A stretch of DNA of 64,000 nt from Candidatus Brocadiia bacterium (GCA_050015075.1 JBEKCB010000006.1:15811-79810), one strand, 5' to 3'; shown: positions 1 through 64,000, counted from the stretch's first letter. The notes: generated by a model not told the origin, from the letters alone. Numbers and translations are program-made.

Positions 1-1089
1 GCCGGAGGGCAAGGGAATGGATGACCCTTTCCAGAAGGGTGAACTGAGCCATTCATCCAGGTGAATGTAGTGTCCGGTGTTCACGCAGAAAGTGTAAAGG
101 GAATCATCCCGCGCGCCTTCAGCCGCAGCAAAGACCTCGCCCGCGGGCGTTCCCACGCCCAACGCGGCATACCAGGCCCGCGTCACGGCAAGGTAATTCT
201 CGATCAGCTTGAGCGTAGCGCGCCCTTTCCGCGACGCAAAGCCGTCGGCGTTCCTGACCAGCATTCCCGCGCGGCACGTGAGCGATCCCCACACCCCGAA
301 CGCACTGGTCAGGTACTCGCCCTCTTTGACCACGTCGTTGCCGGGAGAAGCCATGCCGTTGGAAACGACTTTGCCGCAGGAAACCATGGGATGGCAGGAT
401 TCGGGAAGGCCGCCGCCGTCATAGATCCTGGCCAACTCGAAACAGCGCGCTCCGGGCTTCAGCGCGCGCAGAAGGTTCAGCACGGACGTCGAGGTCCGGA
501 TCGCCGCGTATTCAAAAAGCGCGATCTGCTCCGGTTCATTCTGAAGGCGCAGTCCGTCTTTCGGACTCATGAACATATCGTTGGCATTCGCGGGCCGCGC
601 GCCGCAGATGCCCGTGACGAGGTCAACAATGTACGCGGGCGCCTCGATCCGGTTCGCCATCAGGCTCTTCCACCCGGCAACGCCGCAGCGCATCCCGCTG
701 CGGAGTCCGGCTTTGCGCAGGACAGGCGCCAGGTCCCATGACTTGGAACGGTCCTGGCCCATGAGACTGAATTCCTGGCAAAGCGCGATATCGGCGAAGA
801 ACGGCAGCTTGGAGACGATATTGATGCATTCATTGCCGAGGCAGAGCGTGGCTTGCCCGTCGGCGGTGAGGATGAAGAGCGCCTCCTCGAAGCGCGGGTC
901 AAACCCGGTGCAGTAGGCCATGTTGGCGCTGTGCTCGCGGTCCGCGTAGACCAGCAGGCAGTCGTATTGCGCCGCCTGCATTCGCTCCCGGACTTTGGCC
1001 AGCCTGGAGCGGTACACGCCCGCAGGGATTTCCGGAATCGTCTCGGGGCCGCCGAAGTCGGGAATCGTCATCTGGGTCATGGTCATCAT
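1..1089 (-). CDS. M24 / creatinase-N-like (Xaa-Pro aminopeptidase family) protein. N-terminal ~363 aa are present; the C-terminus lies beyond the window start.
   Basis: Manual reverse translation from ATG ~1089 gives an open frame to position 1: MMTMTQMTIPDFGGPETIPEIPAGVYRSRLAKVRERMQAAQYDCLLVYADREHSANMAYCTGF... This is Creatinase_N-like, followed by a pita-bread-like segment. It is absent from the ORF track because it runs off the edge. It sits 34 nt downstream of the DegT gene in the same operon. Confidence 0.45.
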   Translation of the reverse strand, partial: MMTMTQMTIPDFGGPETIPEIPAGVYRSRLAKVRERMQAAQYDCLLVYADREHSANMAYCTGFDPRFEEALFILTADGQATLCLGNECINIVSKLPFFADIALCQEFSLMGQDRSKSWDLAPVLRKAGLRSGMRCGVAGWKSLMANRIEAPAYIVDLVTGICGARPANANDMFMSPKDGLRLQNEPEQIALFEYAAIRTSTSVLNLLRALKPGARCFELARIYDGGGLPESCHPMVSCGKVVSNGMASPGNDVVKEGEYLTSAFGVWGSLTCRAGMLVRNADGFASRKGRATLKLIENYLAVTRAWYAALGVGTPAGEVFAAAEGARDDSLYTFCVNTGHYIHLDEWLSSPFWKGSSIPLPSG

Positions 1090-1122
1090 CGAATGGGTCT
1101 CCCTAATTCCTTGTTCGTCCGA

Positions 1123-2478
1123 TTAGTGATGGCGGGCGAAGTGCCAGTCGCCGAGCGTGGGCGAGTCGCCCGGGTCGCCCTTCAGGAGTTCATTGTAGTT
1201 CTCCGCCGCTTTGCGGAAGGCCATGGCGTGCTCTTCGATGAGCTTGGGATAGAACTTCTTGAACGACGGAATGTAGTAGTTGCGGGCGTTCGCCGCCTCG
1301 CTCACCGGCAGGCTGCCCTTGCGCTGGCGCAGGTCGCGGTCGGAGAAAGCGATGCGCGTCGGCTTGCCGTCGCCGTAGACGTCGGCGGTGTTGAAAACGG
1401 GGTGCAGGTGCAGCGGCCGGTTCGAGCCGCCGGCGCAGACGCTGCCTTCGGCCCGGACGGCCTCGGCAAAGCGCGTGACCGACAGGCCGCCGAGTTCCTC
1501 GGGCACGTAGAGGCCGTGCGCGCAGTACCAGCCGCCCATGTTCGTCTTCGGGTCCTTCGGGTCGGTCCGATGCGCCCGCAGGCCGGGCACGCCCTCGAGC
1601 AGGTCCCAGAAATAGTTCAAGGCCTTTTGGATGTCGGCGCACCGCGCGTCGTAGTGCTTGAGCTGCACCCGCCCCACCGCCGAACTCAACTGGTGCATCC
1701 GGTATTTGTGGCCGCCCAGTGGAAGACCCACGAGTCCCTTGAGCGACGCGGTCGCGATATCGTCGGGCCTCTGGAAGCGCTCGTAATGCCCCCACGCGAT
1801 CGCGCGTTCGTAAATCCGCCGGTTGTCGGTCACCAGGATCCCGCCTTCGCCGATCGCGAAGGCCTTCTCGCTCATGAGCGACATTCCCGCCACGTCGCCG
1901 ATCGTGCCGAGTTTCTTCCCCTTGTATAGCCCGCCCTGGGCATGCGACACGTCCTCGATGACGAAGAGCTTGTGCTTGCGGGCGATTTTCATGATCGGGT
2001 CCATGTCCGTCGGATACCCGAGGTAGTGCACGACGAGGATGGCCTTCGTGCGCTTGCTGATCCGGCGTTCGATGTCGTCGGGGGCCAGGCAGAGAGTGGC
2101 GGGATCAATCTCGCCGAAGACCACCGTCGCGCCCACGTTGTAACACGGCATGGCCGACGCCCAGTAGGTGACGCTCTGGCAGATGACTTCATCGCCGCGG
2201 CCGATCCCGCAACCGAACATCGCCCCTTCGAGCGCGGCGGTGCCGGTGCTGTGCGCCAGCGCGTACCGGGTTCCCTGCCACTGGGCGAACTCGGTCTCGA
2301 AGGCCTTCGTCACGCCGAGCTGCGACATGGCGCCGCGGTTGAGGACTTCGAGGACGGCGCGGCGGTCCTCATTGGTGATGATCGGCCACCTGAAGAGGTC
2401 GCGCGGCTTGGACCGCACCGCTTTAGGCCCGCCGAAAAGCGCAAGCTGCGACTTTGCGGATTTTGATTTGCTGCTCAC
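1123..2478 (-). CDS. DegT/DnrJ/EryC1/StrS-family PLP-dependent sugar aminotransferase
   Basis: 451-aa ORF with typical family layout (…HSTGTAALEGAMFGCGIGRGDEV…VVHYLGYP…). Compact operon position. Confidence 0.75.
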   Translation of the reverse strand: MSSKSKSAKSQLALFGGPKAVRSKPRDLFRWPIITNEDRRAVLEVLNRGAMSQLGVTKAFETEFAQWQGTRYALAHSTGTAALEGAMFGCGIGRGDEVICQSVTYWASAMPCYNVGATVVFGEIDPATLCLAPDDIERRISKRTKAILVVHYLGYPTDMDPIMKIARKHKLFVIEDVSHAQGGLYKGKKLGTIGDVAGMSLMSEKAFAIGEGGILVTDNRRIYERAIAWGHYERFQRPDDIATASLKGLVGLPLGGHKYRMHQLSSAVGRVQLKHYDARCADIQKALNYFWDLLEGVPGLRAHRTDPKDPKTNMGGWYCAHGLYVPEELGGLSVTRFAEAVRAEGSVCAGGSNRPLHLHPVFNTADVYGDGKPTRIAFSDRDLRQRKGSLPVSEAANARNYYIPSFKKFYPKLIEEHAMAFRKAAENYNELLKGDPGDSPTLGDWHFARHH

Positions 2479-2510
2479 GAGTTTCTCCTGAACTGAGACT
2501 TTCCGGATGA

Positions 2511-4481
2511 CTACCGCTTGGCGATGCCCGAGACCTTGAACCTGACGACGCGCAACCCGCAGACCTTTCCGAAGTGCGCCACGTCGCTCTGAAGCCGTTG
2601 CATCGCCTGCCGGTTAAAAGGGGAACCATTCATATGGAGCGGGCGCGTGAGCGTCACCTCGGCCTGGGTCAGCGCCACCGCGAGCGCGATATCGCCCCAT
2701 TCGAGGAACCCGGGCACGTGCACGCCCAGCGAGAAGGGATTCTTTCCAACGGTGTACAGGTAGCTGCCCGGCATTCCGGTCAGGTTCAATCGCGCGAACC
2801 CTCCGTTCACCGCCGCGCAGAAAAGCGCCGCCAATGCGCCTTCGCCCGTGCCGGCCAGGCTCAGCGGGCCTTTGCTCCTCTTCCGCAGGAATGACGCCAT
2901 CAGTTCGATCCCGCGGGCGCGTTCGCCCATGAATGTCCTGCCCATCCACAGGTACGCCCGGGTCGTGTCGTGGTGAATCGCCGTATTGTGCTCCAGGTCG
3001 CCGAAGCTTCCTTCCGTGAAGAGCAGCACTCCCTGGCCGCGCGCCAGCGCCTGGTCCACCAGCGCCGGGTCCGGCGAGCCGGTTTTTCCTTCCACCTTGG
3101 GGATGATGGTGTAACCCGCCTTCGCATCCTTCGGGACGATGAGCAGAAGCGCGAAATGTTCCCCGCTCACGGTGGAGACCACCATCCGTTGCCAGGTGCG
3201 CCCCTCGATGCTCTCCGGCCCCAGGTCGCGCACGTCCCTGAGAATCAGCGCGTCGCCCATGTGCAGGATCCGGCGCAGCTCTTTGCGCTTGGCCGCCGGG
3301 CTCATGGACTTCTTCGCGCGCGCCTCGGCAATCAACTCCTCTCCGCGTTTGCGGCAGAAGACGGCAATGCTCGGAACGATCGGCGGACGCTTTCCTTTCC
3401 GGAAGCACATGAGCTGCTCCTGCGGCAGCGCACGGAAAAATTTCTCCGGTCGCGGCGAGCCGTCGCCGACGCCCTTGAGCCAGCGGTCGAACCAGCCGTA
3501 CATCGCCTCGCGGACCTCGGTCCAGTAACCGTGCGGGAGATTGAAGACCTGGTAGGTCAGTCGCTCATCCGCTCCCAGCGCCTGGTACACCGGCCGCGCC
3601 CCCACGAACGAGCGGAGCATCTCCGCCGGATAGAATGACGAGTTGGTATCCTTGAGCGCGTTGCAGATCTTCAGCGCCCGCGGCGCGATCAGCGCCAGGA
3701 TGCCGGCCATTTCGGTGAGCAATACCGCGCCCGGCAGCGTCTCGCAGATGCAGTTGGAGCCGGCGACGTAAGCCTCGAACGTTCCCACGCTCACCACCGG
3801 CACCGCCGCCGCGAGCCGCTCGTCCATCGCCGCGACCCACATCGTCTGGTTGCCCCCGCCGCTCGCGCCGGTGACGCCGATCCGGTCCGCGCGGACGCAC
3901 GGAAGCGATCGCAGGAGGCTGACCCCGCGCATGTTGTCCACGATCTGCATCCCCATCAACGTCTCGCCGATGTCGTAAACCGAAGTGCCCAGGTGAGCGC
4001 CGTGGTACTCGTAATGGCCGTGCGTCGTAGCGCGCTCGCCGGCGCCGAAGGCATCCACGCTCAGACAGACATACTCCTCGCGAGCAAGGTGGTGTGCGCG
4101 TCCCTGCACACGGTCCGCCAGGTGGCCTTCGCCGAAATGCCCGTGCACGCTGAGCACCGCCGGGAACGGCCCGGCGCCGTCGGGGACGTAGAGACAACTG
4201 GTGACGTAGAACCCCGGGCGACTCTGATAGATGACCTTGTCAATTCGATAGCCGTCCATCCGGATCGTCCCGAGTATCCTCATATCCAGGTCCAGCGTGT
4301 CATCCGGCGCAGTCCCGAGGAGTTCCCAGAGTCGCGCGCGCAGCGTCCGGCGCCAGGGCTCCCATTCGGCGCGGCTCGCCGGAAGGCGGCGCTCGCAGAA
4401 CATCCGCGTCGCCTCCAGGCTCATTTGAGTATGGGCGTGCGAGATAAAACCCTTGTCCCAGTCGGCAAGCGATCTTTCCAT
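2511..4481 (-). CDS. alpha/beta hydrolase, acetyl-xylan-esterase / dienelactone-hydrolase-like
   Basis: 656-aa ORF. Nucleophile elbow GVTGASGGGN (GxSxG) sits in the C-terminal half, with a long N-terminal domain typical of AXE1-like esterases in PVC bacteria. Confidence 0.5.
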   Translation of the reverse strand: MERSLADWDKGFISHAHTQMSLEATRMFCERRLPASRAEWEPWRRTLRARLWELLGTAPDDTLDLDMRILGTIRMDGYRIDKVIYQSRPGFYVTSCLYVPDGAGPFPAVLSVHGHFGEGHLADRVQGRAHHLAREEYVCLSVDAFGAGERATTHGHYEYHGAHLGTSVYDIGETLMGMQIVDNMRGVSLLRSLPCVRADRIGVTGASGGGNQTMWVAAMDERLAAAVPVVSVGTFEAYVAGSNCICETLPGAVLLTEMAGILALIAPRALKICNALKDTNSSFYPAEMLRSFVGARPVYQALGADERLTYQVFNLPHGYWTEVREAMYGWFDRWLKGVGDGSPRPEKFFRALPQEQLMCFRKGKRPPIVPSIAVFCRKRGEELIAEARAKKSMSPAAKRKELRRILHMGDALILRDVRDLGPESIEGRTWQRMVVSTVSGEHFALLLIVPKDAKAGYTIIPKVEGKTGSPDPALVDQALARGQGVLLFTEGSFGDLEHNTAIHHDTTRAYLWMGRTFMGERARGIELMASFLRKRSKGPLSLAGTGEGALAALFCAAVNGGFARLNLTGMPGSYLYTVGKNPFSLGVHVPGFLEWGDIALAVALTQAEVTLTRPLHMNGSPFNRQAMQRLQSDVAHFGKVCGLRVVRFKVSGIAKR

Positions 4482-4578
4482 GGACGGTATTCCTTGTGAT
4501 ATGCGTATTCGCGGGCGCGCCGCCGTGTCGGAGAGATCGTACTGACGCGACCTCTAAAAAGCAAGGTCAAGCGTTCAT

Positions 4579-6147
4579 TCAGACGCCCTGGGCGGCGGCG
4601 CCGTCCGAGCGCGCCGACTCGACCAGGCGCTGTTTCCGATTCCAGAGGCGCTCGCTGAGCGAGACGTGATAGACGTGCGGATTCACGAACCGCTTCACGC
4701 CCGGGTCGAGCCGGTCCACGTCCGCCTTTCGCCGCGCGCGCATCTCCTCGATCGTCGGCGAATCACCGACGCGCCGGCCTTCCTCCAGGACCTTCACCAG
4801 CAGCGGTTCGACCGTCTGGATTTCCTCGCGGGCCAGGACCCTGCGCTTGGAAGGTTCCGTCGGATGCTGCAGGATGACCTGCGCCATCTGTCGGGGATCC
4901 TCGTCGGGCAGGCCGAGCAAGTCGGCCGTAGCCAGCCCGCGGCGGTCATAGAGCCGCCAGACGCCCTTTTCGCCGGGGTTGAGAGTCTTCTCAGGCACCT
5001 CGGAGAGTTTGATCGCGGGCGCCCACTGCTTCCCGTCGTGCACCGCGGCGAGCTTGTAAACGCCGTCGAGCGCGGGCGCGCCTTCGGAGCTGATGAGCCG
5101 CGTGCCGACGCCGAACATCAGGCGGCGGATCAGCCGGCCCGGATCCATGCCCCAGCGAGGCGCTTCCTCCTCGATCTGCGTGAGGATCTGCCAGATGACA
5201 AGCTCGTCGAGCTGGTTCGAGAGAAGGATGCACGGATCGGGAAAGCCCGCGGCGTCGAGCATCTTAGCCGCCTGGATGCTCAGGTACGCCAGGTCGCCCG
5301 AGTCGAGGCGGATGCCCGCCGGCCGGTGTCCCTGCCGGCGCAGTTCCTCGAAGACCCGGATGGCGTTCGGTATGCCGCTGCCGAGCGTGTCCACCGTGTC
5401 CACGAGCAGCAGGCAGTCATCGGGATAGACTTCGGCGTAGGCGCGGAATGCGCCGAGTTCGCCCTCGCCGAGGGCCATGAAAGCCTGCACCATGCTGTGC
5501 GCGTGCGTGCCCTTGGCCGGGAAGCCGAGCGCGCGAGAGATGCCGACGTTCGAGCTGAAGTCCGCTCCGCCGATCAGCGCCGCCCGTGTGCCGGCGTTGG
5601 CGCCCCGCTCCTGCGCGCGGCGCATGCCGAACTCCACCAGCGGCTGCTCATGCGCGCTCTGCCGGATGCGCGCCGCCTTGGTCGCCACCAGCGTCTGGTA
5701 GTTGAGCTGGTTGAGCAGCGCGGTCTCGAGGATCTGCGCCATGGCCAGCGGGCCCTCGACCACGGTGATCGGTTCCTGCGGGTGAACCACGCGGCCCTCG
5801 GGGACCGCGGCCATGCTGATCCCATCGAAGCCGCCGTTCGAGGCCAGCCAGCCCAGGAAGTCGTCGCCGAAGAGCCGCCGGCCCGTCTGGCCCGCCTGGC
5901 CGCGGAGGTACTCGATATCCTCATTCCGGAACCGGGTCTCGCGCATCCAGTCCAGGAGCCATCCCAGGCCGGCATTGACGCAGTACCCCGCGCGATGCGA
6001 ACCGTAGTCGGGGTAGTGCCGGAAGAAGTGCTCGAACCTGGCGCGCTTCTCGTGCAGGCCCTTCCGGAAGTAGAGCTGCGCCATGGTCAGCTCGTACATG
6101 TCCGTGAAGAGGATGCCTTCGGCCATGCGCCGGTCAGCCGAGTTCAT
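4579..6147 (-). CDS. pncB: nicotinate phosphoribosyltransferase (NAPRTase family)
   Basis: N-terminus …[16 protein letters not shown]… is the NAPRTase signature. The start overlaps the stop of the upstream ORF by 4 nt. Confidence 0.8.
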
Positions 6148-8411
6148 GGCGCGGAGCCCTTCCGGCCAAGAACCTCTCCGGTCTGCACGAACACGGCGCC
6201 GGCCCGCGCCATCTCCTCTCGGGCGGCGGCGATGTCGCCGGGCTTGACTTCGATGCCGCGGATAGCGTCCTCGATTACAAAAACGTCGAAGCCCAGCTTT
6301 CGCGCGTCCAGCACAGTGGCTTTCACGCAGTACTCCGTCGCGAGGCCGCCGATCCAGAGCCGCCGGATTCCCCGGGCCTTCAGCGCCGCCGGCAACTCCG
6401 GCGCGTCAAAAGCCGAGTAGGCCTCTTTGGCCGGATCGGTCGCCTTGGAGACCACCAGGTCAATCGCCCGAGTATTAAGATCGGGATGAAAGTCGGCGCC
6501 CGGCGTGTTCTGCACACAGTGGTCCGGCCACGGCCCGCCGGCGCGTTTGAATGAGCAGTGATCGGCCGGATGCCAGTCGCGCGTGGCCACGCGGAACAGC
6601 TTCTTCACGCGCAGCCACTGGTTCAGCGGCGGCACAACCTCGTCGCCGCGCGGCACCGGCAGCGCTCCGCCGGGGCAGAAATCCCGCTGCACGTCCTCGA
6701 GGACCAGAGCATCGGTCGCCGTGTTGATCCGCGCAGTTCCGGCGGTCTGCCGAATATGTTCCGGCCGGCCGGTCGCGCCGGCGGCGGGGTTTTCCGACGC
6801 GCCCTGATGGTCCGGCACGCCGGACGCATGCAACCGTATGGCGGCGATCAAGTCCTCGGACGGTCCTCCTTTAGTCAGGTAGGCAACCGCGCCGGCGTCG
6901 CGCAGCGCCGTCGCCACGTCGTTGTCCGTGTGCATGGACAGCCCGATCACCTTGATGTTCGGGCTCGCGGCCAGAATTCGCTTCGTGGCTTCCACGCCGT
7001 TCATCCCAGCGCCGAGGTTGATGTCCATGATGATGACGTCGGGCTGAAGTTTCGCGGCCAGTTCGACGGCGACGGGGCCGTCGGCGGCCTGGCCAACGAC
7101 CTCGATATCCGGCTCAAACTGGATGATGCCCGCGAGTCCTTCGCGCATGATCTTGTGATCGTCAACAATGAGGACGTGGCGAACGGCTGTCTTATCGCGC
7201 ACGATGATCTTGCCGGCTTGCTCTTCCGTTCCAGCCGTCTCATCCCCAATCCGGGCGTGCGGTTGCGCGGCACCGACGGGGATCGTCAAGGTGATCGTGG
7301 TTCCTTTGCCCGGCGCGGTCGCGATGTACATCTCGCCGCCGATGTGGGCCAGCCTCTGCTCGATGCTGAACAGGCCGAAGCTGATCTCGTCGGCGCGGCG
7401 TTTCTTGAGCAGGTCGGGATCGAACCCCTTGCCCTGATCGCGGACGATCAGTTTGATGCGGTCGTCTTTCGTCCGCAGCAGCATCACCTGCGCTTCCAGG
7501 ACGCCGGAATGTTTGACGGCGTTCAGGAGCAGTTCGCGCACGCACTCGAAGAGGAGAAACCGCGTCGCTTCCGTGGCCGGCTCGGCCTTGTTGTCCGCGT
7601 GCAGATGGACTGCGAACTGATTCGTTTGCTGCGTGCGGGAGGCCAGCCAGTTCAGGGCGCCGATCAACCCCGCCGTGTGGAGCACGGGCGGGCTCAATTC
7701 GACCGCCAGCGAGCGGGACGCCTCCAGGGCTTCCTTGAGAATGCCGTCCAGACCCTTTGCCGCGGCTTGTCTCCGATCCGGATTGTTGTCGCGCTTCAGC
7801 CACTCCACCTGCATTCGTGCCGCGACCAGCAATTGCTGGATGTGGTCGTGCAGAATGGTGGACAAGCGCTTGCGCTCGCGTTGCTCCGCCTGGGTCAGTT
7901 CCGTCGCCAGCGCGCGGAGTTGGTCGGCCTGCTGTCGCACTTCTGCGGTTCGTTCAACCACACGCTGTTCGAGCGATTGATTCAACTCGCGCAACTTCTC
8001 CTCGATCTGTTTGCGTTCGATCGCGTAGCGTATGGCGCTGGCGACGGACCGGGCATCGGCGCTCCCCTTGATGAGGTAATCCTGCGCTCCCTGGCGGATC
8101 GCCTCGGCGCCGGTCGTCTCATCGTCGGCGCCGGTCATGATGACGATGGGCAGTCCGGGGAATTCGGTCTGAACGCGCGTGAAAGTGGCAAGGCCCGTGC
8201 TGTCCGGTAACCCCAGGTCCAGCAATACCACGTCGAACTTCTGTTCGCGCAGTTTCGCCATCGCCGTGTCGAGCCGTTCCGCCACCATCACCTCATAGCG
8301 CGCACCGCGACCCTGGCGCAGGCCGTGCTGGATAAGATGGGCGTCCGAGGGGCTATCTTCGACGAGCAGTACTTTGGCCGTCATAGTGTCCAATTCAGCG
8401 GCATCCTTCAA
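6144..8411 (-). CDS. hybrid two-component protein: REC – HisKA_3/HATPase_c – REC (NarL-type) – C-terminal nicotinamidase (PncA/isochorismatase-like) domain
   Basis: 755-aa continuous ORF. REC1 ([13 protein letters not shown]…[11 protein letters not shown]). H-box LHDHIQQLL. HATPase (LLNAVKHSG…DQGKGFD…GLFSIEQR). REC2 ([14 protein letters not shown]…IIMDINLG). A ~40-aa low-complexity linker follows, then [26 protein letters not shown]…, which is a classic PncA start. No in-frame ATG or Shine-Dalgarno sequence precedes the PncA domain. Confidence 0.6.
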
Positions 8412-8854
8412 CGTCTGGCGGGCAGCGCCACGACCGTGAGCCAGAAACTCTCGATGGATTTCACGATTTCCAGAAAGCGCTCGAAGTTAACCGGTTTGGT
8501 GACATAGCAGTTGGCGTGAAGCTTGTAGGAACGAATGATGTCCTCTTCAGCCTTGGAGGTCGTCAGGACGACCACCGGAATCATTTTGAGGTCCGGGTCG
8601 TCCTTCAGCTCTGCGAGGACTTCGCGCCCGTCTTTACGCGGGAGGTTCAGGTCGAGCAGGATCAGGTCCGGCTGCTCCGCCTGCGAATAGGCGCCCTGGC
8701 GCCGCAGGAACTCCATGGCCTGGACGCCGTCCTGCACGTGGAAGACCTTGTTGGCCATCTTGGCCGTTTTCAACGCGGTCAGAGTCAGCTCGGCGTCGGT
8801 GGGGCTGTCCTCGACCAGCAGAATCTGAATCGGTCGCACGGTTGTCGGCGTCAT
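8408..8854 (-). CDS. single-domain response regulator (CheY-like receiver)
   Basis: 148 aa: [13 protein letters not shown]…[14 protein letters not shown]…[12 protein letters not shown]. It overlaps both of its neighbours by 4 nt. Confidence 0.8.
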
Positions 8855-11784
8855 TCGTCGCTCCTCTTGTCAAAAATGGTGAAGAAGAAAGTCGTTCCCT
8901 CTCCGGGCTGCGACTCAAACCAGATTCTACCAGAATGCCGTTCAACAATCTTCTTGCACACGGCAAGGCCGATCCCCGTGCCGGGATACTCAAGGCGCGA
9001 ATGGAGTCGCTGAAAGATCAGAAAAATCCGGTCATGATACTTCGGCTCGATGCCGATCCCGTTGTCGCGGACGCTGAATACCCATGCGTCTTTCTCCCGC
9101 CTGGCCCCGATGTGGATGTCCGGCGCGCGTGGACCGTGGAACTTGATGGCGTTGCCGACGAGGTTCTGCAGCAATTGAACCATTTGGGACGGGTCGGCCG
9201 CGATCGTCGGCAGCGGATCGCTGCGAATGACCGCGCGGCTCGCCTCGATGGCGGCGCTCAGGTTGCCCACGGCGTCGTCCAGCGCCTGCTTCATGTCCAC
9301 AGGCGTGCGGGCTCCGCCCCGGGAGCCTACGCGCGAGTAGGTCAGCAGGTCGTTGATCAGCGCCTGCATCCGTTCGGCCCCCTCGACGACATGGCCGATG
9401 TACTTCTGGCCGTCGGCATCCAGCCTGTCCTTAAGCTGCTGCTTGAGAAGGGACGCGAAGCCACCCACGGCCCTGAGCGGCTCCTGGAGGTCATGGGAGG
9501 CGACGTAGGCAAACTGCTCAAGGTCCTTGTTGGAGCGCGACAACTCGGCCGCGGTCTTCTCCAGTTCCGAGGTCCGCTGCTTGACCAGTTCCTCCAGTTG
9601 AAGGCGGTATCGGGCCAACTCCTGTTCCATCTTGTTCCGCTCTGTGACATCGCGGGCGGCGGCGAAAACGCCTTGCACTTCGCCGGCCTCATTCCGGTAA
9701 ATCGTGGCGTTGTACAGGACATCGGCGGTGCGGCCGGCACTGTGACGGACCGTCAGAGGGTAGTCGCGCACAAAACCGTCCGATAGCACCTTCCGATACC
9801 CCGCGCCGGCCCTTTCGGGATCGGTGAAGTAGCTGGAGAAATCGGTGCCGATCAGACGCTGGCGCGGAATGCCCGTGGCTTCCTCCGTCGCCTTGTTCAC
9901 GTCGGTGATCTTTCCGTCAGGGCTGATGGTGACCAGCGGGTCGAGGCTGGCTTCGAGCAGGCTGCGGGCGTAGAGCGAGGCGACGCGCAGTTGGGCCTCC
10001 ATCCGGTTGTGTTCAGTCACGTCGCGGGCGGCGGCGAACACGCCCTGCACCGCGCCCGCTTCGTTGCGATAAACCGTGGCGTTATACAGCACGTCGGTGG
10101 TGCGGCCGGAGGCGTGGCGGACGGTCAGCGGATAATCGCGCACCGTGCCGTCGCGCAGCACTTGCTGGTAACCGGCGTTGGCCTTCGATGGCTCGGTGAA
10201 GTAGTCGGAGAAGTGGGTGCCGACGAGTTGCGCGCGTGGCACACCCGTCGCCGACTCCGTCGCCGCGTTGACGTCGGTGACGTTTCCATCGGGGCTGATG
10301 GTGACCAGCGGGTCAAGGCTGGCTTCGAGCAGGCTGCGGGCGTAAAGGGCTGTCGCGCGCAACTCCTCCGTGCGCTCAACCACACGCTTTTCGAGCGTCA
10401 GGTTCATCTCGCGCAACGCCTCCTCGGCGGACTTTTGCCGGGTGATGTCGGTGCTGACTTCCAGGATGTCCAGCGGCTTGCCGCGTTCATCGCGGCGCAG
10501 TGCCCAGAGGAGCGCCACAGGAATCCGGGTCCCGTCCTTGGTGCGGCGAGTCACTTCGCCTTCCCAGCGGCCGTTCAACTCCAGATCGGCGTGAATCTGC
10601 TCCAGCGGCCGGTCGAAATGCGTCTGCAGCAATTCTGAAGCAGGCTTGCCCTCGGTCTCCTCGGCATCATAGCCATAAAGCCTGCGGTTACCATCGCTCC
10701 AGCGGATGATGCGGTCATCCAGACTCCGGGCCAACAGGTTGCCGAGGTTCACCAGGGCCAGTTCCTTTTCCTGCGCGGCGCCGACGACTTCGGCTACGCG
10801 GGCGCGGCGCAAGCGCTCCGCCAGGAGGCTCAGGAAAATGCCTGCGCCGGCAAAGATGCCCAACGATACAGCGTCGGCCGCATGGGCGATACTGAACGAC
10901 CCTGTCGGCGCAACGAACCAATAGTCGGCTGCCAGCACGGTCAGGACCGTGGCCACGACTCCTGGTCCGCCGCCGGCGACCGTCGCCGCCAGGAGGACCG
11001 CCGGATAGAAGGTGATGAACATGGGCACAGGCCCGACATGCTGCTCCAACCAGCTTTTCAGCCAGGCGGCCAGGGCAATGACCGCCGCCGCGAAGGCGTA
11101 CCGGACGGCGGTTCCGGGCCATTTCCTGCCGGCGCCGCCTAATCGCAGATTACGATCTGCCAGCCGCACCGTGCGTATGAGGATGACCCCCGCAACCCCC
11201 AGAATGGCCAGCGACAGCAGCACGCCCAAGCCCAGCGTCAGCATGCTTTGCCGGGCGACCTTGCCGGCATCGCGACTCCGCGCGTCCAGCAAACGGTTCT
11301 CACGCTGCTCCATCACCGCGACGAGGTCCCGGATTTCGTCCGTGATGCGCTCGCCTTTCCCGCTGCTAATGATCGGCAAGGCCGCCTCCAAGCCGCCTTC
11401 CCTGCGATGCTGGATGAAATCCTTAAGAATATCGAGTTTTTCGCTGCAAAGCTTCTGAAGTTGCTCAAGGTCTCTCTGTTGATCGGGGTTGTCCCGGGTC
11501 AAGTATTTGACCGAGGCGACGTCGTTCTGAAACTCCGCGATGGCCGAGTCATACGGCGCCAGGAATTGCGCATCGCCGGTCAGAACAAAGCCTCGCGCGC
11601 CGGTTTCGGCCATCATGACCACCGATTGAACGCGCTCCAGGTTCTGCAGCACCTCGTGAGTATGGTCCACCCAGTCCTTGCTCTCGGTCAACCGCTGGAT
11701 AACCAGGTAGGATCGGACGCCCACGAAGCTGATGATCAGCAGCCCCAGGATTAACGCGACGGTGATTTTCGCTCCAAGTTTCAT
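8851..11784 (-). CDS. sensor histidine kinase: CHASE3 – TM – DUF4118-like – 3x PAS – HisKA – HATPase_c
   Basis: 977 aa with an N-terminal CHASE3 segment (…[33 protein letters not shown]…). Two nearly identical tandem PAS modules (…[26 protein letters not shown]…[36 protein letters not shown]…). H-box [10 protein letters not shown]-terminal ATPase with GTGIGLAV. Confidence 0.8.
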
Positions 11785-12344
11785 TTAGAGTTCTCCAAGG
11801 CCATCGAACTCCTCTCTAACGTCCAGACCTGCGCTGCGACAAACGACGAGGGGTTGTACGGTCGCTGATTTCGCGCATGGTCATGCGGTCCTCGTTCTTT
11901 CCGGACGGGCGCCACAGTTTCCCGCCGGAAGATTGCGTGATACCGCGACGCTTTCCGCCAGCACGCGGAAGCTTTTTTCACTGCCTGGCGCGGACGCGCA
12001 AGATCCGGTTTTTACGTTCGCTGCCTTCGCACGCGCGCCATTCCTGGACTTGTTCGTTTGCATGGCTGGGTTCTCCTTTCAGGCGCTTCACATTGCTGAA
12101 TGTGCCGATGCCACGAGCTTTCCCCTGCCCGGCGACGCCGACGTCAGCGCGATTATCCCACAATTGCGTTCGTTGATCCAACATGGAAGGCGGCCTCATC
12201 GGCGTCATGCCGGCGCCTCGCAGCGGGGTTTGTCCTATGCGAAGAGCGGGGAGACACCCGATTGTTTGCCGCCGTCGCTCTGCTAGAATGCCGGACGTGG
12301 GGCGAGAACTGGACGTCGGGGAATGCGGGGGCAAACCCGGACGG

Positions 12345-12393
12345 CCGGATAAAAGCAAGACGGCTCGACGTGAAGACGTCGAGCCGTCTTGCC
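12345..12393 (-). terminator. rho-independent terminator of ssrA
   Basis: Perfect 16-bp-stem hairpin CAAGACGGCTCGACGT-GAAG-ACGTCGAGCCGTCTTG. On the minus strand it is followed by TTGCTTTTATCC, ~50 nt downstream of the tmRNA CCA end. Confidence 0.55.
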
Positions 12394-12444
12394 TTCCAGG
12401 ATAAGGAAAAGGGCACTCGCGTCAGCAAGCGCCCTTCTCGCATT

Positions 12445-12805
12445 GGTGGAGGCGGGGGGAATCGAACCCCCGTGCCGTGGCACTTCAACAGAAGCTTCTA
12501 CGTGTGTGTTCCATCATTTGTCTTTTCTAGACCCTCAGGACTCCGATGGACAGGATTCCAGTTGGACCCGAGCCCGGACTTATCATTTCCCCACAACCCC
12601 GCCAGGCAGAAGGTTGCAAGTAGCCTGCTCTTGTCGCCCATTCCGGCCTCGCAGGCAAGACCGGATGAGCGTCGCAGCTAATTAGGCTGCGAGAGAGTAG
12701 TGCGTTTCAGCACTTAGTGTTTTTGCCGGGTGTTTAACGAGGCCTCCCGACAACCTCGACACGCCACTCCTGCATCATATTGCCCGGTCGAAGCCTTTCG
12801 CCCCC
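12445..12805 (-). ncRNA. ssrA: tmRNA (ssrA), one-piece, ~361 nt
   Basis: The minus strand reads 5'-GGGGGCGAAAGGCUUCGACCGGG…GGCCUCGUUAAACACCCGGCAAAAACACUAAGU GCU GAA ACG CAC UAC UCU CUC GCA GCC UAA…GGGGGUUCGAUUCCCCCCGCCUCCACCA-3'. The acceptor stem GGGGGCG/CGCCUCC, the T-arm, the CCA end, and a collinear match to the E. coli ssrA 5' third including the tag ORF ending …LAA-UAA are all present. Proposed tag: AETHYSLAA. Confidence 0.8.
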
Positions 12806-12936
12806 GGACAACCCGCAGAGGATCCGCTGCTGAAGCGAAAATTCCTCAACAGCGGTCTTGATCTGATTATATAGCGCCGCGACAGTTTTTGCAAAAGCGC
12901 CGGCCCGTTTTCGCGAGCGCGGAAGAGCTTTCGCGG

Positions 12937-13272
12937 TCACTCGAGGAGCACGTTCAGCTTCTGGAGAACGTCCTGCACGGCGGCTTCGGGCAACTCACAG
13001 CAGAGGGTTGCTCTTCTGGCGTGCCAGTCGAGACTCTTGACCTGATCGGAAAGCACGACTCCCGTGAGCTTGAGGCCGGTCGGTATTTGGACTTCAAACG
13101 GATAGCCCTTGGCGTGACTGGTCACAGGGCAAAACAAAGCCAGGCCGACCTTTCGGTTGTACGCCTCGGGCGACAGAACCAATGCGGGACGACGCCCTAC
13201 CTGCTCGTGACCCGCTTGAGGATCGAATGCCAGCCAGACTATGTCGCCCCGTTTCGGACAATAGGCGGCCAT
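12937..13272 (-). CDS. mazF: MazF/PemK-family endoribonuclease toxin
   Basis: 111 aa: …KRGDIVWLAFDPQAGHEQVGRRPALVLSPEAYNRKVGLALFCPVTS… matches the PemK/MazF fold signature. It is coupled 1 nt to the upstream antitoxin. Confidence 0.75.
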   Translation of the reverse strand: MAAYCPKRGDIVWLAFDPQAGHEQVGRRPALVLSPEAYNRKVGLALFCPVTSHAKGYPFEVQIPTGLKLTGVVLSDQVKSLDWHARRATLCCELPEAAVQDVLQKLNVLLE

Positions 13273-13526
13273 TACAACGTCTCCCGGCCCACAGGCATGC
13301 CCGCATCAATTTCTCGGTGCAGATTCTTCTTCGTCACATTCTTGAGCAATTCATCAAGCCGATAACGCCCGCGTCGAGTCCGGGCGACCACGATCTTTCC
13401 GTCTCGAACCGAGATGTCCACCGCGGAACCGGAGGTCAGCCGGGCATCCCTCGCGTACGAGCGGGGAATCCGCACCGCCAGACTATTACCCCATTTCTGA
13501 ACTTTCGCAACCATGTCTGTCCTCAA
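13272..13526 (-). CDS. mazE: MazE/AbrB-family antitoxin (SpoVT/AbrB swapped-hairpin)
   Basis: 84 aa: MVAKVQKWGNSLAVRIPRSYARDARL…VDISVRDGKIVV… is a classic AbrB/MazE N-terminus. It lies immediately upstream of mazF. Confidence 0.7.
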   Translation of the reverse strand: MRTDMVAKVQKWGNSLAVRIPRSYARDARLTSGSAVDISVRDGKIVVARTRRGRYRLDELLKNVTKKNLHREIDAGMPVGRETL

Positions 13527-13614
13527 TAATGTATCTACAATGAGGATACACTACGCATCGCGATAACGCAAGCCGCGCCGGCCCGCCACTGTCGCCTGCC
13601 GCGCCTCCGCCGCC

Positions 13615-14997
13615 CTACTGGGCCGCCTTGACGCGCTGGTCCTGAACTTCGACCGGACAGCCGGTGAAGGTGTTGCCCTCCAGCGTGATGGCCTCCGCCA
13701 CCGGGCTGATGCGGATGGCGATCTTTTGCTTTCCATCCCTGCTGTTCTCGAAGCGGCAGTTGACGATGGTGAGTTGGCGGGTTTTCCCCCTGATGTCCAC
13801 GCCGTACTCCCCTTCCGCGCCGCCATTGTCGCGAATCAAACAGCCTTCGATGCGATTGCGGTCGCCCTGGCGATTCTCACCGGGCTCTTCGCGGAATAGC
13901 ACGCCCACCTCGCCGTTGCGCTCGATGATGCAGTTGCGCATGACGTTGTCCGTGTCCCGGTGGCCGAAGTTCGTGCCGAACTTGAGGTTCTCGGACAACG
14001 TGCAGTCCTCGGCCAGGCCGTCGCAGGCCGCCCAGCACCAGTAGAGTCCCTGCGAGTTGCGTTTCGCGATGCAGCCCTTGAAGACCGGCCGCTGCGAGCC
14101 GCTGCCCGGATGGAAACCCAGGTCGCCGTTGTTGAGCGCCTGGCAGTTCTCGAAGTGCCAGTCGTCGCAGACCTGGAAGCTGAACCCGTCGCCGTTGAAG
14201 TCGCGAGCGGTCACGTTCCGGAACGTCCAGTGATTGCAGTACAGCCCGTAGCAGGCCCCGCCGTAGTTGTCGTTCAGCCGCGCATTCCCTGCGCGGTTTC
14301 CGTCGAGGACGATATCCTCGACCGTCACGTTATCCACGCTGCGCCCGTACAGGATGGAAAAGAGCGTCTCGACCTTCGCCCCTTCCTCCATCCAGAAATC
14401 CTTCTCGGTGCGCCGGTCCAGGTACAGAACGTTCTCGCGGATCGCCGTGACCGTGAAGAGCTGCACCTCGGTCACGTCATGCTCCGAGTCCGCCTGCTTA
14501 TTTTGGACGGCGATCCCGCAGCCGACGGTGAACCCTTTCGGGTCGGCCACCTGGAGGCAGTACTCGAACCAGTCGGCTTCGCGGACGACCGGCGAAGTGA
14601 CGCTGGGCGCTTTTTTCAGGACGGTCGTGTCGCCGGACCCGCGCAGCGTGATGCCCGGATGCAGGAAGATGGAGTTGCGCATCGTGTATGTGCCGGGAAG
14701 GACGCGGACGGTGCCGCCGCCGAGGCGGTAGACGTAGTCCATCGCGGCCTGGATGACCTTGTCGTCATTGCCCTGCAAGTCGCCTTCTCCCTGGCCGACC
14801 GTGACCTCCATTCGCTGCGGGTTGCGGATCGGCCGCATCGTGTTGAAATCAGCGGGCAGGTTCCGGGACATTCCTTTGGACTCCTTCATATCGGCCGCCA
14901 TCACGCTCGCCTGCGCGCCGGCGCAGAACAGTGCAAGCGCCAGCCATCCAATGCGTCTCGCGTCAATACTCGACTTCATGGACACTTTCCTCTCCAA
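13615..14997 (-). CDS. secreted right-handed parallel beta-helix (pectin-lyase-fold) protein, paralog A
   Basis: 460 aa. Signal peptide (…WLALALFCAGAQASVMAA). Repetitive NxxG/DG beta-helix rungs (…NCQALNNGDLGFHPGSGS…NCIIERNGEVGV…). ~75-80% identical to the ORF at 16155..17540. Confidence 0.55.
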   Translation of the reverse strand: MERKVSMKSSIDARRIGWLALALFCAGAQASVMAADMKESKGMSRNLPADFNTMRPIRNPQRMEVTVGQGEGDLQGNDDKVIQAAMDYVYRLGGGTVRVLPGTYTMRNSIFLHPGITLRGSGDTTVLKKAPSVTSPVVREADWFEYCLQVADPKGFTVGCGIAVQNKQADSEHDVTEVQLFTVTAIRENVLYLDRRTEKDFWMEEGAKVETLFSILYGRSVDNVTVEDIVLDGNRAGNARLNDNYGGACYGLYCNHWTFRNVTARDFNGDGFSFQVCDDWHFENCQALNNGDLGFHPGSGSQRPVFKGCIAKRNSQGLYWCWAACDGLAEDCTLSENLKFGTNFGHRDTDNVMRNCIIERNGEVGVLFREEPGENRQGDRNRIEGCLIRDNGGAEGEYGVDIRGKTRQLTIVNCRFENSRDGKQKIAIRISPVAEAITLEGNTFTGCPVEVQDQRVKAAQ

Positions 14998-15137
14998 CGC
15001 ACAACTTTCGTGTGGGCCGTTGCCGCTTCAGCCGGGATTCCTCGTTTGACCGTCCAACAAAGGGCAGTCAGTTTTCGTGCGTGAGACTACGCTGTCGAGT
15101 TGCCCCTGTCAAGCAGCTTCCCGTCAGCCCGCCGCTT

Positions 15138-15165
15138 CTCCTGTCATTCCCGCGAAGGCGGGAAT
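15138..15165. repeat. GNRA-loop hairpin repeat (ATTCCCGC-GAAG-GCGGGAAT)
   Basis: gtcATTCCCGCgaagGCGGGAATcc. The same 8-bp stem with a GAAA/TTTC loop recurs twice, in inverted orientation, at 45878-45965. Confidence 0.5.
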
Positions 15166-15519
15166 CCAGGCGTTTCCGTGCGCGGCTTGCCGGCCGAAGG
15201 AGAGTTCCGGATTCCCGTTTCGGTGAAATGGCCTAATTCATTGCAGTAACATCTCTTGTGACACACTGGGTTCGTTTTTTTCAAATCGTCTTTTGCGCAT
15301 CATCTCTCCGCCCCTCAGCAGGTTGCGACTTCTCATCTCGCATATCAGAAAGAAAGGTCTCTCGCAAAGACGCAAGGAGCGCCAAGAACGGCATATTCAG
15401 GTTGTTTTTAGTTCTTTGTGCTCTTAGCGTCTTGGCGAGATCATTCCGTTCTTCATGCGGACGTCAATCGCAATTGAGCAGGCGTTATTATAACACCGGA
15501 TATTCGGCGCGGAGCGGTC

Positions 15520-15615
15520 AGGGCAAATGAGTGCGCCTGCGAGCGGTTTCAGTGCGCTTGGAAGCGGTTTAAGTGCGCTTCAGTGCGCTTCGGAGCGGGT
15601 TGAGTGCGCTTTTTC
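15520..15615. repeat. short tandem repeat array of AGTGCGCTT / RAGCGGKTT (about 5 copies, ~21-22-bp periodicity)
   Basis: gagtgcgcctgcgagcggtttcagtgcgcttggaagcggtttaagtgcgcttcagtgcgcttcggagcgggttgagtgcgcttt. Confidence 0.6.
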
Positions 15616-15717
15616 CGGCGAGTTCCGTTTGACAGAGCCGCAACTCGTCAGCGACGGCCCCGTACTTCCGCGACTGGCACGCGATCAATGCTCTTGACGA
15701 GTTAAATTGATGGTGAT

Positions 15718-16008
15718 ATGCTCCTTTCTGTAGTTTGCGGGAAAGTCTCGTGGTCAGATCGGCCTTGTTGCGAGGCGGGGTTCTTGGACCTTCAGGGCGT
15801 TCTTGAGGCGTTGCGACGGCAGCCGTTTGAGCCTTTTGCAATCTCATTGGCTGACGGCCGCAGTCTGCGCGTCACGCATCCCGAGGCTGTAGCGGTTGGA
15901 AGGCGCCGCATTATCGTTGTCAACCCGGACGACTCGTGGACGGTCATCGAGCCTTTGCTGATCGAGTCGTTGGATTACAACGGCGCTCACCGCAAGCGGC
16001 GAAATTAA
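15718..16008 (+). CDS. hypothetical small protein (96 aa; the true start is probably internal)
   Basis: ORF …SLRVTHPEAVAVGRRRIIVVNPDDSWTVIEPLLIESLDYNGAHRKRRN. Its 3' ~50 nt plus the downstream hairpin are duplicated, in degenerate form, at 18585-18745. Confidence 0.25.
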   Translation: MLLSVVCGKVSWSDRPCCEAGFLDLQGVLEALRRQPFEPFAISLADGRSLRVTHPEAVAVGRRRIIVVNPDDSWTVIEPLLIESLDYNGAHRKRRN

Positions 16009-16154
16009 TGGCCCTCGCACTTGCCGGCGGGGCCTGAGCCTGTCGCCCTCGTCCTCGGTCGTGCAGATGAGCAGTTCGAGGACGACGACGACGACGAGGA
16101 CGCGTACGATGCGATTCCCGCCTGGTCATTCATACCTGTATACGCCCCGCTGTG

Positions 16155-17540
16155 CTACTTGGCCGGTTTGACGCGCTGATCCAGGACCTCGACGGGGCAA
16201 TCGGTAAAGGTGTTGCCTTCCAGCGTGATTCGTTCCGCCTCGGGGCTGATGCGGATGGCGACTTTTTGCTTGCCGTCCTTGCTGTTCTTGAAGCGGCAGT
16301 TGACGATGGTGATGTCGCGCGTCCTGCCCTGAATGTCCACGCCGCAGTCGCCCAGGGCGCCGCCGTTGTCGCTGATCGCGCAGCCCTCGAGGCGGTTGCG
16401 GTCGCCCTGGCGGTTCTCGCCCTGTTCGATCCGGAAATTGACGCCCGATTTGCCGTTGCGCTCGATGGCGCAATTGCGGAGGACGTTGTCGGTGTCCCTG
16501 TGGCCGAAGTTCGTCCCGTACCGGATGTTGTCGGACAATGTGCAGTCCTCGGCCAGGCCGTCGCAGGCCGACCAGCACCAGTAGAGCCCCTCGTAGTTCC
16601 CCTTCGCGACGCAGCTCTTGAAGGTCGGCCGCTGCGATCCGCTGCCGGGATGGAAGCCCAGGACCGTGTTGTTGAGCGACCGGCAGTTCTCGAAACGGAA
16701 GTCGTTGCTGCCCTGGAAGCTGAATCCGTCGCCGTTGAAGTCGTGCGCGATCACGTTCCGGAAGCTCCAGCGATTGCAGTTCTGCGCGAAAGCGGCGCAG
16801 CCGTAGTTGTCGTCCAGTTTCGCATTCTCGGCGCGGCTTCCGTCGAGGACGATGTCCTCGACCGATACGTCATTCACGTCGCGCCCGTAAAGGATGGAGA
16901 AGAGCGTCTGGACCTTGGCCTCGGTCTCCATCCAGTAATCCTTCTCGCAGTGGCGGTCGAGGTACAGGACATTTCCCTGGATCGCCGTGACGGTGTAGAA
17001 GGCGATCTCCGTTATGTCATGCTCCGCGGCCGACGGCTTGTTCTGGACGCAAATCCCGCAGCCGACGGTGAACCCTTTCGGGTCGGCCACCTGGAGGCAG
17101 TACTCGAACGCGTCGGCGTCGCGGGTGAGCGACGTGCTGACGCTGGGCGCTTTCTTGAGGATGGTCTTGTCGCCGGAGCCGCGCAAGGTGATGCCCGGCC
17201 GGAGGAAGATGGAGTTGCGCATCATGTACGAGCCGGGGAGCACGCGGACCGCGCCGCCGCCCAGGCGGAAAACGTAGTCCACCGCCGCCTGGATGACCTT
17301 GTCGTCATTGCCCTGCAGGTCTCCTTCACCCTGGCCGACGGTGATCTCCATTCGCTGCGGCTTGCGGATCGGGCGCATAGTGCTGAAATCGGCGGGCAGG
17401 TTCTGTGACATTCCTTTGGGCTCCTTCATATCGGCTGCCATCGCGTCCACCGGCGCGCCGGCGCACACAAACGCTAGCGCCAGCCATCCGATAGGCCTCG
17501 CGACTATGCTCGATTTCATGGACCGCTTCCTCTCCAACAC
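16155..17540 (-). CDS. secreted right-handed parallel beta-helix protein, paralog B
   Basis: 461 aa, collinear with and ~75-80% identical to 13615..14997. The upstream leaders are also homologous (…ctgtcaagcagctt…). Confidence 0.55.
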   Translation of the reverse strand: MLERKRSMKSSIVARPIGWLALAFVCAGAPVDAMAADMKEPKGMSQNLPADFSTMRPIRKPQRMEITVGQGEGDLQGNDDKVIQAAVDYVFRLGGGAVRVLPGSYMMRNSIFLRPGITLRGSGDKTILKKAPSVSTSLTRDADAFEYCLQVADPKGFTVGCGICVQNKPSAAEHDITEIAFYTVTAIQGNVLYLDRHCEKDYWMETEAKVQTLFSILYGRDVNDVSVEDIVLDGSRAENAKLDDNYGCAAFAQNCNRWSFRNVIAHDFNGDGFSFQGSNDFRFENCRSLNNTVLGFHPGSGSQRPTFKSCVAKGNYEGLYWCWSACDGLAEDCTLSDNIRYGTNFGHRDTDNVLRNCAIERNGKSGVNFRIEQGENRQGDRNRLEGCAISDNGGALGDCGVDIQGRTRDITIVNCRFKNSKDGKQKVAIRISPEAERITLEGNTFTDCPVEVLDQRVKPAK

Positions 17541-17860
17541 TTCAGCCGCGATTTCCCGTCCAACCGTCCTCCAAAGCCCGGCCTCCTTTGGAGCGCGAGA
17601 TTACATGGTCGAATTACCGCTGTCAAGCAGCTTGCGTCAGTGGGCTTTTTCCGGCGAACTGCACTTGACAGGCTGATGTGATATCCGACTTGTCCGCCGT
17701 AGCCCTGAGCGCAGCCGAAGGGGCGAAGACGGATTAGCGAGTCCGGCGGCGAACTGTCAAGATGCGGACAATAGCCGGCGATGCGTACAGGAAAAAGGCC
17801 GAGAAAACGCGGCCCACGCTTGCTTCACACATCGTATTGTGTTATGCTGTGTGTGGAGGT

Positions 17861-18068
17861 GATGACCATGGCAACCAATCTGCAGCTCGATGACCGACTC
17901 ATCCGGAAGGCCGTCATGCTGGGCGGGCACAGGACGAAGAAGGCCGCTGTCACCCAGGCGTTGACGGACTACGTGCGCCATCTTCAGCAGGAGAAGATTC
18001 TCTCGCTGTTCGGTAAGGTGGATTTCGACCCTGATTACGACTACAAGAAACAAAGGGCGAAGGGGTGA
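17861..18068 (+). CDS. vapB: VapB-type antitoxin
   Basis: RBS GGAGG then ATG. MTMATNLQLDDRLIRKAVMLGGHRTKKAAVTQALTDYVRH… matches the VapB-antitoxin family pattern. The stop overlaps the vapC start. The ORF track gives a longer, low-complexity N-terminal extension from 17781. Confidence 0.6.
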
Positions 18069-18478
18069 GAGTGCTCGTAGATACGAGCGTGTGGTCGCTG
18101 GCCTTGCGGCGCGGGCAACAGAGAGAACGGCCCGAAGCAGCGGAGCTTCGCCGCCTGATTGCCGATCACCGCGTGGAAATCATCGGCCCTGTCCGGCAGG
18201 AGATTCTTTCGGGAATTCGTGAGCCTTCTCACTTTGAAAAGCTCGAAGAGCGTCTTGCGGATTTCCCGGACTCGCCTATCAGGACTGAAGACTATGTAAC
18301 CGCTGCCAAGTTCTTCAATCTGTGTCGTTCGAAAGGCGTCCAGGGAGCAAACACTGATTTCCTGATTTGCGCCTTGGCCGTGCGAAACGAATTCGCCATT
18401 TTTACGACCGACAAAGACTTCGCGCTTTTCGCCAAGTGCCTGCCGATTGTGCTGCATAAAAATGCAGAAGATGGGTAA
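18065..18478 (+). CDS. vapC: PIN-domain ribonuclease toxin VapC
   Basis: 137 aa: VLVDTSVWSLAL…IGPVRQEIL…TDFLICALAVRNEFAIFTTDKDF shows the PIN acidic residues. GTG start overlaps the vapB stop. Confidence 0.8.
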   Translation: MRVLVDTSVWSLALRRGQQRERPEAAELRRLIADHRVEIIGPVRQEILSGIREPSHFEKLEERLADFPDSPIRTEDYVTAAKFFNLCRSKGVQGANTDFLICALAVRNEFAIFTTDKDFALFAKCLPIVLHKNAEDG

Positions 18479-18755
18479 ATATGGTCCTTTGAAAAGTGCT
18501 TCTGGAGCTTTTCGGCAAGATGCACCGGATTCTTATTGAAACTGTGACAGCATAAGTGTTATGTCGTTGTATCGAGCCTCTGTTGGGCGTGTCGTTGGAT
18601 TAGATTACAAAGGCGCTCGGCGCGTGCGAGGAGATTCTTAACCTTCGCAGGTATCAGCAAAGTCACAGCCAATCGTCCTCGTCGTCGTCCTCGCTCTCGG
18701 TCGTGAAGGTGAACGGTTCGAGGACGAGGCAGTTCTCGCCTGGGCGTTTATGCCT

Positions 18756-21625
<2,870 letters not shown>

Positions 21626-21629
<4 letters not shown>

Positions 21630-22618
21630 GGGAACGGCTCCTCCTCGACGGGCGCGGCGTTCGCCAGGCGCAGGCGCGCCTCGCGGACATCGGCGGCGAT
21701 GCGCTCGGCCAGCGACTCGGCCGACGGGAAAATCTCCTCGGCGCGGATGCGGTCCACGAACTGGACCTCGACATCCTGCCCGTAAAGGTCGCCGGAGAAA
21801 TCCAGGATGTGCGTTTCCACGATGATCCGTTCCGAGAGATACGCCGGGCCGGTCGGCTGCAGCGTCGGCGCCGGGCCGATGTTCGTTACGGAATCGCGCA
21901 TCGAGCCGCCGATCAGGCAGCGCGTGGCATAGACGCCCTGCGGCGGCCGAACCTCGTGATGCAGGTCCAGGTTGATCGTCGGGAAGCCGATCCGCCGGCC
22001 GCGGCCCAGGCCGGCGATAACCGTGCCGCGGACGCACACGCGGCGGCCCAGCAGGCGCTCGGCCAGGCGCAGGTCGCCGGCGCGGATGGCCTCGCGCAGA
22101 CGCGTGCTGCTGACCGGCGCGCCGTCGAGTTCCACCACCGGGACGGAGCGGGCCTCGAAATGGAATTGCGCCGCCAGACGGCGCATCAGCTCGAAGTCTC
22201 CGCGCCCGTCGCGCCCGAAGCGCGTATCGTGCCCGAGCAGCACGCCTTCCGCCTTCAGCCGGTCCACGAGAAGGTCCTTCACGAATTCCTCCGGTTCGAG
22301 CGCCGCGAGCGGCGGTTCGAACGTCAGCACGACCGTCGTGTCGAGCCCGAGCCGTTCGAAGAGCATCAGTCGGTGGTCCAGCGACAGGATTTGTCCCCAG
22401 GACGCGCCATGCGGCAGGCGGGGCTTGCCCGTCAGGGCCGCGCGCGGCGGGCGGTCGAACGTGACGACGACGGCGTCGCCGCCGGTCTCGCGCGCCCAGG
22501 CGAGCAGGCGCCGCAGCACGCTGAGGTGCCCGCGGTGCACGCCGTCAAAAGTGCCAAGGGTCACCTTGGCCTTCGTGAACGGGCCGATCGCGGATGTGAG
22601 ACCGTGGAACGTTTTCAC
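21626..22618 (-). CDS. ribF: bifunctional riboflavin kinase / FMN adenylyltransferase
   Basis: 330 aa: …[14 protein letters not shown]… (nucleotidyltransferase HxGH) and a C-terminal riboflavin kinase (…GFPTINL…). GTG start. Confidence 0.85.
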
Positions 22619-22718
22619 ATGTCACCGGACGCAAGTGCCTCGCTGCGCCAGATCATATCGGCAGGAGAAGCTACGGCCGCCCTGCGCCGCGCCGTATTCT
22701 TCCCGTTGTTCCTCGGCG

Positions 22719-24494
22719 TCATTGCATCTGCGAGCCGAGGTAATTCATCACTTCCTGCGACGGGTGCGCGTCGCGGCGCACGTCGGCGAGCCAGGTCTGC
22801 CTGACGGTGTCGCGCTTGCGGGACAGGAGATCCTCGGTGATGCCCGCGATGTTCTTTTCGAAATCTGCGCGGTCGGCGGGCTTCACGGCGACCCGCTTCA
22901 GGAGGAAGACGGCGCGCGCGCCGGCCGGCTCCAGCGCCTTGCCCACTTCGTTGTCCTTGAGCGCGAACGCCGCATCGGCGAAATGGCTATAGTCGTAGTC
23001 CCCGGGCAGACCGATCCTCATCGCGAACCGGTATCCCATGTATTCCTTGGGACGGGTGAAGAAATCGCTCTTCCCGCGCTCCACGCAGTCCTTGAGGTCC
23101 TTCTGGATTTCCTCCTGCGTGAAGGAAAGCGCCTTCAGCCGCTCGGCGACCGCGGCCTCGATTTTCGCCGCGGCGGCGTCGAGGCTCGACGGGTTATCCT
23201 TCAACGCCTGCTCGGCCATTTCCTGCGCCAGATCGTATCCCTTCGCCGCGCGATAGTCCTTCTCGACCTGCTTGCGAATGGCGTCGAACGGCGCGGGACG
23301 CGGGTCCTGAATCTTCAGGATCTGAAAGATGAACTTGCCGTCGCGCGCCTCGAGCGTCACGCTGGGCCGGCGGATGTTCGAGGCCGACTGGCCGAAGGCC
23401 TTGGACCTGAGATCGGTCGCTCCCGGGAGTATCATGTCCGCCTTGTCGGCGGGGAACAGCGGGCTGACCTGGTGGACCAGGTTGAACTTCTTCGCGATTG
23501 CCGCGAAATCGGCGGCGCGGACTTCTTCCGATCCGAAAGGCACCTCGGTCTGGGTGGCGATCTCGTCGTTGACGTCCTTCATGTCCTCGTCCACGACGCG
23601 CATGGCCTCTTCCTTGCGCAGCTCGGCCTCGATCTGCGGGGCCACCTCGGCCAGCGGCTTGAACTTGGGCGGCTCGTCCGGCTTGGCCTCTTGCGGGGGC
23701 ACGCGGACGCGGTACTGGTCCTTGTGCGCGTTGTAATAGGCGTTCACCTGCTGCTGCGTGATGACGACGCTGTCGAGATATCGCGCGGTGGGACACAGGA
23801 GGTACTCGATGCTGACCTGCTCCGGTTCCAGGTAGCCGACGTCGTTCGGGTCGCGCTCCGGCGGGGTGTTCTTGTGTTCATCGTAGAATTCCTGCACCGA
23901 CTTGTCATCCGCGGCGACCAGCGGCGCGAACGCGTCGGCGCGGAGGGCGATGTATTCCGCCATGACGCGCTCGTTGTCGCGGGCGTACCAGAGCCAGGCT
24001 TCGTTTTCGGGGAGCGTCACCGACATCAGCACCGTGCGCGCCAGGGTGACGGCGGTCAGATAGGTCTTCAGCGAGTTTTCGAACGACTGCTCAGACAGGC
24101 GGGCCCGCTCGAGGAACACCGCGTACTCCTTCGCGTCGTAGCCCAAGCCGCTCTGAGAGGGGAAGCGCATCTTGAGGAGTTCGGCGATCTCATCGTCGCC
24201 GGCGTTGATGCCGTATCGTTTCGCCTCTTCCGCGAGGATGAGCATCTGCCAGGCCTGCGCCCGGGCCGCCTCGACGTCCGTCCGGCGCTGGCTCAGCGAA
24301 CTGAGCGTCATGGCCAGCGCGTCCACCTGCTGCGCCGGCACCGCCTTGCCGAAGATTTTCCCTTGCGGCCCGGGGGTCTTGGCGAACAGGTAGTTCCACG
24401 GCACGAGCCAGGTCACCATGATGACCACGCAGATGACGACGAGCAAAACACCGGCCTTCTCTCGCATCCACTTGTTCATATCGGCCATGTGCAT
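22719..24494 (-). CDS. periplasmic chaperone / peptidyl-prolyl isomerase, PpiD/SurA-like, N-terminally membrane-anchored
   Basis: 591 aa. N-terminal TM helix (VLLVVICVVIMVTWLV). Long SurA_N-like chaperone region. Late PPIase-like segment (…FFTRPKEYMGYRFAMRIGLPGDYDYSHF…). Confidence 0.5.
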   Translation of the reverse strand: MHMADMNKWMREKAGVLLVVICVVIMVTWLVPWNYLFAKTPGPQGKIFGKAVPAQQVDALAMTLSSLSQRRTDVEAARAQAWQMLILAEEAKRYGINAGDDEIAELLKMRFPSQSGLGYDAKEYAVFLERARLSEQSFENSLKTYLTAVTLARTVLMSVTLPENEAWLWYARDNERVMAEYIALRADAFAPLVAADDKSVQEFYDEHKNTPPERDPNDVGYLEPEQVSIEYLLCPTARYLDSVVITQQQVNAYYNAHKDQYRVRVPPQEAKPDEPPKFKPLAEVAPQIEAELRKEEAMRVVDEDMKDVNDEIATQTEVPFGSEEVRAADFAAIAKKFNLVHQVSPLFPADKADMILPGATDLRSKAFGQSASNIRRPSVTLEARDGKFIFQILKIQDPRPAPFDAIRKQVEKDYRAAKGYDLAQEMAEQALKDNPSSLDAAAAKIEAAVAERLKALSFTQEEIQKDLKDCVERGKSDFFTRPKEYMGYRFAMRIGLPGDYDYSHFADAAFALKDNEVGKALEPAGARAVFLLKRVAVKPADRADFEKNIAGITEDLLSRKRDTVRQTWLADVRRDAHPSQEVMNYLGSQMQ

Positions 24495-24608
24495 AGAGCG
24501 CGCTCCTCAGATAATCAGGTCATCGCAAGGCGCATACTCGAAACGCTGCATTATAATCCGATCCGCCCGCGGCTTCAAGGCATCCCTGACTGAGCGGGAA
24601 CGCAGACC

Positions 24609-24637
24609 TTGACACGCTCGCCGGGCGGTGCGATAAT
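24609..24637 (+). promoter_or_regulatory. sigma70-like promoter (-35 TTGACA, 17-nt spacer, -10 GATAAT) driving the riboswitch leader
   Basis: ttgacacgctcgccgggcggtgcgataat sits just upstream of the riboswitch aptamer. Confidence 0.4.
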
Positions 24638-24654
24638 CCGACGAGTTGTTGCAA

Positions 24655-24845
24655 CGCTCACAGGCGCCCGCGAGGGCGTGAAGGGAAGACGGTGAAATTC
24701 CGTCGCGGTCCCGCCGCTGTGATCGGGGACGAAAGCCGCATCGCGCGCAGGAAACTGCGCGCGCTTGGCCACTGTTCGGGGCGATCCCCGGACGGGAAGG
24801 CGCGGCAAGTAGGATGATCCGAGAGCCAGAAGACCTGCCTGTGCG
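24655..24845 (+). promoter_or_regulatory. cobalamin (AdoCbl) riboswitch
   Basis: AAGGGAAGACGGUGAAAUUCCGUCGCGGUCCCGCCGCUGUGAUCGGGGACGAAAGCC…GCCACUGUUCGGGGCGAUCCCCGGACGGGAAGGCG…GAGCCAGAAGACCUGCC matches the Cbl-riboswitch core (GGUGAAAUUCC, the B12 box GCCACUG, GGGAAGGC). It is 5' of a cob/btu operon. A candidate expression-platform hairpin GCCCGCUCGCAGAGCGGGAC lies at ~24868. Confidence 0.8.
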
Positions 24846-25074
24846 CGCTTCGCTTCATGTCGCATGGCCCGCTCGCAGAGCGGGACATGCTAAGGCTCCG
24901 AGGCTGGGCTGATGAAGATGCGGCTGGGCGGCCACACCGATTGCTCCCCTGCGCCTTCGAGGCAAGGGGCATATTGTTGTTCCAACCCGCGCGCTCCATC
25001 CCTCGACCTCCGCCTCATGAAGTAACCCCGTCCGCGGCCTCCGGAAGAGAGTCCGCCATGGAAAGGAGAGGGAC

Positions 25075-26175
25075 GTGAGCAGTCAGCGTTATCCTGGTCG
25101 CACGGTGAGGTCGCGCAGGTCGGCGCCGGCGTTTGGGGTGGGCGCGTTCACGCTGATCGAGATGCTGGCCGTCATCGCCATCATCGGTATCCTGGCCGGG
25201 CTGCTTCTGCCCGCGATCACCGCCGCGCGCGAGCGCGGTCGCGAGGCCGCGTGCAGCAGCAACCTGCGCCAGCTCTTCATGGCCACGGAGATGTACTGCA
25301 ACCATTTCGATGAGTACTACTTCCCCGCCGCCCGCGACGTGAACACGACCAACCTCGAACGCTGGCACGGCATCCGCCAGCAGACCGGCACCGATCCGGT
25401 GACAAGTGCGCCGATATACACCCCGTTCGACCCGAGCCTGGGCAAGCTCGCTCCGTACCTCTACATCAACACCGTCGTCAACACCACCGGCACCGCGGGT
25501 AACACCGGCACCGTCGAGGCGCAGATCAAGCAGTGCCCCACTTTCGCCGGCAAGTGGATCGGCGCGGGCGCTTATGAGATCGGCTGCGGCGGCTACGGCA
25601 TGAGCCACCTGTACGTCGGCAGCCATGAATACAAGACGCCGGTCTACTATACGAGCGACGTGGTGAGCGCGCCGAGTACTTTCGACGACCTGACCGCCGT
25701 CGAATGCGGCTCCAACCGGCATGAAGTGCGCGTGCCGGAGCAGACGCTCCTCTTCGCCGATGCGGCCGCGCCGGACGCCAATTTCTCCGGCAAGGTCATC
25801 GAGTACTCCTTCGCGGAGCCGAACTACTTTACCAATTCCGGGCGGTGGGACCCGACGCTGCCGCCCTGGGGCGACTTCCATCCCGATCCGAACTATCCGC
25901 CCGACACCGTGGACCTCTCGCACTCGGACAATCCGTCGCTCCATTTCCGGCACACCGGCAATGCCAACGTCCTCTGGTGCGACGGGCACGTCAGCAGCGA
26001 GGGGCCGCTGTTCTCGCGGACGCTGACCGCGACGATCTTCTCAACCGGCTTGCAGACGTCCGTGGACTACTCGACGTACGGGCTCGGATGGTTCGGCGCC
26101 GACGACAACTCGGCCTTCCGGCTCGAGAAGAATACCGCGCAGTGCGTGCAGATCCCTGTTCCACCGGCGGAATAA
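25075..26175 (+). CDS. DUF1559 protein with prepilin-type N-terminal cleavage/methylation domain and H-X9-DG motif (pseudopilin-like)
   Basis: RBS AGGAGAGGG then [29 protein letters not shown] (class III signal/prepilin motif). C-terminal [13 protein letters not shown] (H-X9-DG). It is the first gene after the riboswitch. Confidence 0.7.
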
Positions 26176-26790
26176 ATGGCTGAATATCTCTACCTGGTCA
26201 GGCACGGCTCCACCGGGCCGGCGCGCGACGGCCGATATCTCGGCCGCACCGATCTTCCGTTGGACGCCGCCGGCCGGTCCCAGGTCGAGGCGCTGGCGCA
26301 GTCGCTCCGCGTGAAACGCAAGTGCGGGCGATGCGTGTGCAGCCCGCTCCAACGCGCCGCACAGACGGCCGAGATTTTGCAGTCCGCGACCGGTTGCGTG
26401 CCCGAAACCGACCCAGACCTGCGCGAGATTGACTTCGGCCGATGGGAGGGTAAGATGTTCAACGAAATCCGCGATTCCAGCCCCGAGGAAGTCGCCCAAT
26501 GGGCGCGGTTCGCGGTGGATTTCGCGTTTCCGGGCGGCGAAAGCCTGCGCGACTTTCTCGACCGGGTCCGGCGCGCGGCGGACCGGCTCGCCGCCGACGA
26601 CGCGGACACCGTTCTCGCGGTCACGCATGCCGGCGTCATCAAGATCATGCTCTGCCACCTGCTCGGACTCGAGGCGCGCCGGTACGTCGCGTTCGAGATC
26701 GCGACCGCTTCACTGACGGTCGTGCGCCTGTTCGAAGGGAAAGGCGTCCTGTCGGAAATGATCCGCGTCGAGCGGCCGGAGCCGAAATGA
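26176..26790 (+). CDS. cobC: alpha-ribazole phosphatase (histidine phosphatase family)
   Basis: MAEYLYLVRHGSTG… (RHG motif). Sits between the pilin-like gene and cobU. Confidence 0.7.
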   Translation: MAEYLYLVRHGSTGPARDGRYLGRTDLPLDAAGRSQVEALAQSLRVKRKCGRCVCSPLQRAAQTAEILQSATGCVPETDPDLREIDFGRWEGKMFNEIRDSSPEEVAQWARFAVDFAFPGGESLRDFLDRVRRAADRLAADDADTVLAVTHAGVIKIMLCHLLGLEARRYVAFEIATASLTVVRLFEGKGVLSEMIRVERPEPK

Positions 26791-26791
26791 C

Positions 26792-27337
26792 ATGGCGCAC
26801 ATTATCCTGGTGACCGGCGGCAGCCGCAGCGGCAAGAGCGCGCACGCGCTGGACATCGCGCAGCGCCTCGACGGGCCGCGCGCCTTCGTCGCCACCTGCC
26901 CGGCGCTTGACGACGAAATGCTGGCCCGCATTCAGATGCACCGGAACTCCCGCCGGCAGGCCGGCTGGCGGACGATTGAAGAAACCGACGACCTCGCCTC
27001 CGCGCTCGCGCGGGCCGCGGATTGCCGCGTGGTGCTGGTGGATTGCCTGACGCTGTGGGTCAACAACCTGCTCTATAACGCGGAGCAGGCCGGCCGCGCG
27101 CTGGAGGAGAGCGACATTCAGAAGCACTGCGAGGCGGTGCTTCGCGCCTGCGCTCCGCTCGCGGGAACGGTCCTTTTCGTGACGAACGAAGTCGGCTGGG
27201 GAATCATCCCCGAGAACGCCTCGGCGCGCCGGTTCCGCGATCTCAGCGGCCGTTGCAATACCGTCATGGCCGCCGGCTCGGACGAAGTCATCCTGGTCGT
27301 GTGCGGACTTCCCATCCATTTGAAGAAAGGAGACTGA
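26792..27337 (+). CDS. cobU: adenosylcobinamide kinase / adenosylcobinamide-phosphate guanylyltransferase
   Basis: ILVTGGSRSGKSAHA… P-loop. ~180 aa, the typical CobU/CobP size. Confidence 0.8.
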   Translation: MAHIILVTGGSRSGKSAHALDIAQRLDGPRAFVATCPALDDEMLARIQMHRNSRRQAGWRTIEETDDLASALARAADCRVVLVDCLTLWVNNLLYNAEQAGRALEESDIQKHCEAVLRACAPLAGTVLFVTNEVGWGIIPENASARRFRDLSGRCNTVMAAGSDEVILVVCGLPIHLKKGD

Positions 27338-27338
27338 C

Positions 27339-28406
27339 GTGGCGAACGTCCTGGAAGAAAGGCTCAACGGCATTCGCGAGCAGGATGCCGAGTGGCGCGC
27401 GAAGGCCCATGCGCGGCTGGAGCAGCTCACGATGCCGCACTGGGCGCTCGGCCGCCTGATGGACCTCGCCGAGGACCTGGCCGGCATGACGCGCTCCATG
27501 AACCCGCCCGTCGCCCGGAAGACCATCGTCACGATGGCCGGCGACCACGGCGTCGTGGCCGAAGGCGTCAGCAAGTACCCGCAGGTCGTCACGCTGGAGA
27601 TGGTGCACAACTTCGTCACCGGCGGCGCCGGGATCAACGCCCTCGCGCGCGTCGTCGGGGCGCGCGTGGTCGTGGTGGACATGGGCACGGCGGGCGATCT
27701 GGCGGAACTGGCGAAGAGCGGGAAGATCCTGTCGCGGCGCATCGGATCGGGCACGCAGAACATCGCGCGCGGCCCGGCGATGAGCCGCGCCGACGCCATC
27801 CGCTGCATCGAAAACGGCATGGAACTCGCGCTCCAACTCGGCGACTCCACCGACGTCTTCGGCTCCGGCGACATGGGCATCGGCAACACGACGCCCAGCG
27901 CCGCCATCGCGGCGGCCATCACCGGCTGCACGCCGCTGGCGGCCACCGGGCGCGGGACCGGGATTGATTCGGAGCAGCTCCGGCACAAGGTCAGCGTCGT
28001 CGAGCGCGCGCTGGAGGTGAACAAGCCTGACCCGACCGACGGGCTCGACGTGCTCGCGAAAGTCGGCGGCTTTGAGATCGGCGGCATCACCGGGCTGATC
28101 CTCGGCGCGGCTCATCTGCGCAAGCCGGTGATTGTGGACGGCTTCATCTCGACCGCCGGCGCGCTGATCGCGCAGACGCTTTCACCGGAGGCGGCCGACT
28201 ACATGATCGCCGCCCATCGCAGCGAGGAGTCCGGGCACGCGATCATGCTCCAGCATTTGAAGAAGAAGCCCCTGCTCGATCTCGGCCTGCGGCTCGGCGA
28301 GGGGACCGGCGGCGCGCTCGCCATGAACCTGGTGGAGGCGGCCGCGGCGATCCTGACCCGCGTCAGCACGTTCGACGAGGCCTCGGTCTCCAAGGCGAAC
28401 GCATGA
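27339..28406 (+). CDS. cobT: nicotinate-nucleotide--dimethylbenzimidazole phosphoribosyltransferase
   Basis: 355 aa: …IVTMAGDHGVVAEGVS…DMGIGNTTPSAAI… matches the CobT signature. Confidence 0.85.
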   Translation: MANVLEERLNGIREQDAEWRAKAHARLEQLTMPHWALGRLMDLAEDLAGMTRSMNPPVARKTIVTMAGDHGVVAEGVSKYPQVVTLEMVHNFVTGGAGINALARVVGARVVVVDMGTAGDLAELAKSGKILSRRIGSGTQNIARGPAMSRADAIRCIENGMELALQLGDSTDVFGSGDMGIGNTTPSAAIAAAITGCTPLAATGRGTGIDSEQLRHKVSVVERALEVNKPDPTDGLDVLAKVGGFEIGGITGLILGAAHLRKPVIVDGFISTAGALIAQTLSPEAADYMIAAHRSEESGHAIMLQHLKKKPLLDLGLRLGEGTGGALAMNLVEAAAAILTRVSTFDEASVSKANA

Positions 28407-29161
28407 GACGCTTCATCGCGGCGATGAGATTCCTGACGGTGATCCCGTTCCCCGGAACCTGGGGCGCGGATGAAGCCTCGCTCGCCGGCAGCACGGTTTT
28501 CTTTCCCGCGGTCGGCCTGCTGATCGGGCTCGGCGCGGCGGGAATCGCCGCTTGCGCCGTCCGCTGGTTGCCGGCCGGTCCGGCGGCGGCGCTCGTCATC
28601 GTGGCGCTGCTGGCCGTCTCCGGCGGGCTTCACATGGACGGCCTTTCGGACACGGCCGACGGACTGCTGAGCGCGCGGCCGCGCGAGCGCGCGCTGGAGA
28701 TCATGCGCGACAGTCACGTCGGCGCGATGGGCGTCATCGCCATCGTCTGCGCGCTGCTGCTGAAGTTCGCGGCCGTGGCGTCCCTGCCGGCGGCGGAGCT
28801 TTGGCGCACCGCCCTGCTCATGCCGGTCGCGGGCCGGGCCGCCCTCGTCGTCACGATCGCGCTGCTGCCCTATGCCCGGCCGGGAGGCGGCCTGGCCGCG
28901 CCGTTCTATCGCAACCGTTCGATGCTCGCCGCGCTGGCGGCTGAAGTCATCCTGCTCGTGACGGCGTGGCTCGTCCTCGACCTGGCCGGACTCATCGCCG
29001 CGTGCGCCTCGCTGGCGGCGGTCCTGATCTTTGCGGTCTATACCTATCGCCGGATCGGCGGCGCGACGGGGGACACGCTCGGCGCGGCGTGCGAGATCGC
29101 CGAGCTGGTCCCGGCCATGGCCATGGCGGCCTGGTATTTTCAGGCGGGAGGCCATCCGTGA
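28403..29161 (+). CDS. cobS: adenosylcobinamide-GDP ribazoletransferase (cobalamin synthase)
   Basis: Polytopic membrane protein: MRFLTVIPFPG…GLHMDGLSDTADGL… is the CobS motif. Confidence 0.8.
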   Translation: MRRFIAAMRFLTVIPFPGTWGADEASLAGSTVFFPAVGLLIGLGAAGIAACAVRWLPAGPAAALVIVALLAVSGGLHMDGLSDTADGLLSARPRERALEIMRDSHVGAMGVIAIVCALLLKFAAVASLPAAELWRTALLMPVAGRAALVVTIALLPYARPGGGLAAPFYRNRSMLAALAAEVILLVTAWLVLDLAGLIAACASLAAVLIFAVYTYRRIGGATGDTLGAACEIAELVPAMAMAAWYFQAGGHP

Positions 29162-30084
29162 ACCGCGCGCGATATTGGATTGCGGCCGCTGCCGTTGTCG
29201 GCGCGCCGGCGGTCCTGTTTCTTTGCCTGAGCGCACGCGCTGCGCCGGCCGCTGGAGAGCCGGCCCGCAAGCCCCCTCAGCGAATCGTCTCGCTCGCGCC
29301 CAGCGTCACGGAGATGCTCTTTGCGCTCGGCCTGGGAGATCGCATCGTCGGCGCGACCGACCATTGCGACTTTCCGCCGGAGGCCAAAAAAATCCCGCGC
29401 GTCGGCGGACTCGGCCGGCCGAATGTCGAGAAGCTGCTTTCGCTCTCCCCGGATATCGTCATCGCGACTGATCTCGAGCGCAAGGACCTCGCCGAGGCGC
29501 TGCGGCGCGCCGGAATCAACGTGCTGGAGTTGAAGATCGGCAATTTCGCCGAACTCTTCGAGGCCGAGCGGAAGATCGGCGATGCCGTCGGCGAGCCGGA
29601 GGCCGCGGCCCGGCAAGTCCGTGAAATGCGGGCTCAGCTCGACGCGGCGGCGAAGCTCTCCGCGGGCGTCCCGCGCGACCGGCTGCCCAAGGTCTTCATC
29701 GAGGTCTGGTCCGATCCGCTCATCACCGCCGGAGGAAGGTCCTTTCTCGACGACGTCATCGCGCGCGCCGGCGGAGTGAATGTCGCGCACGATCTCGTGC
29801 AGGATTATCCGACGATCAACCCCGAAAAAGTCGTCCAGTGGAACCCGGACGTGATCCTGCTCTGCTACATGACTGAAGCGAAGGACGCCGCGGCGCAGAT
29901 CGCCGGCCGGATCGGCTGGGGCGGCATCAAGGCCGTGCGCGAAGGGCGGATCATCGCCGACATCTCGCCGGACGCGCTGCTGCGGCCGGGGCCGCGCCTC
30001 GTCGCCGGAGTGCTGCAGCTCGCCGAGCGGCTGCATCCGCCTCATGCCGCACAGCCCGCGCCGCGAAACCCGCCGGAGAAATGA
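29158..30084 (+). CDS. btuF: periplasmic cobalamin/siderophore-type ABC substrate-binding protein (BtuF-like)
   Basis: GTG start overlaps the cobS stop. Signal peptide. …RIVSLAPSVTEMLFALGLGDRIVGATDHC… (TroA/BtuF-like fold). The ORF-track start at 28966 is an upstream extension inside cobS. Confidence 0.7.
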   Translation: MNRARYWIAAAAVVGAPAVLFLCLSARAAPAAGEPARKPPQRIVSLAPSVTEMLFALGLGDRIVGATDHCDFPPEAKKIPRVGGLGRPNVEKLLSLSPDIVIATDLERKDLAEALRRAGINVLELKIGNFAELFEAERKIGDAVGEPEAAARQVREMRAQLDAAAKLSAGVPRDRLPKVFIEVWSDPLITAGGRSFLDDVIARAGGVNVAHDLVQDYPTINPEKVVQWNPDVILLCYMTEAKDAAAQIAGRIGWGGIKAVREGRIIADISPDALLRPGPRLVAGVLQLAERLHPPHAAQPAPRNPPEK

Positions 30085-30091
30085 ACTCGCC

Positions 30092-31063
30092 ATGAATGCG
30101 CGACGCGGTTGGGGCATGTTCGTCATCCTGCTCGCCCTCCTGGCCGGAGCGTGCGCCTTGTCGCTCCTGGCCGGCCCGTCGTGGGTTCCGCTTTCGGAGA
30201 TGCCTGAGTCAAACATCGTCCGGATGCGGGTCGCGCGCATCCTGCTGGGCATCATCGCCGGCGCGGGGCTTTCGGTCTCCGGCGTGATCTTCCAGGCGCT
30301 GCTGCGCAATCCGCTGGCGGAGCCTTACGTGCTGGGCGTCTCGTCCGGGGCCGGGCTCGGTGCGGCGGTGGCGATCGTGCTGGGTCTTAGCGGCACCGGC
30401 GTCTGGGGCGTGCCTGCCCTGGCCTTCATCGGCGCCCTGTTCACGATCCTGCTGGTTTACGGCCTCGCACGCACGTCCTCGGGCGCGGTCCCGGTGCCGA
30501 CGCTCCTGCTCTCGGGCGTCATCGTCGGCGCGGTCTTGAGCAGCATCCTGATGTTCATCGTGTCCACCTCCGAAGGCGAGAAACTGCACAACGTCATGTG
30601 GTGGCTCCTCGGAAGCCTGCAGGCGCTGGACTGGCGGCCGCTGGAGATTTCGGCCCCGCCGGTCGCGGCCGGGCTGCTGCTGGCGGTGCTCCTTTCGCGC
30701 GACCTGAACCTGATGACGCTCGGCGAGGAGCCCGCCGCGCACCTGGGACTGAACGTGGAGCAGACGAAGAAGCTGTTCTTCCTGGTGGCATCGCTCATGA
30801 CCGGCGCCACGGTGGCGGCGTGCGGGCTGATCGGCTTCGTCGGGCTGATCGTGCCGCATATCGCGCGGCTGATCATGGGGCCGGACCACCGGCGGCTGGT
30901 GCCGGCCGCGGCGCTGGCCGGGGCGACGTTTCTCGTCCTCGCCGACAGCTTCGCGCGCAGCGTGCTGCCGGTGGAAATCCCCATCGGCGTAGTCACTGCG
31001 TTCCTGGGCGGACCTTTCTTCCTGTTCATCCTGCGGCGCAGGACGTCGCCCTATTGGAGGTAG
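30092..31063 (+). CDS. btuC: FecCD-family ABC permease (BtuC-like)
   Basis: The ATG 8 nt after the btuF stop has a GGAGAAA RBS. About 9 TM segments. …LGVSSGAGLGAAVAIV…LLSGVIVGAVLSSI… matches the FecCD signature. Confidence 0.75.
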   Translation: MNARRGWGMFVILLALLAGACALSLLAGPSWVPLSEMPESNIVRMRVARILLGIIAGAGLSVSGVIFQALLRNPLAEPYVLGVSSGAGLGAAVAIVLGLSGTGVWGVPALAFIGALFTILLVYGLARTSSGAVPVPTLLLSGVIVGAVLSSILMFIVSTSEGEKLHNVMWWLLGSLQALDWRPLEISAPPVAAGLLLAVLLSRDLNLMTLGEEPAAHLGLNVEQTKKLFFLVASLMTGATVAACGLIGFVGLIVPHIARLIMGPDHRRLVPAAALAGATFLVLADSFARSVLPVEIPIGVVTAFLGGPFFLFILRRRTSPYWR

Positions 31064-31065
31064 CC

Positions 31066-31845
31066 GTGCTCTCGGTCAAGAACGTCAGCGCCGGATACGG
31101 CCGGAAGCTCGTGGTGCGCGATGTGACGATGCGCGTGGCCGAAGGCGAGTTCGTCGGGCTGATCGGCCCGAACGGCTCCGGCAAGACCACCCTGCTGCGC
31201 GTCATCAGCGGCGTGCTGGCGCCGTCCGAGGGCGAGGTGCTGCTCCGCGACGCCCCGCTCCGGACGATCGGCAAGCGGCGGCTGGCGCAGATGATGGCCT
31301 GCCTGCCGCAGGAGCTGGCCTCGGACCTGGCGTTCACGGTGCGGGAGATCGTGCTGATGGGGCGCTCGCCGCATCTTTCTAGGATCGGCCGCGAGACGCG
31401 GCAGGATTCCGAGGCGGCCGAGAAGGCGATGGCGCTGGCGGACATCGCGGACATCGCGGACCGTTTCATGACCGAGATCAGCGGCGGCGAGCGCCAGCGC
31501 GCGTTCATCGCGATGTGCCTGGCGCAGGAGCCGCAGATCCTGCTGCTCGACGAGCCGACGAGCCACCTGGACGTCGGCCACCAGTTGTCGCTGCTCGACC
31601 TGGTCAAGCGGCTGAACCGCCGGAGCGGAATGACCGTCGTCGCGGTCTTCCATGACCTGAACCTCGCCTCTGAGTACTGCGACCGGCTGCTGCTGCTCCA
31701 CCAGGGCCGCGCCGAGGCGCTCGGCTCGCCGCAGGAAGTCCTCACGGCGGAAATCATCCGGCGGGTCTACCAGGCCAAAGTCCTCACCGAGCCGAACCTC
31801 GTCTCCGGCAAACCGCACATCGTCATCTCCGCCGGGACAGACTAA
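31066..31845 (+). CDS. btuD: ABC transporter ATPase (BtuD/FepC-like)
   Basis: GGAGG RBS then GTG. Walker A GPNGSGKTTLL. Signature SGGERQRAFIA. Walker B ILLLDEPTSHLD. The ORF-track start at 30598 is an extension inside btuC. Confidence 0.8.
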   Translation: MLSVKNVSAGYGRKLVVRDVTMRVAEGEFVGLIGPNGSGKTTLLRVISGVLAPSEGEVLLRDAPLRTIGKRRLAQMMACLPQELASDLAFTVREIVLMGRSPHLSRIGRETRQDSEAAEKAMALADIADIADRFMTEISGGERQRAFIAMCLAQEPQILLLDEPTSHLDVGHQLSLLDLVKRLNRRSGMTVVAVFHDLNLASEYCDRLLLLHQGRAEALGSPQEVLTAEIIRRVYQAKVLTEPNLVSGKPHIVISAGTD

Positions 31846-32276
31846 AGTTGCTTTCATGCCCCGGAATTATTACAAGGCGTTTCAAACACGGCTGACCAAA
31901 TCGGTCCTGCGATAAACCGCTCAGAATCGTCGTTTCCGTCAGGAATATCCCCACCTACTCAATTACCCGTGTTGAATTCTCTCAACATAGGGGATTCTCC
32001 TATGTTCGTCTAGGTTTTTCCTCTATTCGGCGTCAATCAGGGTCCGTTTGGTGTAGGGGCAGCGCAACACTCCCTCATTCCGCATTAAGACCACGATCTG
32101 CGAGATAGCACCGTGTTTATAGGCCAACACTATGGTTGTGGTGAAGGCAGCAGTCTCGGCATAGCATTTGCTGAACCAAAATTGAGCAGATTGGCCAATC
32201 CTTACCGCCAAGGATATGGCAACATCTTGTGCGCACTGAACTTGCGCCTATTCTTTGGAAAGGGAGGATTTTGCCG

Positions 32277-32939
32277 ATGCGCAGATTATGTCTCACGCTT
32301 TCGGTTGCAGCTCTCCTCAGCCTCATTGGCCGGTCGTCGTTCGCAACAAGCATCTTCGTCGAGAGCGATGCATCAACCCTTTGTGCCGCGGTGTCCTCCG
32401 GGGTGCCGACAACCGCGGAGCTTACGAAACTCAACGGCGGAAACACGGCCGGCCTGACGTTCCACACGGTCTTTCCAGGCGCGCAAGGGACGTTCACGCC
32501 TGTGCCGCCTGGCGCTCCGGCCGGCACTGAAGTCGTCAGCATCCCTCTCATCGTGTCGAGCGTGAGCCCGAGCGGTTTCTTCGAAGTTACCTTTGACCTG
32601 CCGAGCGTGTTCGAGGACGTTCAACTGACAGGCGTCGCCAACGCCGACGACAAAGGCCGGGCCTTCTTGAACGGCCACGCCATTTCCCCCGCGTTGTCCG
32701 CCACCGGTCACATTGACGAATTCGATAACGTTGGTTTCTCGACCTCCGACGCCTCTTACTTCGAGCCGGGTGAAAACGTCCTGCTCATCGCCGACGACAA
32801 CACAGGCGGCCCAAGTGGTGTAGCTTTTTATGCCGACATCACCTACAACACGGTTCCTGAGCCGGCGACGATGACGCTGTTCGGGCTGGGACTTGCCGGG
32901 CTGATCGGCCGCCGGATACGCCGGAGCAGCGGCAGGTAA
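32277..32939 (+). CDS. PEP-CTERM sorting-domain secreted protein
   Basis: RBS AAGGGAGGA then ATG. Signal peptide MRRLCLTLSVAALLSLIG. C-terminal VPEPATMTLFGLGLAGLIGRRIRR (PEP motif + TM + basic tail). Confidence 0.6.
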   Translation: MRRLCLTLSVAALLSLIGRSSFATSIFVESDASTLCAAVSSGVPTTAELTKLNGGNTAGLTFHTVFPGAQGTFTPVPPGAPAGTEVVSIPLIVSSVSPSGFFEVTFDLPSVFEDVQLTGVANADDKGRAFLNGHAISPALSATGHIDEFDNVGFSTSDASYFEPGENVLLIADDNTGGPSGVAFYADITYNTVPEPATMTLFGLGLAGLIGRRIRRSSGR

Positions 32940-33207
32940 GCGACCTTCGTTCTTTCGATGTGCGCCTTCTCGCGCCGCGCGATGTTCCACAGGAATATCG
33001 CGCGGCGCTTTTTTGTCGGCGAGTATTCCGGGTAAATAATACATCTCTTGTCAACCTTGCAAAGGTTTGTATGAACCTTCGCAAGTTTTTCCATTTTGTG
33101 CCATCCTGAAGGCTGCCGCCCGTCGAGAGTCTCTCTTCGAGCCTGAGCCTCGGAGCCGCAGCGCCGAAGTTGCGGGCGAAATCCCTTCTCAGTTACAATG
33201 ATGGGCG

Positions 33208-34221
33208 ATGCGGCCTCAAGTCCCTTTGGCCGAATCCGGCCTCGTTCCAGGAGACCACGGTTTGGAGCTGTTCGGCGACTTTTCGCGCGTGCTGTTGAGC
33301 ATCCTCTTCGAGGCGCTCCCTTTCGTGCTCCTGGGATCCCTGGTCAGCGGGGTCATGGAGGTCTTCCTTCCGTCGGAAGTGCTGACGCGGATCCTGCCGA
33401 AGAACCGCTTCCTGGCCACGCTCAGCGGCGCGCTGGCCGGGCTGGCGCTGCCGATGTGCGAGTGCGGCGTGATCCCGGTGATGCGCCGGCTGATCCGCAA
33501 AGGCACGCCGCTCAATGTCGCCCTGGCTTACATGCTCGCCGCGCCGGTGGTCAATCCGATCGTCATCCTCAGCACGATGGTCGCTTTTCGCTCGATGCGG
33601 CCGCTGACCGTGACGGGATTGCGCATGGGCATGGGCCTGGTCATCGCCATGATCACCAGCGGCGTCGTGACGATGTTCGCGGGAACGAAGGCGCACACGA
33701 TCGAACTGAAGGCGCCGGCGGCCGCGCGGCCGTCGTGGCGGCAAGGATCGCGCGAGGCGCTCGGTCACGCGGGCCGGGACTTCATCGAGATCGGCGCGTT
33801 CCTGGCGATCGGCGCGGCGATTTCCGCGGCGCTGAACGTCCTCGTCGAGCGCAAGATCGTCGTCCAGTTCGCCGGTCAGAACGTCATGGCGACGGTGACG
33901 ATGATGGCCATGGCGCTCGTCCTGAACCTGTGCAGCGAGGCGGACGCGTTCGTGGCGTGGAGCTTCCGCGATTTCTCGATCTCCAGCCGGCTGGCGTTCC
34001 TGGTCCTCGGGCCGATACTCGACATGAAGCTCATCGCCATGTACACGCGCGTCTTCCGCCGGCGGACGATCCTGATCCTGTGCGCGTGCAGCGTGGCGCT
34101 GGTCTTCACGGCGACCATGCTGCTCAGCAACCTCTGGCCCGAACTCGCCAAGCCGAGCCCGCTGACGGACGCCGCCCGGCAGGCGCAACAGCAGCAGCCG
34201 GCGCAGAGGTTGCAGCCATGA
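33208..34221 (+). CDS. DUF318-family permease
   Basis: Polytopic membrane protein with a paired CxC motif (…LALPMCECGVIPV…) typical of DUF318. It is followed, with a 4-nt overlap, by its usual TIGR03943 partner. Confidence 0.55.
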   Translation: MRPQVPLAESGLVPGDHGLELFGDFSRVLLSILFEALPFVLLGSLVSGVMEVFLPSEVLTRILPKNRFLATLSGALAGLALPMCECGVIPVMRRLIRKGTPLNVALAYMLAAPVVNPIVILSTMVAFRSMRPLTVTGLRMGMGLVIAMITSGVVTMFAGTKAHTIELKAPAAARPSWRQGSREALGHAGRDFIEIGAFLAIGAAISAALNVLVERKIVVQFAGQNVMATVTMMAMALVLNLCSEADAFVAWSFRDFSISSRLAFLVLGPILDMKLIAMYTRVFRRRTILILCACSVALVFTATMLLSNLWPELAKPSPLTDAARQAQQQQPAQRLQP

Positions 34222-35168
34222 ACCACCATACGATCCATCGCGTCGTCGGCGCCGGCCGCGTGGCGGTCATTCTCGTCTGGGCGGTCTTCCTCGCATTCGC
34301 CTGGTATACGACGAAATACCCGCACGCGGGAAAACCCGGCCGGCTGGGGATCATCAATCCCTCGTACCGCTGGCTGAGCCTGGCGTCGGCGGCGACGTTG
34401 ATCCTCGTCAGCGCCGCCCTGCTGCCGGCGCGGCGGGACGAGCATGAGCATCACCCCGGCGGCGGCTCCGACCGCGAAGGCGACCACGATCACGAAGAGC
34501 ACGAAGCCGCTTCGCCCGGCGAGCTGGTCTTCCAGGCGCTGTTCCTCGCCCCGATTGTCCTTTCCTTGTGCAGCACCGGCAGCGGGCTCAGCGGCGCCAG
34601 CCTCTCGCGGCGCGGAGTCCATGAGATCCAGTTGCCGCAACAGACTCAAATCCGCTCCGCGGCGCCGACCGCGCGCGCGCCGGCGGTCCTGGCCGAACCG
34701 ATAAAGCCTGCAGGCGCGGAATCCGAGGAAGTTCAGCCGCCGTTGTCCATGGCGGACCTCTACGAATACCTGCTCACGGGCGCGCCGGCGCAGTGGGTGG
34801 GACGGCCGGTGGACGCGATCGGCCAATACTTCGTGGACGAGCGCTGCAGCGCGAACCAGTTCGTCGTGACCCGCATCGTGGTCACCTGCTGCCTGGCCGA
34901 CGCTGAGGTGATCGGTGTGCGCGCCCAGTCGCCAGAGCTGTTCAAGCCAAGCGCCGCAGTGAATTCCTCTCAGAGACCGCAGGCGCCCGGCAAGCCGCTT
35001 GCTCGCGTGGCCAGGCTGGGGCCATGGATCGAAGTGCGCGGCAAGCTGCAGGCGTTGAACGACCGGTTCGGCAACCCGGCGCTCTTCATCGGTGACGCTA
35101 CCGTCTCAGAAGTTCCTCCGCCCGACGATATCCTGCTCTACCCGCGCCGCCGCAAAATGCCCTGGTGA
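34218..35168 (+). CDS. TIGR03943/DUF1980-family membrane protein with His-rich segment
   Basis: ATG overlaps the stop of the upstream gene. Two N-terminal TM helices. HEHHPGGGSDREGDHDHEEHE His-rich linker. C-terminal …VTRIVVTCCLADAEVIGV… (conserved CC motif). The 656-aa ORF-track entry 33198..35168 is a cross-frame artefact. Confidence 0.55.
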   Translation: MNHHTIHRVVGAGRVAVILVWAVFLAFAWYTTKYPHAGKPGRLGIINPSYRWLSLASAATLILVSAALLPARRDEHEHHPGGGSDREGDHDHEEHEAASPGELVFQALFLAPIVLSLCSTGSGLSGASLSRRGVHEIQLPQQTQIRSAAPTARAPAVLAEPIKPAGAESEEVQPPLSMADLYEYLLTGAPAQWVGRPVDAIGQYFVDERCSANQFVVTRIVVTCCLADAEVIGVRAQSPELFKPSAAVNSSQRPQAPGKPLARVARLGPWIEVRGKLQALNDRFGNPALFIGDATVSEVPPPDDILLYPRRRKMPW

Positions 35169-35191
35169 AAGCGGCGGCCGCAGATAGCACG

Positions 35192-36184
35192 CTATTCAGC
35201 CGGCCGCGCGAAACTCTCCCGAAGCATCAGGGCCGCCCCGAACAGGTAAATCGGCAGCCACGGTATCCAGCTCACCACGTGGCATGCCAGCGAACGGTCC
35301 GCGGGGACCTTGAATGCAGCCAGCAGCCCGACGAACGCCACCTGCGGCAGTCCCAGGCCGGAGAGGCCGATGGGAATCATGCTCGCGACTTCCACCGCGC
35401 ACATGATCCAGAGGATGCGGACATACCAAACCTCATTGAGGCCGACGCCCTCCGCGCCTATGGCGATCAGGCAGAACAGAGGGCCGAAGTTCGCCACGAA
35501 CATCCGCGCGACGTTGGCCGCGAGCGCGCCCAGCAGGCTCGGCCCGTGCGAGCGATAGGTCTCCAGCGATTCCAGGATTTTTCGCAGCGCGTCGTGCAGC
35601 CGATGCGGCATCAGGCCATGAAGCGACTGCACGTGAAAACGCTTGAGCCGGCCGGTGAGCCCCGTGGCGAGCATCAGCAACAAGATCAGCGTCGGGAGAG
35701 CCCCAATGATGAGCAGCGGCACGATCCAGGCGCGATGCTCCTGCGCGGCCTGCACGTCCAATGCCAGCGCCAGCGCGCCGACGCCGCAGATCGCGACGAC
35801 CTTCAGCGCCGCATTGAGCGACAGCGCCACGAACATCTGCGCGTGCAGCTTGTCCGGCCGCGCCAGCCGGTACCACGCCACCGCGCCGCCGCCCACCGTG
35901 CCCGGCAGGAACAGCGATACGAAGTTGACGACAAGCGTCGTCCTCGCCACGGCCCACCAGCCGCCGCTGAACCCGACGGGCCGGACCAGCAAGTAGAGCT
36001 TGAGCGCGTCGAGCATGATCGCGCAGACGGCGACCGGCACGGCGGCGAGCACCCACAGGTATTCCGCGCCGGCGAGCGCCGACCAGAGCCGCGAAGGCTT
36101 GGCGATGACGACCAGGCCGGCGATCATCGCCAGCACGAGGACCAGGCGCAGCCACCAGCCGACGCGCTGCCATGTCCAGCTCAC
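35192..36184 (-). CDS. UPF0104 / lysylphosphatidylglycerol-synthase-TM-like (flippase-like) membrane protein
   Basis: 8+ TM helices. The probable GTG start forms a GTGA overlap with the GT4 gene stop. The ORF-track start at 36262 lies inside GT4. Confidence 0.5.
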   Translation of the reverse strand: MSWTWQRVGWWLRLVLVLAMIAGLVVIAKPSRLWSALAGAEYLWVLAAVPVAVCAIMLDALKLYLLVRPVGFSGGWWAVARTTLVVNFVSLFLPGTVGGGAVAWYRLARPDKLHAQMFVALSLNAALKVVAICGVGALALALDVQAAQEHRAWIVPLLIIGALPTLILLLMLATGLTGRLKRFHVQSLHGLMPHRLHDALRKILESLETYRSHGPSLLGALAANVARMFVANFGPLFCLIAIGAEGVGLNEVWYVRILWIMCAVEVASMIPIGLSGLGLPQVAFVGLLAAFKVPADRSLACHVVSWIPWLPIYLFGAALMLRESFARPAE

Positions 36185-37305
36185 GAGAGGTCCTTCTTCA
36201 AAGCGATATCGCGCACGAGGCCGACAATGCGGTTGGCCTCGGACGCGCGATCTCGGAACCATGCCTGCACGCCCCGCTCGTAGGATCGCCAGGCGTCCTC
36301 ATCCGTCAACAGCATGCGCGCCGCCTCCACGAGCCGCTCGAAGTCCCCGCCGCAGACGATGCCGGCGTTCCGCTCCGCCAGCGAGCCGCCTGAATCCACA
36401 GAGAGAGAGAGAATGGGCATCCCGGCCTGGGCGGATTGGACGAAAGTCTGAGGGAAGACGCCCTCCGAGGAACTCGTCGAGACAAAGATGCGATGTTGTG
36501 CGAAGAGCGCGTTGGCCTCGTCGAAGGGCAGGCCTTCGTAGAGCATAAGATTGTCCGGCGCGCGTCTTCGCAACCGCGCGATGTCCTGGCTCGGATCGGG
36601 CTGGCAGACGAGGGTGAAGGAGTGACCCGGCAGCCGCGCTGCCAGGTCAACGAAAATGTCCGCGTGCTTGCCCACCGCGTCGCGGCCCACCCACAGCGCG
36701 CCCGCGCGCGGTCCCTCTGCCGCCGGCGGCGGTGGCGGCAACGGCGCGGGAAAGATCACCGCCGCGCGGCCATACGTGCGCCGGAGAACCTCGGCCTGCT
36801 GCGCGGTATCGCAGGAGAGCGCGCGGGCGTGACGCATGGCGAACTCGTGAAAGCGTCGGGCGAGGGGCGACAACGAGCTGTCGGGCTGGCCCGAGCATTC
36901 CTTGTCGCTGGCGCTGCGGCACATGTGCAGATGAGTTCTCCCCGCCGCAAACGCCGCGAAACTCACCAGGCCGTTGACGCCGCTGGCGCTCTGCGTGATA
37001 TACAGGTCGTGCCGCCCCGCCAGCAGGCGCCAGACCAGCCGCGCCAGTTGCGCCGCCGTGAAGTGAGGACCCGGCGACATGCGAATCACGGGGCGTATCG
37101 TCATGCCCGGTTCGCGGCGCACCGGCTGGCCGATGTCCGCCACGTAGAGCGTCACCTCGAACCCGCCCGCCTGCGCCAGAAGCCGGGCGATCTGGAGCGA
37201 CTCCAATTCCGCGCCGCCGAACGGAAATCGGCATCCCGGCTCCGTGAGGGAGCACGCGGCCAGTGAGATAATCCCAACGGAGATCGGAGAATCAGGGCGC
37301 TTCAT
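36181..37305 (-). CDS. family 4 glycosyltransferase (GT-B)
   Basis: 374 aa with a C-terminal …STSSSEGVFPQTFVQSAQAGMPILS… (E-x7-E-like GT4 region). Confidence 0.6.
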   Translation of the reverse strand: MKRPDSPISVGIISLAACSLTEPGCRFPFGGAELESLQIARLLAQAGGFEVTLYVADIGQPVRREPGMTIRPVIRMSPGPHFTAAQLARLVWRLLAGRHDLYITQSASGVNGLVSFAAFAAGRTHLHMCRSASDKECSGQPDSSLSPLARRFHEFAMRHARALSCDTAQQAEVLRRTYGRAAVIFPAPLPPPPPAAEGPRAGALWVGRDAVGKHADIFVDLAARLPGHSFTLVCQPDPSQDIARLRRRAPDNLMLYEGLPFDEANALFAQHRIFVSTSSSEGVFPQTFVQSAQAGMPILSLSVDSGGSLAERNAGIVCGGDFERLVEAARMLLTDEDAWRSYERGVQAWFRDRASEANRIVGLVRDIALKKDLS

Positions 37306-37435
37306 CTTTCGCAGGCGATCCTCTTCAGGGGCTGAAATTCATGCGTAGCGTAGGTTCCCTGGGAAAAAGAGTCAAGTGGGCGAGGTTCAGGGCCTCGCGC
37401 AAGCGGTTGCGCGCTCTCTTCTGCCGCCCGTTTGT

Positions 37436-37660
37436 CGGCTATATCCTGTCGCAGTATACTGCCGCAGGATATAGCCGCCCGCTTTAACGCGAACGGGCTT
37501 GGGGCCGCGAACGTCTTTGGCTTTCTTCGCGCTCACTGTCTCCGCTCGTCCCTCGGCTATGTTCTGTCACGGTATACCTCCGTGGAATATGGTCACCCGC
37601 TTCCGCGAAAAATGGACTTGGGGCCGCGTACCGCTCCGGCTTTCGCCGATCGGCCACGCC
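37436..37660. repeat. two tandem ~115-bp degenerate repeat units, each beginning with a long palindrome
   Basis: Unit 1 starts with the 40-bp palindrome GGCTATATCCTGTCGCAGTATACTGCCGCAGGATATAGCC, followed by …cttggggccgcg…. Unit 2 (37547-) starts ggctatgttctgtcacggtatacctccgtggaatatggtcacc, followed by …cttggggccgcg…. The array lies between the divergent GT4 and GH-like genes. Confidence 0.6.
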
Positions 37661-37853
37661 GCATGCGTTTTCCTTATCATTTCTTCAACGCCTTTCCCCG
37701 CCGGCGATCGGGGAGCGGAAGAAATGTCACAGCGGAACCGACGCATTTTACGCCCGCGCCGTTATTGTTCTTGACAGTGGGATTCACGGCGGATAGATTC
37801 CGCTGGTGTGTGTCGCTGGATTCCGAGAATAACCCGCTGCCCACGGAGGTCCT

Positions 37854-40100
37854 ATGTCAAGGATAGCCGCCTTCACCGCTTTGTTGATCCTGCTTGCGCC
37901 CTCGGCGCTGTTCGCGCAGACGCCTGAAGGCCCGGGCACGTGGGCCTTTCAGCCGGCTCGGGACGAGTTCCGGCCCGATGCGTTGCTGGACCTGCGCTCG
38001 CTCAACGAGAAACAGGCCGGCGAATCGGGGTTCGTGAAGGTGGATGCCAACGGCGATTTCGTCCTCGGCAACGGCGACCCGGTGCGGTTCTGGGCGGTCA
38101 ATACGAACGTCGGGCGCGATAAGCCGTTCCACGCCCGGCCGCTCTGGTCGGAGGCCGAGCCGGACCTGGCGCATCACGCCCGGTTCCTGGCCAAGCGCGG
38201 CGTGAACATGGTCCGGTTGCACGCGCACCTCGACCCCGGGCCCAAGGGCAAGCTGACGGAGTTCGATCGGGCCGAGCGCGACTGGATCTGGCGGGCAGTC
38301 GCCGCGATGAAGAAAGAGGGCATCTACGCGACCATCTCGCCGTTCTGGGCTGAGGGCTCCAGCGTCGGCCCGAGCTGGGGCATTCCCGGCGTGACGAAGG
38401 AGCAGAGCGCCGCCAGCCTGCTCTTCTTCGACCCGACGATGCAGGAAGGTTACCGGGCCTGGCTGAAAGCCCTCTACGCCGAGACGAACCCTTACACCGG
38501 CATCCCGCTGGCGAAGGACCCGGCGGTCGCGATCATCCAGCTTCAGAATGAGGACAGCCTGCTGTTCTGGACGTTCAACAGCATCCAGGGCGAGCAGCGG
38601 CGACGGCTCTCCAGGCTGTTCGGCGATTTCCTCAAGAGCAAATACGGCTCGCTGGACAAGGCGAAGCCGGCGTGGGGCGGCGCCGACAACAAGGATGACG
38701 ACCTCGCCGACGGCGTCGTCGCGCTGGACAATATCTGGGAACTGACCCAGGAGCGCAGCGGCGCGCGGGCCCGGCGGCTGGCCGATATGACCGAGTTCCT
38801 CAGCCGGACGATGGACGACTTCAACCGGAAGATGGAGAAATTCCTCCGCGAGGAACTCGGCTGCAAACAGCTCATCAACGCGGGCAACTGGCAAACGGCC
38901 GACATGGTCAAGCTCAACGATGCGGAGCGGTGGAGCTATACGGCCAACCAGGTGCTGGCGGTCAACCGCTATTTCGACGGGATTCATATCGGCAAAAACA
39001 ACGGCTGGGCGATCGAAAACGGAGACCAGTTCACGTCGCCCTCGGTGCTCCTCGAGCCGAGGCAACTGCCGGTCAGCCTCAAGCTGGTCAAGGGATTCCC
39101 GATGATGGTCACCGAGTCCGCCTGGGTCATGCCGGACGCGCACGCGAGCGAGGGGCCGTTCCTGGTGGCGGCTTACCAGTCGCTGTCCGGCGTGGACGCC
39201 TACTTCTGGTTCGCCACCGACACCGACGAATGGACTCCGCCGCAGTCGGCCAACGGCTACATGCCGTCGCAGGGCAAATGGCTGTTCGCCAACCCGGACA
39301 TGCTGGGCGGTTTCCCGGCGGCCGCGTTGATGTATCGCATGGGCTACGTTCGCCGCGGAGAGCCGGTGGTGCACGAGGAGCGGTCGCTGGAGAACATTTT
39401 CCAGCGGCGCGACCCGATCATCGCGGAAGGCGCCGGGTTCGATCCCAACCGCAACTCCGGGAACATCGCCCCGGACTCGTCGGTCAAGGGAGGCGTCAAC
39501 CCGCTGGCATTCCTGGCCGGCCGGGTGGAAGTCGTCTATGGCGGGCAGCCGCAGGCCAGCAAGGTGGCCGATCTGAAGCCGTTCATTGACGAACCGAACA
39601 AGGAAGTGCGCAGCGTCACCGGCGAGCTGACGTTCAACTACGGCAAGGGCTTCTGCCTGCTGAACGCGCCGAAAGCCCAGGGCGTCGCGGCGTTCTTCAA
39701 GAACCGGAAGGACTTCAAGACTGACGACGTCGAGATCGCCTCCGACAACGATTACGGAACCGTGCTCGTCGTCTCGATGGACGACAAGCCGATCCGCGAA
39801 TCCGGCAAGCTGCTCGTGCAGACGACGACGCAGTGCCGGCCGACCGGCTGGCGGGAGAAACCGGTCACGATCAAAGTGAAAGAAGGCACTTTCCCCGGCT
39901 TCGAGGTCGTCAATTTCGGCAAGGCGCCCTGGCAGGTGACGCGAGCCCGAGTCACGCTGACCATCCACAACCCCAGCCTGGCCAAGGCGACGGTGCTTGA
40001 CGCCAACGGCAATGCCGCCGGGGAAGCCAAGTTGGAGAGACGAGGCGACGAGGTCGAGTTCAGGTTTCCGGAAAACGCCTTGTACGTCATCCTCCAATGA
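37854..40100 (+). CDS. secreted TIM-barrel glycoside-hydrolase-like protein (family not determined)
   Basis: 748 aa. Signal peptide MSRIAAFTALLILLAPSALFAQ. Large domain with NED…/…VTESAW… type catalytic-like motifs, then C-terminal beta-sandwich-like regions. Confidence 0.4.
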   Translation: MSRIAAFTALLILLAPSALFAQTPEGPGTWAFQPARDEFRPDALLDLRSLNEKQAGESGFVKVDANGDFVLGNGDPVRFWAVNTNVGRDKPFHARPLWSEAEPDLAHHARFLAKRGVNMVRLHAHLDPGPKGKLTEFDRAERDWIWRAVAAMKKEGIYATISPFWAEGSSVGPSWGIPGVTKEQSAASLLFFDPTMQEGYRAWLKALYAETNPYTGIPLAKDPAVAIIQLQNEDSLLFWTFNSIQGEQRRRLSRLFGDFLKSKYGSLDKAKPAWGGADNKDDDLADGVVALDNIWELTQERSGARARRLADMTEFLSRTMDDFNRKMEKFLREELGCKQLINAGNWQTADMVKLNDAERWSYTANQVLAVNRYFDGIHIGKNNGWAIENGDQFTSPSVLLEPRQLPVSLKLVKGFPMMVTESAWVMPDAHASEGPFLVAAYQSLSGVDAYFWFATDTDEWTPPQSANGYMPSQGKWLFANPDMLGGFPAAALMYRMGYVRRGEPVVHEERSLENIFQRRDPIIAEGAGFDPNRNSGNIAPDSSVKGGVNPLAFLAGRVEVVYGGQPQASKVADLKPFIDEPNKEVRSVTGELTFNYGKGFCLLNAPKAQGVAAFFKNRKDFKTDDVEIASDNDYGTVLVVSMDDKPIRESGKLLVQTTTQCRPTGWREKPVTIKVKEGTFPGFEVVNFGKAPWQVTRARVTLTIHNPSLAKATVLDANGNAAGEAKLERRGDEVEFRFPENALYVILQ

Positions 40101-40156
40101 CGGACCGTCTCGAAGATTCAGTTGGCATGTTCGGGAATGCCATGAAATGACTTGAA

Positions 40157-40396
40157 GTGGCTGTGCATCCGGATTATGCTGATGAGATGCCTGCAATGAA
40201 GAAAGAATACGACTTCTCAAAGGGCCAACGCGGCAAGTTCTGCCGGCGTGACGCACGCTTCAATCTGCCAATCTATCTTGAAAAGGACGTGCGCAAATTC
40301 GTCGAGGGGATTGCAGGCAAGAAGAAGCGGGACGTATCCACGGTCGTAAACGACCTTCTCAAGTCGGACATGCGGCTTGCGAAAGCCATAAAGTGA
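40157..40396 (+). CDS. BrnA/CopG-like ribbon-helix-helix antitoxin-family protein (orphan)
   Basis: …MKKEYDFSKGQRGKF…ARFNLPIYLEKDVRKFVEGIAGKKKRDVSTVVNDLLK. The EYDFSKGxRGKF N-terminus plus an RHH-like core resemble BrnA-family antitoxins. No BrnT/DUF497 gene is adjacent. Confidence 0.4.
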   Translation: MAVHPDYADEMPAMKKEYDFSKGQRGKFCRRDARFNLPIYLEKDVRKFVEGIAGKKKRDVSTVVNDLLKSDMRLAKAIK

Positions 40397-40492
40397 GATG
40401 GTCGCGGGCACCCGCTCTTCGCAGCTCCGCTGCTTCGGCGGGCGGAGAAGAGTCGGGCTGGGTATGATGTTCATGCAGAGGAAGGCTGAGAC

Positions 40493-40759
40493 ATGGGCAA
40501 GCAGTATCAGGAATTTGCGATCAACTACTATCAGGACGCAGACGGCATTTTCACCGCCCAGGTTCCCGCCATTCGCGGCTGCGTAGCTTCAGGGAGGACG
40601 CTTGAGGAAGCCTACCGGAATGCGGCGGATGCCATCGAGAGTTGCCTGGAGGCGCGCGCCAAAGTGGCGGCAACGGCCCCGCTGTCCATGCTAGTCCCGA
40701 GCGCCCTCCTCGTTGGCCCGCAACCTTTCAAGAATCATCGCAGCAACTTCAGGCGCTGA
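40493..40759 (+). CDS. HicB-like (UPF0150) antitoxin-family protein (orphan)
   Basis: …YYQDADGIFTAQVPAIRGCVASGRTLEEAYRNAADAIESCLEA matches the UPF0150/HicB core. No hicA lies upstream. The 3' end overlaps the TIR gene convergently. Confidence 0.45.
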   Translation: MGKQYQEFAINYYQDADGIFTAQVPAIRGCVASGRTLEEAYRNAADAIESCLEARAKVAATAPLSMLVPSALLVGPQPFKNHRSNFRR

Positions 40760-41683
40760 AAATTGTTGGATGTCAATATAACCGTCAATTCCGTATAGGC
40801 CATCTATTTGCGCTTCGTCAAAGCGGAAGAACATAATGGCAGAACTCTCACGTTTCTTCATCAGGTCTCGGATAGGCCGCCACTCAAGCCCACACCATTC
40901 TTTCTTTTGATAATCGGCACAAAGGAACACGGCTATCAACTCAGATTGCTCGTGGTATAGACGCTGTAAGTACGTGTCGAGATTAGGGCGCGCAAACTCC
41001 GGTTTGTGATATTTATCGTAAAGGATCCGTTTCCTTCCCAATACTCTACCAAGGTCTTCCGCGACCATCTGCACGAAAGCGCGCCGCTCGCCGGGAAAGG
41101 ATAGACCGACTGCAAATCTCTTTCTCTGCTTGGCATCCTCTTTGCACGACGCTGGCGCTACAGCGGCCGGCGGCGTTACGCATGGCGAAGGCGCGACGGC
41201 TTCGCGTTCACGAAGCGCCTTACTGAACTCCCGTAAATTTTCCAGAATCGGGCCGGCCTGGGCTGTAGGCTTTGGTAGTATGCCGAGTTCTCTCCGAATC
41301 CCTGGCTCCCAATCAGCCGCCCGCCGATAATCCGAAGCGAGAAGCGAAAGCCCGCAAAAAAAATCTTCAATGTCGGAAGTCCCAGATTCCCCCCTCACAC
41401 AAGCAAGAACCTTATCCAATTGGCGTTGCGCTCGCGTCCGCCGCACCTCGTCCATATCATCTTCACTGACAACGCTGTACTCAGCCGCCGGAAGGCAGCT
41501 ATGTCTAGGTTCTTCTTTGAAGTGTGTTGCCAAGCGGTCGGCGATGGCCTTGGAATCGGTAACATAGAAGACGTGGGGCATTCCAGGGATGTCGGGAACC
41601 TTATCCATGCCTCTTCCCTGCATCTGGGGAACCGGCGAACAGGCTATGAGGAGGTATCGCCCGGCGCTCCTTTCCTTGCTCAT
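40691..41683 (-). CDS. TIR-domain protein (unknown N-terminal domain + C-terminal TIR_2-like domain)
   Basis: ATG at 41683 overlaps the TGA stop of the upstream methyltransferase (ATGA). The C-terminal ~140 aa read FAVGLSFPGERRAFVQMVAEDLGRVLGRKRILYDKYH…LIAVFLCADYQKKEWCGLEWRPIRDL… (the [IV]SF.GEDR…F.D…S.WC..E pattern of bacterial TIR domains). The TIR-coding DNA (~40740-41100) is markedly AT-richer than its surroundings. The ORF-track start at 41911 is an extension inside the MTase gene. Confidence 0.6.
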   Translation of the reverse strand: MSKERSAGRYLLIACSPVPQMQGRGMDKVPDIPGMPHVFYVTDSKAIADRLATHFKEEPRHSCLPAAEYSVVSEDDMDEVRRTRAQRQLDKVLACVRGESGTSDIEDFFCGLSLLASDYRRAADWEPGIRRELGILPKPTAQAGPILENLREFSKALREREAVAPSPCVTPPAAVAPASCKEDAKQRKRFAVGLSFPGERRAFVQMVAEDLGRVLGRKRILYDKYHKPEFARPNLDTYLQRLYHEQSELIAVFLCADYQKKEWCGLEWRPIRDLMKKRESSAIMFFRFDEAQIDGLYGIDGYIDIQQFSAPEVAAMILERLRANEEGARD

Positions 41684-44600
41684 GCCTTCGCCCCCGCTTC
41701 GGCTACGCCCGGCCAAGCGTAAGCGTGGCTCTTGGCAATCGTGTAGTTGGCGTCCAGCGTCGGTTGCAGAAGGACGATCCGCGCCAGCCGGCGCGCCATC
41801 GCGGTCACTTCGCGGGCTTCTTCGGCCTTCAACGCGCGGCCGAGCAATTCCTGTTCGCGGTAGCTGAGCCACTTCTTGATAACCTGATACCCGCCGATGT
41901 AATACTCCCACACTTTCGCGGGGATGTTCTTCCAGTAGGCTACGTCATTCAGGTACACGTCTGTTGTGTCCGCGCCCAACAGCGCAATGGCCTTGCTCAG
42001 TGAAAGCCCGCGCGCTTCGGCGGCGTTGCGCAACGCTTCCAATTCGGCCTTGTCATACGGACGTTGCACAATCCGCCCCTTGGCCGGCATGGTGACACCT
42101 TCCTTGCCCGCGTGCCCCCAACCGGCGGTTACGGCGAGGTCCGCCGCGTCCGGGTCCAAATTGCCGCCGCCCACTTTCGTCAGTAAGCCTACGGTTCGGA
42201 AGATCGGCTCCAACTTGCCGGACGTGACGCCTGTTACTTCGGCTTCGGTATCGAGCAACGCCGCCAATTGCCGGCCCAAGGCGGCGGACGCTTCCAGCGT
42301 CTTGCGCGAATCGGGAAGCGGAATGCGCGGCCAGTCGCGCCGGATTCCGTCGGCGTTTTCGGCTAGGTACGCCGGGCTGTATCCCACGGCCAGGGCGTGA
42401 AGCCAGATTGTACCTGCCGCGTCCGCGCCGGCGTCAGGGTCATTGATTCCCAATCCGGCCAGGTACGCGCGCGCGGCGGAGGAAAGATTCGCCGTCGGCT
42501 CGGAAGGCCCACTTGCATCATGGAATAGTCCCTTTGCTCTCCCGGCCTCCTTCTGCAAGCGGATCGGCACGAAATAAGCGTCTGTGTGCAGAACGTGTTG
42601 GTCGGCGATATGGCCAACCAAGTGGAAAGTCGCGCCATCCGGCGCCTTCGCCGCGTGGCAGCGGATCAGAAGAAACCTGTTTCCATGCCACGCTTGAGCC
42701 AGAAGTTCCGGGCGCACGCGGTTCCACAAGTTAGCGATTCGCTCAATATACGCCCACCGCAGGTCAAATGGTTTGAAAAGAAAACGCGCGATGTTGCTGT
42801 CCCGGAATCCGCTCGCGGTCAACAATCGCTTGCGAACATCGGCCGCGCAGAATCCGGCCGCATCGGTTGTCAGCCCGGCGTGTAGGCGGGCAACATCTTC
42901 AAGTGCAACATTGGCGGCATAGTATGCCTTCATCCGGTCCGCAATGGTTTCTTTCTCAATTGCGTGAGTTCCTTGCTTCCTGTTATCATTCAATCCAAGC
43001 AAAGGTTCAGCTTCCGCCAACTCTACAACGGCGGGCCACGCCAAGTATCCTGTTGCGGTTTCGATTGGGCGGAATGAATAGGCATTCTCATTACGTGGCT
43101 CGGCTTGCGTGTAGGCTGCATCAAATCGCTTAGCGTCCAAGGTGGCAAGTAGCTGGTGACGACGTTCTTCGGCTTTTGCCGCTTCCACGTCGTTTCGGAA
43201 AAGGACTTGCGCCTGCCCGCCAGCCTTGCGCGGCTTGCCGGTCTTGACCCATAGCGACGTTGCTACCCCCTGTTGTATGCCAGAAGAAAAGCCTCGAATC
43301 GCAAAGACGGTTTCACTCGTGCGTCCGTCCGAAGCGTACTCGGAAATCCTGCGGTCGCCGTGAAGGTTCTCAATCCAGAAGCGGTCGAAGGAATCCAGCA
43401 GGTGCTTGCGAAGGACCACAAACGACGGCTCACCCGTCCAAGATTGATTAGAGATGAAGGACACAACGCCCTTGCCACTCATCTCAGCAATGCGCCTCTC
43501 GGCCAGGCGGAAGAAGCGAACGTACAAGTCGTCAAGGTAGTTCTTCGTTATCCCCCATTCCTTCAATCCCGCCTTGTACGGTTCAATCAGTCTTGCTTCT
43601 TCATCAAGTGCGACGCCTGCGAAACCGTTATATGGCGGGTTGCCCAGGACAACGAGTATCTTCCTGTCGCGCTTGACGTGTTCGGCGGCATCCTTTTCCT
43701 GTTGCAGTTCTTCCATGAACCCCAAGACAGTTTGCTTCGGCTCCTTGGGCGGTTCCCAGCCGGTCAGGGCATTGGTCAGGTACACACCGACGCGTTCATT
43801 GCTCTTGGCGGAGAGCGGAACGCCGAGTCTGTGAAGCAGCAATCCCAATTGCAAGTGCGATACGACGAAGGGTGCGGGGAGAATCTCAAAGCCGAATACC
43901 CGCGTCATGGCGGCCTTCTTCAAGTCCGAAGCAATCAGGGCGTCGCCGCCCTTGGCCTTCAGCGTTTCGGCAATCTTCTTCAGCACTTCCACCAGGTACG
44001 CCGCAGTGCCGCAACAGGGGTCTAGCACGACAACGTTGGGATCGGCCAAGCCGTCGGCCAGGCCCAATTCTTCGCGCAGGACGGTATCCACGCGAGCGAC
44101 CTGGTATTGCACGATTTCGGGCGGCGTAAACCATACGCCCAATTCCTTCCGCAACTCCGGGTCGAAAGCTTCAAGGAACGGCTCATAGAAATACTGGACG
44201 GCATGTTCGCCCTGAAACTTCTGGAAGAAGACGGCGCGGTCCACGCGGTTCAAGGCCCCGGTTGTCCAGTCCAGGACTTCCACAAGCTCCAGGTCGCCCA
44301 ACTTTCTGGGCGTGGCGATCTGTTCATACAGGGCGCGGATGAAGGGGACGCGCAAGGAAAAAGCGCTCTCATGCCAGTTGAAGGCGTCTTCGCGCTCCGG
44401 GCGCTCCCTATGCCAGAGCACCCAGGCCGAAAAGACGCCGTAGAAGATCGTCTGAACCAATGTTGAGCGGAAGAAATGCGCGCCCTTTTCCCCTGTGAAC
44501 TTCATTCCCAGGGCTTCTTCAAGCGCGCCGCGCACGGCGTCCAGGGCGGACAAGTCCTTGTGGTTTTCGACGCGGGCCCTGGCGTCGCGCGCGTAGGAAG

Positions 44601-45249
44601 CCAGAAACCAGGCCAGGTCTTGCGGGGCGGACAGGGGCGCGACGGACAGCATAACGCGCTTCAGGTATTCGCAGAAACGCGCGCCTTGCGCGGCTTCCTT
44701 TTGAGCGTCCTTTTCCTCCGCTGCTTTGCGCGGCTGTGCAGCCAATTTCCAAAAAGCCGACGCAGACTCGGCCAGCGTGAAGCGTTCCGCTGGAAGCGGA
44801 TTACTTTGAGCGTCTCGCCCAAGCAACAGGAAATCGCGGTAATTCGTCACGAGTACAACGCCGTACTTCGCGGAGTACCGCTTGACCTGTTCGCTTTCGG
44901 CAACCTTCGTCACGTCCTCGGCCGGGCCTTTGACTTCCACCACGCCACGGGCGGGAAGTTGGCCTTGCATCCCCGGCGCGGTACTCCGCGCCATTGGGTT
45001 TGGATCATTCTTGCGAATCTGGTCCGCCGTGAAAAGGCCGAAGTCCGGTAAGCCCGCGCCCGAATCAGCCGGCGTCTGGACGCAGCGGACCTTGGGCTTG
45101 AGGGTCTTGCCGATTTCGTCCAACAGATTCGACAAGGCAGGATAATATGACGTTTCGTCGGTAGCGGCCCCGGTATCGTGAATGTCGCGCATGTGCTTCA
45201 GGTAGGCTTCAAGCGGATTCGTCACGGCGTTGCACCCTCGCGTCTGCAA
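41680..45249 (-). CDS. MmeI/PglX-like single-chain gamma-class N6-adenine DNA methyltransferase with C-terminal target-recognition domain and a possible N-terminal PD-(D/E)xK nuclease motif
   Basis: 1189 aa. Motif I VVLDPCCGTAAYLVEV. Motif IV VVLGNPPYNG. The C-terminal …NIPAKVWEYYIGGYQVIKKWLSYRE…MARRL… resembles the C-terminal specificity domain of type ISP / type IIL / PglX enzymes. N-terminal …LPDFGLF…(~40 aa P/G-rich insert)…GVVEVKGP is a candidate (P)D…ExK. Confidence 0.7.
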   Translation of the reverse strand: MQTRGCNAVTNPLEAYLKHMRDIHDTGAATDETSYYPALSNLLDEIGKTLKPKVRCVQTPADSGAGLPDFGLFTADQIRKNDPNPMARSTAPGMQGQLPARGVVEVKGPAEDVTKVAESEQVKRYSAKYGVVLVTNYRDFLLLGRDAQSNPLPAERFTLAESASAFWKLAAQPRKAAEEKDAQKEAAQGARFCEYLKRVMLSVAPLSAPQDLAWFLASYARDARARVENHKDLSALDAVRGALEEALGMKFTGEKGAHFFRSTLVQTIFYGVFSAWVLWHRERPEREDAFNWHESAFSLRVPFIRALYEQIATPRKLGDLELVEVLDWTTGALNRVDRAVFFQKFQGEHAVQYFYEPFLEAFDPELRKELGVWFTPPEIVQYQVARVDTVLREELGLADGLADPNVVVLDPCCGTAAYLVEVLKKIAETLKAKGGDALIASDLKKAAMTRVFGFEILPAPFVVSHLQLGLLLHRLGVPLSAKSNERVGVYLTNALTGWEPPKEPKQTVLGFMEELQQEKDAAEHVKRDRKILVVLGNPPYNGFAGVALDEEARLIEPYKAGLKEWGITKNYLDDLYVRFFRLAERRIAEMSGKGVVSFISNQSWTGEPSFVVLRKHLLDSFDRFWIENLHGDRRISEYASDGRTSETVFAIRGFSSGIQQGVATSLWVKTGKPRKAGGQAQVLFRNDVEAAKAEERRHQLLATLDAKRFDAAYTQAEPRNENAYSFRPIETATGYLAWPAVVELAEAEPLLGLNDNRKQGTHAIEKETIADRMKAYYAANVALEDVARLHAGLTTDAAGFCAADVRKRLLTASGFRDSNIARFLFKPFDLRWAYIERIANLWNRVRPELLAQAWHGNRFLLIRCHAAKAPDGATFHLVGHIADQHVLHTDAYFVPIRLQKEAGRAKGLFHDASGPSEPTANLSSAARAYLAGLGINDPDAGADAAGTIWLHALAVGYSPAYLAENADGIRRDWPRIPLPDSRKTLEASAALGRQLAALLDTEAEVTGVTSGKLEPIFRTVGLLTKVGGGNLDPDAADLAVTAGWGHAGKEGVTMPAKGRIVQRPYDKAELEALRNAAEARGLSLSKAIALLGADTTDVYLNDVAYWKNIPAKVWEYYIGGYQVIKKWLSYREQELLGRALKAEEAREVTAMARRLARIVLLQPTLDANYTIAKSHAYAWPGVAEAGAKA

Positions 45250-45387
45250 CCTCGCGTGAAAAGCAGGCGGGGCGGAAAGCCGTGCGAGTTCCGACGGATC
45301 GGGTCGCGTTCCCTATCCGCCCCGTGTGAGGATTCTACAATTCCCCGCCCGAAAATGCTACCCGGCGTCAAGAGACAGGGCATGTTC

Positions 45388-45775
45388 CGGGGAAACCCTA
45401 TTTCCTCCGCCTTCGCATGCCGCGAAAACGAGGCCTGGGCGATTGTCCCAGGCTGATACACGCGATTGGATTCGTTTTTTCAGATGGACTTGTCGCGCCA
45501 AGAGGTCGTTCGTCGGCCTTCGCGAAGCTGCGTCAATGGAGCGGGGATTTAGCGGCATGCGGGGGCCGATGCGGCATCATTCCGGCTCCTTACGGCGGCA
45601 TTACGACGGCATGAAAGCGGCATGGTTGTAGTCCGGGGAAATAAACCCTATTTGCTCCGCCTTCGCGTGATGGCGTCAATGAAGAGGGGATTTGGCGGCA
45701 TGCGGAGGCCGAGACGACATCATTCCGGCTCCTCACGGCGGCATGGCGACGGCATGAAAGCGGCATGACTATCAG
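45388..45775. repeat. tandem direct repeats, ~125-130 bp x2 plus a partial third copy
   Basis: …ccctatttcctccgccttcgcatgccgcgaaaacgaggcc… (partial). Copy 1: …cttcgcgaagctgcgtcaatggagcggggatttagcggcatgcgggggccgatgcggcatcattccggctccttacggcggcattacgacggcatgaaagcggcatg. Copy 2: ccctatttgctccgccttcgcgtgatggcgtcaatgaagaggggatttggcggcatgcggaggccgagacgacatcattccggctcctcacggcggcatggcgacggcatgaaagcggcatg. Confidence 0.65.
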
Positions 45776-45877
45776 AATGAGTCTGATTGTTCCACGTGAA
45801 ACAATTTATAACTTATCTTATGTTCCTGATCCTGCAATGGCGGACTGCGGGCTGTTGAAAAAGGCCATTGCCGCGTC

Positions 45878-45965
45878 TTCGCCGCGTCATTCCCGCGAAA
45901 GCGGGAATCCAGATCATTGCGCGGTGGGGCGAATTTTGGATTCCCGCTTTCGCGGGAATGACAAA
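45878..45965. repeat. pair of inverted GNRA-loop hairpin repeats (ATTCCCGC-GAAA-GCGGGAAT … ATTCCCGC-TTTC-GCGGGAAT)
   Basis: gtcattcccgcgaaagcgggaatccag…ttggattcccgctttcgcgggaatgac. The same unit occurs at 15138-15165. In spurious ORFs it translates as …RHSRESGNP… / …SRFRGNDK…. Confidence 0.55.
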
Positions 45966-45998
45966 GCGACTTTTATAGCGGCCCTACTGCCCGCCGCT

Positions 45999-47159
45999 TC
46001 AGCCGATGGCCTCGCGGATGCGGTGCAGGGCGTGGCGGATTTTGTCGAGCGACGTCGCGTACGAAAGGCGCAGGAACCCTTCGCCGTATTTCCCGAACGC
46101 CGTCCCGGCGAGCGTCGCCACGCTGCCCTGGTAGAGTAATTTGTCGGCCAGCTCGCGCGAGGTGACGCCCAGTTCGCTGATGTTCGGGAAGACGTAGAAC
46201 GCCCCGTGCGGCATGCAGCAATGGATGCCGGGGATGTCGTTCAGGCCCCGCACGATCGCGTCGCGCCGGCGACGGAATTCCTCCACCATCTTGCGAGCTT
46301 CGCCCTGGTCGCCCGTCAGCGCGGCGATGCCGGCCATCTGCGTGAAAGCCGCGGTGCACGAGTTGCTGTTGCTGATCAGGCGGCTGGTCCAGGCGGCCAG
46401 CTCGCGGCGCATCACGCCGTAGCCGAGGCGCCAGCCGGTCATGGCGTACGTCTTCGAGAACCCGTCGAGGATGACCGTGCGCTCCTGCATGCCGGGCAGC
46501 GAGGCGATGCTGACGCTCTCGCCCTCGTACAGAATCCGCGAGTAGATTTCGTCCGAGAGGACATAGCAGTCGTGTTCCTGCGCCTCGGCGGCCACGACCT
46601 CGAGGTCGGCCCGAGTCAAGACGCCGCCGCACGGATTCCCCGGCGAATTGAGGATGATCAGCTTGGTTCGCGGGGTCATGAGCGACCGGAATTCGTCCGG
46701 GTCAAAGCTGAACTGGCGCTCTTCGCGGAGCCGCATCGGCACGGGAACGCCGCCCACGAAGTTGATCATGCTTTCGTAGATCGGGAATCCCGGGTTCGGA
46801 TAGATCACTTCGTCTCCGGGATTGAGGAGCGCCATGATCGTGAAGAAAATGATCATTTTGCCGCCGGGGACGACGACGATGTTCTCCGCGGTCACCGGGA
46901 TCCCGCGCGTCCGGGCCACTTCTTCGGCGATGGCGCGCCGCAGCGCCGGGAGGCCGGCGGCGGGCGTGTAATGCGTGTAGCCTTCGTCGAGCGCGCGCTG
47001 GGCGGCATGCCGGATGTCGGAGGGCGTGTCGAAATCGGGTTCGCCGATTTCCATGTGGATGATTCTCGCGCCTTGGGACTCCAGCGCTCGCGCGCGCGCC
47101 AGGACGTCAAACGCCGTTTCCGTGCCCAGTTTTCGCAAACGGTCGGCAAATGGCTTCAT
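45999..47159 (-). CDS. class I/II PLP-dependent aminotransferase (aspartate-aminotransferase-like)
   Basis: …IIHMEIGEPDFDTP…NSPGNPCGGVL…GFSKTYAMTGWRLGY… (PLP-lysine SK motif). Start taken at MKPFADRL; the ORF track extends 6 codons further to 47177. Confidence 0.8.
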   Translation of the reverse strand: MKPFADRLRKLGTETAFDVLARARALESQGARIIHMEIGEPDFDTPSDIRHAAQRALDEGYTHYTPAAGLPALRRAIAEEVARTRGIPVTAENIVVVPGGKMIIFFTIMALLNPGDEVIYPNPGFPIYESMINFVGGVPVPMRLREERQFSFDPDEFRSLMTPRTKLIILNSPGNPCGGVLTRADLEVVAAEAQEHDCYVLSDEIYSRILYEGESVSIASLPGMQERTVILDGFSKTYAMTGWRLGYGVMRRELAAWTSRLISNSNSCTAAFTQMAGIAALTGDQGEARKMVEEFRRRRDAIVRGLNDIPGIHCCMPHGAFYVFPNISELGVTSRELADKLLYQGSVATLAGTAFGKYGEGFLRLSYATSLDKIRHALHRIREAIG

Positions 47160-47299
47160 GGCCGCCCTCCAGTCCACCCGTTACCGACTTATGTATAACG
47201 AACTGGGCGGCGAGGAGTCAATGCCAATCTTCGGGCCAGAGAGAATGGATGAGAGCGGGCGGCTTGAGGAGGGTTCGAGCTTCGGTATTTTCCGTGCGG

Positions 47300-47773
47300 C
47301 TAATTCCGCATGACCTTGACGGTTTCATGCAGCACGGTCTCGGGATCGAGGTCGCTCAGAATGAATTTCGAGACGCCCGCGCGGCGCGCCTCTTTCGAGA
47401 GTCCCTTGACCTTGGGAGCGTTGAACATCACGACCGGAACGTGCGGATCGGATTTCTTCAGGCTTTTGACGAGTTCCCAATCTTCCCCGTGACCGACCTT
47501 CGCGCTGAGGATGACGACGCTCATGTACCGTTCCGCGATGATGGCAAGGCCGACGGTCCCGGAGAGGGCAATTTCCGCCTCGTAGCCGGATTGAACAAAT
47601 TGCTCTTGCAATCTGTCCACCGTACGCCGATCCTCGTCAATGATCAGAACTCTGCGCCGGGTGATCAAACGAACCTCCGGAAGAGAACATAACCTTCGAC
47701 GGACGCCCACAGAACCCCTATCTCTGTAGGAATTTACATGACGCATTGTATCAGGAAGAGGTTGCCCTGTCAA
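47300..47773 (-). CDS. single-domain response regulator (receiver); start uncertain
   Basis: …RVLIIDEDRRTVDRLQEQFVQSGYEAEIALSGTVGLAII…VVILSAKVGHGEDWELVKSL…VPVVMFN… is a CheY-like fold. The first ~40 codons of the ORF may be upstream extension. Confidence 0.5.
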   Translation of the reverse strand: MTGQPLPDTMRHVNSYRDRGSVGVRRRLCSLPEVRLITRRRVLIIDEDRRTVDRLQEQFVQSGYEAEIALSGTVGLAIIAERYMSVVILSAKVGHGEDWELVKSLKKSDPHVPVVMFNAPKVKGLSKEARRAGVSKFILSDLDPETVLHETVKVMRN

Positions 47774-47989
47774 TCATTTTTTTGTGGCTCGACTACAAAA
47801 ACGCTGGACTCAGTTGTAAGGCGCGTTGTACCGGCATGTTATGATACGGCGCTTTTCGAATCCAACGGCATGGATCTTGCTGGCGCGGCCAGTTATTTCG
47901 TCTCGAAAGATCCTTTTTCGTCGCCAGGAGATTTTCGGTTCGAAGGAACACAGGGAAGCTACCGAGTCATAAATGGAACAGGCTTCGCT

Positions 47990-49101
47990 TCAAAATGGAA
48001 CAACATTTTTCTCAGCACTTTTCTTTTCGTAAAGCAATTCATTTTTTTCGACCATCGTCTTGACCGAGAATTCGCGCTCAACGCGCTCACGCGCGGCCGC
48101 ACCGAGTCGCCGGCGCAGCGCCGCATCGCGCAGAAGCCGCAGGATGCGCTCCGCCAGCGCGGCTTCGTCGGCGGGCGGCACAAGGAATCCGGTTTCGCCT
48201 TCGACAATCAGTTCCGCGCAGCCGCCTACATTCGTGGCCACCGCGGGCTTCCCGCAGGCCATAGCCTCAAGGATCGCATTGGGCATTCCTTCCCAGGACG
48301 ATGGCAGCGCGATGAGGTCCATCCTCGCGAGGAGCGGCCGAGTGTCGGACAGCCATCCCAACCAGCGTACGCTGCTCGAGAGGCCCAGCCGGTCAGCTTC
48401 CGCCCTGCACTGCGTTTCCAGCCGCCCGGTTCCGGCGAAGGCGAATACCGTTTGCGGGGCCTCGCGCACCACTCGCGCCGCGGCCCGCAGAAGCAAGAGC
48501 GGGTTCTTCTGCCGGTCCAGCCGTCCGACAAAAGCCACCATCAGCACGCCTTCCGGCAGGCGCCACTCCGGCGGCGGCGCCAGCACCGGAGCATCGCAAT
48601 CGGATGGGTCCACGCCGTTCGGCACCACCACCAGCTTGTGCATCGGCACATGCGCGCGCCGATGGGTGTATTGCCGCGCCGATTCCGAAACACACGTGAA
48701 GACGTCCGTCAGCCGCTGCGTCAGGAATTCGACCCAAACGTGCCGGAGCCGTGGCTCCTCGACCCGGATGGACGCTATTTTTGTGCCGATTCCCGACCGG
48801 ATTGCGACCAGACTGCCGACAAAGTTGGCATGGAACAGGAATGTGTGCAGCACATGCGGCCGGTTCGCGCGCAGCGCCCGGCGCAGCCGCAGCCACGCGC
48901 CGAGATCCCACCAGCCGCGCATGTCAATCGGGATGACTTCGATCCCTTTTTCCTTGAGCCGACCGAAGATCGGGCCGCGGCCGGAGAGGCATGCGACGAT
49001 CGGCTCGAACCTCCGCCGGTCCAGGCGCGTGGCCAGCTCGTACAGCGCCTTCTCCGCGCCGCCGATTTCCAGTTCCGTAATGAGATAGAAAATCCTTCGC
49101 A
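47990..49101 (-). CDS. family 4 glycosyltransferase
   Basis: MRRIFYLITELEIGGAEKAL…; C-terminal …SSWEGMPNAILEAMACGKPAVATNVGGCAELIVEGETGFLV (GT4 EX7E region). The ORF-track start at 49270 is an upstream extension. Confidence 0.7.
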
Positions 49102-49193
49102 TGGCTGTACCCTTTCCGCGCCGCCGGAGATTGTAGCAGCCCGCGCCGAGCCGGACAATTGCCAGCGCGCGTCCAGCGGCTATAATAGAGCGC

Positions 49194-50669
49194 GTGCAAG
49201 ACATCATCGAGAAATTCGAGGCGACGATTCGGCGGCATAACCTGCTGCCTGACCGCGGCTGCGTCGTCATGGCGGTCTCCGGCGGGCCGGACTCGTTGGC
49301 GCTGCTCCACCTGATGCGCGAGGTCCGGGACCGGAGCCATCCGCGGCTCGCGCTGCACGTGGGGCATCTGCATCACGGCATGCGCGGCGCGGCGGCGGAC
49401 GAGGACGCGCAGTTCGTCGCGTCGGAGGCCGCGCGGCTGGGCGTCGCCTGCACCATCGAACGCACGGACGTGCCGGCCCTGGCCGCCGAGCGCCGGCTGG
49501 GAATCGAGGTCGCCGGCCGCGAGGCGCGCTATGAATTCCTGACGCGGCTGGCGAAATCGCTCGGCGCGCGCGACATCGCCTTCGGACACCAGGCGGACGA
49601 CCAGGCCGAAACGGTCCTCATGCGCGTGATGCGAGGCGCGGGTCAGCGCGGGATGGGCGGCATCCCTTATGTCCGCCCGGTCGCCGACGCGCCCGGGATC
49701 CGCGTCGTCCGTCCCCTGCTCGACTGCTCCCGGCGCGAAATCGTTCAATTCCTCCGCCGGCGCGGACTGCGCTCGCGGCTGGACTCGACGAACCTCTCCC
49801 GGAAATACCTTCGGAATCGCCTGCGCCGCCTCGCCATTCCCGAAATGAAGCGCGACTGGGGCGGGCGGCTGACGCCGGACCTCTGCTCGCTCGCGGCCCT
49901 CGCGCAGAGATTCCAGGCGCGGTCGGACGCGATTCGAGCGGCGCTCCAGTCGCAGAACTCCGTGCGCGTGACGAACGGGTACGTCGAGACGGAGTCCGCC
50001 TGGCTGCGCCGCATCCCGCCGGCGATGCTGCCGGACCTGGTTCAAGCCTGGATGAAAGAGGCTGATCTGTGGCGGAAGATGCTGTCGGCCGGCGAGTACG
50101 AGCGAATCGCCGCACTACTCGCTCGCGGCCGCGGGCGCGTCGCCCTCTCCGGCGCCGTGCTGGCCTGCGTCTGGCGGCGATTATTCATCCTCTGCCCCGC
50201 GCCTGCTGCGGCGCGCGACCGCCGCAGCCCTGAGCGCAGTCGAAGGGCCGGATCGTCCGAGATGGAGTATCGCGTCCAACTCAATGTGCCGGGCCGCACG
50301 CGCATCGAGCCGCTGGGCGGCATCATCGAGGCGGAAATTCTCGAAGCGGGAAAGGAACTGATCGCCCGCAATCGAGCGACGCGGGACGGATTCGAAGAAT
50401 TCCTCGACATGGAGAACGTGGAACTGCCGCTAGTCGTGCGTTTCCCGCGTCCCGGAGACCGCATGCGGCCGCTGGGCGCGCCGGGCAGCCGAAAACTTCA
50501 AGATATTTTCACCGACCTTCACGTACCGCCGTGGCTCCGAACGCGGACCCTTCTCGTCACCGTCGAGGATCGCCCGATCTGGATCGTAGGCCGCCGCATC
50601 GCCGACGCCGTGAAGCTCACGGATGGAACGCGCAAAGTCCTGCGGCTGAAATTCGTACCGAAAGGATGA
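49194..50669 (+). CDS. tilS: tRNA(Ile)-lysidine synthetase
   Basis: …VVMAVSGGPDSLALLHLM… (PP-loop SGGxDS), then the TilS substrate-binding region. Confidence 0.8.
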   Translation: MQDIIEKFEATIRRHNLLPDRGCVVMAVSGGPDSLALLHLMREVRDRSHPRLALHVGHLHHGMRGAAADEDAQFVASEAARLGVACTIERTDVPALAAERRLGIEVAGREARYEFLTRLAKSLGARDIAFGHQADDQAETVLMRVMRGAGQRGMGGIPYVRPVADAPGIRVVRPLLDCSRREIVQFLRRRGLRSRLDSTNLSRKYLRNRLRRLAIPEMKRDWGGRLTPDLCSLAALAQRFQARSDAIRAALQSQNSVRVTNGYVETESAWLRRIPPAMLPDLVQAWMKEADLWRKMLSAGEYERIAALLARGRGRVALSGAVLACVWRRLFILCPAPAAARDRRSPERSRRAGSSEMEYRVQLNVPGRTRIEPLGGIIEAEILEAGKELIARNRATRDGFEEFLDMENVELPLVVRFPRPGDRMRPLGAPGSRKLQDIFTDLHVPPWLRTRTLLVTVEDRPIWIVGRRIADAVKLTDGTRKVLRLKFVPKG

Positions 50670-50755
50670 ATTTGTTTCTCACCACCACCGGCGCTGCAAG
50701 AGCAAGCAGCACCTTGATATCCGTCAGAGAATGCATATCATGACGCCATAAGGGT

Positions 50756-51199
50756 ATGGGACATTCAAATAATTATCCGTTGCACAGAGGGATGGGACTT
50801 CGATGCCTGAACCATGGTCAACGATCTCGTGGGGGCGGCTGTCTGGCACTTCTGGGAGTTTCTGTTCTGCTCCTGATTTACGGTGCTTTTCGGTATTACA
50901 GTATGACATTGGGCCTCCTGTGTTTGGCCCTTGTCGTATGGCCCTTAGCCGGTGAGTTCATCGAGCTTTGGGCGCGGCTTTACGTCCGAGAATCTATGCA
51001 TTTCGGCCAAACCAATTTCCTCGGCATTTGGCAAGAAACGCCCGGTACATTCCTAACAAAGGTTGCGGTTGTGGTCTGGATAATTCAGGCGCTGTTGGTT
51101 CTGGCCGCATCCATATCCGCGGTGAGATTGGTTCGCAAAGAGAAGGATAATACCGTTTCCCGGAAGTACGATGGGTTTAGCAGCCACGAGGATTGCTAA
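50756..51199 (+). CDS. hypothetical small membrane protein inside a low-GC insertion
   Basis: 3-4 predicted TM helices. The surrounding ~50690-51250 is visibly AT-richer than the genome background. Confidence 0.3.
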   Translation: MGHSNNYPLHRGMGLRCLNHGQRSRGGGCLALLGVSVLLLIYGAFRYYSMTLGLLCLALVVWPLAGEFIELWARLYVRESMHFGQTNFLGIWQETPGTFLTKVAVVVWIIQALLVLAASISAVRLVRKEKDNTVSRKYDGFSSHEDC

Positions 51200-51225
51200 C
51201 GGGCATCTGTAGAGCAGATGCATAG

Positions 51226-51300
51226 CCGTTTCACCGAATGTTCCGCAAAGGCATTCAGTCCCCCGATTTTCCACTCCGTCACGGTGTCTAACCCACGCGC
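51226..51300 (-). pseudogene. 3'-terminal remnant of a nucleoside-hydrolase paralog
   Basis: tcaccgaatgttccgcaaaggcattcagtcccccgattttccactccgtc is ~85% identical to the 3' end of the intact nucleoside hydrolase gene (52920-52990). It would encode …TEWKIGGLNAFAEH… versus …TEWKSGGLNAFEEH…. No upstream remainder of the gene exists. Confidence 0.45.
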
Positions 51301-51430
51301 GTGATCCACGGTATTGGACGCATGAGGTGAAAATGACACACCGCAAGGAATTCTTGCGCCCGACCGCGCTGTTCAATGCCATCGGAACTGCATTTCAGCG
51401 CGGCCCGGTCTATAAACTCATGTTTCCTTT

Positions 51431-52708
51431 TTACTTGACCTGATACAGATGCACATCCCACTCGTTGAACTGGTCCCGGAACGTGCCGACCGTCGCGCTG
51501 ACGATGCGGCCTTCGCCGAGCACTTCGATCTGCGCGTAGCGGCGAAGACCGGCCAGGGTGAACGTGACGTCCGTGACGCCGGGCTGCGTCGCGACGGCAA
51601 AAACATAGGTCCTGCCGCGGCACTTCTTCACCATCGCCGCCACCGGCACGCTCGCATTCGAGGATTCCACCGTGAGCGCGCCGAGGACCGTGGGGCTGTT
51701 CAACACCGGCGCCAGTTGCATAATCTGGTGGTTGATCGCCGTGACGGCGGCCAGGTTCACCGGATCGTCCAGCAGGGCATGGTCGTCGAACGTGGGCAGG
51801 AACTGATGGACGAAATAAATGAGTCCCCTGCTTCCATTGACGAGGGACATCCAGACTTCCGCCCGGATCTCCTGGGGCGTGGCTTTGCCGGTCCCATTGA
51901 TGTCCGTGCACTCGATGCAGTTCCAGACGGGTTTCGTTCCCCCGGAGTACGTGACCAGCCGCTCGACGCCCTGGCCGACGAGATAGAGCTGGCCGTTGAC
52001 CGCAGGGTCGTCGTCCGCCACGGGGTAGATGTCGAATGAGGCGACATCGCATCCCTCGCAGTACAGGGGATAGTCCTCGTCGTGTCCGGTGCGCGTGCCG
52101 CGGCCGATGTAGCCGTCCCAGGCCACCCCTTGGCCGAGATTGAGGAACACCGGCCGGGTGGGATCCGCGGCGCAGAGCTGTTCGTATTCGGCAAGGATCG
52201 TGGAGGGCAATACGGGCGGCCCGTAACCATCGCCGGACGGAAGCTCCTGAGCGTTGTCCGGCTCATCGGGGTCTATCGTCCAGCCGACGATGGTCGGATC
52301 CATCAGATGGGCCAGCCCGACGTCGTTCTGGTCGCAGATGACCGGCATTCCGTATTGGGCCAGTTGCGTGAGCTGGTCCTCGGTCGGTCCTTGCCACAGG
52401 CCGAGGTAAAGGTTGATTCCCGCCTGCTGGTAACCGGGCGCCCAACTTGGATCCTGCAGCCAGACGGCGATGGGGAAGTACGTTTCGCTCTTCGGCAGCC
52501 CGTACTGCCACTGCTCATAAGCCCGGACAGCGATGGGGAAGTACATATTGCTCTTCGTCGGCCCGCTCTTCGACTGCGCATAAGGGGCGAGTTTCGTATT
52601 ATCGCCGCCGAGCGCAAGCGTCCCGGCCAGCAACAAAGCTCCCGCTGCGAGAAGTCTCGGCCATGTCATCGCCGCTCCTCCTCTTCCAAGGCCGACCCGC
52701 TCCGGCAA
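51431..52708 (-). CDS. secreted hypothetical protein (possible carbohydrate-active enzyme)
   Basis: Signal peptide MTWPRLLAAGALLLAGTLALG. Internal repeat …YFPIAV…YFPIAV…. No confident family call. Confidence 0.35.
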   Translation of the reverse strand: MPERVGLGRGGAAMTWPRLLAAGALLLAGTLALGGDNTKLAPYAQSKSGPTKSNMYFPIAVRAYEQWQYGLPKSETYFPIAVWLQDPSWAPGYQQAGINLYLGLWQGPTEDQLTQLAQYGMPVICDQNDVGLAHLMDPTIVGWTIDPDEPDNAQELPSGDGYGPPVLPSTILAEYEQLCAADPTRPVFLNLGQGVAWDGYIGRGTRTGHDEDYPLYCEGCDVASFDIYPVADDDPAVNGQLYLVGQGVERLVTYSGGTKPVWNCIECTDINGTGKATPQEIRAEVWMSLVNGSRGLIYFVHQFLPTFDDHALLDDPVNLAAVTAINHQIMQLAPVLNSPTVLGALTVESSNASVPVAAMVKKCRGRTYVFAVATQPGVTDVTFTLAGLRRYAQIEVLGEGRIVSATVGTFRDQFNEWDVHLYQVK

Positions 52709-52903
52709 CCAGTTTCCAAATGGAGCAGTCTACGGGATTTCTCATTTAGCCGCCCTTCCTGGGGCCGCCGCGTTTCCCACGTGGTACTGTAGTCCTCGAA
52801 GTGGACCCTGTCAACTCCACCCCCGGTGACTTTCCGGCCTTGGAGGGCCCTCGACGACCCTGAGCCTGTCGAAGGGCTGCGCTCAGCATGGCGCGGGTTT
52901 TAC

Positions 52904-53845
52904 TTATGTGGGCGAAAGTGAATCAGATAGCCTTTTCACCAAGTGTTCCTCAAAGGCATTCAGTCCGCCGCTCTTCCACTCCGTCGCAACGTTCATCTTC
53001 TTCGCGTTCGCATCTTCCAGGGTAAAACCCCATTTGGTTCTGATGCCGATGCACTCCAGCTTCAACCATTTGTCGGCGAAGGCAAGGTATATGGCAACGG
53101 TGTCGAAGAGGACTGAACTCGTCTGTTTCGCTTGTTTCTCCCAGACGGTGCCTTTTGACCAGCGCTGGTAACTCTTGATCAGCTCCTGCGTCAATGGGTC
53201 CTTGCTTGCTAATACCTTCTTGAACTTCTCACCTGCGAGCCGGACTACGCCGCAGGTATCCACCGGCGTTACGGTCATGTCCCATGCGGCTTGGAAAACT
53301 CTTGCGGCATCGTAGGCGTACGCGACTACGTTGTACTCTTCGTCCACCCTGCCGGCGAGCCCGTTGTAGCCCTTGCGCACGCTTCCCTGCATGCCGACGA
53401 ACCTTGCCTTCCGCGCGATGCGCGGCTCGACATAGAGCGCCCTGGCGATATTCGGCGTCGGGCCGATGGAGATCAGCGTGACCTTTTCCTTCGAGCGCAT
53501 GATGGTCTCGATCATCGCTCGCACGCCGTCCTGCATGACTCTGCCGGGATAATGCGCACGGTTCGACCCTGAGCTCACCGCCGAAGGGAGGTCAAGTTCG
53601 TTCGCGTAATCGTACAGCGTCTCTTTCACCGCGCCGAGAGGGATGCCGATGCCGATCGGCACGTCGGTCCTTCCTCCGGCCTTGAGCAACCTGGCGCAGA
53701 GTTTCGCGCGGTAGGTCGTGTCGCCTGTCGCCGTGGTGATGAGCTTCACGTCCAGCTCGGGGCACTTGAGCATATAGGCAATCGCCCAGGAATCGTCAAT
53801 GTCGGTTCCAAGGTCCGTGTCGAGAATTACGGGTATCTTTTTCAT
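52904..53845 (-). CDS. inosine-uridine-preferring nucleoside hydrolase family protein
   Basis: MKKIPVILDTDLGTDIDDSWAIAYML (the DTDxGxDDxxA Ca2+-binding motif). The ORF-track start at 53905 is 20 codons further upstream. Confidence 0.75.
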   Translation of the reverse strand: MKKIPVILDTDLGTDIDDSWAIAYMLKCPELDVKLITTATGDTTYRAKLCARLLKAGGRTDVPIGIGIPLGAVKETLYDYANELDLPSAVSSGSNRAHYPGRVMQDGVRAMIETIMRSKEKVTLISIGPTPNIARALYVEPRIARKARFVGMQGSVRKGYNGLAGRVDEEYNVVAYAYDAARVFQAAWDMTVTPVDTCGVVRLAGEKFKKVLASKDPLTQELIKSYQRWSKGTVWEKQAKQTSSVLFDTVAIYLAFADKWLKLECIGIRTKWGFTLEDANAKKMNVATEWKSGGLNAFEEHLVKRLSDSLSPT

Positions 53846-53919
53846 GGTCAGTTCTCTGCTTGTAGTGGCGTCGTCAGGCGTTACTTCGTATGCCCTGACG
53901 GGCACACAACGAGCGGCTT

Positions 53920-54156
53920 CTAATCACCGGTCTTTGCAGAGGGCATGTACAGCCACAGGAAGATGTAGGCGATCAGGCCGATTCCGCCTGCGAACAGAAA
54001 AGTTAGAAACAGGACGCGCCATAACCACGAAGGAAGAGGAGTATATTCTCCGAATCCTCCGCAGATTCCGCCCAGCCTTGCGTCTTTAGATGACTTCCGC
54101 AGATCCCTCCACTTCCATTCGTGCGCCTCGGCCATTGCGTTCCTCCTTAATGCCAA
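53920..54156 (-). CDS. pspC: PspC-domain membrane protein
   Basis: …WRDLRKSSKDARLGGICGGFGEYTPLPSWLWRVLFLTFLFAGGIGLIAYIFLWLYMP is the PspC signature. Confidence 0.65.
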   Translation of the reverse strand: MALRRNAMAEAHEWKWRDLRKSSKDARLGGICGGFGEYTPLPSWLWRVLFLTFLFAGGIGLIAYIFLWLYMPSAKTGD

Positions 54157-54266
54157 TTCCCCAGGCTCCTACGTCGCAACAACTCGTGTATATTGCGAAG
54201 GAGAGCATTTCAATGTGTTCTGCCCACGGAACATGACCCAGAAGTGCGCCGGACAAGCGAGTCGGC

Positions 54267-54800
54267 TCATGGAAGCCCCCAGCGTGACCGTGCCTTCGCA
54301 TAGAGCATCGCGCCGAGGCCGCCAAGAAACAACCCCAGATAGAAGATGCAGAGGATGCCGCTCAGCGTGGGGTTGCTGCCCGAATCGGTCATGAACACAA
54401 TCAAGAATCCTGCCAGCGCGACGATACAGGTCCCGCCACCGAACCGATAGGGACGCTTGATCTCCTTTTGCTTCGATGCGGCTTGAATGCTCTGCACGGT
54501 CGGCGTGCCGCAATGCGGGCAGGCCATTGCCTTTCTTGAGACCCTATGCCCGCATCCGTTACACCAGAGCAGTCCCCTGACCAATACTGCCCTAAGCAGG
54601 ACAAATGCCAATCCGTATGCAGTTCCTACCAATGCTCCAAGCGCGATATCCGTCCTAATGTCAGAGCCGCTTCGTGGTAGGCCTGCCGGCCAAGTGGCTT
54701 GTGGCGAGCGAGTAGACGAAGTCATCAGCTCGGCGGTCGTACCGAGTAAACAACCTATGGCAACCGGCACGAGGAGGCGACGTAGGAACTCGCGCAACAT
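54267..54800 (-). CDS. hypothetical membrane protein with CxxC…CxxC zinc-ribbon insert
   Basis: …LWCNGCGHRVSRKAMACPHCGTP… flanked by TM helices. Confidence 0.35.
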   Translation of the reverse strand: MLREFLRRLLVPVAIGCLLGTTAELMTSSTRSPQATWPAGLPRSGSDIRTDIALGALVGTAYGLAFVLLRAVLVRGLLWCNGCGHRVSRKAMACPHCGTPTVQSIQAASKQKEIKRPYRFGGGTCIVALAGFLIVFMTDSGSNPTLSGILCIFYLGLFLGGLGAMLYAKARSRWGLP

Positions 54801-55231
54801 TGGATTCCATCCCTAAAGCACGACGGTCATTGCACCATATCATGCACCGATGCGTACCGGCGGAGCTTTATTTCCGGCGGTCTATTCCAAGGACACGCGG
54901 GATTTCCCATTTGACTCCGACTTTCCCATTTGGCCGTTCCTTCGGGGACGGCAGGTTTCCAAACACGACACTGTACCATCGCAACGAGCGCTGTCAAGGC
55001 CGTTTCTGACAGTTTTGCGACCTTGGAGAGCTTTCGGCGACACTAAACAAGTCAAAACCGCAGTCAAAGATGGGGTCGCAGACCTCCGATTATCGCCTCA
55101 TCCAGAGGTCGCTCCTGTCAAACGAACCGGAACCGTCGTTCACCGCTTCCTACGAAGGAGGTTAAGCAATTCGCGCACCAACAAGAGTCAATTGCATCTG
55201 GGAAATCCGGGCTTAAAGGACCGACCTGACG

Positions 55232-55672
55232 CTATTGTCCGCTCACCGCATGGCGGCAGTAAGCATAGAGGGCGTCGTAAACGATGAATTCCTTCGCCAG
55301 GATTTCGTGGTCGTCCTTCAACCCCAGGCCGCTGAATCCTTCGGCCACGGCCTTCAACCCTGCCGACTGAGGCTGGTTCCACAGCGTGTTGTCCGTGTCC
55401 GCGCCGTTGACGATCTTCGCCAGCAGGACGAGCGCCGCGTCTTTGTCAAGCTTGTACTTCTTGACCAGGGCGTCGAAGGTGCATTCCTTCCCGTGATGGC
55501 CCAGTTCCGCGCCCTTCACGTCGAACGGCGTTGCGCCTTCCTGGGCCGCAACCTGAGCGACTTTGTCGGACGGCACGAAGATGAACTGCGCCTGGGGATC
55601 AATGAACTTCCGGATGAGCCACGGACAGGCGACGCGATCCACATGGACGTTTTCGCGCGTGATCCATTTCAT
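55232..55672 (-). CDS. ChrB-C-terminal-domain-like (chromate-resistance-associated) protein
   Basis: MKWITRENVHVDRVACPWLIRKFIDPQAQFIFVP… matches the Chrome_Resist family N-terminus. Confidence 0.5.
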   Translation of the reverse strand: MKWITRENVHVDRVACPWLIRKFIDPQAQFIFVPSDKVAQVAAQEGATPFDVKGAELGHHGKECTFDALVKKYKLDKDAALVLLAKIVNGADTDNTLWNQPQSAGLKAVAEGFSGLGLKDDHEILAKEFIVYDALYAYCRHAVSGQ

Positions 55673-55707
55673 GATTGCAGACTCCTTTGCTTAGCCCGGG
55701 GCATCCA

Positions 55708-57216
55708 CTAGCGCACAAGCGGCTGGCAGGCGCCGACATCCCATGGGCCGGATTTGGGCCGAGGAAAGCCGCCCTTGTCAAGATCAAGCGCGGCGATGCC
55801 GGCGCCGGTGAGGTTTTCGCCGGCCCCGATGACCGCGGATTTCGACGTCGGGACGCCGGTCCTGAGGTCAACGCCCGGCTCGGCCGCCGGATTGATGGAA
55901 TGGAGATCGCTGTGGCATGCGGAGCGCCAGGTGTTGAGGTTCGAGGTGAATGTCTTTTCGTTCCAGACAAAGGCGTTATATACGCCGCCTTGGAAATAAC
56001 AGTTATTGTCGAAGTCCACGACGCCGGTGATTTTCTTGGCGGCGATAAAGGTGTCGCAGTGGATGGCGAGATTGTTCTTGAAGTGCGCGTTGACGAGGTT
56101 ATTGATGCCGTATCCGTTGCCGGTGCCGTTGCTGATGACGGTGTTGTTATACACTTCCGCGGTGCCCATGCCGACGTTCAGCCAGCCGGTGTACGACACC
56201 GAGTTGCCGATGAGCACGTTGTTGAAGATTTTGCTCGTGGCCGCGTTGTCCGACCACGGGCTGGTGCCGCTCTCGATGAAGATGTGGCCGGTGATGCTTT
56301 TGCCGGTATCGCCGTCGAAAAGGTTGTTGTAGATTTGCAGGTCGGTCGCGGCGGCAGGCGGCGTGGCGTAGGCATGGACGCCGTCATGGTGGTAGGCGTT
56401 CTTAAGCGTGTCCCAATTCGCATAATCATGGATGTGGTTGTTGTGGAACTTGATGCCGGAGGCCTTCACGGTTGTGCCCCACCCGCCGACGGTGAAGCCG
56501 TGGTCCGTGCGGGAAATATCGTTGTTGTAAACGTCAACGTCGGCATCCCCGTTTCCGTAAAAGAATTTAATGGCCCAGTGGACATCGTGGATGACGCTGT
56601 CGTGGATCTTGATGTGGCTGCCGCTGAAAAGGATCGCGCCGTCGCCATCCAGGTCGCGGGCGTCGTTGACGTCCGTGTGGACGTACAGATTGGCGATGTG
56701 GAGATTCTTGAACTCGCAGTGGTCGCAAGCCATCGCCTTGATCGCCACGGACGGGACGTGGAATTTCAATTGGGTGCCGTTGTCCGTGTTCTCGATGATT
56801 CCGTTCTTGCCGCCATCAATGATGACATAGCTCCGATTGGAAACATTCAGGCAGCCGTTGTTGGTATCGCTCGCCCCCATGCTGATTCTGGCGTCAGGTT
56901 CAAAGAGGATGGTCAGCGGCGCATCGGAGGCGCCGTTGCCCTGCGCGGTCAGTTGGGTCGAAATGGGGCCGCAGAGGTGAACGGTCGTTCCCGGGCCGAT
57001 CTGAGCAACCCCGGTTCCCCAATTCGCCGGCGCGTTGAAAAAGGAGACCGATTTTGCGTTGGCCGCCGACGAGCCGTCGCCCGCGCCTGCCGGCGACTCC
57101 GCGATGTAGATGTCCGCGTCGGCGGGCTTGCGGTCATCCGCCGCCAAGGCCGTGAGCGAGATTACCGAGCACAGGAACCCGGCGGCCGAAATCCGGAGGA
57201 CAGCAGCTATTGTCAT
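55708..57216 (-). CDS. secreted right-handed beta-helix (pectate-lyase-like) protein
   Basis: Signal peptide MTIAAVLRISAAGFLCSVISLTALAA. Many N-x-x-I/V-x-x-N beta-helix rungs (IYNNLFDG…IFNNVLIGN…VYNNTVISN…). Confidence 0.5.
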   Translation of the reverse strand: MTIAAVLRISAAGFLCSVISLTALAADDRKPADADIYIAESPAGAGDGSSAANAKSVSFFNAPANWGTGVAQIGPGTTVHLCGPISTQLTAQGNGASDAPLTILFEPDARISMGASDTNNGCLNVSNRSYVIIDGGKNGIIENTDNGTQLKFHVPSVAIKAMACDHCEFKNLHIANLYVHTDVNDARDLDGDGAILFSGSHIKIHDSVIHDVHWAIKFFYGNGDADVDVYNNDISRTDHGFTVGGWGTTVKASGIKFHNNHIHDYANWDTLKNAYHHDGVHAYATPPAAATDLQIYNNLFDGDTGKSITGHIFIESGTSPWSDNAATSKIFNNVLIGNSVSYTGWLNVGMGTAEVYNNTVISNGTGNGYGINNLVNAHFKNNLAIHCDTFIAAKKITGVVDFDNNCYFQGGVYNAFVWNEKTFTSNLNTWRSACHSDLHSINPAAEPGVDLRTGVPTSKSAVIGAGENLTGAGIAALDLDKGGFPRPKSGPWDVGACQPLVR

Positions 57217-57529
57217 TTCTCGTGTTCCATTTCCGTTAGGACTGCGGAGGACGGTCGGCCGCTAACCATCGGATTATACACCCGAGGCGCCGGCTGTCAA
57301 CAGTTTAAGTAATGCCTGCCGATCTTAAAAGGCGATCTACGGCAGGTGGGCGAGAAATTCCTTGACATAGGCGACTAGATATGTCAGAATACGGCGCCTA
57401 GCGTTGACCGTACTGCAAAGAGCAGTCACAGGGCGATTCCTGGTCGAGGCGTTTGGACAGGAGAGCGGCCGCCGATAAATCGGCCCTCCGGGAACGCCGG
57501 CGCCGGCGCAATGGGGAAAACCAAACTTC

Positions 57530-59104
57530 ATGCCCAGCCAATTCGGGTATTGCAATCAATGCAAAAAACTCTCGCCCGCGCGCTACGAGGAGCGCGGCAA
57601 CACCGTACTCCTGGTGAAGAACTGCGCGAACTGCGGACCGACCGAGACGATCGTTTCGACCGATACGGCGATCTGGCACGCCAAGCGGCAGATTGACCGC
57701 CTGAAGAGCGACGGCGGCTGCGCGCTGGACTGCAAGACTTGCGGCCACTCGCACCACCCCTGCGTGATTTTCATGGACCTCACCAACCGCTGCAACCAGG
57801 ACTGCCCGATCTGCATCGCCAACATCGCCGGCATGGGGTTCAAGTTCGAGCCGCCGTACGAGTACTTCGAGCAACTGCTCCAGTACCTCGCCGCGATGAC
57901 GCCGAAGCCCTCCGTCAAGCTTTTCGGCGGCGAGCCGACGCTGCACAAGGACCTCTTCCAGATCGTGACCCGCGCCCGCGGGATGGGACTCTCGACAAGC
58001 ATTGTCACCAACGGCGTGCGGCTGGCGGACGAGGCGTACTGCAAGGATCTCCTGGCCACCGGCGTGAAGATCGTCTTCTCATTCGACGGCCGAGACCCGA
58101 AGGTGTACGAGACGCTCCGCGGCGACGCGGGGGTCTATGACGTGAAGCTCAAGGCGCTGGAGAACATCCGCAAGCACCGGCGGTCCAAGGTCACGATCAT
58201 GTGCGTCGTCGCGCGGGGCCTCAACGACCACCTGATCGGGGACCTGCTTCAGTTCTGCCACGAGCGATCGGACTTCATCAACGCGTGCGATTTCATCCCG
58301 CTCTCGCGGACGTGGGTGCCCGGCACGGTCGCGGCGGACGGGGCCGACATCACCGCGATGGAGGACGTGGAGAAGGACGTCGCCGCAGCGATGCCCGGCG
58401 GCAAGCTGGAGTTCCTGCCCGCGGGGCTGACGCCGTTCAAGACGATCTCCAAGTACCTGCCGATCCCGCGGCTGACCTTCGCCGGGGCGCATCCCAACTG
58501 CGAGAGCATCGCCTTCCTCATCTCGAACGGAAAAGAGTATGTCCCGGTGTCGAACTACCTCAAGGGCCGGTCGCTGTACGAGGTGCTCGAGAAGTGGATC
58601 GCGCGGGACGAGGAACTCGGCCGCCGGATGGAGCGAACCGAGAAAGGGATCGCGGGTCGGCTGGGCTTGGCGCGCTTCATCGGGCGGGCGCGCAGCTTGA
58701 AGGAACTCGCCGGCGCGGTCCGCGAGAGCGCCGACACGCGGGCGATCTTCGGCAACCACGCCGCGTGGAAGACGCTCAAAATCGCGGTCGGCATTTTTCT
58801 CGGGCGCAAGCCCAAGGTCATGGTCCGCGCCAACACGCGGCTTCAGAAGGTCCTGCGCATCGCGATCCTGCCCTTCGAGGAGCCGCGCACGATGGACAGC
58901 AGCCACCTGCAGCGGTGCCCGGCGGGCTTCGCATACCTGGACCCGGCCACCGGCGAGCCGCGCACGATGCCGGTCTGCAGTTGGCCGCTCTACAAGAACG
59001 ACATCATGCGGCGGATCATGGAACGCTACCCGGCAGCGCGCGAAGAACAGGCCGCGCCGGGCCGGCCTGTCGCCACGGACAGCACTCTGCGCGTGCGTGC
59101 ATAA
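57530..59104 (+). CDS. radical SAM enzyme with N-terminal Cys4 ribbon and large C-terminal extension
   Basis: CNQCKK…CANCGP (Cys4). …MDLTNRCNQDCPICIA… (CxxxCxxC). …LFGGEPTLHKDLFQIV…SIVTNG… (SAM-binding). 524 aa. Confidence 0.7.
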   Translation: MPSQFGYCNQCKKLSPARYEERGNTVLLVKNCANCGPTETIVSTDTAIWHAKRQIDRLKSDGGCALDCKTCGHSHHPCVIFMDLTNRCNQDCPICIANIAGMGFKFEPPYEYFEQLLQYLAAMTPKPSVKLFGGEPTLHKDLFQIVTRARGMGLSTSIVTNGVRLADEAYCKDLLATGVKIVFSFDGRDPKVYETLRGDAGVYDVKLKALENIRKHRRSKVTIMCVVARGLNDHLIGDLLQFCHERSDFINACDFIPLSRTWVPGTVAADGADITAMEDVEKDVAAAMPGGKLEFLPAGLTPFKTISKYLPIPRLTFAGAHPNCESIAFLISNGKEYVPVSNYLKGRSLYEVLEKWIARDEELGRRMERTEKGIAGRLGLARFIGRARSLKELAGAVRESADTRAIFGNHAAWKTLKIAVGIFLGRKPKVMVRANTRLQKVLRIAILPFEEPRTMDSSHLQRCPAGFAYLDPATGEPRTMPVCSWPLYKNDIMRRIMERYPAAREEQAAPGRPVATDSTLRVRA

Positions 59105-59154
59105 TGGGGCGCACGACGGAAGGCGAATGCGGGGCCGAAGTCTGAACTTATCCC

Positions 59155-60684
59155 TCAGCGAGCCGTGTCCGCCGGAGCGCCGGTCGCGGCGGGCATGGAT
59201 GTCGCCGCCGCAGGCGCCGATGGCGATTCGGGAGCGGCCGTCGTCGCCGGCGCGGATGTCCCTGCGGGCGTGGGTGCGGTTTGCCCTTCGCGCAACGCGC
59301 GGAGCCTGTCCTCCTGCCACACTTCCGTTTTCGGGTGCGCGCCCAGCCACGCGATCCAGAACATCGCCTCGGTCAGCACCGGATTGCCCTCGGCGTCTTT
59401 CGCGCTGAGAATGAGCGTGTCCGGGTTGAACTGCAGCGTGAGCTTGCGGTCGCCGACGGTGTCCTCAAACGGCCCCGGCTTTTCCCGCAGGAGCGCGGGC
59501 AGGTAGGCCTTGGCGGCTTTGCCCTGCGAATCGGTTATGCCGAAGACGCTCGCCTTGGGGAAAAACGGGTTCTTCTCCACGTCCAGGCCGTACACGGGAT
59601 GCGGAAGCACGGGGTTCTGCGGATTCAGATAGTCCGCCGGCACGGCCATGGTGCCGTCGTAGTTGAACGGCTGCGCCGGCTTCGTCCCGATGAGGACGGT
59701 GGTTTCCGGGTTGATGGTCTTCCACGTCTTCCACGTCACAAGCTCCGCCTGAAGCGGCCTGAGCCGGGAACCCGCGCGCTCCCCGGCGATGCAGAGCCGC
59801 AGCGTCGGCGACCAGAGAGAGAACTTCTCGACCTTCTTTCCATCCGCAGCCGCGCCGGTGTCCTTGCTGTACATCACGATGGCGCCCTGGTACACGAGGC
59901 CGGCCGAGCCGAACGTGAGTTGATCGCGGTACATGGCGCTCGGCGCGCTGGCCGCAGCGCTCCAGACCACGGCGATCGGCTCGCCGCCGACGGTATCGTT
60001 GATCACGTCATGATAGTTCATGAACTTGACCGGATAGGCGCGCGCTTCCGCGCCGACCTTGACGCCGATGACCGGCTGCCTGTCGGGCAGCGCGTCCATC
60101 GTCACCTCGGCCGCCGGCTTCAGGACCATCTCAAGATGCGGGTCCATTCCCAGCGGCGGGAACATATCCATGAAAAGAGCCTGGCTCTGGCTCGCCCCAT
60201 AGACCATTCGCCGCTGCAGCATCTCCGGCTTGACGCCTTCGGCCAATTTCGTGACATCGAACAGGGTTCCCGGAATCACCCTGTCGGGCTCCTGGGCGTT
60301 CCCTCTCCCGCCGGCCGGGACAGCGGGCATCGCCAGGAGGAACGTCCTGTCGCCCGCGCTGAACATTTCGCCCTGGATCTCCATCTCGTGCACGTGCAGC
60401 ATCCGGGCGTAGAGTTCCGTCGGCGACAGGTTCGGCATGGAAGGCTGGGGCCCTTCCCTGGATGCGGTTTCTTTCGACGGCACGGGCTCGGCCGACGGCT
60501 TGGAATACCATTTCTTGTTGGCATAGATCGCGATCAGAAAGAGCACCGCCATGCAGATCACGACGACGAGCCTCCAGTCGAGCTTCGGCTCGGCCGGCGG
60601 CGTCGGCGGCTGGGGCGATGCGGGCGGAGCGGAAGGCGCCGGCGACGGCTGCTCCGGGTCCTGCGGCGCGGGAGTTTCAGTCAT
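59155..60684 (-). CDS. DUF3179-like membrane-anchored periplasmic protein with Pro/Ala-rich termini
   Basis: One TM helix (LVVVICMAVLFLIAIY). Core …QPVIGVKVGAEARAYPVKFMNYHDVINDTVGGEPIAVVWS… resembles DUF3179. Confidence 0.4.
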   Translation of the reverse strand: MTETPAPQDPEQPSPAPSAPPASPQPPTPPAEPKLDWRLVVVICMAVLFLIAIYANKKWYSKPSAEPVPSKETASREGPQPSMPNLSPTELYARMLHVHEMEIQGEMFSAGDRTFLLAMPAVPAGGRGNAQEPDRVIPGTLFDVTKLAEGVKPEMLQRRMVYGASQSQALFMDMFPPLGMDPHLEMVLKPAAEVTMDALPDRQPVIGVKVGAEARAYPVKFMNYHDVINDTVGGEPIAVVWSAAASAPSAMYRDQLTFGSAGLVYQGAIVMYSKDTGAAADGKKVEKFSLWSPTLRLCIAGERAGSRLRPLQAELVTWKTWKTINPETTVLIGTKPAQPFNYDGTMAVPADYLNPQNPVLPHPVYGLDVEKNPFFPKASVFGITDSQGKAAKAYLPALLREKPGPFEDTVGDRKLTLQFNPDTLILSAKDAEGNPVLTEAMFWIAWLGAHPKTEVWQEDRLRALREGQTAPTPAGTSAPATTAAPESPSAPAAATSMPAATGAPADTAR

Positions 60685-60698
60685 GGGGCTCCTTTCAA

Positions 60699-61325
60699 TT
60701 ACTCGATATTGGCGTGTCTCTTCGCGAGCTTCTGCGGGGTCAGGTGCAGGCGGTCCATGAGGACCAGGACGAGCGTGTCCATCAGCAGCAGCGTGGCCTG
60801 TTCGAACAGCGAACCGGGCGGCTGGCGCGTGGTTTTATGGCGATTGATTTCGCCCTTGGTCGGGGCCGGGACGACAACGACGATGTCGGCCATCGCGGCG
60901 ATGCGCGCCTCCGGATGCGCCGTGATCGTCGCCAGGCGCGCGCCCGCCTCCTTGGCGGCCGCCGCGACGTGGTATACGAAGCGCGTCTGACCCGTGCCGG
61001 AATTGACCAGGCACAGGTCATGGCGGGTGATGGGCGGCGTGGTGGTCTCGCCGACGAAATACGCGTCCATCCCCAGGTGCATCAGTCGCACGGCGAACGT
61101 CCGGCTGACGTGTCCGGTCCGCCCCTGGCCGTAGATGAAGATCCTGCGCGCGCGCAAAAGCGCCTGCGCGAGTTCGTCCACGCTCCGCACGTCCACTTCG
61201 TTCAGGACGGATTGCAGCTCGGAGATGATGCCCTGGAGTCTGCTTCTGAAGAGTCGGGTCAAAAGGGGAAATCTCCCGCGCAAAAGCCTGGAGAGCCGGC
61301 GCTCGTGAGAAATTGATCTTATCAC
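60699..61325 (-). CDS. hxlB: SIS-domain sugar-phosphate isomerase, 6-phospho-3-hexuloisomerase-like
   Basis: …RRIFIYGQGRTGHVSRTFAVRLMHLGMDAYFVGETTTPPITRHDLCLVNSGTGQT… matches the PHI/HxlB pattern. Confidence 0.55.
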   Translation of the reverse strand: MIRSISHERRLSRLLRGRFPLLTRLFRSRLQGIISELQSVLNEVDVRSVDELAQALLRARRIFIYGQGRTGHVSRTFAVRLMHLGMDAYFVGETTTPPITRHDLCLVNSGTGQTRFVYHVAAAAKEAGARLATITAHPEARIAAMADIVVVVPAPTKGEINRHKTTRQPPGSLFEQATLLLMDTLVLVLMDRLHLTPQKLAKRHANIE

Positions 61326-61444
61326 GCAGGCAGAGGCCGCGTCAAGGAAGCGGACTGTCCGGCGCTTTGCGCTCCGCGTTTTCCGATGGGCGTTCTATAC
61401 CTGCTTTCTCGCGCGTGGTAGAATGCGGCTGATCTGGCGCCTCA

Positions 61445-62275
61445 TTGCATGCCGTCGCCATTCATGGAGGATCGCCCGTGGCCGGAAAAATCATTGACAT
61501 GCACCAGCATTTGATCAATGCCAACACCCCCGACGCGCTGGCGGAGACGTACGGCCGCCTCGGCGTCGAAAAGGCGTTGCTCGTGGGCGTGCCGCCCACG
61601 CAGATTCCGGGCGATAACGAGGCGGTGCTCGCGGCGACCCGAAAGTACCCGAAACTGTTCCTGGGCCTCGTCGGCTTCGACCTGGACACGATGTCGCCCG
61701 CGGAGCTTCCGCGCTTTCACGACGAGGGGTTCATCGGCGTCAAGTTCATCGGCCCGGCGAAGGCGTACAACGATCCGTCGTATTTCCCGGTTTACGAGAA
61801 GGCGGCGGAGCTGCGGATGATCACGCTCTTTCACCTCGGGATCGTGGCGAACAGCGGGCCCTGGCGCGGTTGCGACAGCAACCTGATGCGGCCGATCCAC
61901 CTGGACTACATCGCGCGGAAAATCCCGGAGTTGACGGTCATCGGCGCGCACCTGGGCAACCCGTGGTCCGACGAGGCCGCGATGTCCTGCCGATGGAACC
62001 CGAACCTGTTCTTCGATCTGTCCGGATCGCTGCTGAAGTACCGCTCGCCGCAGTACCTCGCCGAACTGCTCTGGTGGACGCCGACCAGCGCGTACAAGAG
62101 CCCGGACCGCACCGACGCCTGGCAGAAGATTCTTTTCGGGAGCGACGTGCCGACGGACAGTATCGCCGACGTCATCAAGGACTACGAAAAACTGATGGAC
62201 GGGATCAACATGCGCCCCGAATTGCGCGAAGCGGTCTGGTACGGGACGGCCGCGAAGCTGCTCGGGCTGAAGTGA
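61445..62275 (+). CDS. amidohydrolase-2-family metal-dependent TIM-barrel hydrolase
   Basis: …KIIDMHQHLI… (HxH), …TLFHLG…, …ILFGSDVP… (terminal Asp). The start may be an internal GTG/ATG. Confidence 0.55.
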   Translation: MHAVAIHGGSPVAGKIIDMHQHLINANTPDALAETYGRLGVEKALLVGVPPTQIPGDNEAVLAATRKYPKLFLGLVGFDLDTMSPAELPRFHDEGFIGVKFIGPAKAYNDPSYFPVYEKAAELRMITLFHLGIVANSGPWRGCDSNLMRPIHLDYIARKIPELTVIGAHLGNPWSDEAAMSCRWNPNLFFDLSGSLLKYRSPQYLAELLWWTPTSAYKSPDRTDAWQKILFGSDVPTDSIADVIKDYEKLMDGINMRPELREAVWYGTAAKLLGLK

Positions 62276-62313
62276 GCGGCGTTTGCGTTGCCCCCGACGG
62301 CCGCGGGCGTCCG

Positions 62314-63081
62314 CTACGGAGCGCCCTTGTCCGCGTCCTTCTTCATGCTTTCTCTGCGGGCGACGAGGTTCGCGGAAACCTCGGCCCCGTCCAGTAACAC
62401 GCGGCCCATGGGATCCCGCACCGGTGCGACAGAAATCCCGATCGCATTCAGCTCCGTCTCCAACTTGCCCGATTGCGCCTGCAAGTCATCCGCCAGCAGG
62501 CCCAACTCGTTTTTTTCGGAAGGCTCCAGGGGCGTATTCAACTGCCAGGGGTCGTCGCCGCCGGCCTTCTCTGCGGACTGGGTTGCCTTCTCCTCCTCGT
62601 CAAGCACTTCCCTTCGAAGCGCATATTCAAAGTCGGTCACCGGCTCATAACTGTTGATCTTCATCAGCACTTCGCGCGCTCGGAGGCGCCGCTCCGTGAC
62701 GCGCAACTCCCGGTATCGTCTGACCATCTCCTCCAATTTGCCGATCTCGATGAGCTGCGCGTCCAGCCGCGCTTGTTGCCCCGTCGTCAGCGTGGGACCG
62801 TTGCCTTCTTCAGCGGTGCCCAGCGTGCCGCGTCTTCTCAGCGTGATCGCAACGCAGATGGCGCAGAGCAATATGATCCCCACCAGGACGAGCCAGACCG
62901 CTTTGCCGGATCGGGGCCGCTCTTGAGGCTCGGGGAGCGGAGGAGGCGGAGAAATTTCGTGCGGCGGAAGTGGAACTCTTATCGCGCCGCCGCAGATCGG
63001 ACATCGCCCATGCCTGCCCGCTTTGCTTCCGGGCACTCTGAGCATCGTCTCGCACCGCGGGCATTTGAGCTCGATCATCAT
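62314..63081 (-). CDS. hypothetical zinc-ribbon / TM / coiled-coil protein
   Basis: N-terminal CPRCETMLRVPGSKAGRHGRCPICGG ribbon, then a Pro-rich linker, one TM helix and a coiled-coil C-terminus. Confidence 0.35.
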   Translation of the reverse strand: MMIELKCPRCETMLRVPGSKAGRHGRCPICGGAIRVPLPPHEISPPPPLPEPQERPRSGKAVWLVLVGIILLCAICVAITLRRRGTLGTAEEGNGPTLTTGQQARLDAQLIEIGKLEEMVRRYRELRVTERRLRAREVLMKINSYEPVTDFEYALRREVLDEEEKATQSAEKAGGDDPWQLNTPLEPSEKNELGLLADDLQAQSGKLETELNAIGISVAPVRDPMGRVLLDGAEVSANLVARRESMKKDADKGAP

Positions 63082-63480
63082 CGGCGTTCATATCTCGCAG
63101 GACGCCGACAACTCTATCATGGACCCGGCGGTTGTGCAAGAACATAGCGGACGGATTCGTCGTTTCTCCGCGCCGCGACCCCGCACGCGCCTGCTTCAGA
63201 ATCTGTGTCAGCAAACGCCACATCTCGGCGCCCTCTGTAGCAAGTTGAGCCGAGTGACCCCGTTACTGATGCGCTCTATCGGCCGCTCCCTCGATTGCGC
63301 ATCCCGATAAAAACGAGCGTTACTCACGCTCTGCCAAGCACTTATCCGCACGGGCCGTTGGACGTCACTGGCGCCTGCGCCTGAATTCATCGCGTCGGCA
63401 CAAAGATTGCTCTATTCGACCAAAGTTGCCTGGCGAGGTGGACAATCTATCAGCTAATTTATGCGAGGAGCGTTCCGACG

Positions 63481-64000
63481 ATGAGTTCGAATGCGCTGGA
63501 CATCGTTCGCCTGGAGCCCGTTGAAGTCGTCAACATAGAGCAGCATCTGCCTCCCGCCGAACCATCCCTCAAGAGACGCTTGACGGAGCGGTTCTCCGTG
63601 CCCGGCGCGCTGGTGATCTGCCGTCACCGGACCATCTTCGGAACATGGAAGGCATGCAGGACGCCGTTCCACGTCTATAATCTCGGCATGGGCGGACTGA
63701 ACTATTGGAACCTGGGCAAGACTCCCAAGCCGGGCGGGAAGATCAAGCTGACTCTCCTCGTGCCCAACGTGATTCCCATAAACGTAGTCAGCGTCGTGGT
63801 CTGGAGCAAGGCCATGCCGCGTTCCGACGATGGCGGCGGAGCGCAACGGTACAGCCACATCACCGGCGTCAAGTTCGTGGATTACGATGCCGAAGCGTGG
63901 GCGGTGCTGCGCAAGATTCACGAGATTGTCGCCGCCGAGTTGAAGAGCGCCCCGCCGCCGGCGCTTGCCCCGTCACAGAACCAGTCTGAAAACCCCACGG
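63481..64000 (+). CDS. PilZ-domain (c-di-GMP-binding) protein, 3' end beyond the window
   Basis: Manual translation from ATG 63481: MSSNALDIVRLEPVEV…LKRRLTERFSVPGALVICRH…YNLGMGGLNYW… (the RxxxR … N/DxSxGG PilZ motifs). It is open to the window end and not in the ORF track. Confidence 0.5.
   Translation, partial: MSSNALDIVRLEPVEVVNIEQHLPPAEPSLKRRLTERFSVPGALVICRHRTIFGTWKACRTPFHVYNLGMGGLNYWNLGKTPKPGGKIKLTLLVPNVIPINVVSVVVWSKAMPRSDDGGGAQRYSHITGVKFVDYDAEAWAVLRKIHEIVAAELKSAPPPALAPSQNQSENPT

Follow-up and report, generated by a model that had tools for sequence, protein, structure and literature searches.

A stretch of 64,000 nt from Candidatus Brocadiia (the window) contains an open reading frame that leads from a hybrid histidine kinase into a nicotinamidase (PncA) and ends on the start of pncB, and a first, sequence-only reading proposed that salvage of nicotinamide to NAD is thereby an output, or an input, of a phosphorelay. 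The locus thus raises two questions: is the fusion real, and is the enzyme controlled by the signalling protein that carries it? The fusion is genuine, being neither a frameshift nor an assembly error. As to its function, we hold with moderate confidence that it is a recent in-frame fusion in which PncA is an active, essentially autonomous passenger whose expression is tied to the signalling operon, with no phospho-control behind its persistence.

Architecture of the operon

The features of the locus, all on the minus strand, are:

8851..11784, minus: sensor histidine kinase, CHASE3-DUF4118 membrane region-3xPAS-HisKA-HATPase_c, 977 aa (Pfam); first gene of the array
8408..8854, minus: single-domain receiver (REC) protein, 148 aa; Pfam Response_reg, 75 bits
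6144..8411, minus: fusion ORF, REC1-HisKA_3-HATPase-REC2-linker-PncA, 755 aa (ORF call, Pfam, NCBIfam)
8022..8375, minus: REC1, aa 13-130; acidic pair E18/D19, phospho-acceptor D65, T93, K115
7275..7877, minus: kinase core, HisKA_3 (aa 179-244) and HATPase_c (aa 287-379)
6834..7175, minus: REC2, NarL-type receiver, aa 413-526; D417/D418, phospho-acceptor D463, S492, K514
6849..6872, minus: Shine-Dalgarno-like AAAGGAGGA and in-frame TTG (L521) in REC2; candidate internal start, window-specific
6732..6818, minus: linker of chimeric origin, aa 532-560, ~30 aa, Ala/Gly/Thr/Pro-rich
6740..6760, minus: rearrangement junction; BLAST homology to the standalone pncA locus (L175) starts at window position 6748
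6147..6731, minus: PncA nicotinamidase module, aa 561-755
4579..6147, minus: pncB, nicotinate phosphoribosyltransferase, 522 aa; NCBIfam NF006695, 608 bits (cutoff, 469)

ORF call and domain hits agree on a single 755-aa frame from REC-HK-REC into PncA, as had been claimed. Its TTG start and the stop of the preceding gene share the sequence TTGA; public gene calls instead use the ATG at codon 10, for a protein of 746 aa. Pfam found Response_reg twice (aa about 13-130 and 413-526), HisKA_3 (PF07730) with 34.2 bits (cutoff, 24) and the H-box His188 within LHDHIQQ, and HATPase_c (PF02518) with 49.5 bits and the N box (NAVKH), G1 (DQGKG) and G2 (GKG) all present. Both receivers have the acceptor Asp, Thr/Ser and Lys (D65/T93/K115 in REC1, D463/S492/K514 in REC2), and AlphaFold modelled REC2 with a pLDDT above 90. 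The likeness of REC2 to NarL/UvrY receivers (122 bits against an NCBIfam cutoff of 280) covers model positions 3-121 only; neither Pfam nor NCBIfam found a LuxR/GerE-type helix-turn-helix after REC2, and PncA stands in its place. Public annotation of this one protein is misleading, the labels being "isochorismatase family protein," "PAS domain S-box-containing protein" and "DNA-binding NarL/FixJ family response regulator," the last of which (JGI) is inaccurate because no helix-turn-helix follows REC2.

The C-terminal module matched the isochorismatase fold (PF00857, aa 568-741) with 98.7 bits (cutoff, 27) and was modelled by AlphaFold with a pLDDT above 94. Its best NCBIfam match was nicotinamidase/pyrazinamidase PRK11609 (NF008623; 162.4 bits, equivalog cutoff 174). 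The best solved relative was PncA of P. horikoshii (1ILW/1IM5; 206 bits, E 5.5e-60), whose catalytic triad is D10/K94/C133 (1IM5 numbering) and whose metal site is D52/H54/H71. An Asp-His-His metal site separates nicotinamidases from other isochorismatase-like enzymes. Alignment to 1ILW, a check suggested with the original claim, showed the triad (D573, K656 and C695) and the metal ligands (D612, H614 and H631, plus H618) to be intact. The claimed homology to nicotinamidase was borne out, but homology to free PncA starts seven residues earlier than proposed, at R561 (RINTATD). Judged by these alignments, all phosphorelay residues and all nicotinamidase residues of the fusion ORF are intact. 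A second pncA was not found in the window, nor was a further pncA above 60% identity found in any GTDB representative, the L012 metagenome-assembled genome included.

The single REC and the CHASE3-3xPAS kinase were located upstream as described before. The stop of the kinase gene has a 4-nt overlap with the next gene, and the REC gene has 4-nt overlaps on both sides and is conserved in L001, L012 and the unfused relative L002. The ~140 nt 5' of the kinase (to 11917), homologous to the leader of the L002 kinase gene, mark the left end of the inserted cassette. At the other end, the predicted overlap of the fusion stop with the pncB start was confirmed as 4 nt (ATGA); this overlap is ancestral and present in all standalone pncA-pncB operons. 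A promoter/terminator consensus scan of 4300-12500 gave counts at or below shuffled expectation and hence was uninformative.

Reality, distribution and origin of the fusion

Independent assemblies from three archives (ENA, JGI and NCBI), at least six in number, have the same open junction: the window, L174 (99.95% nt identity to the window), L001 and L012 (82% aa identity), and L092 and L178, which represent a PAS variant. The carriers include two NCBI proteins from metagenome-assembled genomes; near-identical proteins are P0001/P0366 (NCBI MGD1000085.1), and an ortholog at 82% is P0002/P0372 (MGO8705199.1). The assemblies differ by many substitutions and none by a frame-breaking indel; a frameshift, for which a check had been named beforehand, is thus absent from all six. 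L092 was considered as an assembly chimera, but the same 810-aa architecture occurs on 18- to 21-kb contigs with full context. Three loci in which tblastn matches seemingly extended into REC2 (L029, L045 and L053) were discarded as fusions; L029, the one checked, encodes a plain 198-aa PncA. Likewise, P0351, P0242 and P0293, taken up as REC-PncA candidates, have REC-REC architectures.

All carriers fall within one small, shallow clade (pncAB nucleotide distance, 0.06-0.09), whose members are uncultured Candidatus Brocadiia (Planctomycetota). Since a PncA-only phylogeny (186-190 columns) gave no resolution, pncB was used for the tree. The pncB genes from this locus group together with 100% bootstrap (distances, 0.057-0.087), in a clade that also includes L175, L176 and L177, where the pncA of this locus stands alone and has a Shine-Dalgarno sequence and an ATG/GTG to itself. 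The suggested check on orthologs thus found the fusion in L174, L001, L012, L092 and L178 and a separate pncA in these three. Monophyly of the fusion inside the same-locus clade received 9-26% bootstrap; with the branching order thus lacking support, the standalone state of L175 could be a reversion rather than the ancestor. An independent REC-PncA fusion was not seen among the best 150 of 1.84 billion representatives, a search that misses distant fusions below about 156 bits. A literature search for receiver/kinase-nicotinamidase or -isochorismatase fusions returned nothing relevant, in line with the earlier remark that no description of the arrangement had been seen.

Within the carriers, exchanges have affected the N-terminal sensor (REC1 or PAS), the genes further upstream and the kinase core, which in the window is a mosaic (nt identity to L012 of 77-80%, but 91-96% in the flanks), while the HK-REC2-PncA junction has been kept. 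The junction point is identical in L012 and L178, and a single junction is common to all three fusion types (window, L012 and L178). The linker, described before as Pro/Ala/Gly-rich, is indeed rich in these residues, but Thr was missing from that description. Towards its 5' end it is homologous to the coding sequence that joins REC2 to REC3 in related kinases, and it aligns with the REC2-linker-REC3 region of P0006, P0010, P0242, P0293 and P0351; the final ~6 codons (TAGTAR) recur at the N terminus of the same-locus standalone PncA. In L012, 4,857 nt substitute for 72 nt of L175.

These comparisons point to a rearrangement that is evolutionarily recent. A signalling cassette of ~5 kb (CHASE3/PAS kinase, single REC, REC1-HisKA_3-HATPase-REC2) was cut within the REC2-REC3 linker and inserted in frame into an existing pncA-pncB operon at codon ~4, with loss of the leader, the Shine-Dalgarno sequence and the ATG of pncA. 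In L002, a TAG lies in frame with a frameshifted REC3 remnant. Stop codon loss, with TAG in L002 against GAA/GAG as the trace of read-through into an intergenic spacer, was rejected, since the relatives show a coding REC2-REC3 linker and the TAG is derived nonsense. The DegT-esterase block is oppositely oriented in L002, which had prompted a single-inversion model with pncAB divergent from the cassette; this model was abandoned, as a reciprocal product, whether REC3 or pncA leader, is absent from the region upstream of the kinase. Insertion is simpler than inversion because the tmRNA/MazEF/DUF6081 flank in L175 directly adjoins the free pncA.

The locus is a clean natural case of the birth of a multidomain protein, regulated or not. 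Related genomes still preserve the acceptor in its unfused form (L175), a relative of the donor cassette that is likewise unfused (L002) and three products that have since diversified (window, L012 and L178), and the breakpoint can be read to about 10 nt.

Function of the fused nicotinamidase

In the reading that we favor, the nicotinamidase would now be the C-terminal domain of a ~82-kDa hybrid kinase on a disordered tether of ~30 residues, with two PncA copies per kinase dimer, and pncB would still be translationally coupled to the fusion stop. The main effect would be one of dosage, the amounts of PncA and PncB now depending on how strongly the signalling operon is transcribed and translated. 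Selection fits an active, catalytically competent passenger: the dN/dS of PncA was 0.14-0.25 in fused-fused pairs, with equal values in fused-free and free-free pairs, which shows that fused PncA has stayed under purifying selection with the same constraint as free PncA. The linker, in contrast, had a dN/dS of 0.9-3.4 at constant length (aa 532-565; also for the 29 codons of aa 532-560) and thus evolves neutrally. It is also predicted to be disordered, with a pLDDT below 50 at aa 533-558 between flanking domains above 90 (pTM, 0.60; AlphaFold). With the start codon of pncA gone, demand for PncA is by itself enough to explain why the fusion is retained, and the loss of that start has locked it in.

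Unlikely, though the most probable of the rival readings, is control of the tethered enzyme by phosphorylation of REC2 or by the conformation of the kinase, which would make Preiss-Handler NAD salvage a direct output of the relay. REC2 lies directly N terminal to PncA with all receiver residues intact, PncA lacks its own start, and the junction outlived swaps of sensor domain and kinase core, which could be a sign that the fusion as such is under selection. Control by occlusion, as in CheB, is compatible with a flexible linker. Furthermore, proteins that join REC to an ordinary metabolic enzyme form a recognised class (PMC5847659). Against this stand the unconstrained (dN/dS about 1 or more) linker with its predicted disorder, the unshifted constraint on fused PncA, the free pncA of close relatives at the same locus and the lack of an independent REC-PncA fusion among the representatives searched. 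Moreover, PncA replaced REC3, and because REC3 decays in the sister lineage (L002), the position after REC2 appears dispensable. These points, together with the restriction to one shallow clade, speak against the original proposal that NAD salvage is an output or input of the phosphorelay. If the receiver did control the enzyme, environmental sensing would be tied directly to NAD salvage flux, a link undescribed for two-component systems: nicotinamide removal and Preiss-Handler salvage would be tuned directly by a CHASE3/PAS phosphorelay or, for the PAS variant, by a partner-switching module. It would be the first case of a two-component output with a post-translational action on NAD metabolism, and one observed very early in its evolution, beside its unfused ancestor.

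Alternatively, most PncA could be made separately by internal initiation, and the fusion would then have little effect at the protein level. The window has no stop or in-frame ATG from REC2 to PncA, as had been noted for the ATG, and with the pncA leader gone the linker holds no conserved canonical start. The parallel claim that no Shine-Dalgarno sequence precedes PncA did not strictly hold: AAAGGAGGA at 6872..6864 (codons K514-G516) lies 12 nt 5' of the in-frame TTG at 6851..6849 (L521) and could give a free PncA of ~25 kDa. ATT, ATC or CTG codons in the linker might also serve, ATC562 and CTG569 being the same in every lineage. However, the 12-nt spacing is long, the ancestral Shine-Dalgarno sequence and ATG were deleted, TTG521 is CTG in L012, L001 and L092, and GTG532 is GCG in L092. 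From REC2 helix 5 to the catalytic Asp, no ATG, GTG or TTG is conserved across the fusion lineages, and L092 has none whatever. We consider internal initiation improbable.

We give still less credence to release of PncA by cellular proteases that cut the linker. A stretch of ~26 residues with a pLDDT below 50 between two well-folded domains would offer a site, but a cleavage motif was not identified in the linker, and the ancestral REC2-REC3 proteins have a similar linker with no indication of processing. That the module is an inactive remnant, or a nicotinamide-binding input domain, is very improbable: apart from the NCBIfam score slightly under the equivalog cutoff (162 versus 174), nothing specific argues for it, whereas the intact triad and metal ligands, the dN/dS equal to that of free PncA, the retained and translationally coupled pncB and the lack of another pncA copy in the window, or above 60% identity in the GTDB representatives, argue against it. 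An artefact (sequencing frameshift, lost stop or chimeric assembly) has next to no chance and is already effectively refuted, since the six assemblies come from differing samples, assemblers and archives and the alternative frames around the junction are closed, even though the pncB of L001 (probably long-read) is split into two ORFs, so that indel errors do occur in such data.

Comparison with known systems

The closest counterpart is the standalone pncA-pncB operon of the Preiss-Handler pathway, including those of L175, L176 and L177. Fused PncA is 83-93% identical to the free PncAs of relatives and shares with them the catalytic triad, the metal site, the 4-nt overlap and the downstream esterase-DegT block, but the fused pncA lacks leader, Shine-Dalgarno sequence, ATG and the first ~4 codons and is read through from the hybrid kinase. 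On the signalling side, HK-REC-REC kinases of the HisKA_3 type (P0006, P0010, P0293 and the unfused ortholog P0003 in L002) share the kinase core and REC2 with up to 80% identity, the CHASE3-kinase/REC/REC-HK-REC cassette and a homologous REC2-distal linker. Their terminal REC3, a pseudogene (TAG plus frameshift) in L002, is replaced here by an enzyme.

Receiver domains attached to standard metabolic enzymes are a known class (Galperin, PMC5847659). As in response regulators with enzymatic outputs (CheB methylesterase, PleD/WspR GGDEF, RpfG HD-GYP and PP2C types), a REC domain lies immediately N terminal to a catalytic domain; here, however, the output is a nicotinamidase, for which we found no such description in the literature, and the enzyme ends a hybrid kinase rather than a free response regulator. 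Unlike CheB-like REC-enzymes, the fusion shows no sign of a conserved linker or interface and, among the best 150 representatives, no recurrence across lineages, its carriers being confined to one shallow clade. PncA is also the C-terminal module of a larger protein in NAPRTase-PncA (P0285, P0344 and P0362) and QRPTase-PncA (P0345); these natural fusions indicate that PncA tolerates an N-terminal partner, which there is a metabolic neighbour and here is a signalling protein.

The fusion gene and its operon

A single ORF of 755 aa at 6144..8411 (minus) of the window encodes two receivers (REC1 and REC2) and a histidine kinase core, followed by a linker and a nicotinamidase (PncA) module. NarL/UvrY-type receiver models of NCBIfam matched REC2 over its receiver part only, and the top NCBIfam match of the C-terminal module was nicotinamidase/pyrazinamidase PRK11609, with 162 bits versus a cutoff of 174. 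When the module was aligned with the PncA of Pyrococcus horikoshii (1ILW), the catalytic and zinc residues fell on those of the fusion with 206 bits, and the catalytic triad that the sequence-only reading had expected is indeed present. By its sequence, one polypeptide unites a phosphorelay core and a nicotinamidase, both intact.

Domains (Pfam) and residues present in the fusion protein
aa about 13-130, Response_reg (REC1): D65, T93, K115
aa 179-244, HisKA_3: H-box residue H188
aa 287-379, HATPase_c: N, G1 and G2 boxes
aa about 413-526, Response_reg (REC2): D463, S492, K514
aa 568-741, Isochorismatase domain (PncA): triad D573, K656, C695; metal ligands D612, H614, H631

Each gene from the sensor kinase to pncB overlaps the next by 4 nt, and translation of pncB is coupled to the fusion gene. 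The neighbors are those described before: pncB overlapping the fusion stop, the single REC and the CHASE3-3xPAS kinase.

Other features of the window
4579..6147, pncB (NF006695, 608 bits), overlapping the fusion stop as ATGA
8408..8854, single REC, 148 aa
8851..11784, CHASE3-DUF4118-3xPAS-HisKA-HATPase kinase, 977 aa
12444-12805, minus, tmRNA gene (Rfam RF00023, 167 bits, full length), directly upstream of the kinase cassette
12937-13526, minus, MazF/PemK toxin (111 aa) and MazE antitoxin (84 aa)
24645-24856, plus, cobalamin riboswitch (RF00174, 95 bits)

Carriers of the fusion

A search of 5.8 billion proteins gave one near-identical fusion (P0001) and one of 82% identity (P0002), both with the Isochorismatase domain, and the gene order kinase-REC-fusion-pncB is kept on their contigs (L001, L174 and L012). 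L174 is 99.95% identical to the window at the nucleotide level; L012 is a GTDB-representative MAG titled Candidatus Brocadiia bacterium (a class within Planctomycetota), with the same esterase downstream. In L001 (12244-13793), pncB is found in two ORFs (341 + 99 aa), versus an intact gene (519 aa) in L012; since the fusion proteins of L001 and L012 are 99.1% identical, the split is probably an indel error in a long-read assembly. Scanning JGI metagenomes across the junction revealed one more fusion type (L092), also present on an 18-kb contig and on a 21.6-kb contig (L178). It (L178 21-4633; L092 2-2964) has the architecture PAS-HisKA_3-HATPase-REC-linker-PncA (810 aa), is followed by pncB, esterase and DegT, and is directly preceded by a partner-switching set of two STAS proteins, an RsbW-like kinase and a SpoIIE/PP2C phosphatase. 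Homology between the window and this type breaks off at the coiled coil that precedes the DHp (window ~8004). With the same junction and its synteny on separate contigs, including L001, L174, L012, L092 and L178, an artefact is ruled out and the fusion is genuine. Two fusion proteins (MGD1000085.1 and MGO8705199.1) are labeled "isochorismatase family protein" by NCBI, and JGI uses "DNA-binding NarL/FixJ family response regulator" or "PAS domain S-box-containing protein."

When REC2, linker and PncA together were used to query 1.84 billion representatives exhaustively with HMMER, the best 150 matches contained no further REC-PncA protein; distant fusions scoring below about 156 bits would escape this search. 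By Pfam, the long PncA-containing matches checked were NAPRTase-PncA and QRPTase-PncA fusions and one protein of Isochorismatase domains only, and the two-stretch REC matches were REC-REC proteins. Natural NAPRTase-PncA and QRPTase-PncA fusions in public data (P0285, P0344, P0362 and P0345) have PncA at the C terminus. With the PncA module alone as the query, P0001 and P0002 were absent from the matches, and in the 50%-identity representative library the fusion has no full-length representative. The fusions are presumably grouped there under an unfused kinase, and therefore architecture surveys based on representatives can hide them.

Origin of the junction

At the same chromosomal locus, L175, L176 and L177 carry a standalone pncA (202-204 aa) with its own SD-like motif and ATG/GTG, in the order β-helix protein, MazE, MazF, DUF6081, pncA, pncB, esterase, DegT. 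The MazE/MazF pair is kept beside the locus in L175/L176, and window 13657-12338, including the tmRNA region, is BLAST homologous to L175 (5801-7093). The BLAST matches of L175 with the window, with L178 and with L012 all begin at one point (L175 8011-8016 = window 6748). On the upstream side, L175 matches L012 through DUF6081, and therefore 72 nt of L175 correspond to 4857 nt in L012, and 917 nt of L175 to 5589 nt in the window. On its left side, the cassette reaches ~140 nt upstream of the CHASE3 kinase; homology to L012 and to L002, a locus with an unfused kinase, both end there.

The closest unfused relative, P0003 (80% identity; L002-L006), is part of the same three-gene cassette and ends after "LHAPGAP"; its TAG stop shares a frame with a NarL-type receiver downstream, which is itself broken by a frameshift. 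This third receiver (REC3) is a pseudogene in L002 (11597-12032) and L003-L006, with the in-frame TAG, the loss of 18 nt that are present in the fusion genes and in P0006, and a frameshift giving two ORFs; identical gene calls of 532 and 70 aa are found there on five contigs from different samples. In the more distant P0006, P0010, P0242, P0293 and P0351, REC2, linker and REC3 lie within one polypeptide. Since their linkers can be aligned with that of the window, the stretch after REC2 is an interdomain linker that has long been coding rather than a spacer opened by read-through.

The ~10 nt upstream of the junction are kinase-linker-like (8/10 match to L002 versus 3/10 to L175), and over the 20 nt preceding ATCAAC, L175 is nearest with 16/20, followed by L002 with 14/20. 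This likeness of L175 and L002 suggests that microhomology between the two parents guided the join. Neither a reciprocal REC3 product nor a remnant of the pncA leader was found in the window. The DegT-esterase block is divergent from the kinase cassette in L002 and co-directional, downstream of pncB, in the window (1-4517), and the esterase-kinase spacer of L002 is divided in the window between 4479-4567 and 11779-11917.

In a pncB tree, the same-locus sequences (window, L012, L178 and L175) form a clade with 100% support and internal distances of 0.057-0.087, separate from other standalone pncAB operons (L007, L008, L172 and L173), to which the distances are 0.11-0.16. Distances of pncA are almost flat (0.10-0.15) across this clade, L007 and L008, a contrast that may point to recombination, or to unequal rates, inside the pncAB operon. 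Fusion monophyly inside the clade received only 9-26% bootstrap, and the tree gives no order of L175 as ancestor or revertant. We consider it probable that the standalone state of L175 is ancestral, because a simple deletion would not create its unique 68-nt leader with a start codon. In either direction, fused and free pncA coexist among very close relatives: of the two states envisaged for orthologs, L001, L012, L174, L092 and L178 keep the fusion, whereas L175, L176 and L177 encode a separate pncA.

At the nucleotide level, the window and L012 are 91-96% identical over most of the region, 77-80% in the kinase core (window 7158-8057) and 72-77% in the CHASE3 region (window 10758-11900), and an indel of ~300 nt at window 10458-10757 accompanies the difference in kinase length (977 aa in the window, 870 aa in L012). 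The "82% ortholog" is thus closely related but mosaic in parts, a pattern suggestive of gene conversion between PAS/HisKA_3 kinases, of which there are many paralogs. The sensor end of the L178 lineage is wholly different from that of the window. The kinase family recombines freely, and the junction stays fixed.

Selection, translation starts and precedent

dN/dS of the PncA core and the linker
PncA core, fused-fused pairs: 0.14-0.25
PncA core, fused-free pairs: 0.12-0.24
PncA core, free-free pairs: 0.16-0.26
Linker, three fusion pairs (29 codons, aa 532-560): 0.94, 1.33, 3.38
Linker, window versus L001 (34 codons, aa 532-565): 1.2

As the fused and free ranges are alike, PncA is under ordinary purifying selection that was unchanged by the fusion. 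The linker is constant in length and free of stops. In an AlphaFold2 model built on a 34-row alignment (pTM 0.60), pLDDT was >90 for REC2, >94 for PncA and <50 for residues 533-558; REC2 and PncA are predicted to be two autonomous domains joined by a flexible tether. Direct control of the tethered PncA by phosphorylation, for example by CheB-like occlusion, is unlikely. Of the proposed link between phosphorelay and NAD salvage, the fusion itself stands, but a regulatory meaning is not favored on evolutionary grounds.

Internal initiation, by which PncA would be made separately, is a minor alternative. At the junction, the fusion frame is open, both other frames are closed, and an in-frame ATG is absent, as had been claimed; the claim that a Shine-Dalgarno sequence is absent too did not hold, since an SD-like AAAGGAGGA (6872..6864) precedes an in-frame TTG (L521) within REC2 by 12 nt. 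The stretch between REC2 helix 5 and the catalytic Asp was surveyed for every ATG, GTG, TTG, CTG and ATH codon in four fusion sequences, and no canonical start was common to all four. TTG521 of the window is CTG in the other fusion sequences, GTG532 is GCG in L092, and L092 lacks ATG/GTG/TTG in this stretch except for the Leu527 codon, which is also present in the unfused relative. The free PncAs of relatives are 83-91% identical to the module, with N termini that align inside the fusion ORF, and the position of the ancestral pncA ATG is GCC in the window. Release of PncA by proteolysis of the linker is likewise a minor alternative.

We infer that the C-terminal kinase domain is the sole form in which PncA is made, which would place two copies on each DHp dimer, and that the enzyme acts autonomously while tethered. 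The amounts of PncA and PncB would now track expression of the signaling operon. The fusion would persist because pncA no longer has initiation signals of its own, and any stop arising in the linker would mean the loss of PncA. Its main value lies in being a well-resolved recent fusion of which both parental states are still extant.

Full-text literature searches found no account of a nicotinamidase fused to a receiver or a kinase, in line with the first impression of an arrangement that was not known to be described. In Galperin's census (PMC5847659), the joining of REC domains to standard metabolic enzymes is a theme that recurs. The fusion described here shares this REC-enzyme join but differs in that a nicotinamidase is tethered to a hybrid kinase.
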